A stretch of DNA of 28,637 nt from Candidatus Heimdallarchaeota archaeon. GTDB lineage: Archaea; Asgardarchaeota; Heimdallarchaeia; Heimdallarchaeales; Heimdallarchaeaceae. Of the stretch, positions 1 through 28,637 are shown in pieces; the stretch's first letter is position 1; the number at the start of each line of letters is the position of its first letter. Location: contig JAEOTE010000072.1 of NCBI GenBank assembly GCA_016839945.1, positions 1-28,637 of the forward strand, read 5' to 3'. The position numbers were made by a program, and so were the translations under genes. The notes under the pieces were generated by a model. That model was not told where the DNA came from. It saw only the letters and a list, made by a program, of their open reading frames with translations, and did not search any database.

Positions 1-2
1 TG

Positions 3-794
3 TGTTCATATCCATCCTTCAATAAGAAGCAAACCGATCCAAAACTATCTAAGGACATGAATGCTGTTGTATCACTTGTTACAACAGGGAGAAGCATAAG
101 ATCATCAGCTAGCATAAAATTAAGACAACCCCTTGCAGAACTAGTTGTAATAGCCCCATTAGGTAAAGAGAATCTAATTGAAGAATACAATGAAGTTCTA
201 CGTGAAGAACTTAATGTGAAGAAAGTATCTCTTCAAGACACCTCAGATGAGCTTGTTAAATATTTAATAACTCCAAACTTTAAATCCTTAGCTCCTAAAG
301 TAAAATCTGCTATCAATGATATAAAGACACAATTGAGTAAGTTAGATCCTAAGGTAGCAAGTGAATATGTCAAACAACTATCCGAAAACAAAGAAATTTC
401 TTTGAATGTTAATGATAAGAAATACACTTTAGCTCCTGAAGATGTTAATTACAAAATTGAAGTTCTGGAAGGTTTTACAGGTGAAGAATCTGAAGGATAT
501 CTCTTATTATTCAATACCACTATAACTGAAGAACTTAGACAAGAAGGATATGTTAGAGACATAATACGAAGAGTACAAACAATGAGAAAAGAATTGGATC
601 TTGAATATACTCAGAATATACTTCTTACCATCGAAACAGATGATTTTGGAAAAATAGCTGTAGAGAACCATTTGGATTTCTTAAAAGAAGAAACATTGAG
701 TAAAGAACTTAATTTCGCTAAACCTACAGAGGGTCACATAAAACATTGGGAGTTTGATGATTACAAAGTAACTATTGGAGTTGTCAAACAATAA
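3..794 (+). CDS. ileS: Isoleucyl-tRNA synthetase, C-terminal part (5' truncated by the window)
   Basis: Frame is open from position 3 (CSYPSFNKKQTDPKLSKDM...). Motifs GRSIRSSASIKLRQPL, REELNVK and EGYVRDIIRRVQTMRKELDL are typical of the C-terminus of archaeal/eukaryote-type IleRS. Confidence 0.93.
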   Translation, partial: CSYPSFNKKQTDPKLSKDMNAVVSLVTTGRSIRSSASIKLRQPLAELVVIAPLGKENLIEEYNEVLREELNVKKVSLQDTSDELVKYLITPNFKSLAPKVKSAINDIKTQLSKLDPKVASEYVKQLSENKEISLNVNDKKYTLAPEDVNYKIEVLEGFTGEESEGYLLLFNTTITEELRQEGYVRDIIRRVQTMRKELDLEYTQNILLTIETDDFGKIAVENHLDFLKEETLSKELNFAKPTEGHIKHWEFDDYKVTIGVVKQ

Positions 795-812
795 TTTTTC
801 TTTTTTATTTTT
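795..812 (+). terminator. Oligo-T archaeal terminator after ileS
   Basis: T-rich tract (tttttcttttttattttt) directly after the stop codon. Confidence 0.5.
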
Positions 813-876
813 GCTCAAATTAACAAAGTAAAAAAAGCATTTTTAAAAAACTATTAAAAGAAAAAGGATACTAGTT

Positions 877-945
877 ATATGTGGCGATGATTTAACCGTC
901 CCAGACAGATATATGATGAACTCACGACGAAATGAGCCACCATAT
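877..945 (+). ncRNA. Box C/D 2'-O-methylation guide sRNA
   Basis: Terminal complementarity GTGGC (881-885) / GCCAC (936-940), extendable with ATAT/ATAT. Box C-like GCGATGA (884-890), D' CAGA (902-905 or 906-909), C' ATGATGA (913-919), 12-nt guide, D-like ATGA (932-935). The guide CTCACGACG is antisense to the conserved rRNA sequence CGUCGUGAG. TATA-like tracts lie at 841-859. Confidence 0.75.
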
Positions 946-1016
946 TCTTCATTTTAAAATAAACATCCATTCACGAAAATATAAAGTTTTAATTAGTCTT
1001 CTTCAAATAGACTTTC

Positions 1017-2582
1017 GTGAATAAAACTAATCCCAATTCAATTGAAATTCTCTTTCACCAACCTGGGCATTTGAAGGGTGTTACAAGAATACTACAATCA
1101 AATGATTTTCTTTTTACTGGTGGTGATGATGGAAGAATTTGCATCTGGGATTTATATCTAAAGAAGGAGGTTGCATGTCTCTATGCTCATAATTCTGCAA
1201 TAAGTGATATTCAAAAACTAAATGGATTGAATATAATTGCTACTTCCTCAAAGGAATTAGAAATAAAACTATGGTCACTTGATGATTTTAATCTTTTAAG
1301 TTCAAAAAAAGCACATTCAACAGCAATTATAGGAGCAAAACCTTGGAAAAATCGACTTATTAGCGCAGGTCGCGATAACATGCTAAAAAAGTGGGTTTTA
1401 GAGGAAAATAATCTTGTAGAAGAAGCTAGATTAAAAATGCCTGATATGGATAATTTCTTTATATTCGATGATTGGATAGTGATTTCAAATCATGATGGTT
1501 TAGTTAGTATTCTTGATGCTAATGATTTCAATAGTACAAAATATCTTAAAATAACAAAATCCATTGTAATTAAGGCAATAAAGAAAGCATCTAATTATAT
1601 CAAATCATTCCATAAAAAAGATCCTCATAGCTTATTGTTAAATCTGGCAAGAAGAAATGGCTTCCCTTTAACTTCTTTTAAGATACTGGATGGTTACATT
1701 ATATTTGGGCACCAGTTTGGATTAGTTTCAATTTGGTCTAAAGAAAGAATGAAACTTATTGAAACCTTCTTTGTTCATGATAAACATATAACTGGAATTG
1801 AGGTAGTAGACAATATCTTGTTTACAACAGCTCTCGATTTAAGTGCTTCAATTTTTGATTTAGAGAAAAAAGAACTTCTAAAATATGAAAAATTCGCATC
1901 TCGTCCATTATCACTTCTGAAAACAGAAAAAGAAGATTTGGTTGTAGGTTTGGAATCAGGCAAAATTCTCATGTTGAATCAGAAACTAGAAATGATAAAT
2001 GAGCAGGACTCCATAGTAGGAATATCAAGTGCTTGTATATCACCAAAACATATAGGAATTTCTTTCAATAATGGAGATGTTGCCATATACAACCATAAAT
2101 TTGACTTGATTCACAGAAAAAAACTTCATGATAAATCAGTTATTGGGATTTATTATTTCAAGAACCGCTTCATATCAGTAGGAGAGGATAATAAAATCTC
2201 TTTTTTTAATGAAAAACTAGAAGTAATTAAGAACATGATACTATCTACAAAGACCACCAATGTTTCACAAGCAAAACAGTATATTACTTTAACTTCAAAC
2301 CAAGTTCTTGACTTGAATAAGGATGAGATTATCAAAGGAGAGATCTCTAGACAAACTGAAAGGGAATTCAATTCTCTAGATATTATGAGATTTAAAATAA
2401 CGATTGGAGACTTGCTGATTGAATTAAACATTGATCCCCAAGACACTAATTCTATTTTCAAGTTTCAGGAATTCTATGGAGAGGAATTGTTTGATTCCAT
2501 TAGAAAAATAGCAGATTCCATAATTCAAACACCCTATTACAAGAATTCTTCATCATCTGTTATTTCATCTGAGAAAGCATAA
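1017..2582 (+). CDS. WD40-repeat beta-propeller protein
   Basis: Repeats such as GHLKGVT...LFTGGDDGRICIWD, AHNSAISD...ATSSKELEIKLWS, AHSTAI...LISAGRDNMLKKW, VHDKHITG...FTTALDLSASIFD and LHDKSVIG...ISVGEDNKISFF. Confidence 0.9.
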   Translation: MNKTNPNSIEILFHQPGHLKGVTRILQSNDFLFTGGDDGRICIWDLYLKKEVACLYAHNSAISDIQKLNGLNIIATSSKELEIKLWSLDDFNLLSSKKAHSTAIIGAKPWKNRLISAGRDNMLKKWVLEENNLVEEARLKMPDMDNFFIFDDWIVISNHDGLVSILDANDFNSTKYLKITKSIVIKAIKKASNYIKSFHKKDPHSLLLNLARRNGFPLTSFKILDGYIIFGHQFGLVSIWSKERMKLIETFFVHDKHITGIEVVDNILFTTALDLSASIFDLEKKELLKYEKFASRPLSLLKTEKEDLVVGLESGKILMLNQKLEMINEQDSIVGISSACISPKHIGISFNNGDVAIYNHKFDLIHRKKLHDKSVIGIYYFKNRFISVGEDNKISFFNEKLEVIKNMILSTKTTNVSQAKQYITLTSNQVLDLNKDEIIKGEISRQTEREFNSLDIMRFKITIGDLLIELNIDPQDTNSIFKFQEFYGEELFDSIRKIADSIIQTPYYKNSSSSVISSEKA

Positions 2583-2583
2583 A

Positions 2584-3060
2584 CTATTCATATTTTTCGA
2601 ATACAACATTAGAATTATCCAACCATCCAGACCTCAAGATAGGATCTGTATAATCTTCAATGAAAACTACACGTTTGATTCCTACATTAATAATTGCCAT
2701 TGTACAATTACTACAAGGTCTTGTTGTTGTATAGAGAGTTGTTCCTTCAGGACTAAATCCAGCTGTTGCAGCCTGTAATATTGCATTCAGTTCTGCGTGT
2801 ACTGCAGGACATAACTCATTTTTTTCTCCGGATTCTTCAAATAATTTAGTACAATTTTCCTCACTGCAATGTTCTATTCCTCTTGGAACCCCATTATATC
2901 CTGTAGACACAATTTGCCGTTTATCATTTACTAAAACTGCTCCTACTTGTCTTCGGATACAAGTTGACCTAGTTTTTACAATTTCAGCAATTTGCATAAA
3001 ATAATCGTCACATGTAGGTCTGGAAATATTACTATTTCTTGTTACTTCTTTCTCTGACAT
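2584..3060 (-). CDS. dCMP deaminase (ComEB/DCTD family)
   Basis: RPTCDDYFM, RSTCIRRQVGA, STGYNG, zinc motifs HAELNA and PCSNC. The ATG at 3060 is preferred to the TTG at 3075. Confidence 0.9.
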   Translation of the reverse strand: MSEKEVTRNSNISRPTCDDYFMQIAEIVKTRSTCIRRQVGAVLVNDKRQIVSTGYNGVPRGIEHCSEENCTKLFEESGEKNELCPAVHAELNAILQAATAGFSPEGTTLYTTTRPCSNCTMAIINVGIKRVVFIEDYTDPILRSGWLDNSNVVFEKYE

Positions 3061-3084
3061 TCCAGATAAAAACAAAATTAGTCT

Positions 3085-3435
3085 TTAATCAACATTATGG
3101 TTATAACTTCCTAGAGAATCAAGGTATTCCTTTGCTTTTCTGATTATACCACTCACATATAATGGGTGCAGAATTATCTCATGATCATTAATGCTAGTTA
3201 TAAACGCTAATGCAATCATTAATGAAGATAAAGACCGACTATTGCATCTAATTAAACCACTCTGCATGTCATCACTAAAAAACTCAAAATACAAGCCTGC
3301 TTCTGTTGTTCCTTTTAATCCGAAAAGTTGTTTATATTTCTCCCATACTGCATTTTTCAAAATTGAGATATCATCTATTATGGTTTGTGAAATTACCTTA
3401 AAAACAACATATCTATCACGTTCAATAACAGTCAT
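3085..3435 (-). CDS. rnp2: RNase P protein component Pop5/Rpp14
   Basis: RDRYVVF, LFGLKG, GLIRC and VSGIIRKAK motifs; 4-nt overlap with the Rpp30 gene, the usual archaeal pairing. Confidence 0.88.
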   Translation of the reverse strand: MTVIERDRYVVFKVISQTIIDDISILKNAVWEKYKQLFGLKGTTEAGLYFEFFSDDMQSGLIRCNSRSLSSLMIALAFITSINDHEIILHPLYVSGIIRKAKEYLDSLGSYNHNVD

Positions 3436-4277
3436 CTATGAAACCCCCTTACACCCTCAAAGAGGTAGGAATCATCAAGTTTAATCACGTTTTTTATTAA
3501 GTTTGAAAACTGATAATCGTAAGTGTTTTTTTTCGTTTTGTTATAAGGAATACCTAGAAATTCACCTATGCAACGCATTTGAGAACTATTTCGAAGTTGA
3601 TAAGGAGTAGAAGGATTTGCACTAAAAATAAAAGGAGTATTATACGATTTTATTATTTTCAACATCTTTTTACTGTTTCTAATAACAGTGCTGAGTTCCT
3701 GTTCAGTCTTAGTTTCTAGCAAAGGGGAAATAACAAATTCAAAATATTTATTGGATTGTTTCATTACTGAACAGAGTGCTTTATCTATAACTTGGCTATT
3801 GTAACTTGCATCTAGAATTATATAATCGATTCTTCTGTCTTGTGCAGCCCATTTAAGGACTTTTTTATCATTAGTTTTCAAGCATATAATTTCATATTGT
3901 TTACGAAGCTCTGAAAGAAGTTTTTTTACTGAAGCAATGGTACCTTCTTCTATTGTCTTTCTTGATCCAATAACTATTGCTTTTTCCTTTTCCAGATATG
4001 AAAATTTAATTTGATCTGCAATATCTTCAAAACTAAATGCTTTCTTGTTCAATTTTTTATAGATATCTTGTAAGGATAAGAATTGGTAATTTTCATTGTC
4101 AGAAGATTGAAGAATTTTTTTCTTATCAGAGATCGAGAAATCATTAAAAATTAGAAGAGAAATACTTAATTTTAAAGCCATGTCAGCAAAATCTTTAACC
4201 TTATACTCGTAGCACATGGAAACATAATTTTCGCAAGATAATAATTGTTTTCTTTTGCTTATGACTTCCTTTTGCAT
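3432..4277 (-). CDS. rnp3: RNase P protein component Rpp30
   Basis: WAAQDRRIDYI, YFEFVISPLL and PFIFSANPSTPYQLR motifs; adjacent to Pop5. Confidence 0.85.
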   Translation of the reverse strand: MQKEVISKRKQLLSCENYVSMCYEYKVKDFADMALKLSISLLIFNDFSISDKKKILQSSDNENYQFLSLQDIYKKLNKKAFSFEDIADQIKFSYLEKEKAIVIGSRKTIEEGTIASVKKLLSELRKQYEIICLKTNDKKVLKWAAQDRRIDYIILDASYNSQVIDKALCSVMKQSNKYFEFVISPLLETKTEQELSTVIRNSKKMLKIIKSYNTPFIFSANPSTPYQLRNSSQMRCIGEFLGIPYNKTKKNTYDYQFSNLIKNVIKLDDSYLFEGVRGFHR

Positions 4278-4501
4278 AGATTCTCCTCTAATAGCTACAA
4301 TTCCTTATTTCTAGTTTCTTCAAAAACTTTCTTACTTAACACTAATTCGTTAAAGATTTCTTCAAAGAAAAACATTAAATAGCTAAATTCAGAGAATGCT
4401 TAAAATCTACAAGCCAAAAATTAATAAACAGCTTAAGGAAACTCTCCTTCATTAGTATAATAATAAAGATAATCCTTCAATAATATGGAGAAGCACGGAA
4501 A

Positions 4502-4990
4502 ATGAGCATTTATGAAACACTCTGGAAAGACGAGAAAAACAGAACATTACTTATTGGTTCTATAGTTACAATAGCTTGTATTATTCTAGCCATTCTTTTT
4601 GCAATGGTAGATCAAAGAACAGCCCCAAATTGGATAAAAGGTCTTTATTATGATTTAAATGACCCAGAACCTCCTTACAAGGTAGGCTTAACCATAATTG
4701 AGATGATCCTCATTTCAGTTCTCTATTTCTTCTTATTGATATCCCTCGCAACTTATAGTGAGATTAGAGCAAAATTACCCTCCTGGGGTACAATATTAAT
4801 CAGTGCTATTATAACCATTTTATTTACATGGTTTATAACTTCGCTTCATCCTGCTGGTCCAGCACTTCCAACGAATTTTACAAGTGGAATGCAATGGACA
4901 ATTTTTGGAGTACTTATAGCTTTTATGTTTCTATCTGTAATTTATATTTTTATGACTGAAGGACCAGAAGAAGAGAAGAAGAAAAAATAA
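4502..4990 (+). CDS. Hypothetical integral membrane protein (4 predicted TM helices, C-terminal EEEKKKK)
   Basis: Four hydrophobic stretches of about 20 residues; GGAG Shine-Dalgarno-like sequence upstream. Confidence 0.75.
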   Translation: MSIYETLWKDEKNRTLLIGSIVTIACIILAILFAMVDQRTAPNWIKGLYYDLNDPEPPYKVGLTIIEMILISVLYFFLLISLATYSEIRAKLPSWGTILISAIITILFTWFITSLHPAGPALPTNFTSGMQWTIFGVLIAFMFLSVIYIFMTEGPEEEKKKK

Positions 4991-5008
4991 ATAAAACAGA
5001 TTTTTTCT

Positions 5009-5416
5009 TTAAGAAGAAACAACTTCGGTTATAAGTTCCTCAAGTGGTTTGCTTCCTTTTTTCGATACTTTCATATTAATTTGGTAGGAGATTTCTGATA
5101 TTGTATTTCCCCTTACTGCCTTACGAACTCGTTTCCCTTTTCTAGGTACACGATAACCAGTTCCTCCACTAAGAAGATATTTTCTTCGTCCAACCCCATC
5201 TATACTTCTTCTATGAGGGAAACCATCTTTATCACTTCCTCCTGTGATAATAAACTCATAATTTGGTAAACCTACCAGATTACCTTCAACTTTATCTCCA
5301 ATTTTTAATCCTATTAATGAGGTAGCTTGAGCTTCCCTTACGATTTTGGTATGACATTTACCTTTGTCATCTCCGATATTAAGTTTGAATTCTAGTTGTC
5401 TTGATTCTCTTGACAT
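5009..5416 (-). CDS. rps6e: 30S ribosomal protein S6e (eS6)
   Basis: LIGLKIGD, ITGGSDKDGFP, RKAVRGNTI and QINMK motifs; GAGGAG upstream. Confidence 0.97.
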   Translation of the reverse strand: MSRESRQLEFKLNIGDDKGKCHTKIVREAQATSLIGLKIGDKVEGNLVGLPNYEFIITGGSDKDGFPHRRSIDGVGRRKYLLSGGTGYRVPRKGKRVRKAVRGNTISEISYQINMKVSKKGSKPLEELITEVVSS

Positions 5417-5625
5417 TCTTAACGCTCCTCAAAGTAACGCTTAAGGCTGATACTATTTTATGTTAATTATTAGCCATGTGAACTGTTTTTAATAGTTTTC
5501 ATATTTAACAAAATAGAAAGTATATGAAAAAGCATTTAAAATGTTACTTGATTTTGAGTAGGATTATTCAGCCAAATTTAAATACTTGATAGCTAAAATA
5601 TACCCAGACTAGTTTAGGTGCGTAT

Positions 5626-6573
5626 ATGGCTCCACAACCTATTAACATCACCAGCAGTTCTGAAGCTTCTTTACCTAGATGTCCAGATTGTAATTCAACT
5701 AAACTAACTTTTGATTCTACAAGAGGTGAAATTTGTTGTGGTATCTGTGGACTTGTTGTAGAAGATTCATACATAGATCAAACTGCAGAATGGAGAGCAT
5801 ATACAAAAGAGCAGCACATTAGAAGAGCAAGGACAGGAACACCAAAGAGTCTGTTATCTTATGATCACTATGGAACATTAATTGATTACTCAAATAAGGA
5901 TATTTTTGGAAACTCACTATCTCCTGAAAAAGCTAGTCAAATGTTTAGACTAAGGACTCTTCAAAGAAGAGCGGTTCTTCAATATGGAACAGAAAGGAAC
6001 TTACTAAGAGCCCTTAATGAAATAAAGAGAATCAGTAGTCAACTCAATTTAACTGTAAAAGTTCGTGAAACTGCGGCAATGATTTATCGAAAGATATTGA
6101 AAACTGGTTTGGTTAGAGGAAGATCCACAGAAGCGTTGGTTTCTGCTGCTTTGTACCTTTCTTGTAGGCTTCACAAGCAACCAGCTAGTTTAGAAGATGT
6201 TGCGGATAAAACTAGATTGAATAAAAAGAAACTAGCTAAGAACTTCAGATTGCTATTAAAACATTTAGACTTAAAAATGCCTTTAGCAAGTCCAGAGAGC
6301 AGTATTGCTAAATTTACTTCAGTTTTGAATTTTCCACCTAAAGTATTAACTGATGCACAAACAATTTTATCTCAAGCAAAAAGTGCAAAAATAACAGTTG
6401 GTAAAAATCCAAATTCTCTTGCAGCAGCAGCTTTGTACATAGCAGCATTGCAAAACAAGATTAAATGCCCGCAGAACGAAATTGCCAAAACATGCCAAAT
6501 AACAGAGGTAACATTGAGAAATAGATATAAAGAATTTGTAAAAGTTTTAAAACTGAAAATTCATTTAACCTAA
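5626..6573 (+). CDS. tfb: Transcription initiation factor IIB (TFB)
   Basis: Zn ribbon CPDC...CGICGLV, B-reader EWRAY, ERNL, two cyclin folds (LVRGRS, GKNP) and the C-terminal HTH ITEVTLRNRYKE. Confidence 0.95.
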   Translation: MAPQPINITSSSEASLPRCPDCNSTKLTFDSTRGEICCGICGLVVEDSYIDQTAEWRAYTKEQHIRRARTGTPKSLLSYDHYGTLIDYSNKDIFGNSLSPEKASQMFRLRTLQRRAVLQYGTERNLLRALNEIKRISSQLNLTVKVRETAAMIYRKILKTGLVRGRSTEALVSAALYLSCRLHKQPASLEDVADKTRLNKKKLAKNFRLLLKHLDLKMPLASPESSIAKFTSVLNFPPKVLTDAQTILSQAKSAKITVGKNPNSLAAAALYIAALQNKIKCPQNEIAKTCQITEVTLRNRYKEFVKVLKLKIHLT

Positions 6574-6984
6574 TTAATGTTCATGAACTTTATCCATTGT
6601 AACATCTTTTACTTCTGCAATAGATTGTAATATATCTTTGATTTCATCAAGATCCTTTGTTAGATTTTTTTCTTGGAGAAAACCTTCCCAAAAGCATCTA
6701 TTTTCAACTAAACACAAACCAGTACTATATACAACTTTAGTTGCAAATTCCGAAATCTTATGCATTATTTTAGCAACTATTTCAGGTGTAAGCGGAAAAA
6801 TTTGAATGCTCAATTTGAATACATCTGAAGCTACAGGAAAGAAATACAAAGCTCTTGCATTCATAGAATAGATGCTTAAGATACTATTAGATTCAGACAT
6901 TTTAGATAATGCAGAAAGCACTTTATCATCAATTTTTATTTGTTCAGAGGATCTATATATTACAGAATGAGTTAGTTCTTCCAT
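6574..6984 (-). CDS. Hypothetical protein, possibly with an ACT-like C-terminal domain
   Basis: ORF with a beta-alpha-beta-beta-alpha-beta-like pattern in its C-terminal part (FKLSIQI...VVYSTGLC...CFWEGFL...VKDVTM). The frame stays open upstream of the ATG. Confidence 0.6.
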   Translation of the reverse strand: MEELTHSVIYRSSEQIKIDDKVLSALSKMSESNSILSIYSMNARALYFFPVASDVFKLSIQIFPLTPEIVAKIMHKISEFATKVVYSTGLCLVENRCFWEGFLQEKNLTKDLDEIKDILQSIAEVKDVTMDKVHEH

Positions 6985-7146
6985 AGGAGCACCATTAGTA
7001 GTAATATCATATATGGCTTTTTCTGCCAGTTCTTTGTTTACTATTACGTCAAAGCATTTAAACTCTTTCCTAGTCCAATTTAGGAAAACTAAACTAAATA
7101 TGTGAAATCGAAAGAAACTAATAAACCATAACTAAATTTTCATGAA

Positions 7147-7734
7147 ATGGAATTATATTTCATAACTCACAATAAGTCCAAATATCTAGAAGCTGAAGAA
7201 ATAGGAAGAGAATATTCAGTTAGTATCAAATTGTTTGATTTGGAATATGAAGAAATACAAGATAATAAACTGGAAACTATTGCTCTCATGAGTTGTAAAA
7301 GAGTTCTTCAGGAAAAACCAGAACTAAAAAACAAGAATTTTTTCGTAGAAGATGCAGGATTGTTCATTAAATCGTTAAATGGATTTCCTGGCCCATATTC
7401 TTCTTATATCTTTAAAACCATTGGAAATGAAGGAATTCTTAAATTAATGAAGGGAGAGGAAGATAGAAGATCACATTTCAAATCAGTAATAGCTTATCAT
7501 TCCAAGAATGAAACTAAAATTCACACAGGAAAAACAGAAGGAAAAATAAGTCACGACATCAGAGGTGAAAAGGGATTTGGATTTGATCCTATTTTTAGAC
7601 CTGATGAAAACGATATAACTTTCGCAGAGATGTCACTGGAAACCAAGAATTTATATTCCCATCGTCAAAAGTCACTTCGAGAATTATTAACCTCTATAGC
7701 AGCCTTCGCACGCAAGAAAATAGATGGTGAATAA
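7147..7734 (+). CDS. rdgB: XTP/dITP diphosphatase (RdgB/Ham1 ITPase)
   Basis: FITHNKSK, EDAGLFIKSLNGFPGPYS, GFGFDPIF and TFAEM...KNLYSHR motifs. Confidence 0.96.
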   Translation: MELYFITHNKSKYLEAEEIGREYSVSIKLFDLEYEEIQDNKLETIALMSCKRVLQEKPELKNKNFFVEDAGLFIKSLNGFPGPYSSYIFKTIGNEGILKLMKGEEDRRSHFKSVIAYHSKNETKIHTGKTEGKISHDIRGEKGFGFDPIFRPDENDITFAEMSLETKNLYSHRQKSLRELLTSIAAFARKKIDGE

Positions 7735-7735
7735 A

Positions 7736-8188
7736 ATGGCAAGAATGCACGCAAGAAAAAGAGGAAAAGCAAGTTCAACAAGACCTTATAGAAATCAAGC
7801 ACCAGAATGGCTTTCTCATGATAAGAAATTTATAAACAAGAAAGTAGAGGAGCTAAGAAGAAAAGGTCTATCGACTAGCATGATAGGAGTAATTCTTCGA
7901 GACCAATATGGGATTCCTAATGTAAGAGAGGTTTTAGGCACTAAAATGTCTCACATTGTAAAAGAACTCAATCTAGAACCAAAATACCCAGAAGATATGG
8001 TGAATCTTGTAAAAAAAGCATCTAATCTAAGGAAACATCTTGAAGAAAATAAAAAGGATTTACACAGTAGAAGAGGTCTACAACTAATTGAATCAAAAAT
8101 TCGTCGATTGGTTAAGTATTACAAAAAGAAAGGTATTTTTCCACCTGAATGGAAGTATGATCCTCAAACAGCAGGACTTTTGCTTTAG
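7736..8188 (+). CDS. rps15: 30S ribosomal protein S15 (uS15, S13e-like)
   Basis: MARMHARKRGKASSTRP, IGVILRDQYGIP and DLHSRRGLQLIESKIRRLVKYYK. The ATG at 7736 follows GGTGA at 7726-7730. Confidence 0.97.
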   Translation: MARMHARKRGKASSTRPYRNQAPEWLSHDKKFINKKVEELRRKGLSTSMIGVILRDQYGIPNVREVLGTKMSHIVKELNLEPKYPEDMVNLVKKASNLRKHLEENKKDLHSRRGLQLIESKIRRLVKYYKKKGIFPPEWKYDPQTAGLLL

Positions 8189-8242
8189 GTTGCGATATTT
8201 TTTTATTTTTCAAATTTTACCTTATTGTAAATGGTGATTACT

Positions 8243-9739
8243 ATGTCATCTACAGAGATAACATTTGAGAAATACAAATCCATCAAAGAAAATGCAGAAG
8301 AAGTAGCTAATTATCTTACTAAATTGGAAGATAATTTACTTGTTATAACACAAGGCAATCCAGATGATTTATGTGCTGCTGGAATATTAATGAAATGTTT
8401 TCATGAAATAAAGTTAGGATGCCATACTATCATTTCAGATAACACAGCTACTTTATCAAAAAAAATAAAGAAACTTACTTATTCCAATATGCTTTTTATC
8501 GGCATCCATATAGACGATATTCCTTCTGAAATCTTAAAAGAAAAAAATGTGTATGTTATTAATCATAAACTAAGTCTTAAAGAAAAACGAAAAAAAATAG
8601 ACGAAAACGTAAAAATCCTATCTCTTGAAGAAATCGATTTACCAGAAGAAGTAATATCTAATGCTGGTCTCACTTATTTTATTGCTTCTGGATTATTAGA
8701 TGATTATCAAAAATTTTCAGTATTAGGGATTATTGGGGCTCTTTTCAAGAAACAAACAAACCCTAAAAATCAAGAATTAAATGGTCTAAACAAATATATT
8801 AGAGATGATGGTAAGGAAAAAGAATATCTCTCAATAAAAAAAGGTACTAGAATACCAGGCAGAGAGAGTCAACCTATACATTTAGCTTTAATGTATTCTT
8901 TAAATCCATACTTCCCTGGTTTGACAGGAAACGAAGGGGCATGCACAAAATTTGTTTCGCGTTTAGATATAAAGATGCGGGATCAAAAGGATAATTGGAG
9001 AACGATTTCTTCACTTACTTCAAAGGAAACAAAAGCACTGAATGATGCTCTAATTGCATTGCTTATGAAGAATGACTCACAACCAATAACTGATATCTAC
9101 AAGTTGATTGGGCCGATTTACATTCTAAACAAAGAACAAGAAAATAATCAAACCCGAAATGCAGAAGAATATCTATGGCTTTTGGAAGGAGCTTGCCAGA
9201 TGAAACTATATGGTTTAGCTCTAGCAGTAATCTTAGGAGACAGATCAAATCGATATGATAATCTTCAAAGAGAATTAAGCAATTATCATGGAAAGGCAAC
9301 TCAGATAATTGAAGAGATATCAAATAATCCTGAGAAAATAGAGGATGAGGGACTATATCGTATTATAAACGGAAGTGATGTCTTCAAAAAGGAAAGCGCA
9401 TTTCTTGTTATGAATGCATTAATTGAAAGTAGCACGATTCCAATAGATAAACCACTTTTCATGCACATAGAAGAAAAAAATTCCATAATTCTTTATGTTC
9501 GAGAATCACCAACTCAAATTCAGAGAGGTCATTTACTCTTGCACTTGTTTTTAGAGCTTGAAAAGGAAAAAACTGTTTTGGAATTAAGAGGAGATTTTGA
9601 ATCTTTCATTGTTAAGATAGAAAAAGAAAATTTCAAGCAAGCTTTGAAGAAAATAAAAGAAAGCTTAGAGTATCAGCAGAAGGGTGTTAAAAAGAACACT
9701 GGAAAAACTGTTTCAAATGGTAGTGTTGAAAAGAAGTAG
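8243..9739 (+). CDS. RecJ/DHH-family GAN/Cdc45 homologue with degenerate catalytic motifs
   Basis: Conserved uS15-GAN-Pcc1-eS1 context and the GAN-type segment GRESQPIHLALMYSLNPYFPGLTG...WRT. DHH motifs are altered (QGNPDD, INHK). The ATG at 8243 follows GGTGA; an alternative start is 8231. Confidence 0.82.
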   Translation: MSSTEITFEKYKSIKENAEEVANYLTKLEDNLLVITQGNPDDLCAAGILMKCFHEIKLGCHTIISDNTATLSKKIKKLTYSNMLFIGIHIDDIPSEILKEKNVYVINHKLSLKEKRKKIDENVKILSLEEIDLPEEVISNAGLTYFIASGLLDDYQKFSVLGIIGALFKKQTNPKNQELNGLNKYIRDDGKEKEYLSIKKGTRIPGRESQPIHLALMYSLNPYFPGLTGNEGACTKFVSRLDIKMRDQKDNWRTISSLTSKETKALNDALIALLMKNDSQPITDIYKLIGPIYILNKEQENNQTRNAEEYLWLLEGACQMKLYGLALAVILGDRSNRYDNLQRELSNYHGKATQIIEEISNNPEKIEDEGLYRIINGSDVFKKESAFLVMNALIESSTIPIDKPLFMHIEEKNSIILYVRESPTQIQRGHLLLHLFLELEKEKTVLELRGDFESFIVKIEKENFKQALKKIKESLEYQQKGVKKNTGKTVSNGSVEKK

Positions 9740-9745
9740 AAGATT

Positions 9746-10000
9746 ATGAGTACTAGTAATATACAAGCAAAGATAATGATAACTTGTTCTAATGAAAAAA
9801 TTTCTAAAATTATAACAAAAAGTCTAGAACCTGAAAACAAAGAACTTACTAAAACAGATATAGAAACAAAGACAGAAGCTGAAACTGTTATAATTAATAT
9901 AAAATCTAAATCAAGCATTTCATCATTTAGACATACAGTAGATGACATAATACACACAATAGCAGTGATTGAGAAGGTTTACAATACTGTTAAAAATTGA
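9746..10000 (+). CDS. pcc1: KEOPS complex subunit Pcc1
   Basis: Size (84 aa), KSLEPEN and SSFRHTVDD motifs, and position between GAN and eS1. Confidence 0.85.
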   Translation: MSTSNIQAKIMITCSNEKISKIITKSLEPENKELTKTDIETKTEAETVIINIKSKSSISSFRHTVDDIIHTIAVIEKVYNTVKN

Positions 10001-10091
10001 AAATATCATTAATTCTTTTTGATATCTTCTTAATCATAATATTTAAAACCAAAAGAAAGAAGGAAAAACCAACATATTAGAGGTTAAGTCT

Positions 10092-10727
10092 TTGTCATCT
10101 CGTAGACCAACACGTAAAGGAAAAGGAAAAACCAAGGTTGTTGACAAATGGAAGGAAAAATCATGGTTTGAAGTCATGGCTCCAGAGTACATTGTTGAAA
10201 AATCCCTTGGAGAAACACCAGCTAGTGAACCTGAAAAGCTCTATGGAAGAGTTATTGAAATGGCTAAACTTGGTGTTGCTAATGATTTATATTATGACAT
10301 AAATTTAAAAATAAGATTTAGAATAACAAGTGTCGAAGGCAATATTTGTAGAACAGAATTTGCTGGACATGAAGTTGCTAAAGAGCAAATAAGATCTCAA
10401 ATTAGAAGAAATAGATCCAAAATAGAAGCTATTCAGAATGTGACTACAAAAGATAAAGCAAAATTAAGAGTATCATCAATAGTTGTTACTCCTATGAGAT
10501 GTGGAACAAGCACTAAAAAAATAGTTCGACAAGCGCTTTTTGATATAATTACAAAAACAAGTAAAAAACAAAACTTTGTTAATTTTGCACAAAATATTGT
10601 AAATGGTTCTGTTTCTTTAGAAATGAAAGAAGCAGTAAATAAAATATATCCTGTTGTTTTAGTTGATGTGAGAAAAAGTAAGGTTTTGTCCTTACCAGAT
10701 AAGAAAGGAGCAACTGCAGCTTCTTGA
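10092..10727 (+). CDS. rps3ae: 30S ribosomal protein S3Ae (eS1)
   Basis: DKWKEKSWFEVMAP, GRVIE, IRRNRSKIEA and KIYPV...VRKSKVL motifs; TTG start. Confidence 0.96.
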   Translation: MSSRRPTRKGKGKTKVVDKWKEKSWFEVMAPEYIVEKSLGETPASEPEKLYGRVIEMAKLGVANDLYYDINLKIRFRITSVEGNICRTEFAGHEVAKEQIRSQIRRNRSKIEAIQNVTTKDKAKLRVSSIVVTPMRCGTSTKKIVRQALFDIITKTSKKQNFVNFAQNIVNGSVSLEMKEAVNKIYPVVLVDVRKSKVLSLPDKKGATAAS

Positions 10728-10775
10728 TATCATTCTTTTTCTAACAATAACAGTAGATTTTCAGATTTTTAATAG

Positions 10776-11975
10776 TCATTTTGCTGTAGAAACAATTTTC
10801 AGAATGTCATTGTTTTTTAATTCATAATCAGCGCCTACACGCATACCAGAAGGAGCTAGTTGACCGTGAATGAAATTTGCTGCAAAATCAGTATGAATTT
10901 TAGCTGCAAAATCAATAGCTGTAGTTCCCTTTGGTACAAGAAAAGCATCAGGAAGAACGTTTCCCGATTTATCAGTAAGTTTTGAAGTATCTTCAACTGG
11001 ATATGCTACAATCATATCTAAGAGCTTGAAAACAACGTAATCCAAAACATCTTGTACTCCAGTAGATTCATATTTCTCAAGTAAGTCTTTCTTGATTTTT
11101 TGTAGAAGAGCTTCTTTATTACTCCCAAGTTTCTCTTTATCAGTTATTTCGAAAGTAGATTCACCTATTGAGTAAGTAATTGTCTTACTTTCATGTTCTG
11201 ATCGGAGAAAAACTTCTGCTAAAGCAGAAACAGGAAATACTTCTGTGTCAAGATTTTCTTTCATCTGAAGATATTTATTATGAGCTGTAGGTTGATCGAT
11301 TTTATTCGCAACTATAACAATAGGTTTAGCTTTTTTACGTATAGTTGTTACTAATTCCTTTAATTTATCATCCCATGTTGAAGTATCATCATCAATCATT
11401 CCAACTTCTCTAATAGATTCCTCAACAACATGTTTTTTTATTGCTAATCCTGTTAATTTTTCATACAACAAAACAGAAAATTTTAACTTTTCTGCTGAAG
11501 CCTTTTTCTTCATCATTACATAATCTCTTTGTATAATTGCATAAATCCAAGCATCAATCTCTTCTTCTAGGAATTCTACATCAGCCATTGGATCCCAACT
11601 TCCTTTATCCACTTGGTTTCCTTCAGCATCTAATGATCCACTTGAGTCAACAACATGAATAAGAACATCTGCTTGGCGTAAATCATCAAGAAATTTGTTA
11701 CCCAAACCTCGACCTTCAGAAGCTCCTGGAACTAAGCCTGCGACATCTAAAAATTGAACAGGAAGAAAACGTATTCCATCCTCACATCTTGAATTCTTTG
11801 GATTGTCAGTAACTCCATGCTCTTTGCACACACAGGGACTTCTAACATATGCTGTACCCCGATTTGGATCTATAGTTGTAAATGGATAATCACCAACTTT
11901 TGCACCTACCATTGTTAGTGCGTTTAGAAAAGTACTTTTTCCACAACTAGGTTTTCCTACTATACCAATTAACAT
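10776..11975 (-). CDS. Obg/YchF-family translation-associated GTPase (archaeal YGR210-like) with TGS domain
   Basis: [45 protein letters not shown] and the C-terminal TGS segment AAKIHTDF. Confidence 0.92.
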
Positions 11976-12091
11976 TGATTAAAATTCAGATTACTTGAAT
12001 AAAGGTTTTTTGCATTGTTTTTCTTCTATAAATTGAAGAAAAAATGGTTTCAATCTCAATCTTTTTTAGTTGATTTAGTTTTGTTTGAATT

Positions 12092-12448
12092 ATGGAAAGA
12101 AAAAGACGGAAAATTGATGAATTCGAAGAGACAGAAAAAGAATTCAAAGAGCATTTTCCTGTACTTTACAGAGAAATAGCAGAAGGCGAGATAAATCTTG
12201 AAGAAGAAGAATCTCGCACTAAACTAGGATCTAAAAAATCAAGAAAATTTCAAGGGTATATGCCAGGAATAATCGACTTCATATGCCGTTGTAAAACAGA
12301 ATCAGAAGCTCTTGAAATAATAGAATATATGTTAAGTAAGGGAGAGATTACTGAAGATTATGCTTTATCACTAAAAGAGCATTTGAAAGACAAAGGATTA
12401 GAATTTTTCGGAGAACATAGATCTCCAGGGTTCTATGAAAGAGCATGA
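12092..12448 (+). CDS. DUF2095-like conserved archaeal protein
   Basis: EFKEHFPVLYREI, GYMPGIIDFICRC...EALEIIEY...GEIT and FGEHRSPGFY motifs recognised from the family. Confidence 0.8.
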   Translation: MERKRRKIDEFEETEKEFKEHFPVLYREIAEGEINLEEEESRTKLGSKKSRKFQGYMPGIIDFICRCKTESEALEIIEYMLSKGEITEDYALSLKEHLKDKGLEFFGEHRSPGFYERA

Positions 12449-12476
12449 TTTGTTATAAAATAAAGAAAGAGAAGGA

Positions 12477-13700
12477 TTATTTTTTATCCTCATCATTTAT
12501 ATTGTAAGCAATTTCACCATTGATAAAAGTTAACTTGTTTTTAGCATAGAAATTCTCTATTGGGTGATCGGACCAGATAACAATATCTGCATCTTTACCT
12601 ACTTCCAAGCTCCCTATTCTATCTTCAGCATTTATCATTTCTGCAGCATTAATTGTTACTGTTTTCAAAGCTTCATTTAACGGTAAACCTTCCTTATAAG
12701 CCATGCAAGGTAGAATGGAAAAGTAACGAAGACGTGTAAAGGAATCACTTTGGATTGAAATCTTAACTCCTGCTTTCCATAATAAGTAAGGAGTTTCAAA
12801 AGTTATGTTTCGCAGTTCAACTTTCTCAAAACCAACTAGGGAGGGGCCAATTGAGCAAGGAACATCCTTCTTAGCAAGATAATCTGCAATTTTGTGCCCT
12901 TCAGTTGCATGGATTAAGACTAAATCAATACCGAATTCTTCTGTAAGACGAATAGCTGTTACAATATCATTTGTTTGGTGACAATGGAAGTTTAAAGGTA
13001 TCTCTTTACTAAGAACTTTTACTAAAGTCTCTTTACTTAAATCTCGTTCTGGTTTTTCTGGAATTTTATCTCCATTTTCTTCTGCTAGTTTCTTTTTTAG
13101 CTCATACTCTTTCCATTTGTTATTATAATTTTGAGCTTCAACAAATGCTTTTCGAAAAACAGCTGCGGTTCCCATTCTTGTAGATGGGAGTTTCTTATCT
13201 GTTCCATATACTCTCTTCGGATTCTCACCAAGTGCTGCTTTTAGAGATGAGGGAGTATGTACCAAAAGATCATCAACAATCTTGCTTTTGCAGTATGTCT
13301 TTATAATTGAATTAGTTCCACCAATAACATTTCCACTACCCGGTCCTGTTTGAATTGTTGTAACACCACCTATACGTGCTTCTACTAGTCCAGGATCTTC
13401 TGGATTTATAGCATCTATTGCTCTTACTATAGCAGTATTGGGATCAGTCATTTCATTACCATCAAAACCAGCCCAACCTACAGAACCATCAAAAAGTCCT
13501 TGGTGAGTATGGGAGTCTATAAAACCAGGTAAAATATGATTTCCTTCAGCATTAATTATCTTATAATCTTCAGATACTGAAGCATCTCCTTCTAAAATTG
13601 CTTCAATTTTCCCTTCTTTTATAAGAATAGTACCTTTATCTATTATTTTTTCTTCTTTATTAACAGTGTAAATTTTCCCTTTTACAATTGCGTATTTCAT
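12477..13700 (-). CDS. Metal-dependent amidohydrolase (imidazolonepropionase-like)
   Basis: PGFIDSHTH, KAALGENPKRVYG...TRMG, HCH, HATEG and GSLEVGKDADIVIWS motifs. Confidence 0.9.
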   Translation of the reverse strand: MKYAIVKGKIYTVNKEEKIIDKGTILIKEGKIEAILEGDASVSEDYKIINAEGNHILPGFIDSHTHQGLFDGSVGWAGFDGNEMTDPNTAIVRAIDAINPEDPGLVEARIGGVTTIQTGPGSGNVIGGTNSIIKTYCKSKIVDDLLVHTPSSLKAALGENPKRVYGTDKKLPSTRMGTAAVFRKAFVEAQNYNNKWKEYELKKKLAEENGDKIPEKPERDLSKETLVKVLSKEIPLNFHCHQTNDIVTAIRLTEEFGIDLVLIHATEGHKIADYLAKKDVPCSIGPSLVGFEKVELRNITFETPYLLWKAGVKISIQSDSFTRLRYFSILPCMAYKEGLPLNEALKTVTINAAEMINAEDRIGSLEVGKDADIVIWSDHPIENFYAKNKLTFINGEIAYNINDEDKK

Positions 13701-13839
13701 CTTGGAAAAAACTCTTCTAGGATAATTTTTAAACTGATTCCTTGGGATATATTCGAAATTTTAAGTATTTTTCTTAAATTTACGTTAATAGTCCTCAATT
13801 AGGGTAGAGTTTAAAAATCGAAAAGTATGTTTACCTTCA

Positions 13840-14187
13840 GTGAGTAATATGACTGTTAACCTTATTGACAGATTGAAAGAATTTGGTAAAGATATGAAAG
13901 ACTGGGAAGAAATGAAAACAAGCGTAGAAGGAGTAATCATAACTAAAATGCCTACAAAAGGTGATGATCTTAATTTTGGATTGAAAATTATTCCTATGAG
14001 TAAAGATGGGAAACCATTAAAACGAAGAGAAAAGGCATTGTTTATCACTTCCTTAGAACAATGGGAAGCTTTCAAAGAAATCTTCAATGATCCCAAGGGA
14101 TTTGACTTAATATCAAATATCGATAATTTAAGAGGACCAAGAGCTCAAGAAAAAGAAGAAGAATCAGAAGAAGTTTTTGAAATTTAA
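13840..14187 (+). CDS. Conserved archaeal hypothetical protein with acidic tail
   Basis: Clean ORF heading the GlmU operon; MKDWE...TSVEGVIITKMP...GKPLKRR; tail EEESEEVFEI. Confidence 0.7.
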   Translation: MSNMTVNLIDRLKEFGKDMKDWEEMKTSVEGVIITKMPTKGDDLNFGLKIIPMSKDGKPLKRREKALFITSLEQWEAFKEIFNDPKGFDLISNIDNLRGPRAQEKEEESEEVFEI

Positions 14188-14209
14188 CTTATTTGAGTTG
14201 AATCAAAAT

Positions 14210-15511
14210 ATGAAAGCTGTTCTCTTTGCTGCAGGAGAAGGCCTAAGGCTTAGGCCTTTAACAGATAAAACACCAAAACCTTTGTTGAATATTCTTGGTA
14301 AATCGATATTGGAAAGACTAATAGAAAATCTTTCTAAATGTGGTATAAACGATTTTATTATTATTACAAATTATAAAGAAGAGAATATAAAAAAACACAT
14401 AAGTGAAAAGTTTTCTGATAAAAAAATTTCTTATATTCATCAAGAAGAGATAAAGGGAACTGCTAATGCATTATTCTTGGCAAAAAAACTAATAGATGAC
14501 GATTTTTTTATTGCATCAAATGGAGATTGTTTATTCTCCTTCCCATTAGTAGAAAAAACCGTCAAAGCTGCAAAAAACGAAACTATCTCCATTGGTGGAA
14601 AATTAACAAAGAACACAGAAAACTATGGAATAGTTATAACAACTAAAAAAGGTAGTATAGAAAATATAATTGAGAAACCTTTGAAAGAAGATATATCAGA
14701 AGGTTACGCTAATATTGGAATATACAGTTTAAGTCAAGATATCTTTTCAATTATTGATGAGATGGAGAAAAACAAACAGACTTCACCTCGCGGTGAATAT
14801 GAAATAACATATGCAATCAATCAATTATTAAAAACAAACAAATATCCTTCAATTTTAGTCAAAGCTGATGAAGCAGACTATTGGTTTGACATTGGACGTC
14901 CTTGGGATTTACTAGAAGCAAAAAAAGAGATAATGGAAGATTATTCTGATTCTCGAGAAGGAGAAATTCAAGAAAATGTACATATTGAGAACAAAGTAAT
15001 AATAAAGAAGAATTCACTTATTAAAAGTGGAGCATATATAGAAGGCCCAGTTTTCATTGATGAAGGAGCGATTGTTGGGCCTAATTGTTATATTCGAAAA
15101 TATACTTACATCGGTAAAGAAGCTAGAATAGGCAATGGATGTGAAGTTAAAAACTCAATAATTGGAGATAATGTCCATGCCGCACATTTATCTTATATAG
15201 GTGATACTATCATTAGCCCCAATTGTAATTTAGGGGCAGGAACAATAACTGCAAATCTGCGGTTAGATAAAAAAACTATTCCAGTAATTGTGAAAGGTAA
15301 AAAAGAAGATAGCAATCGCAGAAAACTGGGGGCTATAATAGGTGAAGATGTTGAAACAGGCATTGGAGCTTTAATTATGCCAGGAATTAAAATTGGCAGT
15401 AATTCATGGATTGGAGCAGGTGCAATTGTGAATGAAGATGTTCCATCAGAAACAATATATTATGTCACTCAAAAGTACACCTTGAAAAGGAAAAGAAAAA
15501 ATGCTGATTAA
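14210..15511 (+). CDS. glmU: Bifunctional sugar-1-phosphate nucleotidylyltransferase/acetyltransferase (archaeal GlmU type)
   Basis: AAGEGLRLRPLT...PKPL, EKP, SPRGEYEIT, hexapeptide repeats, HLSYIGD and NLGAGTITANLR. The ATG at 14210 is preferred. Confidence 0.9.
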   Translation: MKAVLFAAGEGLRLRPLTDKTPKPLLNILGKSILERLIENLSKCGINDFIIITNYKEENIKKHISEKFSDKKISYIHQEEIKGTANALFLAKKLIDDDFFIASNGDCLFSFPLVEKTVKAAKNETISIGGKLTKNTENYGIVITTKKGSIENIIEKPLKEDISEGYANIGIYSLSQDIFSIIDEMEKNKQTSPRGEYEITYAINQLLKTNKYPSILVKADEADYWFDIGRPWDLLEAKKEIMEDYSDSREGEIQENVHIENKVIIKKNSLIKSGAYIEGPVFIDEGAIVGPNCYIRKYTYIGKEARIGNGCEVKNSIIGDNVHAAHLSYIGDTIISPNCNLGAGTITANLRLDKKTIPVIVKGKKEDSNRRKLGAIIGEDVETGIGALIMPGIKIGSNSWIGAGAIVNEDVPSETIYYVTQKYTLKRKRKNAD

Positions 15512-17117
15512 AGAACAAAATGCCATTAGAAAAAGCTGGACTCCAGATAAAATAAAAATTGGTCTCATCTATCCAAATACGTATAGAGTTGGAATGACTA
15601 GTTTAGGAGTACAGTTGTTGTATTTTCTTTTTAATAAATGGGAAAATTTCATTTGTGAGAGAATATTCAAACCACTTAATCCGAAAACAAATCCTTATTC
15701 ATTAGAAAATCAAAAGAAATTACAAGATTTTGATGTTCTCGCAATTTCATGTCAGTTTGAGCACGATTATGTAGAAGCTATTAATCTTCTTTATAGAGGA
15801 GACGTTAATCCTGATGCACGCTTAAGAAAGGATGATGAACCTTTAATTATTGTTGGAGGTCCTTCACCTACAGCAAACCCATTTGCAGCTCTTTTTCTTG
15901 CTGATGCTTTTTTCTTAGGAGATATAGAACCAGTTGCAGAAAAAATAAGAACCGCTCTCGAGAATGATAGCAAATCAGACCAATTAGAATCTTTATCAAA
16001 AATACAAGGTATAATGGCTTTAGGGCATCATTATGATAACAATGGAAAATGGTTGGGGGATAAAGTTGAAAGAGTAAAAATTCAAGATTTATCAAACGCT
16101 TTTCACCCAATTAAGCAAATAATACCAGAAGATGTTAAAGGTACAAAAAACGAACCTATATTTGGAAAAGCTTTCTATCTTGAAACAGATAGAGGATGCT
16201 CTGAAAGATGTTTATTCTGTTTTATAGGACATTGTCATTTTCCTCGAGTGGGAAGAAGTATTGGAAGTTTAACTAAAATAATTGATCAAGCTAGCGAGGT
16301 CAATGATTTTGAAAGAGTGATAATATATGGTAGTGCGATAGCTCAATCTGGAACATTAGATGCTTTGCTAGAATACATCATAAACAAAGGATATGAAGTT
16401 TCATGCTCTTCATTTCGGGCGGATTATATAACAGAAGATCTTTTGAAAACTCTTAGAAAAGGAAGACAGAAAACAATTGCATTAGCTCCTGAAACAGGTG
16501 ATGAAGCACTTCGTTATGCAATAAACAAGAAAATAGAAAATAAAACTTTGCTATCCTCAATAAAACTTGCATGGGAAACAGGTTTTAGAAAACTAAAATT
16601 ATACATGATATATGGGTTCCCATGTGAAAAAGAAGATGCAAGAAGTGCTAATTTTAAATTTCTGAAAGACGTAAGAGAAAAATCCTTCCCCAGAGGAAAA
16701 ATATCTATTTCAATGAACCAATTTATTACGAAAGCTAATACTCCTTTTCAATTTTCAAAAATGAGTAGTGTTAAAGAATCCAAAGAGAATCAGAGCTGGT
16801 ATAAGAAAGCATTCTATCAACTAAAAAATATTGATTTATCACTCTATAATCCTGAATGGGCGATTGTTCAGAGGATACTCTCCTTAAGAGATCATTTGTA
16901 TTTTCCAATAGTGAAAGAAGTTGGTATGATTGGAAATACCATAGGAAACTGGAAAAAGAGTCTGAAAGCTGAGAATAAAAATTTCTTTGAAGAAAATGAG
17001 TGGAATTACCAAATTCAAGACTCATTACCTTGGGATAACATAAGTTATGTTCTCAAAAGGAAAAATTTGGTTTCAGCATACAAACGATTTCAAGAAATCA
17101 TGAATTGCCAAGAATAA
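15501..17117 (+). CDS. Radical SAM protein with a B12-binding-like N-terminal domain, function unknown
   Basis: CxxxCxxC motif RGCSERCLFC; YPNTYRVGMTSLG, IVGGP, APETG and KLYMIYG motifs; C-terminal LPWD. Confidence 0.88.
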   Translation: MLIKEQNAIRKSWTPDKIKIGLIYPNTYRVGMTSLGVQLLYFLFNKWENFICERIFKPLNPKTNPYSLENQKKLQDFDVLAISCQFEHDYVEAINLLYRGDVNPDARLRKDDEPLIIVGGPSPTANPFAALFLADAFFLGDIEPVAEKIRTALENDSKSDQLESLSKIQGIMALGHHYDNNGKWLGDKVERVKIQDLSNAFHPIKQIIPEDVKGTKNEPIFGKAFYLETDRGCSERCLFCFIGHCHFPRVGRSIGSLTKIIDQASEVNDFERVIIYGSAIAQSGTLDALLEYIINKGYEVSCSSFRADYITEDLLKTLRKGRQKTIALAPETGDEALRYAINKKIENKTLLSSIKLAWETGFRKLKLYMIYGFPCEKEDARSANFKFLKDVREKSFPRGKISISMNQFITKANTPFQFSKMSSVKESKENQSWYKKAFYQLKNIDLSLYNPEWAIVQRILSLRDHLYFPIVKEVGMIGNTIGNWKKSLKAENKNFFEENEWNYQIQDSLPWDNISYVLKRKNLVSAYKRFQEIMNCQE

Positions 17118-17162
17118 AAGAATGTCAAACAATTAATAAATCTTCAAGAATTGAGAGAGAAA

Positions 17163-17816
17163 ATGAAAATTAAATTTCCTAATAATTTAGAAGATGCTAG
17201 AAAATTACAAAAGTCATTAGCAAGCAAAGCTATAATCAAAGACACATTTACTAAAATTTCAACGATTTGTGCTCTTGATGTGGCCTATGAAGACACAATA
17301 GGACACGTTGCAGGAGTTGTTGTTGATGTTGACAAAAATAAAGTTATTGAGAAAAAAGTATATTCAGGTGAAATACCAGTTCCATATATTCCTACATTTC
17401 TCTTTTTAAGAGAAGTACCATTTTTCCTCAAACTTCTTCCTAAATTATCAACCTCTCCTGATTTATTTTTAATTGATGGTCATGGTATTGCTCATCCATT
17501 TTTTGCAGGATCTGCAACCATATTTGGTGTTATAGTTGATAAGCCAGCTATTGGTGTTGCTAAAAAGCCTTTACGAGGATTCAAAGATATAAAGAGTGAA
17601 AAAGTAGATTATAGTTATATAAGCATAAAAGACAAAGTTGTAGGGATAAAATACAGTGTAAAGGAGACTTGGAAACCAATATATATTTCTCCAGGTAACA
17701 GATGCTCTGTTGATACTTCCTTTGAAATCATTAAGAAACATTTGTCAACAAAACGGAAAATACCTTTACCACTCCATCTTGCTCACATAACTGCAGCAGA
17801 TGCAAAAAATCAATAA
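17163..17816 (+). CDS. nfi: Endonuclease V
   Basis: ALDVAY, PYIPTFLFLRE, LIDGHGIAHP, IGVAKK and PIYISPG motifs. Confidence 0.93.
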   Translation: MKIKFPNNLEDARKLQKSLASKAIIKDTFTKISTICALDVAYEDTIGHVAGVVVDVDKNKVIEKKVYSGEIPVPYIPTFLFLREVPFFLKLLPKLSTSPDLFLIDGHGIAHPFFAGSATIFGVIVDKPAIGVAKKPLRGFKDIKSEKVDYSYISIKDKVVGIKYSVKETWKPIYISPGNRCSVDTSFEIIKKHLSTKRKIPLPLHLAHITAADAKNQ

Positions 17817-17995
17817 AGATTCCTTTTAATAACAAATAATTCTTATGTATTGGTTTATGAAAGCAAAAAAGTAAACACAAATAATATCAGAGAATTATCA
17901 CCCAATCTAATCATGAATTCTTTCCTAGTTAAAAATATCCATATCACGGAAAGGCACGTGCAATAATACACAAATAAAATTTTGCAGTTGTATTC

Positions 17996-18013
17996 TTATT
18001 TGGCGCCAAATAA
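17996..18013. promoter_or_regulatory. 18-bp perfect palindrome TTATTTGGCGCCAAATAA
   Basis: Read directly; intergenic. Regulatory role is inferred. Confidence 0.5.
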
Positions 18014-18118
18014 TTGTAAATCAGAGAAAAATAAATTAGGCTTATATTATTATAATAAAATTTACTACGCCCCCAAAAAGAGGTAGAAGGGTGTTTAAAG
18101 GTTATGCTGCAATTTTTT

Positions 18119-18146
18119 AAAATATTCAAATGCATTTGAATATTTT
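18119..18146. promoter_or_regulatory. 28-bp perfect palindrome AAAATATTCAAATGCATTTGAATATTTT, candidate operator
   Basis: Read directly; upstream of the small wHTH regulator gene. Regulatory role is inferred. Confidence 0.55.
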
Positions 18147-18282
18147 TTTTGTATGTTTTGCTTGTGATTTGTATAAATTTGAAATTTAACCATTAAAACA
18201 AGATTTTGCGTTTCTAGTTGAAAACCAATTTTAAATAAACTTAAAAATAGAACTCTTCGTTTTTATCACAGTCTTAATAGAG

Positions 18283-18537
18283 ATGATATTTGTGGCTATA
18301 GCTCTTGAAAATCCCGAAATAAAACAAGATCTTGTAACAGGATTACCTCCAAGTGCAATCACCATATATAAGATTGTTATTGGAAAGGGACCTATAACAA
18401 GTAGAGAAATTGTAGAATTATGTAATTTAGCTCCAAGAACAGTTCGACATGGATTAAAACTTCTAGTAAGAGCTGGTTTAATTCAAAAGTTACCTCATCT
18501 CCTCGACATGAGGTCATGTAAGTTTTATGTGGATTAA
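18283..18537 (+). CDS. Small winged-helix transcriptional regulator (MarR/ArsR-like archaeal family)
   Basis: LPPSAITIYK...GPIT...LAPRTVRHGLKLL...GLI...DMR, matching the archaeal LPPSAK...RTVRYAL...DAR family. Confidence 0.85.
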   Translation: MIFVAIALENPEIKQDLVTGLPPSAITIYKIVIGKGPITSREIVELCNLAPRTVRHGLKLLVRAGLIQKLPHLLDMRSCKFYVD

Positions 18538-18578
18538 GACAAAGTGCTTCAAATATTGAATTAATTTTTAAAAAAAGA

Positions 18579-20879
18579 TTAGACTTCCACATCACTTGAG
18601 TGGAAGAGTACATCTCTATTTATAGCAGCTTTAAATAATTGTAGTAGTAAATCATTAGTAGTTCTGACAGCTATTGGAATTTCTTCTGCTGTAAGAAAGG
18701 CAAAAATGGCTTCTTGATTGCCATCAAGTATTCCACAATACACATCTCTTTTATCATAATGTTTCATTTTCAAACCAGTAAATCGATCTTGAAGAGGTCT
18801 TAACACTGTTTGATGTTTACTCTTCTCAAAATAAGAAACTAAAGTGACTCGTTGAGCTTTGGTATACTGCATCATTTCTTTTAGTAGTTCTTCATCAAGA
18901 TCAGGTGTAACAAGTAATAATTCGTATTTAGACCTCATTGCAATATCTGTGATACTTGCTTTGATTGCTTCCTCTCCAACAATTATTGATGTATTGTGTT
19001 GTCCTTCAAAAGCATATGATGATGAAGCTCTATCTATTTGTCTTAATTCATCTTCTCTTGTATTAATAACTTGATAGAAGGTCATTGCTTTTTCCATCAA
19101 AGAATCAAGTTGTAAAACAAGAAGTTCATCTACATCCTTAACTACTGACGCTACTTGTGAAACCAATGTATTAATTTGGATTTCTTCTCCTTCTGTTACT
19201 TGTTGTACTATTTGATCCTTTTGTTCATCTTTATAATCCTTCAAATGTTGTTTTGCATTGGTTAATCCTTGAGCAAACTCATCGTTTTTCAAATTAACTT
19301 TGTCCTTGAATTGCACCACTGAGTTTTGTAGTTTTTCTTTCAAATCCAAAGCCATTTTTTCTGAATCTTGTTTTGATTTACTCAATTCTTTTATTGTATC
19401 ATCTTGGAGTTTTTGGAGTACTTGAGATTGTTCAACTGTATAGGTTGAAAATCCCTTTAATGCTTCTTCTTTTGATGAAGTAAGTTGAGAAGATATTGTT
19501 TGTTTTAGCTCTTCAGTTACATTTGAGCAAGAATCATAAGCGGAAGTTGCATATTTTTCTGTTTGATCTTGAAGTAATTCCAATATATTTGTTGGAAGTA
19601 AATCTATTTGTTCAATAGCTACGTCTGTAAGTTGATTTTTCTTTGTTCTTATCGATGTTTCTCCACTAAGTTGGAAATGATCTAATTTTGATCTAATTTG
19701 GTCTCTTACTTCATTTAATGTTAATACATGTTGATCAATTAGCTGTAAACCACTTTCATTAAGATCATTTGCCAGATTTCTTACAGTATCTCTGGCATCT
19801 GTCAAAGGTGATTCAATTTGTTTTCTTGCTTTTCCTAATTTCATAACAGTAGAGGTTTCTATAGCGTTTAGAGCTTCAGCTATCTTTGAAGACAGAAAAT
19901 TTGTTTGTCTATCTATTTGTTCCACACTTCTACGCAATTCTTGTGTTTGCTTTATTTGTTCTGAAAATAGATTATTTACATCTTGAGTCAGAGAATCTAT
20001 AATATTTTTGGATTCATTTGTCCAAGCAGCATATGCTTCTTGCCAAACCTTGTTAAAATTGTCTGAAAATGATTCTTGAATTTCAGTTACATTGGTAATT
20101 AATTCCTTTAATTCATTATCTAAATCAGGAGCTAAATTCGTCAAGTATTCTTTGTGATTTTCAGTATGAGCATCAAGACTGTTAGAAATAACTTGTATTA
20201 AGGAGTCGAATGTTTGTTGAATTTTCTGATCCATTGAACCTAAAATTTGTTCACTTTTTTGTTTAGAAGAATGATTAAATTGTTTGATAAATGCATTAAG
20301 TTCTTGAACATAATTTTCTAATTGAGCGGAAAAAACTAATGGTTGATCCATTATCTTTGTTAAATATCCCTCAACTTCATCTCTTATTCCTTCGATAAAA
20401 TTACTTGCTGAACCCTCAGTTTCATCAACATATTCAACATAGTTCTGATAAAGTGCATCAACTACTTGTTTTATTAATCCACTTACTACATGAATATCAA
20501 AAACATGTCCCTCTCCTGTAAGTTCAAGGGTTCCACCAAACTTTGATTTCTTATCTTGATATTCCGCTTTTGCAGTTTTAAGAGCAGTTATTGTTCCATC
20601 TAGAGAATATAAAGCATCCTTTTCAATAACTATGTATTCCTTAAGGAAAGGTAACAATCCAAAATATACAGGAGTACGACCAGCTGTTTTCTTTAAGAAA
20701 CCAAGTTCTTCTAAATTTTTAACAGATTGAATTAAAGTCAATGGATCTAAACCTGTTACAACTAGGAGCTCTCCTATTGTTACTTTTCCAAGTCCTAAGG
20801 TAGCAGAATAAACTTTGATATCAATTTCATTAAAACCTATACGTGTTAGTAGAGGAGGGAGAATATCTATTTTCGACAT
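18579..20879 (-). CDS. TrmB-like wHTH + long alpha-helical rod + C-terminal TrmB/PLD-like domain protein
   Basis: N-terminus GFNEIDIKVYSATLGLGKVT...LEELGFLKKTAGRTPVYFGLLP; several hundred Q/E/K/L/S-rich helical residues; C-terminus IVGEEAIKASITDIAMRSKYELLLVTP...GILDGNQEAIF...AVRTTN. Start at 20879 or 20888 is more plausible than 20984. Confidence 0.8.
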   Translation of the reverse strand: MSKIDILPPLLTRIGFNEIDIKVYSATLGLGKVTIGELLVVTGLDPLTLIQSVKNLEELGFLKKTAGRTPVYFGLLPFLKEYIVIEKDALYSLDGTITALKTAKAEYQDKKSKFGGTLELTGEGHVFDIHVVSGLIKQVVDALYQNYVEYVDETEGSASNFIEGIRDEVEGYLTKIMDQPLVFSAQLENYVQELNAFIKQFNHSSKQKSEQILGSMDQKIQQTFDSLIQVISNSLDAHTENHKEYLTNLAPDLDNELKELITNVTEIQESFSDNFNKVWQEAYAAWTNESKNIIDSLTQDVNNLFSEQIKQTQELRRSVEQIDRQTNFLSSKIAEALNAIETSTVMKLGKARKQIESPLTDARDTVRNLANDLNESGLQLIDQHVLTLNEVRDQIRSKLDHFQLSGETSIRTKKNQLTDVAIEQIDLLPTNILELLQDQTEKYATSAYDSCSNVTEELKQTISSQLTSSKEEALKGFSTYTVEQSQVLQKLQDDTIKELSKSKQDSEKMALDLKEKLQNSVVQFKDKVNLKNDEFAQGLTNAKQHLKDYKDEQKDQIVQQVTEGEEIQINTLVSQVASVVKDVDELLVLQLDSLMEKAMTFYQVINTREDELRQIDRASSSYAFEGQHNTSIIVGEEAIKASITDIAMRSKYELLLVTPDLDEELLKEMMQYTKAQRVTLVSYFEKSKHQTVLRPLQDRFTGLKMKHYDKRDVYCGILDGNQEAIFAFLTAEEIPIAVRTTNDLLLQLFKAAINRDVLFHSSDVEV

Positions 20880-21008
20880 ATTATTCATCCAACATTTTTT
20901 GCTTTTGATAACTAGGTATTTGTTTAATAAATAAGTCTTATTACAATATAAAAATAATTTAATATCCTTAAAAAGAATATACAAAAGGCAATAAACAGTA
21001 ACTAAAAT

Positions 21009-21659
21009 CTAGTTGTCTTCAACTCCTTTTCGAGGACATAAAAGGTTTAAGAAGCATTTATCACATTTAGGTTTTTGAGCTTTACAAATAGATCTACCAT
21101 GCGATATTAGTAGATGGGTGATTCGGCCCCATTTCTCTGTTGGGATTATCTTCATCAAATCTTGCTCAATTTTTATAGGATTTTTATTCTTAGTTAAACC
21201 TAAACGAAAAGAGATTCTCTTTACATGTGTATCTACCGCTATGCCTTCATGAATGTTAAACCAATCGTTTAGGAGTACGTTTGCAGTTTTTCTACCAATT
21301 CCAGGTAATTTTGTTAACTCTTCAATTGTTTTAGGAACCGTAGAATCATAATTTTCGATTAACTTGATTGACATCTCCTTGATGAATTTAGCCTTGTTTC
21401 TATACAAACCTACTTTAGCAATTGCTTCTTCAATGTCTTCTAGTTTTGCTGAAGCAAATGATTCTATTTTTGGATAACGGCTGAAAAGATCCTTTGTAAT
21501 AGAATTAACTTGTTTGTCAGTACTTTGTGCGCTTAAAACCGCAGCAACTAGTAATTGAAAAGGAGATGAATAGTTTTGAAGACCTCCTCGAAACTCAGGA
21601 TAATTACTTTCTAGTAGCGCTAGAATTTCATTGGTTTTTCCCTTATCTCCTTTGGTCAT
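21009..21659 (-). CDS. nth: Endonuclease III (HhH-GPD glycosylase with 4Fe-4S cluster)
   Basis: FQLLVAAVLSAQSTD, LPGIGRKTAN, AVDTHVKR and CKAQKPKCDKCFLNLLC motifs. Confidence 0.96.
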   Translation of the reverse strand: MTKGDKGKTNEILALLESNYPEFRGGLQNYSSPFQLLVAAVLSAQSTDKQVNSITKDLFSRYPKIESFASAKLEDIEEAIAKVGLYRNKAKFIKEMSIKLIENYDSTVPKTIEELTKLPGIGRKTANVLLNDWFNIHEGIAVDTHVKRISFRLGLTKNKNPIKIEQDLMKIIPTEKWGRITHLLISHGRSICKAQKPKCDKCFLNLLCPRKGVEDN

Positions 21660-21791
21660 TAAATTGAAGTTTTTATGTTAATTTTATATTTTTTGGAGTG
21701 CGTGATTCTTTTTGATCCTTTTTTTGTAAAAAGCTAGGACTTAAAAACTATTTTTCGAAGCTAATAGTGAAATTTTATGGAGAATTATTAA

Positions 21792-22334
21792 ATGAATGAC
21801 AATAAATTATTACTTAAAAAATTAGGTTATTTTGCATTGAAAAGCTTCATTTTCTTGGCATGGTTTTCAATCTTGCATTTTCTTTATACAGAATTAAGCG
21901 CAAATCCTTTCTTTCAAGCTATTGCTGGAACTGATGAGTCAGTTTTTCAGCATTTGAAAATAGGATTTTTCGGTTATTTGCTTACTATAGGTTGTGATTA
22001 CCTTATAGTTAGAAAGAAAATAGAAGACAAAAACTCTTTTGCTTTTTCAAGATTATTATCAAGCCTTCTAGTTCCATGGATTATCTTTGTAGTTTGGTAT
22101 ATTGTGCCAGCGATTGTTGGACATGAAATACCATTGGCATATGAATTAACATGGGCGTTTTTTGTAGTGCTCTTAACAGGAGTTATTGTGTCAATATTCG
22201 ATGAAAATACAGAAAAAATCAAATTCAATCTTGCTTCTAAGATTGCAATCGGAGCTCTAGTTGCTCTTTCAATATTCATTTTCATTTGGTTTTCGTTCGA
22301 ACTACCATGGATTGATGTTTTTGTTCTACCATAA
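21792..22334 (+). CDS. Multi-pass membrane protein (DUF6512-like)
   Basis: About five TM segments; LHFLY and DESVFQHLK resemble the family motif NESVWEHLK. Confidence 0.65.
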   Translation: MNDNKLLLKKLGYFALKSFIFLAWFSILHFLYTELSANPFFQAIAGTDESVFQHLKIGFFGYLLTIGCDYLIVRKKIEDKNSFAFSRLLSSLLVPWIIFVVWYIVPAIVGHEIPLAYELTWAFFVVLLTGVIVSIFDENTEKIKFNLASKIAIGALVALSIFIFIWFSFELPWIDVFVLP

Positions 22335-22452
22335 CAAAACACCCTCCATCTTTTTTCTTTTTATTTCTTGAGTTAATACCATCACAAATTATTTAAACCA
22401 ATTAGACTAATAGTTTCTATAGATTATGAAGGAAAGCTAGGGGAAAAAAGTC

Positions 22453-23022
22453 ATGGCAGCAGGACAAAGAAAAATATTCAAAATAACTTTGCTAGGAGAT
22501 GGAGCTGTAGGAAAAACTTCGTTAAGGAAGACTTACTTAGGGGAAGGATTCAAAGACGGATACTCTATGACAATAGGTGCTGATTTTGCAGTAAAAAGAC
22601 TTCGAATTGATGATCAGGACTTTGTTGCACAAATTTGGGATCTTGCAGGTCAGCAAAGATTTTCTGCTGTTCGTGAGGTTTATTATCGTGGGACATCTGG
22701 ATGTTTGCTTGTTTTCGATATTTCACGAAGATCGAGCTTTGAGAATATTCCTTCTTGGATCGCAGAACTTCTCAAGAATAATAGTAATAGAGTAGTTCCA
22801 ATTGTGTTAATTGGTAATAAATCCGATTTACGCGCTACAGCTAAAGATCCAATAATGCGAGAACAATCTGAAGAATATGCACGTTCTCTTTCACAGTGGT
22901 CTGGTTTTTCAGTTCCTTATATTGAAACTTCTGCTAAAACTGGTGAAAATGTAGATGAAGCCTTCAAAACTTTACTGAAAAACATAGTACTATTCTATGA
23001 AAAACTCTACGCCCAACAATAA
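22453..23022 (+). CDS. Rab-like small GTPase (Ras superfamily)
   Basis: G1 GDGAVGKT, G2 TIGADF, G3 WDLAGQ, G4 NKSD, G5 ETSAK; RabF-like motifs; no C-terminal Cys. Confidence 0.95.
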   Translation: MAAGQRKIFKITLLGDGAVGKTSLRKTYLGEGFKDGYSMTIGADFAVKRLRIDDQDFVAQIWDLAGQQRFSAVREVYYRGTSGCLLVFDISRRSSFENIPSWIAELLKNNSNRVVPIVLIGNKSDLRATAKDPIMREQSEEYARSLSQWSGFSVPYIETSAKTGENVDEAFKTLLKNIVLFYEKLYAQQ

Positions 23023-23032
23023 GTGATTTTTT

Positions 23033-23842
23033 TTATTCCACTTTATCTTTCTCATTTTCTGTTAGTGCAGCTTTTACGTTCATCGTTTCTTCATCAAAAG
23101 AAGGATGTAAAGAAACAGTTTCGTCTTCATTAATTACTAAGATTCGCATTTCTTCTAATTCTCTAATGTATCTTCTAGTTTGTGATAAAGACACTCCTAG
23201 AACAAATGATAGTTGAATTGGAGCAATAACACCCATTCTTCGTAATAGAGTAATAATGTTAAATCTTGGATCTGTTCTTACTAAACGTTCAAACACATCT
23301 TTTTGTTTATCCCACTTAATTTTATCTTCTTCTACTGATTTTAGTCTATCCTTCAGAGTTTTTTTCTCCGTTTCCATTGCTACTAATTGATCTGACAATT
23401 CGTAGATTAGTGACTCTCTCTCTTCCAATAAAAGCTTCATCAATTCTTTTTCGCTTTCAGGATCTGATTCTACATCGAATTTTTCTAAATCTATCTGTTT
23501 TGTTTCTTGAAGCATATTGTTTTTCTTCTTTGGTGCAACAGAAAGCATGCTTGACAAGAAGTTAAATAATCTGAAAAATTCTGATTTCATCTCTGATACT
23601 ATAAGTTCTGAAGAATTTTCTAATAACTCATTAACATATTCAAGAGCAGGAGATAATTCTAGAATTTCCTTACTTCTTCTTGAAGATTTTCTGGCTTTAA
23701 CATCTTTATCTTTCTGTGATTTTACATTATTTTTCATTTCTTTTACTTCTTCAGATAATTTCTCTATCTCATTGGCTATGTTAGAAAAATCAGGATCTTC
23801 TTCTCTTGTATCTTCATTTTCATTGTAGTCCATTATTACCAC
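23033..23842 (-). CDS. Coiled-coil protein with C-terminal winged helix
   Basis: Charged heptad-like segments followed by DPRFNIITLLRRMG...QLSFVLGVSLSQTRRYIRELEEMRILVI. The GTG start overlaps the upstream TAG; an alternative ATG is at 23833. Confidence 0.75.
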   Translation of the reverse strand: MVIMDYNENEDTREEDPDFSNIANEIEKLSEEVKEMKNNVKSQKDKDVKARKSSRRSKEILELSPALEYVNELLENSSELIVSEMKSEFFRLFNFLSSMLSVAPKKKNNMLQETKQIDLEKFDVESDPESEKELMKLLLEERESLIYELSDQLVAMETEKKTLKDRLKSVEEDKIKWDKQKDVFERLVRTDPRFNIITLLRRMGVIAPIQLSFVLGVSLSQTRRYIRELEEMRILVINEDETVSLHPSFDEETMNVKAALTENEKDKVE

Positions 23843-24675
23843 TATATTTTTGCTGTTGATTCGATTTTGAAACCTTCTGCTTCTGAAGGTGTTAGTTCCA
23901 AAGTTTCGCTTATGTAAGCTACTCCCATCAATTTTGTTATTGTAAAATTATCTTTAATTCTACTTCCAACTACATTTCGTGAGAAATAGAATATCCCTTG
24001 AGCAGCATTCATAATAATTCTTTCAGCAACTGGTTCTAAGACATCCTGTGGCAATAAAAAGAAATGAACTCCACCTATTTTTGCGAAAGACATGATAGAT
24101 TCTTTAAGAAAAGTGATCAATGCGTTTGCATCTTCATCTAATCTATCTTCCTTCATCCATAATAAATCATCAAAAACACTAAAACACTGTTTTTTTTGTG
24201 TTTCTTTAACATGTTTCATTCTCTCTATTATTTTTTTTACGTAAGTTTTTCTTCTGACTTCTATCTTTCCTAACTTCAGAGTTGTGTTCATTGCTGTACT
24301 TGATAAATCAAACATATTTTCGAAATACCAGTTTTTGTTCTCATAAGGAGAAACATCCCACTCATATGCTTGGAAAGAACGTAAAACATGATCATAAGGA
24401 CGACCACTGTGAACATAAAAAATAACATTGTCTCCAGATTTTTCTGCTAAATTTAGCATTATTCTTTGAGTGAATAAAGTTGGAATAACAGTTTCAGAAG
24501 GATAGCTAACAAGTATAAGAGAGCCTTCAGGTAAACCTCTTCTTGCAGAAAGTTCCATTCCTAATTTTTGGTCTAATGACCGAATACCTGTTAATATTAA
24601 CTCTCCTCTTGAATCCTTGTTGGACACTTTTTTTCCAACTCGTTCTATTCCGCTTTGGGGAGTTCCTACGTCCAT
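23842..24675 (-). CDS. KaiC/RAD55-like RecA-fold protein, predicted catalytically inactive
   Basis: TGIRSLDQKLG...GLPEGSLILV is the KaiC N-terminal signature. The Walker A position reads YPSETVIPT, Walker B SVFDDL, and the arginine-finger position ITKLMG. Confidence 0.8.
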   Translation of the reverse strand: MDVGTPQSGIERVGKKVSNKDSRGELILTGIRSLDQKLGMELSARRGLPEGSLILVSYPSETVIPTLFTQRIMLNLAEKSGDNVIFYVHSGRPYDHVLRSFQAYEWDVSPYENKNWYFENMFDLSSTAMNTTLKLGKIEVRRKTYVKKIIERMKHVKETQKKQCFSVFDDLLWMKEDRLDEDANALITFLKESIMSFAKIGGVHFFLLPQDVLEPVAERIIMNAAQGIFYFSRNVVGSRIKDNFTITKLMGVAYISETLELTPSEAEGFKIESTAKI

Positions 24676-24704
24676 TAAACATTCCTCGAATGTGTAATTA
24701 TTAA

Positions 24705-25220
24705 TTAAAATTGTTCTAGTTCTCTTAAGGCTAGTTCTAAATCTGAAATGAATTCATCTTGAACTTTCTTCTCTTCAACTACAACAGGTTCAACAGGTTT
24801 AGGATCAACGGGTTGAACCTCAGGAGTAGGAAGTGGTTTTGCTTCTATATCTAAGATGTTTCTTATCTTTTCAGCTGCAATTTTCATAGTTCTTCTAACC
24901 ATCCCAAGCGCTACACCTGTATCAGTTATCAGACATAAAACTGTGCTTCCACAACTAGCAACTAAGATTAATCCATCTGAAAACTCTGAGATAATGATAT
25001 CTAGTTCAGCTAGACCAACATTTGTTCCTTGTTGTTCACTAGCTAGATATACTGCGCTTGCAATAGCTCCAAGAGCTTCTGTTTCAAATTCATCGAATGC
25101 AAAACGTGAAGAATATGCCAGAGTTAAACCTGTCTTATCAGCTAATATTACATGATTAATATTAGCATCACTTGTAATTATTTCATGCAGAATTGTATTA
25201 ATTTGATCAGCACCATGCAA
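24705..25220 (-). CDS. Roadblock/LC7 (MglB-like) protein with Pro-rich linker and C-terminal amphipathic helix
   Basis: VILADKTGLTLA, ALGAIASA, IISEFSDGLILV and ALGMVR motifs. The TTG at 25220 follows GGTGA; the ORF track start is 25238. Confidence 0.88.
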   Translation of the reverse strand: MHGADQINTILHEIITSDANINHVILADKTGLTLAYSSRFAFDEFETEALGAIASAVYLASEQQGTNVGLAELDIIISEFSDGLILVASCGSTVLCLITDTGVALGMVRRTMKIAAEKIRNILDIEAKPLPTPEVQPVDPKPVEPVVVEEKKVQDEFISDLELALRELEQF

Positions 25221-25349
25221 ATAAATCACCAAGTACAACTTGAAGTTTCTTATGTTTAGTTTGTGATTACCCTATTTAAAGATTTCAAATGTTGTAGTCA
25301 TACATTTATTACAAGGAAATTTTTTAAACACCACATACTTTGTAGTATC

Positions 25350-26033
25350 ATGTCTAAAATTAGTCTTCCAGTGATTATTCTTAATTTTAAAAATTATACT
25401 GAAACAACAGGTAAGAAAGGTTTAGAACTAACAAAAATTGCTGAAGAAGTAGCAAAAGAAAAAGAAGCTGAAATCATAGTTTGTCCTCAAACTGCGGATA
25501 TTAGATTAATCTCATCAAATGTAGAAATACCAGTTTTCGCCCAGCATGTAGATTCGAACGATCCTGGGAGTCATACTGGGAATAACTTAATGGAAACTTT
25601 GATTGAAAGTGGTGCAAATGGTTCCCTAGTAAATCATTCTGAGCACCGATTGAAATTAGCAGATATTGAAAAAATAGTTACAAAAGCAAATAAAAATAAA
25701 TTCTTTACCTGTGTTTGTTCAAATAACATTCAAACAAGTAAAGCAATATCTGCATTATCACCAGATGCTTGTGCCATGGAACCTCCAGAGCTTATAGGTA
25801 GTGGTGTTTCAGTTACAACAAAACCAGATTTAATAAAAAAAACCATTTCAGCTATCAATAATATTAATGATGAAGTTTATCCTTTAGTTGGTGCAGGTGT
25901 AACTACTGCAAATGATATTATTGAAGCACTCCGCTTAGGAGCAAAAGGAGTTCTTCTAGCTTCAGGTTTTGTAAAAGCAAACAATCCTAAAAAAGTTCTG
26001 CAAGAAATGGCTAATGCTTTAAAAGAGAAATGA
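25350..26033 (+). CDS. tpiA: Triosephosphate isomerase (archaeal type)
   Basis: ILNFKNY, AQHVD, LVNHSEHR, EPPELIG, GAGV and GVLLASG motifs; ATG at 25350. Confidence 0.96.
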   Translation: MSKISLPVIILNFKNYTETTGKKGLELTKIAEEVAKEKEAEIIVCPQTADIRLISSNVEIPVFAQHVDSNDPGSHTGNNLMETLIESGANGSLVNHSEHRLKLADIEKIVTKANKNKFFTCVCSNNIQTSKAISALSPDACAMEPPELIGSGVSVTTKPDLIKKTISAINNINDEVYPLVGAGVTTANDIIEALRLGAKGVLLASGFVKANNPKKVLQEMANALKEK

Positions 26034-26061
26034 ATGAATATAGGAAAAGAGAAACAACTAC

Positions 26062-26529
26062 TTATTCATTCTTTTTCCACATTATTTTTTCTCCTTGTTG
26101 GATTTGAGTTAAAATCCCTGCTTCCTCCATTTGTTGAAGAGTTTTTGAAAATTCTTCCTTGGAAAGCGGTGCGTTACCTTGTTTCATAACTGCAAATTGG
26201 CATGATGCAAAAATTGCATCCTCAAACATAAATTTCGAAGAACCATATGATTCTAGAATTAAATCTGAGTTAGGAATATCATTATCTTTAACTACAGGTT
26301 TTTCTTTCTTGATTTCCTTTTCTTTTGTTTCCACTTTAGTTGCAACTTGTCCAGCTATCATATCACTTAAACCTTTACCATCAATTGATTCTCCAAAACC
26401 ATGTAATTCAGCTAACCAATGTAGAGCATGTGATACAAAGGTTTCAACAGATTCAAATTTCTCTTCCTCAACTAATTTTTCTATATGTTTGTAAAGTCCT
26501 TCAGGAATCTTAATTTCAAGTTCTTTCAT
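26062..26529 (-). CDS. Ribbon-helix-helix (CopG-like) + C-terminal winged-helix-like protein
   Basis: N-terminus ELEIKIPEGLYKHIEKLVEEEKFESVETFVSHAL fits RHH; C-terminus LSKEEFSKTLQQMEEAGILTQIQQGEKIMWKK fits a wHTH recognition helix and wing. Confidence 0.65.
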   Translation of the reverse strand: MKELEIKIPEGLYKHIEKLVEEEKFESVETFVSHALHWLAELHGFGESIDGKGLSDMIAGQVATKVETKEKEIKKEKPVVKDNDIPNSDLILESYGSSKFMFEDAIFASCQFAVMKQGNAPLSKEEFSKTLQQMEEAGILTQIQQGEKIMWKKNE

Positions 26530-26679
26530 TTCTTTAACTCCAATAATGTGATTAATTAAATGATACATTAAATATCCAAAGCTGTTTTAAAGGTTTTTTC
26601 TTAATTGCTTATTGTATAGAAACAGAAAAACTCTATAGTAATAAAATAAAGTCTTTTCTAAAATAATCAATGTAAGAAT

Positions 26680-26750
26680 CATGGCGTCCTTAGGTTTTTT
26701 CTATCCTGTGTGTATTCACATCTAAGCCGTCTCAATCAGTCATTCGCCAA
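26680..26750. ncRNA. Candidate structured small RNA downstream of rps27ae
   Basis: GC-richer island in an AT-rich gap, with nested inverted repeats TGGCG/CGCCA, CTTAG/CTAAG and TGTG/CACA. Confidence 0.35.
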
Positions 26751-26807
26751 ATAAAATAGATAAGAATTATGTTAAATTTTTCTATTCAAGAAAATATGGA
26801 TAAGATT

Positions 26808-26975
26808 TTATGATGTTTTGCGACCACGTTTGTATATAGTGTAACCGCATTTACCGCAAGTTTGGCGGTCAGGATGTTCAGCCATATAAACTGAATCACC
26901 ACAACGCTCACATACTTTTTTCACGCGTATTACTTTATTACCTTCAATTTTGTATTTTTTATGTGTTGAACTCAT
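26808..26975 (-). CDS. rps27ae: 30S ribosomal protein S27ae (eS31), absent from the ORF track
   Basis: Manual translation: MSSTHKKYKIEGNKVIRVKKVCERCGDSVYMAEHPDRQTCGKCGYTIYKRGRKTS. Zn ribbon present, AGGTGA upstream, follows eS24. Confidence 0.96.
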   Translation of the reverse strand: MSSTHKKYKIEGNKVIRVKKVCERCGDSVYMAEHPDRQTCGKCGYTIYKRGRKTS

Positions 26976-26991
26976 GAAGTTTCACCTTAAT

Positions 26992-27285
26992 TTATTGTTG
27001 TTCTTTTAATATTCCTGATCTCTTGAGTAGATATTCTTTTTCAACTAAAATTGCTCTTTCCGCACTATCATACGCATGAACACGAGCTAAACTTGTTCCT
27101 TCACCGTATTTTGCTTCTAATTTAATAAGAACTACTTGATCTCTTTCTTTATTTAGTAAAGCAGCTAATTTAGATAAGAATTCATCTCTTGTTGGAACAG
27201 GAGCACCAGGATGTTCAATTTTTGCTTCGACTTCTGTTCTTTCTAAGAGTTTGTTTTCAGTCTTTTTAATGATTTCAATCTTCAT
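26992..27285 (-). CDS. rps24e: 30S ribosomal protein S24e (eS24)
   Basis: ENKLLERTEV, HPGAPVPTR, YGEG, AYDS and YLLKR motifs. Confidence 0.95.
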   Translation of the reverse strand: MKIEIIKKTENKLLERTEVEAKIEHPGAPVPTRDEFLSKLAALLNKERDQVVLIKLEAKYGEGTSLARVHAYDSAERAILVEKEYLLKRSGILKEQQ

Positions 27286-27826
27286 CTATTTTCACCATTT
27301 TAAGTAATAATCGTTGCACTTCATCTTTTATTTCTTCTGTGACAGTAACTACTACTAAACCTTCATTTGGTTGTCCATATAAGACTTTTGAATTTAGAGG
27401 AGCTTCGAGTATAACTGGGAGCACCAATAAATCTTCTTCTCCCGCTATTTTTATAATTATTTTGTTTTCGTATATTTCCAAAGAATTGTTTATTTTTTTC
27501 CAAGAGTCTTTAGTAATTGTACCAGTGGGATTTTTCACTTCTTCCACTTTAAATGAATCCAATGCAACGATTTTTGATTCCATACGTTGTACTCGATTAT
27601 CAATAATTGCTAGATCAGGGATTAACAGATTATCAATAAGAAGGTGAGTTGTTACGTCTCCTACGGAGATTATTTTAGGAATAGAAGTATTTCCTTTAAA
27701 AGTCATGATAACTTGTTTTATTTCTTCTTCTGTTCGATAAAGATCACCTAATGGTTGTTTAAAATACTGCCTTTTATCTTCAGGTAAAATATAACCACCA
27801 ATTTCGTTCAAACCCACTAGTTTCAC
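27275..27826 (-). CDS. GTP-dependent dephospho-CoA kinase (DUF359)
   Basis: FKQPLG, SVGDVTT, IIDNRVQR, NPTGTIT, GEEDLLVLP and YGQPNEG motifs; conserved position after spt4. Confidence 0.92.
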   Translation of the reverse strand: MKLVGLNEIGGYILPEDKRQYFKQPLGDLYRTEEEIKQVIMTFKGNTSIPKIISVGDVTTHLLIDNLLIPDLAIIDNRVQRMESKIVALDSFKVEEVKNPTGTITKDSWKKINNSLEIYENKIIIKIAGEEDLLVLPVILEAPLNSKVLYGQPNEGLVVVTVTEEIKDEVQRLLLKMVKIDED

Positions 27827-28011
27827 CGAACACGAAGAGCATAATGCCCCTTATTGCTTATTTTCATTCTTTCCGCAACATCACTATCTTCAGGATTCAG
27901 AATGAATATTTCCCCTGTGTATTCGGAAGAAAGATCTTGTGTTTTACAATTGGGACACATATTAGCAGTTTTTTCAACAATAAGATGACATACACGACAG
28001 GCTTTAGACAA
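27823..28011 (-). CDS. spt4: Transcription elongation factor Spt4 (RpoE'')
   Basis: KACRVC...CPNC...LSSEYTG...PEDSDVA...GHYALRV. Confidence 0.95.
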   Translation of the reverse strand: MSKACRVCHLIVEKTANMCPNCKTQDLSSEYTGEIFILNPEDSDVAERMKISNKGHYALRVR

Positions 28012-28581
28012 TTATGCCGCCTCCTTCACTGGTTTCTTCTTCAAATCGTCTTTCCATTCATCGATCCATTCAAAAGTTCCTAAAGAATCTTGTCTCATGC
28101 TCAATCCAACACGAATATTAGATTTGCCAATACTTACTGCAATGACTCGTGCTCGAACTCGAGTATTTACTAACAAATCTCGTTTAGATTTATCCCCCCT
28201 AAGAACAGCATTTTTGGGGATATATCGGAAATAATCGTCTGCTATTTGAGACACATGGCATAAAGCATCAATTGTGCCAATTCTCACAAAAGCACCAAAA
28301 TCAACACACTCAACAACCTCTCCTGTAACTACTTCATCTACTTCCGGTAAATAGCAGAGTAGTCCAAAATCAGTTTCATAATAAGCACCACCATCCCCAG
28401 AAATAATCTTTCCTTGATAAACCTTAGCAATATCAGTTACTGCTACGATAAAACCTAAATCTGGATCAATCTTCCCTTCGAAGCTTTCTCTCGCAATTTC
28501 TGCGAGAACCTGAACTAGATTTTCATCAAATTTATTTGGTGGAACTCTTAGAGTATCCTTGACTTTAACGCTGTAATACAC
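28012..28581 (-). CDS. rpo7: DNA-directed RNA polymerase subunit Rpo7 (RpoE')
   Basis: LRVPP, GKIISGDGGAYY, S1 domain FGAFVRIGTIDALCHVSQI, VRARV and GLSMRQDSLG motifs. Confidence 0.96.
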   Translation of the reverse strand: MYYSVKVKDTLRVPPNKFDENLVQVLAEIARESFEGKIDPDLGFIVAVTDIAKVYQGKIISGDGGAYYETDFGLLCYLPEVDEVVTGEVVECVDFGAFVRIGTIDALCHVSQIADDYFRYIPKNAVLRGDKSKRDLLVNTRVRARVIAVSIGKSNIRVGLSMRQDSLGTFEWIDEWKDDLKKKPVKEAA

Positions 28582-28588
28582 TATAAAA

Positions 28589-28636
28589 TCATCTCTTCGT
28601 CTTATACATTGCTGGTTCTATTCTAATTGTTTTTAA
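28589..28636 (-). CDS. 3' end of an upstream gene (truncated by the window), product unknown
   Basis: Open frame LKTIRIEPAMYKTKR-stop ending 7 nt before the rpo7 start. Confidence 0.35.
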   Translation of the reverse strand, partial: LKTIRIEPAMYKTKR

Positions 28637-28637
28637 A

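Follow-up and report, generated by a model that had tools for sequence, protein, structure and literature searches.

Among the described relatives of the protein that we analysed here, the closest in structure is TrmBL2 (TK0471/PF0496 of the Thermococcales; PDB 5bpd, 5bpi, 5box, and 5bqt), an abundant chromatin protein that coats DNA (PMC4877046, PMC3031468). As a dimer or tetramer it covers DNA non-specifically in a stiff filament. TrmBL2 has about 260 residues, arranged as an extended winged helix-turn-helix (wHTH), an amphipathic helix of about 50 residues, and a PLD-like domain, and the amphipathic helix promotes dimer formation (PMC4877046). In TrmB and TrmBL1 the effector sugar is bound by an additional C-terminal domain, and TrmBL2 lacks it (PMC4877046). 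The window, that is, the whole stretch of 28,637 nucleotides of a Heimdallarchaeota contig that was analysed, encodes a protein of 766 residues (hereafter the rod protein) with the same order of parts and, like TrmBL2, without the extra sugar-binding domain. However, the helix of the rod protein extends over about 545 residues and doubles back as a jointed hairpin, 40 nm long and basic at its tip, and the sequence identity of the protein to TrmBL2 is only 12-15%. An earlier note on this DNA had observed TrmB-type wHTH and PLD-like domains separated by a long helical region with an 11-residue (hendecad) repeat. Our analysis confirms this observation, and there is strong support for describing the protein as a TrmBL2-type head whose inter-domain amphipathic helix has expanded to about 545 residues.

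The gene lies on the minus strand of the window at positions 18579-20879 (766 codons and a stop), and translation of this open reading frame gives a protein beginning with MSKIDILPP. A TTG codon further upstream would extend the frame to 20984, but all 20 close homologues, which are 47-96% identical to the rod protein, have lengths of 762-767 aa, and we therefore consider the upstream start to be unused. The protein is laid out as a wHTH (residues 1-76), about 545 helical residues (77-621), and a PLD-like domain (622-766), and its AlphaFold2 (AF2) model has a pTM of 0.32 and a mean pLDDT of 76. A query with this single protein found one copy of the gene in the source genome. Short natural relatives of about 350-365 aa also exist.

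The N-terminal wHTH of TrmB type that characterizes the TrmB family is present in the rod protein (residues 1-76; 20652-20879, minus strand). The Pfam profile PF01978, which TrmB of Pyrococcus furiosus (3qph, 2f5t) also matches, covers residues 11-72 with 24.5 bits, 1.1 bits below the gathering cut-off of 25.6, and it was found in 43 of 45 family members at E <= 0.001 (best E 1.3e-11). In the AF2 model, residues 3-76 resemble the wHTH domains of RPC62, MecI/BlaI, and TFE-alpha (Z 10-11, rmsd 1.7-2.1), so that profile and fold both bear out the earlier assignment, and the net charge of the domain is only +1. At the other end of the protein, a helix (residues 579-621; 19017-19145, minus strand) leads into an alpha/beta PLD-like domain of TrmB/TrmBL2 type (residues 622-766; 18582-19016, minus strand). 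Foldseek placed TrmBL2 at ranks 1-4 (E 8e-8), with TrmB also among the top matches. Structure alignment by VIA of residues 573-765 of the model to TrmBL2 chain 69-264 gave Z 13.3-13.9 (13.7 for 5box_A). In this alignment, residues 579-621 are the equivalent of the amphipathic dimerisation helix of TrmBL2. Superposition on the C-terminal domain alone (626-766) gave Z 16.5 with an rmsd of 2.6 over 130 residues for TrmB 2f5t_X, Z 16.3 with an rmsd of 2.7 over 133 residues for TrmB 3qph_A (chain residues 107-243), and Z 13.9 for TrmBL2 5bpi_C, and the PLD fold was also recovered through the PLD nucleases NucT (6ehi, Z 13.8), Nuc (1byr, Z 12.1), and Zucchini (Z 10.2-10.7).

The catalytic motif of the superfamily, HxK(x)4D(x)6GSxN, is absent, and the earlier note had already recognized that HxKxxxxD is missing: a regular-expression search of the rod protein found neither HxKxxxxD nor GSxN, and only a degenerate HYDKRD at residue 707. 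The end of the chain (residue 766) aligns to residue 243 of the 335-342 residues of TrmB, and since the structural alignment stops there, the effector-sugar subdomain of TrmB and TrmBL1 is missing. Thus, TrmB has a sugar subdomain that the rod protein does not have, while the hairpin of the rod protein is a giant insertion with respect to TrmB. The earlier proposal that this is not a simple sugar regulator holds in this respect, the subdomain being absent as in TrmBL2. Sequence profiles place the protein at a distance from TrmB as well, the NCBIfam TrmB equivalog scoring 12.7 bits against a cut-off of 600, and NCBIfam scans of the whole protein, the C-terminal domain, and the N-terminal domain gave no meaningful match.

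The helical region between these domains has a strong hendecad periodicity. When Kyte-Doolittle hydrophobicity along residues 100-640 is Fourier-transformed, the strongest period is 3.66 residues (z = 36 against shuffles), with a power that none of 300 shuffles reaches, while the power at the heptad period of 3.5 over the same residues is at background (z = -0.1). The Fourier check that had been suggested for this region thus favours the hendecad over the heptad. Sub-windows of 120 residues starting at positions 100 to 460 each peak at 3.62-3.72, and 0 of 300 shuffles reach any of these peaks; the peak at 3.66 is weak in 520-639, where 14% of shuffles reach it, and a peak of this type is absent from 580-699. 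The phase shifts by no more than about one residue between residues 113 and 600, so that nearly a single phase is kept for about 490 residues, and distant relatives likewise peak at 3.62-3.70. In the register table the hendecad core consists of positions a, d, e, and h. Large hydrophobic residues make up 38-63% of register positions 1, 4, 5, and 8 and 46% of position 0, compared to 4-27% of positions 2, 3, 6, 7, 9, and 10. The segment LKQTISSQL, from which the repeat had been read by eye, starts at residue 458, and every residue listed for it was located as described: the series L458-S469-Y480-L491-S502-L513-F524-F535-L546-I557 is one column of the 11-residue register table, and L466-F477-L488-L499-A510-V521 is another. 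Hendecad coiled coils have been described before, among them tetrabrachion and the E-G peripheral stalk of A/V-type ATPases. Both of these are formed by parallel, separate chains and are much shorter, whereas the rod protein is intramolecular and antiparallel, with about 24 hendecads per arm. The ATPase stalk and the rod protein share the 11/3 periodicity, which gives straight or slightly right-handed stiff rods (PMC3293630, PMC6131620).

The earlier proposal for the helical region was one continuous rod or filament, roughly 550 residues long. Our results do not agree with this, and there is strong support for a chain that runs outward for roughly 270 residues, reverses direction at residue 347, and returns antiparallel, so that the a-d-e-h repeat builds an almost straight arm about 40 nm long. 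The AF2 model has helices at 77-114, 129-177, 179-342, and 349-566, with a break at 343-348 and with helices 129-342 and 349-566 of equal length on both sides of the turn, and its pLDDT falls below 50 at 114-131 and 564-578. On the outward path (all features on the minus strand), the parts are a proximal helix seen in the model (77-114; 20538-20651), whose mirror partner lies at about 580-617, a conserved Gly-rich joint within the first low-confidence stretch (115-128; 20496-20537), and arm 1 of the distal hairpin (129-342, 214 residues; 19854-20495). The tip (343-354; 19818-19853) is placed by the AF2 break, the mirror centre, and the site of indels, and it is followed by arm 2 (355-563; 19191-19817), drawn like arm 1 from the AF2 helix and the hendecad register, and by the joint in arm 2 (564-578; 19146-19190), the mirror partner of 114-131. 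The two low-confidence stretches mirror each other exactly (114+580 = 131+563 = 694). Both joints contain residues that do not vary: across 21 homologues, arm 1 keeps F114, G115, L118, F127, D128, I129, and H130, and in the homologue alignment arm 2 keeps E565, Q568, Q575, A577, and V579. There is strong support for placing the Gly-rich joint about 5 nm from the head, with an acidic distal shaft of 32 nm beyond it. A metal site between the two arms, formed by H238, H242, and C451, is possible.

Homologues give further evidence for the hairpin. Conservation along the chain has a mirror centre at residue 347 (r 0.82 over 262 pairs, residues 80-618; the next peak is 0.33), and only 1 of 500 phase-randomised surrogates reaches this correlation, which remained centred on 347 with the proximal helices kept in the test. 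The most conserved part of the rod is residues 300-415, near the tip. Among 21 homologues (47-96% identity), indels in the rod occur only at 339-358, and one of them is exactly 11 residues long. In f14, a Loki-type family whose loci were taken by coordinates from the phylum-wide search, forms of 831-857 aa differ from forms of 757-766 aa by equal insertions at residues 175 and 520 (+40/+40 or +44/+44), which are symmetric about the tip at 349. Outside the Heimdallarchaeaceae set, the mirror test covered families f14, f5, f6, and f23 (3-16 sequences each) and was ambiguous: a local peak at about 350-360 is present in f14, f5, and f6, but off-centre peaks from fewer pairs are higher, and for these clades we therefore rely on the paired insertions. 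A MAFFT alignment of relatives with 17-21% identity contains many rod indels of 4, 7, 11, and 14 residues and is unreliable for reading paired indels. We reject the single extended rod because the AF2 model, the mirror conservation, the indels restricted to the tip, and the paired insertions in f14 all agree, and as the helical region is a fold-back hairpin, its physical length is about 40 nm rather than about 80 nm.

Helices that coat lipids were also suggested as a comparison. In this reading, the helical region would lie flat on a lipid surface in the manner of an apolipoprotein, perilipin, or LEA protein; we consider it together with a parallel coiled coil stretched out over about 80 nm as one rod, and both are very improbable. 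The period of 11 residues is what these proteins would have in common with the rod protein, apolipoproteins A-I, A-IV, and E being built on amphipathic 11/22-mers. There are weak matches to Pfam Apolipoprotein and ApoLp-III, and a profile search of PDB sequences returned only weak apolipoprotein matches (apoA-I, A-IV, and E chains at E 7e-4 to 0.1) and designed bundles. However, the score for Apolipoprotein (PF01442) is 27.6 bits against a gathering threshold of 90, and we attribute all of these matches to periodicity and composition. The arms are acidic, with a net charge of -29 together (-19 in arm 1), and their K and R residues are not concentrated at the boundary between the polar and apolar faces, unlike the class-A charge pattern of apolipoproteins. 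Equal paired insertions and mirror conservation moreover require that the arms pack on each other, so that the comparison with lipid-coating helices is not upheld.

The topology of the rod protein is instead that of the long antiparallel hairpins of methyl-accepting chemotaxis proteins (MCPs) and the arms of SMC proteins. When known hairpins are aligned to the model, residue 345 is the centre of symmetry, as seen for 3g67_A (residues 235-454), 2ch7_B (164-527), and the Smc arm of 5xg2 (225-464), and the PrgA hairpin also aligns symmetrically. The MCP hairpins (2ch7, 3g67) resemble the rod protein in having their most conserved part at the tip, paired indels, and a Gly-containing joint. MCPs are, however, transmembrane sensors with a heptad repeat, whereas the rod protein has a soluble head of DNA-binding type and a hendecad repeat, and it did not match the MCP signalling domain (PF00015) in Pfam at E <= 0.01. 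Their likeness is topological and homology is unsupported, as Z 11-12 at an rmsd of 7-20 is in the generic range for helical rods. The arms of SMC, Rad50, and MukB (P. yayanosii Smc, 5xg2; Smc5/6, 8i4x) share with the rod protein a DNA-associated head, an antiparallel arm that folds back over tens of nanometres, an apex, and an elbow-like discontinuity, but they have an ABC ATPase head, a hinge or zinc hook, and an interrupted heptad. None of these is a feature of the rod protein, in which the hendecad is continuous, Pfam and NCBIfam scans detected no ABC-type ATPase domain, and the ends are the wHTH and the PLD-like domain.

The tip carries the motif VMKLGKARK. There is strong support for describing it as a patch that is strongly basic, unlike any other part of the rod, and flanked by hydrophobic residues. 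No other 11-residue window of the protein is as basic as residues 344-354 (charge +4, compared to a rod mean of -0.66 per window), although several relatives have their most basic window in another part of the rod. In f14 the sequence at the same place is FFWMGKKKKYK, and tips that are basic or aromatic and contain Gly occupy the corresponding place in f14, f23, f22, f12, and f5; in the clade of the rod protein the tip, though basic, has only mild hydrophobicity (V, M/L, L). One alternative is a chromatin filament or a bridge between DNA duplexes, in which the heads would coat or bind DNA as TrmBL2 does, while the arms would either reach a second duplex with their basic tips or make up an acidic brush around the DNA that spaces chromatin segments. 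In favour of it, DNA is as conceivable a ligand of a basic tip as lipid is, and the closest structural relative coats DNA. The near-universal presence in the phylum, with a single copy here by the single-protein query, is what would be expected of a housekeeping architectural protein. We nevertheless regard this alternative as doubtful, as aromatic-basic tips such as that of f14 are generally more similar to membrane-interface motifs than to binders of duplex DNA. TrmBL2 itself did not cross-bridge DNA in tweezers experiments (PMC4877046).

In the reading that we prefer, the rod protein acts as a DNA-anchored architectural tether or spacer of fixed length, in which a TrmBL2-type head carries a hendecad arm that folds back on itself and measures about 40 nm; we give this reading a probability of about 0.5. 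If it behaves like TrmB and TrmBL2, the head would dimerise through the helix that precedes the C-terminal domain, and the dimer would bind DNA with its paired winged helices. The two arms would probably pack into a four-helix rod; a predicted homodimer of the rod (residues 129-566, two copies) scored 0.04 against a mark of 0.42, a prediction in which the fold of the partner was itself uncertain. The conserved tip may then touch an anionic surface at a fixed distance from the DNA, most likely a membrane, or alternatively a second segment of DNA or a protein partner. We infer that such a protein would serve as a tether or spacer of set length rather than as a sugar regulator or another regulator controlled by a ligand. 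Against this reading weigh the low net charge of the wHTH, the higher off-centre peaks of the mirror test outside the Heimdallarchaeaceae set, the mild hydrophobicity of the tip in this clade, the relatives whose most basic window is not at the tip, the lack of a conserved membrane-protein or chromosome-partition neighbour at the loci compared, and the pTM of 0.32 and mean pLDDT of 76 of the AF2 model. The structural or tethering role that had been proposed earlier is thus plausible, given a length that stays at about 757-770 aa in most Asgard families sampled and a basic-hydrophobic tip on an acidic rod, while the filament form that went with it is not retained. The length of the rigid arm is kept nearly constant, and where it differs, both arms differ alike, as is characteristic of a molecular ruler or tether.

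In Heimdallarchaeia, a neighbouring Rab-like small GTPase may control or receive the tether. The candidate partner in the window (22453-23022, plus strand; Pfam Ras, 166.7 bits) is 93% identical to the copy immediately upstream of the rod gene of H. aukensis, and this identity is kept between genera whose rod proteins are only 48% identical. The orthologue adjoins the rod gene in the Heimdall families f1 and f5, in the latter of which it lies 0.5-0.8 kb away and is divergently transcribed in 5/5 genomes; the f5 copy and that of the window are reciprocal best hits among 15-36 paralogues. In a third family (f2) the distance is 5-6.5 kb in 3/3 genomes. In f4, f6, and f22, on the other hand, the orthologue is not linked to the rod gene, and at E <= 1e-45 it was not found in the genomes tested from f14, f23, and f12, which do have the rod protein. 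Comparison of gene neighbourhoods thus partly supports the earlier suggestion that the rod protein is an effector of the GTPase, namely in the three families with linkage and not in the others. At another locus, an Arf/Ras gene at a distance of 5.5 kb from the rod gene is only 38% identical to the GTPase of the window and is probably a paralogue. The two genes downstream of the f5 rod gene show no similarity to the dead-KaiC and coiled-coil-wHTH genes of the window. None of the loci compared had a membrane-protein or chromosome-partition gene as a conserved neighbour of the rod gene. Although the GTPase gene adjoins the rod gene in both f1 and f5, its other neighbours differ between them.

The same GTPase evidence would also suit a regulator that transmits signals, with an MCP-like hairpin whose tip meets a partner, in Heimdallarchaeia the GTP form of the Rab-like GTPase, and whose arm and Gly-rich joint pass the signal on so as to alter DNA binding by the head, or else a tether recruited by the GTPase in the manner of a Rab effector. 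The evolutionary signature of MCP hairpins is seen here in the conserved stretch around the tip, the symmetric paired indels, and the Gly-rich joint, and conservation of the GTPase beside a much more divergent rod protein points in the same direction. We still find this account unlikely: the rod family is phylum-wide, yet at the threshold given above the GTPase orthologue was not found in the genomes tested from three families and is unlinked in three others, the adjacency may be inherited synteny, and the rod protein has a hendecad repeat and no match to the MCP signalling domain.

A bolder form of the tether reading, which we think rather improbable, is that of a near-universal Asgard tether of about 40 nm, with the TrmBL2-type head on the chromosome, the basic, greasy tip on the membrane, and a dedicated Rab-like GTPase in Heimdallarchaeia, the lineage nearest to eukaryotes. 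If true, it would be a prokaryotic tether between chromatin and membrane that employs the principle of a small GTPase plus a long coiled-coil effector, as in the golgins and EEA1 of eukaryotes, and a possible forerunner of the attachment of chromatin to the envelope. The spatial organisation of DNA in the prokaryotes most closely related to eukaryotes is poorly understood, and a tip that binds either the membrane or a Rab-like GTPase would provide a simple, testable system in Asgard archaea for chromosome-membrane attachment or for coiled-coil tethering under GTPase control. Both of these roles bear on the origins of the nucleus and of membrane trafficking. Apart from this, the structural biology and design of coiled coils may take an interest in the protein as a natural case, unusually clean, of a long antiparallel rod with a hendecad repeat.

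What is new here is a giant hendecad hairpin of fixed length inserted into a known head of TrmB/TrmBL2 type, a design that is unannotated and Asgard-wide. The literature on TrmB or winged-helix proteins with coiled coils in Asgard archaea, and on hendecads in archaea, did not describe this architecture (most subscription journals were outside our coverage), and database labels of the family are only "hypothetical" or "HTH domain-containing". A profile search of a word-indexed protein collection added only unrelated coiled-coil proteins (SbcC-like and tape-measure-like), and the relatives with a named taxon all belong to Asgard lineages. A match to the family was present in 299 of the 301 genomes that we sampled from the Asgard phylum, with full-length frames of about 757-770 aa in most of the families sampled.

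The rod gene (18579-20879, minus strand, in a window of 31% G+C) encodes a 766-aa protein beginning MSKIDILPP, named for the long helical region that separates an N-terminal TrmB-type wHTH from a C-terminal PLD-like domain. We place its start at 20879 because 20 close homologues are all 762-767 aa long and share the same initial Met; for an in-frame TTG at 20984, which would add 35 residues, the same comparison (20/20) led to its rejection. Named close relatives belong to the Heimdallarchaeota (Heimdallarchaeaceae, Ca. Heimdallarchaeum aukensis, endolithica) and are labelled "hypothetical protein" in the database. The Pfam TrmB winged helix model matches residues 11-72 at 24.5 bits, slightly below the 25.6 cut-off, and detects 43 of the 45 family members (best E 1.3e-11), while the C-terminal domain received no name from sequence searches against Pfam, NCBIfam, and a PDB sequence profile. 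An AlphaFold2 model made with a 45-sequence alignment (mean pLDDT 76) has an alpha/beta domain at 630-766, and Foldseek ranked TrmBL2 (5bpd, 5bpi, 5box, 5bqt) first for this model, followed by TrmB and PLD-fold nucleases. Structural alignment with VIA gave Z 16.5 (rmsd 2.6 over 130 residues) against 2f5t, a structure of the TrmB sugar-binding domain, 16.3 against residues 107-243 of full-length TrmB, and 13.9 against TrmBL2. The effector sugars of TrmB and TrmBL1 are handled by an extra C-terminal domain, which TrmBL2 lacks (PMC4877046). As the C-terminus of the rod protein aligns at TrmB residue 243, where the chain stops, it lacks this domain as TrmBL2 does. Neither an HxKxxxxD nor a GSxN motif was found in the protein. 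The two domains are thus as read in the earlier note, a TrmB wHTH and a PLD-like domain without HxKxxxxD. The protein's closest known relative is TrmBL2, a chromatin protein, and not TrmB, a sugar regulator; one reading, which we consider improbable, is that the rod protein is itself a DNA-bridging or brush-forming chromatin protein.

The earlier note had also described an 11-residue periodicity in the segment starting LKQTISSQL. This segment begins at residue 458, every listed residue is in place, and the two series are two columns of an 11-residue table. Fourier analysis of Kyte-Doolittle hydrophobicity over residues 100-640 gave a single dominant peak at 3.66 residues, 36 standard deviations over shuffles and reached by none of 300, with power at the heptad value of 3.5 at background, and the repeat is thus hendecad rather than heptad. 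All 120-residue sub-windows starting from 100 to 460 peak at 3.62-3.72, and the last window of the rod (520-639) has a weak peak at 3.66. Between residue 113 and about 600, the local phase of the 11/3 component drifts by no more than about one residue step, which leaves the register almost without a break for roughly 45 hendecads. In the 21 homologues, large hydrophobic residues occupy positions a, d, e, and h, with Asp, Glu, Ser, Thr, Asn, and Gln abundant in the arms. More distant relatives (17-28% identity) share a peak at 3.62-3.70. The hendecad observation is confirmed, and far more strongly than a first reading could have known.

The same note took the rod to be a single extended element of some 550 residues, which was not borne out by four independent checks, namely structural alignment, mirror conservation, indels in close homologues, and paired insertions in another of the phylum's families (the Loki-type f14; 20 orthologues). 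The AlphaFold2 model has helices at 77-114, 129-342 (with one kink), 349-566, and 572-621, of which the two long ones are 214 and 218 residues, with low-confidence breaks at 114-131, 343-348, and 564-578. Whole hairpin structures align to it symmetrically about residue 345: the soluble chemoreceptor of T. maritima (3g67; model 235-454, 212 of its 213 residues aligned), the Smc arm of P. yayanosii (5xg2; 225-464), an MCP (2ch7; 164-527), PrgA (86-625), and Smc5/6 (77-617). Residues i and c-i should share similar evolutionary rates if they pack together, and when the smoothed conservation profile of the 21 homologues is compared with its mirror image, the correlation is r = 0.82 about centre 347 (262 pairs over 80-618); the second-best centre reaches 0.33, and one of 500 phase-randomised surrogate profiles gets 0.82 at any centre. 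Rod indels in close homologues (47-96% identity) occur only at 339-358: one sequence lacks 11 residues there, and two others have indels of 3+1 residues. In f14, a pair of equally long insertions, +40/+40 or +44/+44, sets the 831-857-aa forms apart from those of 757-766 aa; the pair lies at reference positions 175 and 520, symmetric about a tip at 349 that itself has a 4-residue indel. Paired insertions of this type define the length classes of chemoreceptor hairpins, and their match in f14 would be hard to explain unless both arms pack together. The inserted lengths (loci L022, L023, L024, and L027) correspond to 11 helical turns or exactly four hendecads, so shifts between length classes seem to come in steps that leave the hydrophobic seam in register. 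A long hendecad repeat would also be compatible with an apolipoprotein-like helix coating lipid or with a parallel, extended rod, but the evidence for folding back makes either very unlikely. The rod protein is a member of the TrmB/TrmBL2 family with a giant hairpin insertion.

Between head and tip the arm thus spans about 270 residues, a length of some 40 nm. The two outer low-confidence stretches mirror one another (114 + 580 and 131 + 563 both equal 694) and both contain invariant residues in the homologue alignment; we read them as a conserved Gly-rich joint, between a 5-nm proximal segment and a 32-nm distal shaft. Invariant in 21 Heimdallarchaeaceae homologues are also H238, N241, and H242 of arm 1 (20154-20168, minus strand) and S450 and C451 of arm 2 (19527-19532, minus strand), which should oppose one another across the hairpin because their positions sum to about 693. 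About 15 nm from the tip, they may form a metal site of the His/His/Cys type or a lock between the arms; the set is partly kept in the relatives P0054 and P0043 and is not phylum-wide.

The arms carry net charges of -19 and -10 (-38 for the whole protein). No other 11-residue window in the protein is as basic as the one exactly at the turn (344-354, VMKLGKARK; +4), which is conserved within the clade. At this place the f14 orthologues carry GFFWMGKKKKYK, and basic, hydrophobic, Gly-containing tips occur at the same relative position in families f23, f22, and f12 and in one f5 sequence, while in several other relatives the most basic window is elsewhere. Within the rod, conservation is highest in the 100 residues around the tip (about 300-415). 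We are highly confident of the overall architecture, in which a TrmBL2-type head carries a nearly straight hendecad arm that folds back and has a fixed length, with a conserved joint, an acidic shaft, and a basic tip. TrmB and TrmBL2 dimerise via the helix before the C-domain, and their paired winged helices bind DNA (PMC4877046); by analogy, the head would dimerise through the equivalent helix and set paired winged helices on DNA. The wide a-d-e-h face suggests that the arms of the dimer may form a four-helix rod, and the charge and composition of the tip suggest that it would bind an anionic surface, either membrane or nucleic acid. Because of these features of head, arm, joint, shaft, and tip, together with the proposed dimer, DNA, and tip steps, we favour a fixed-length tether or spacer linking DNA to another surface, at roughly even odds (about 0.5). 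A literature search found no description of a TrmB-headed, fold-back hendecad rod.

A rival reading is a regulator that signals from tip to head, or an effector of the nearby GTPase as the earlier note suggested. In Heimdallarchaeaceae the syntenic neighbourhood comprises Rpb7, Spt4, roadblock, dead-KaiC, EndoIII, a Rab-like GTPase, the rod gene, and a small wHTH gene; synteny within this family says little taken alone, and neighbours are unrelated at more distant loci. In f5, where BLASTP recognises the rod protein through its wHTH only and the neighbours otherwise differ, the gene most similar to the window's Rab-like GTPase is found 0.5-0.8 kb from the rod gene, in divergent orientation, in 5/5 genomes, each with 24-36 GTPase paralogues, and is its reciprocal best hit. 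In 3/3 f2 genomes, 5-6.5 kb separate the orthologue from the rod gene. In f4, f6, and f22 the two genes are on different contigs, and no orthologue was found at E <= 1e-45 in f14, f23, and f12 genomes with the rod protein. The link is real and confined to part of one class, so a lineage-specific partnership is possible while the GTPase cannot explain the family as a whole, and we consider the signalling or effector reading unlikely relative to a tether or spacer. The Rab-like GTPase itself (22453-23022, plus strand) shares 93% identity with the orthologue from Ca. Heimdallarchaeum aukensis, across two genera whose adjacent rod proteins are at 48%, and is, by sequence comparison, under unusually strong constraint; the window's genome has at least 15 GTPase paralogues at E <= 1e-20.

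The small wHTH gene (18283-18537, plus strand; 84 aa, HTH_24/HTH_20, ArsR-like) is convergent with the rod gene, whose 3' end is 41 nt away, and a homologous HTH_20 gene adjoins the rod gene in locus L002 and is one gene distant in L001. Genes for endonuclease III (21009-21659, minus strand; HhH-GPD, Fe-S motif) and endonuclease V (17151-17816, plus strand) flank the rod gene; both recur in L002, while in L001 EndoIII recurs and no EndoV gene was called. This flanking by DNA-repair genes probably reflects synteny rather than function. At two distant loci the rod gene has very large ORFs nearby for which Pfam gave no hit (L004:1210-4437, 1,075 aa; L006:1-4381, >1,600 aa).

The family profile matches 299 of 301 sampled genomes of the Asgard phylum, and an exhaustive phmmer scan of 1.84 billion representatives returned only 58 relatives. 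Of 20 clusters queried, the 12 named by taxon were all Asgard (Heimdall-, Hod-, Kari-, Njord-, Hermod-, Borr-, and Promethearchaeota). Full-length frames are about 757-770 aa in most families, with further discrete classes that are shorter (about 676 aa) or longer (831-857 aa). A single-protein query found one copy in the window's genome, and f6 genomes have a second, shorter paralogue, an open frame of 650-675 aa whose match to the profile is limited to positions of about 292-707 (genome:contig G119:C4:27008-28180, G235:C39:147334-148530, G259:C1:67072-68268, and others).

Follow-up and report, generated by a model that had tools for sequence, protein, structure and literature searches.

An MglB-type roadblock gene uncoupled from mglA and grouped with genes for an inactivated KaiC-fold protein and a coiled-coil winged-helix protein in one order of Heimdallarchaeia

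Small GTPases and their roadblock and longin regulators are central to the debate on the Asgard roots of eukaryotic trafficking and polarity. The described systems that bear on the locus reported here include the MglA–MglB pair of Myxococcus xanthus and Thermus thermophilus; in bacterial MglB, the C-terminal helix binds MglA. The actinobacterial conservon, another such system, consists of the sensor kinase CvnA, the roadblock protein CvnB, the DUF742 protein CvnC and CvnD, a GTPase of the MglA group. A survey of prokaryotic MglA and MglB proteins counts an mglB gene as coupled when it lies within four genes of mglA and recognizes orphan MglB genes (Wuichet and Sogaard-Andersen 2014, PMC4316618), and earlier work noted and modelled MglA/MglB pairs of Asgard archaea (PMC10933270; PMC13408092). 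An Asgard operon of LAMTOR1-like roadblock, Rab-like GTPase and DENN genes is also known (Liu et al., preprint 10.1101/2020.10.19.343400). Inactivated KaiC-fold proteins (iKaiC) are a recognized class, and KaiC-like ATPases have been proposed as archaeal signaling hubs, according to Makarova, Galperin and Koonin (2017) as cited in PMC5847659.

The window analysed here, a stretch of 28,637 nucleotides from a Candidatus Heimdallarchaeota archaeon, carries a locus that can be compared with each of these systems. Its roadblock protein is nearest to MglB, with a flexibly linked terminal helix, and in most sampled Asgard lineages the orthologues of this protein are coupled to a GTPase that bears the hallmarks of MglA; unlike the canonical pair, the mglB of the window is uncoupled from mglA, has a sequence that is sharply diverged in its order and heads a probable operon with genes for a dead KaiC and a coiled-coil winged helix-turn-helix (wHTH) protein. 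The KaiC-like protein resembles the iKaiC class: it has one KaiC/RecA-fold domain, its P-loop is destroyed, and it is encoded beside putative signaling and HTH partners. Its family, however, occurs in one Asgard order only, and more distant P-loop-less relatives are found in the same class. With the conservon the operon shares a roadblock protein, a possible HTH protein and a P-loop-fold protein, but that last member is a dead KaiC, the operon has no internal GTPase, and the GTPase of the locus is convergent and Rab-like. Among the eight proteins scanned at the locus none matched a sensor kinase or DUF742, leaving the roadblock protein as the sole conservon member, and the analogy with conservons drawn in a preliminary description of this DNA is therefore loose, holding for the roadblock protein and failing for the sensor kinase, the DUF742 protein and an in-operon GTPase. 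As in the LAMTOR1-like operon, an Asgard gene of the roadblock superfamily lies near a Rab-like GTPase gene; here, in contrast, the roadblock protein is of the MglB type, the Rab-like gene is outside the operon, and no gene scanned at the locus has a DENN-domain match. In the literature searched, neither a dead KaiC nor a coiled-coil wHTH protein was found as part of an MglA/MglB system, and an operon of roadblock, dead KaiC and wHTH genes is undescribed in that full-text literature.

Gene content and spacing of the locus

The open reading frames and sequence of the window place three minus-strand genes, encoding a roadblock protein, a KaiC-fold protein and a coiled-coil wHTH protein, in convergent orientation with a plus-strand gene for a Rab-like GTPase:

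22453-23022, plus strand: Rab-like GTPase gene (ORF, 189 aa)
23023-23032: spacer between the convergent stop codons of the GTPase and wHTH genes, 10 nt, GTGATTTTTT
23033-23842, minus strand: coiled-coil wHTH gene (ORF, 269 aa counted from GTG; alternative ATG 9 nt inside)
23842-24675, minus strand: KaiC-like gene (ORF, 277 aa)
24676-24704: spacer between the roadblock and KaiC-like genes, 29 nt
24705-25238, minus strand: roadblock gene (ORF from the first TTG; next in-frame TTG at 25220)
24705-24760 including the stop codon, minus strand: C-terminal amphipathic helix of the roadblock protein, motif DLxxALxELExF at the extreme C-terminus

Alignment of orthologues indicates that the start of the roadblock gene is likely the TTG at 25220 or just after it. 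The T run in the 10-nt spacer extends into the adjoining stop codon, and the wHTH start overlaps the KaiC-like stop by 1 nt (TAG/GTG). The gene set and the gaps observed earlier (10 nt, 29 nt and the 1-nt overlap) are those found in the sequence.

The roadblock protein is composed of a Robl core (Pfam Robl_LC7, 1.2e-7), a variable proline-rich linker and a conserved C-terminal helix. Its nearest solved structure is MglB (4e-5), followed by CvnB5, a weak match, and LAMTOR2; the best PDB sequence matches are to M. xanthus MglB (4e-5 to 7e-5, residues 3–139), while the NCBIfam MglB model scores 7.8e-5, far under its equivalog cut-off. Both the roadblock/LC7 fold nearest to MglB and the C-terminal helix after a flexible linker are thus present. 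The helix motif, with five invariant residues, is conserved in all 12 order-level orthologues aligned, and it also occurs in other Asgard families whose roadblock gene adjoins that of MglA, which makes the motif older than the move of the gene described below. With one copy in the source genome and a family found in 277 of 301 Asgard genomes, the protein is, on sequence grounds, orthologous to an MglB-type protein that is nearly universal in Asgard archaea.

The KaiC-like protein matches the Pfam KaiC family over residues 29–165 only (2.2e-7). Its AlphaFold model (pTM 0.81) has a KaiC/RecA-type core fold and is matched by Foldseek to SSO2452, FlaH/ArlH, KaiC CI and PH0284 over about 250 columns (E-values 7e-13 to 1e-11, TM 0.6–0.8). 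The Walker A motif GxxxxGK[TS] is missing; at its place the window has PSETVIPT and the consensus PPxTNLGT, the lysine being replaced by Val, Leu or Ile in 15 of 15 aligned orthologues. By its motifs the protein is classed as an inactivated KaiC-fold protein, not an ATPase. Matches were obtained in 37 of the 41 genomes of the order, and in the 301-genome sample of the phylum orthologues are confined to four families of that order. More distant KaiC-fold homologues, in two other families of the same class (f5 and f6) and in one genome outside it (f15), likewise lack the Walker A lysine; since no roadblock or wHTH gene was found beside them, they do not extend the range of the operon.

For the third protein, a profile search against solved structures yielded chiefly coiled-coil noise, and Pfam HTH_24 is under the cut-off (0.005). 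The predicted model consists of long helices at residues 19–101 and 128–190 followed by a winged helix-turn-helix fold, confidently placed at residues 190–250 (pLDDT ~90) and of the MarR/ArsR type, for which the best Foldseek matches are MarR, ArsR/CadC and AspA, although their E-values are weak (5e-3 to 3e-2). Matches to the C-terminal 135 residues were obtained in 38 of 44 sampled genomes of the order (G000 included), with only 7 weak matches outside the order in the 301-genome sample.

The order and orientation of the trio are kept in four families of one Heimdallarchaeial order, the one holding AB_125, Ca. Heimdallarchaeum and Kariarchaeaceae, which is more than would be expected by chance. 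Instances occur in the family of the window (f1; genera g1, g10 and g11), in f4 and in four genera of f3, and intergenic gaps across relatives range from -1 to about 250 nt. Genes for triosephosphate isomerase, endonuclease III, a TrmB-like regulator and ABCE1 are found nearby. Metatranscriptome contigs of relatives cross the Robl–iKaiC and iKaiC–wHTH junctions at low depth and with DNA carry-over possible, one of them, also of low depth, spanning 24485-24740 and hence the 29-nt spacer; these are transcript hints, from two metatranscriptomes that cover shares of 0.06–0.08 of the stretch, with the wHTH gene among the uncovered parts. The preliminary description had regarded the trio as a tightly spaced unit, the roadblock protein as the kind that regulates small GTPases and the KaiC as dead, and all three views are upheld, by the retained gene order in four families, by MglB as the best solved relative and by the loss of the Walker A lysine.

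The roadblock gene and MglA in Asgard archaea

In the sample of 18 loci from Asgard lineages outside the order, the roadblock gene lies immediately upstream of a gene for a GTPase of about 190 aa in 11, corresponding to 8 of the 11 families sampled, and small Robl genes flank the pair; in the three sampled families f6, f8 and f14 the roadblock orthologue does not adjoin MglA. The source genome has an orthologue of this GTPase:

contig 151, 33186-33749: MglA-type GTPase gene, orthologue of the roadblock-adjacent GTPase of other Asgard archaea

Its best matches are Thermus MglA (2e-31) and Myxococcus MglA (3e-28), and it retains the MglA-type TxxGQ G3 motif and the switch-I arginine. Judged from these gene orders, the ancestral neighbour of the roadblock gene across Asgard archaea is the MglA-type GTPase. 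MglA orthologues are present in 40 of 41 genomes of the order, on contigs other than that of the trio (in the source genome the roadblock gene is on contig 43) and beside a small Robl gene that encodes 100 aa; no long Robl gene stands between the two. As the roadblock gene of the window is not within four genes of mglA, it is an orphan MglB orthologue by the definition of Wuichet and Sogaard-Andersen.

The roadblock core has a mean identity of 74% among other Asgard archaea (12 sequences from 11 families, same-class families included) versus 49% between that set and this order, and in the roadblock tree the sequences of the order group as a clade with 100/100 support, their shared stem measuring about 1.8 changes per column. 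MglA has no such jump, with 54% identity among the others versus 51% between the others and the order. By these measures, the constraint on the roadblock protein shifted along with its relocation, and its sequence is sharply diverged in this order.

A divergence that falls exactly in this order and spares MglA is consistent with a swap of partners, in which the roadblock dimer took up the dead KaiC, likewise a protein of the P-loop fold, and the trio acts independently of small GTPases, for instance in regulating transcription or chromatin via the wHTH protein. Downstream of the roadblock gene, where other lineages have MglA, stands the gene for iKaiC; MglA retains a small roadblock neighbour of its own; and roadblock domains have been seen as regulators of NTPases in general (Koonin and Aravind 2000, as cited in PMC10933270). 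We nevertheless consider such a swap unlikely, as the C-terminal helix motif that in bacterial MglB serves to bind MglA is still conserved in the order.

The convergent Rab-like GTPase

The GTPase encoded on the plus strand has a Ras-superfamily G domain nearest to Rabs (Pfam Ras, 4e-49), with Thorarchaeota Rab (Thor-Rab; 7ezb, 9.5e-40) as its nearest solved relative and Ypt7/Rab7, Rab11, Rab2 and Rab1 as further ones. It ends in ...EKLYAQQ and has no cysteine in the last 20 residues, hence no C-terminal prenylation motif; Thor-Rab is also without the eukaryotic motif (PMC10933270). Rab-like, the term already used in the preliminary description, is the correct one by sequence.

The protein is 97–100% identical across the genus and 92.5% identical in Ca. 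Heimdallarchaeum, where an endonuclease III gene lies between it and the trio and the GTPase gene is not convergent. Its gene is found beside the trio only in the family of the window, in an arrangement that varies between genera. In f3 and f4, the reciprocal-best-hit orthologues (68–69% identity) are on contigs other than that of the trio; the f3 copy adjoins genes for a small coiled-coil protein and a thioredoxin-V4R protein, the f4 copy housekeeping genes. The best match in f2 (66% identity, from a one-way comparison) is also on a separate contig.

These distributions bear on the model proposed at the outset, a four-part conservon-like switch with the roadblock protein as GAP/GEF for the adjacent Rab-like GTPase, the dead KaiC as scaffold or sensor and the wHTH protein as effector. 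The GTPase gene lies no more than 1.5 kb from the trio in all four f1 genera holding it, and in genome G232, where the wHTH gene is absent, it remains, directly adjoining iKaiC. In the single genome of f2, the wHTH gene is followed after 16 nt, on its own strand, by a gene for a different Ras-family GTPase, so that a small GTPase stands beside the trio in 2 of about 7 independent arrangements, versus roughly 2–3% per locus expected by chance, a post hoc estimate from 17–37 small-GTPase matches in 3.0 Mb. Against this, the entire 10-kb region is syntenic within f1, and adjacency there carries little weight; the GTPase never shares a transcription unit with the trio in that family, convergence in the window ruling out co-transcription; its counterparts in f2–f4 are on other contigs; and phylum-wide it is MglA, rather than any Rab-like protein, that is conserved as the neighbour of the roadblock family. 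Proximity to the trio is thus kept within f1 and synteny is absent in f2–f4, in part the outcome that the preliminary description had named as speaking against its model; the Rab-like GTPase is not borne out as the hub of the locus, and the four-part switch is quite improbable. The Rab-like GTPase is a separately transcribed neighbour, nearby within one family only, and is probably not the target of the roadblock protein. A distant P-loop-less KaiC homologue in f5 is two genes from another Ras-family GTPase, and the recurrence of such GTPases near the gene set may reflect some link to Ras/Rab-like GTPases.

It is very improbable that the trio are mere neighbours in a slowly rearranging housekeeping region, without joint function: synteny does reach triosephosphate isomerase and the TrmB-like gene across families, and genera g3 and g8 have the three genes scattered, but their frames overlap or nearly abut, their order and orientation are held in four families as the flanks change, and iKaiC and the wHTH protein have an identical restricted distribution.

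A displaced MglB and its possible partners

Taken together, the minus-strand trio is probably an operon specific to one Heimdallarchaeial order, into which MglB was displaced from the mglA cluster, with the distant MglA still its likeliest partner. MglA is the usual neighbour of the roadblock gene and the Rab-like gene is local to f1, which makes the distant MglA the most likely GTPase partner. In the ancestor of the order, the long roadblock gene would have left the mglA cluster, with MglA remaining behind beside the small roadblock gene, and would have become the first gene of a unit with the KaiC-fold pseudo-ATPase and the coiled-coil winged-helix protein, both lineage-specific. The roadblock dimer may still act on the distant MglA via its conserved platform and C-terminal helix, the dead KaiC may serve as a non-catalytic adaptor or sensor, and the putatively dimeric coiled-coil winged-helix protein would be the output, binding DNA or another winged-helix partner. 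As counterpoints to this displacement with a retained partner, the roadblock protein has diverged so sharply that it might no longer serve MglA at all, and the small roadblock neighbour of MglA may be sufficient for it.

A bolder version, possible although doubtful, is that a roadblock platform evolved for regulating a small GTPase was rewired to a pseudo-NTPase from another P-loop class: the MglB dimer would dock on the dead KaiC, replacing MglA or alongside it, and via the coiled-coil winged-helix protein would connect a G-protein switch of the polarity type with DNA or gene expression. If true, MglB, dead KaiC and the wHTH protein would constitute a link from a GTPase regulator to chromatin that is undescribed in any prokaryote, and one that arose in the archaeal class including the closest known relatives of eukaryotes.

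Matching Asgard GTPases to their regulators is hard because such genes are seldom in operons (PMC10933270). The MglB–MglA cluster is highly conserved across Asgard archaea, so that this pairing can be assigned, and the locus cautions that position alone is poor ground for calling the adjacent Rab-like gene the target. In one Heimdallarchaeial order the MglB–MglA pairing was broken: MglB came to be tied instead to the dead KaiC and the winged-helix protein, and its sequence changed in a burst. Such a natural rewiring could reveal non-G-protein ligands of MglB platforms, and the locus could reveal how pseudo-ATPases of the KaiC family work in archaeal signaling.

Composition and conservation of the gene set

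All four open reading frames of the preliminary description are present where it placed them, and its spacings are confirmed in the sequence: the two convergent stop codons are 10 nt apart, the winged-helix and KaiC-like frames overlap by 1 nt, and 29 nt separate the KaiC-like gene from the roadblock gene.

Open reading frames of the locus (window coordinates, ORF calls)
22453-23022, + strand: Rab-like GTPase, 189 aa
23033-23842, - strand: coiled-coil winged-helix (wHTH) protein, 269 aa
23842-24675, - strand: KaiC-like protein, 277 aa
24705-25238, - strand: roadblock protein

For the roadblock gene, a TTG start at 25220 is likelier than 25238. The flanking genes are ordinary, encoding endonuclease III, a DUF6512 membrane protein, triosephosphate isomerase and a small RHH/HTH protein. 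The triosephosphate isomerase frame (25263-26033, +) is listed with a GTG start and a 29-residue extension; the Pfam domain is matched from residue 36 onward, which makes an internal ATG near 25350 the better candidate and would leave a divergent promoter region of ~110-130 nt in common with the roadblock gene. The RHH/HTH protein (26062-26568, -; 168 aa) resembles a ribbon-helix-helix protein in its N-terminal segment and matches HTH_20 weakly toward the C terminus. In the window's own family (f1) its gene lies near the minus-strand trio, on the far side of the triosephosphate isomerase gene; in the one genome of f2, another family of the order, the counterpart (L034:1178-1648) is flanked immediately by the roadblock gene on one side and a GTPase gene on the other. 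A TrmB-like regulator of 801 aa that contains a long helical rod (18579-20984, -) is encoded no more than a few kb from the trio in f1, in f2 and in several genera of a third family, f3, a proximity that reflects old regional synteny.

The GTPase matches Pfam Ras (4e-49), and its nearest solved structure is a Thorarchaeota Rab (7ezb, 9.5e-40), with Rab7/Ypt7 and Rab11 next; its protein sequence has no C-terminal cysteine. The Pfam KaiC match of the KaiC-like protein (2.2e-7) covers the N-terminal half only; its confident model (pTM 0.81) resembles SSO2452, FlaH/ArlH, KaiC CI and PH0284 over the whole length, with E-values of about 1e-12. The label of dead KaiC given to it earlier is correct, because the Walker A lysine is substituted in 15 of 15 aligned orthologues. 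The wHTH protein has a weak HTH_24 match (0.005), and in its model two long helices precede a confidently predicted winged helix, the nearest folds of which are MarR/ArsR regulators, with weak E-values. The roadblock protein matches Robl_LC7 (1.2e-7); across its orthologues a Pro-rich linker is variable and a terminal helix motif invariant.

Relatives of the trio are found, by contig name, in Heimdallarchaeota (among them AB_125 and Ca. Heimdallarchaeum) and Kariarchaeota, and 37 of 41 sampled genomes of the order carry the KaiC-like gene. Gene order and strand are kept in three f1 genera, in the fourth family (f4) and in four f3 genera, so that the co-oriented trio is, as proposed, a conserved unit in these families; in genera g3 and g8 the three genes are scattered. 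The flanks vary by family (ABCE1, A-ATPase subunit B, a phosphate transporter, an MFS transporter). Across 301 genomes sampled from the phylum, KaiC-like matches at orthologue level and wHTH-domain matches are limited to the four families of the order. Remoter KaiC homologues without a P-loop were seen in two sister families within the class and in a single genome from beyond the class, and none has a roadblock or wHTH neighbour. At one f1 locus (L105; genome G232, genus g13) the KaiC-like and GTPase genes abut with no wHTH gene between them, and a C-terminal query found none elsewhere in that genome, which is 91% complete.

Two metatranscriptomes contain contigs that match parts of the window at 90-97% identity. 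One (24485-24740) joins the KaiC-like and roadblock genes across their 29-nt spacer and another (23812-24150) spans the KaiC-like/wHTH junction, both at depth 2-4, which is weak evidence compatible with co-transcription of the trio.

The Rab-like GTPase and other GTPases near the trio

Identity of the Rab-like GTPase is 97-100% among 23 species-level genomes of the genus, compared with 58-92% for its neighbours; against Ca. Heimdallarchaeum, the GTPase of the window is 92.5% identical, the KaiC-like protein 61% and the wHTH protein 37%. Such constraint is unusually strong for a small GTPase. The preliminary description inferred that it works with the trio in a conservon-like switch, a reading that its varying position does not support. 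It is separately transcribed from the trio in every f1 case, and its position varies within that family: in Ca. Heimdallarchaeum an endonuclease III gene separates it from the trio and its orientation is reversed. The best matches in f2, f3 and f4 (66-69% identical; confirmed by reciprocal best hit in f3 and f4, best match in f2) lie on contigs other than that of the trio. Their neighbours are housekeeping genes in f4, and in f3 a thioredoxin-V4R protein and a small coiled-coil protein; the f3 surroundings may be the real conserved context of the GTPase. At three f3 loci (L113:3314-5943, L115, L116) a ~500-aa protein of thioredoxin and tandem V4R (Bet3-like fold) is encoded upstream of the GTPase orthologue, and a 121-127-aa coiled-coil protein 0-80 nt downstream. 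The window's own genome encodes the V4R protein on contig 186.

A GTPase within the unit of the trio was seen only in f2, in one genome (G025), where a different Ras-family GTPase (L034:1661-2248; 31% identical to that of the window, with no f1 orthologue) follows the wHTH gene after 16 nt, in the same orientation. In a further family, f5 (L099, L100, L101, L108), a distant P-loop-less KaiC homologue is convergent with an operon that encodes a metallophosphoesterase as well as a Ras-family GTPase and beyond which lies a DnaJ gene, an arrangement kept within one genus. These cases leave a weaker trio-GTPase link alive and are suggestive at most, because the genomes carry tens of small GTPases.

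An MglB gene probably displaced from MglA

The roadblock assignment was borne out: the nearest solved structure is Myxococcus xanthus MglB, followed by CvnB5 and LAMTOR2, and a profile of the order's proteins finds matches in 277 of 301 Asgard genomes, mostly one each, at E-values of 1e-40 to 1e-50. At 11 of 18 orthologue loci fetched from 11 other Asgard families (8 of the 11 families) the gene lies directly upstream of a ~190-aa GTPase, usually with small roadblock genes on both sides. In the window's genome, the orthologous GTPase best matches MglA of Thermus (2e-31) and Myxococcus (3e-28) and retains both the switch-I arginine and the G3 motif TxxGQ. MglA orthologues are present in 40 of 41 genomes of the order, on contigs other than that of the trio and with a 100-aa roadblock gene still adjacent; the long, MglB-type roadblock gene is missing between the two.

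MglA locus of the window's genome (contig 151, locus L138)
33186-33749: MglA-type GTPase
about 33804-34106: 100-aa roadblock gene, 54-nt gap to MglA

This pair is a remnant of the ancestral cluster, and its retention without the long roadblock gene implies that the latter moved to the front of the KaiC-like gene. In families f8 (L120, L136) and f6 (L124, L125) the MglB-type gene stands among two to four roadblock genes with no adjoining GTPase, which implies that uncoupling from MglA arose more than once in Asgard archaea.

Among 12 roadblock sequences from the 11 other families, core identity is 66-88% (mean 74%; one near-identical same-family pair left out of the range), so that outside the window's order the core is more conserved than MglA (mean 54%). 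Between the other families, same-class ones included, and the order it is 49%, and within the order only about 60%. In a maximum-likelihood tree the order forms a 100/100 clade on a stem of ~1.8 changes per column; no comparable identity jump was seen in MglA. As judged from these comparisons, a shift of constraint on the roadblock protein accompanied the move. The terminal helix motif, which also occurs in roadblock proteins of MglA-coupled genes, predates the move.

Interpretation

Coupling of MglA and MglB and orphan MglBs have been described in prokaryotes (PMC4316618), Asgard homologues of both have been noted and modelled (PMC10933270, PMC13408092), and inactivated KaiC domains are already recognised as a class (PMC5847659). 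An already known Asgard operon of roadblock, Rab-like and DENN genes is separate from the trio. The literature searched, to which the 2017 KaiC paper does not belong, yielded no description of a roadblock, dead KaiC and wHTH operon or of the MglB relocation. The best-supported reading is that a displaced MglB heads an operon, specific to this lineage, that also encodes a dead KaiC and a coiled-coil winged-helix protein, and its likeliest G-protein partner would be the distant MglA. A partner swap, by which the roadblock dimer would now bind the dead KaiC, is a live alternative. For the two added proteins, the simplest proposals are a pseudo-ATPase that would serve as adaptor or sensor and a winged helix that would provide a DNA- or protein-binding output.
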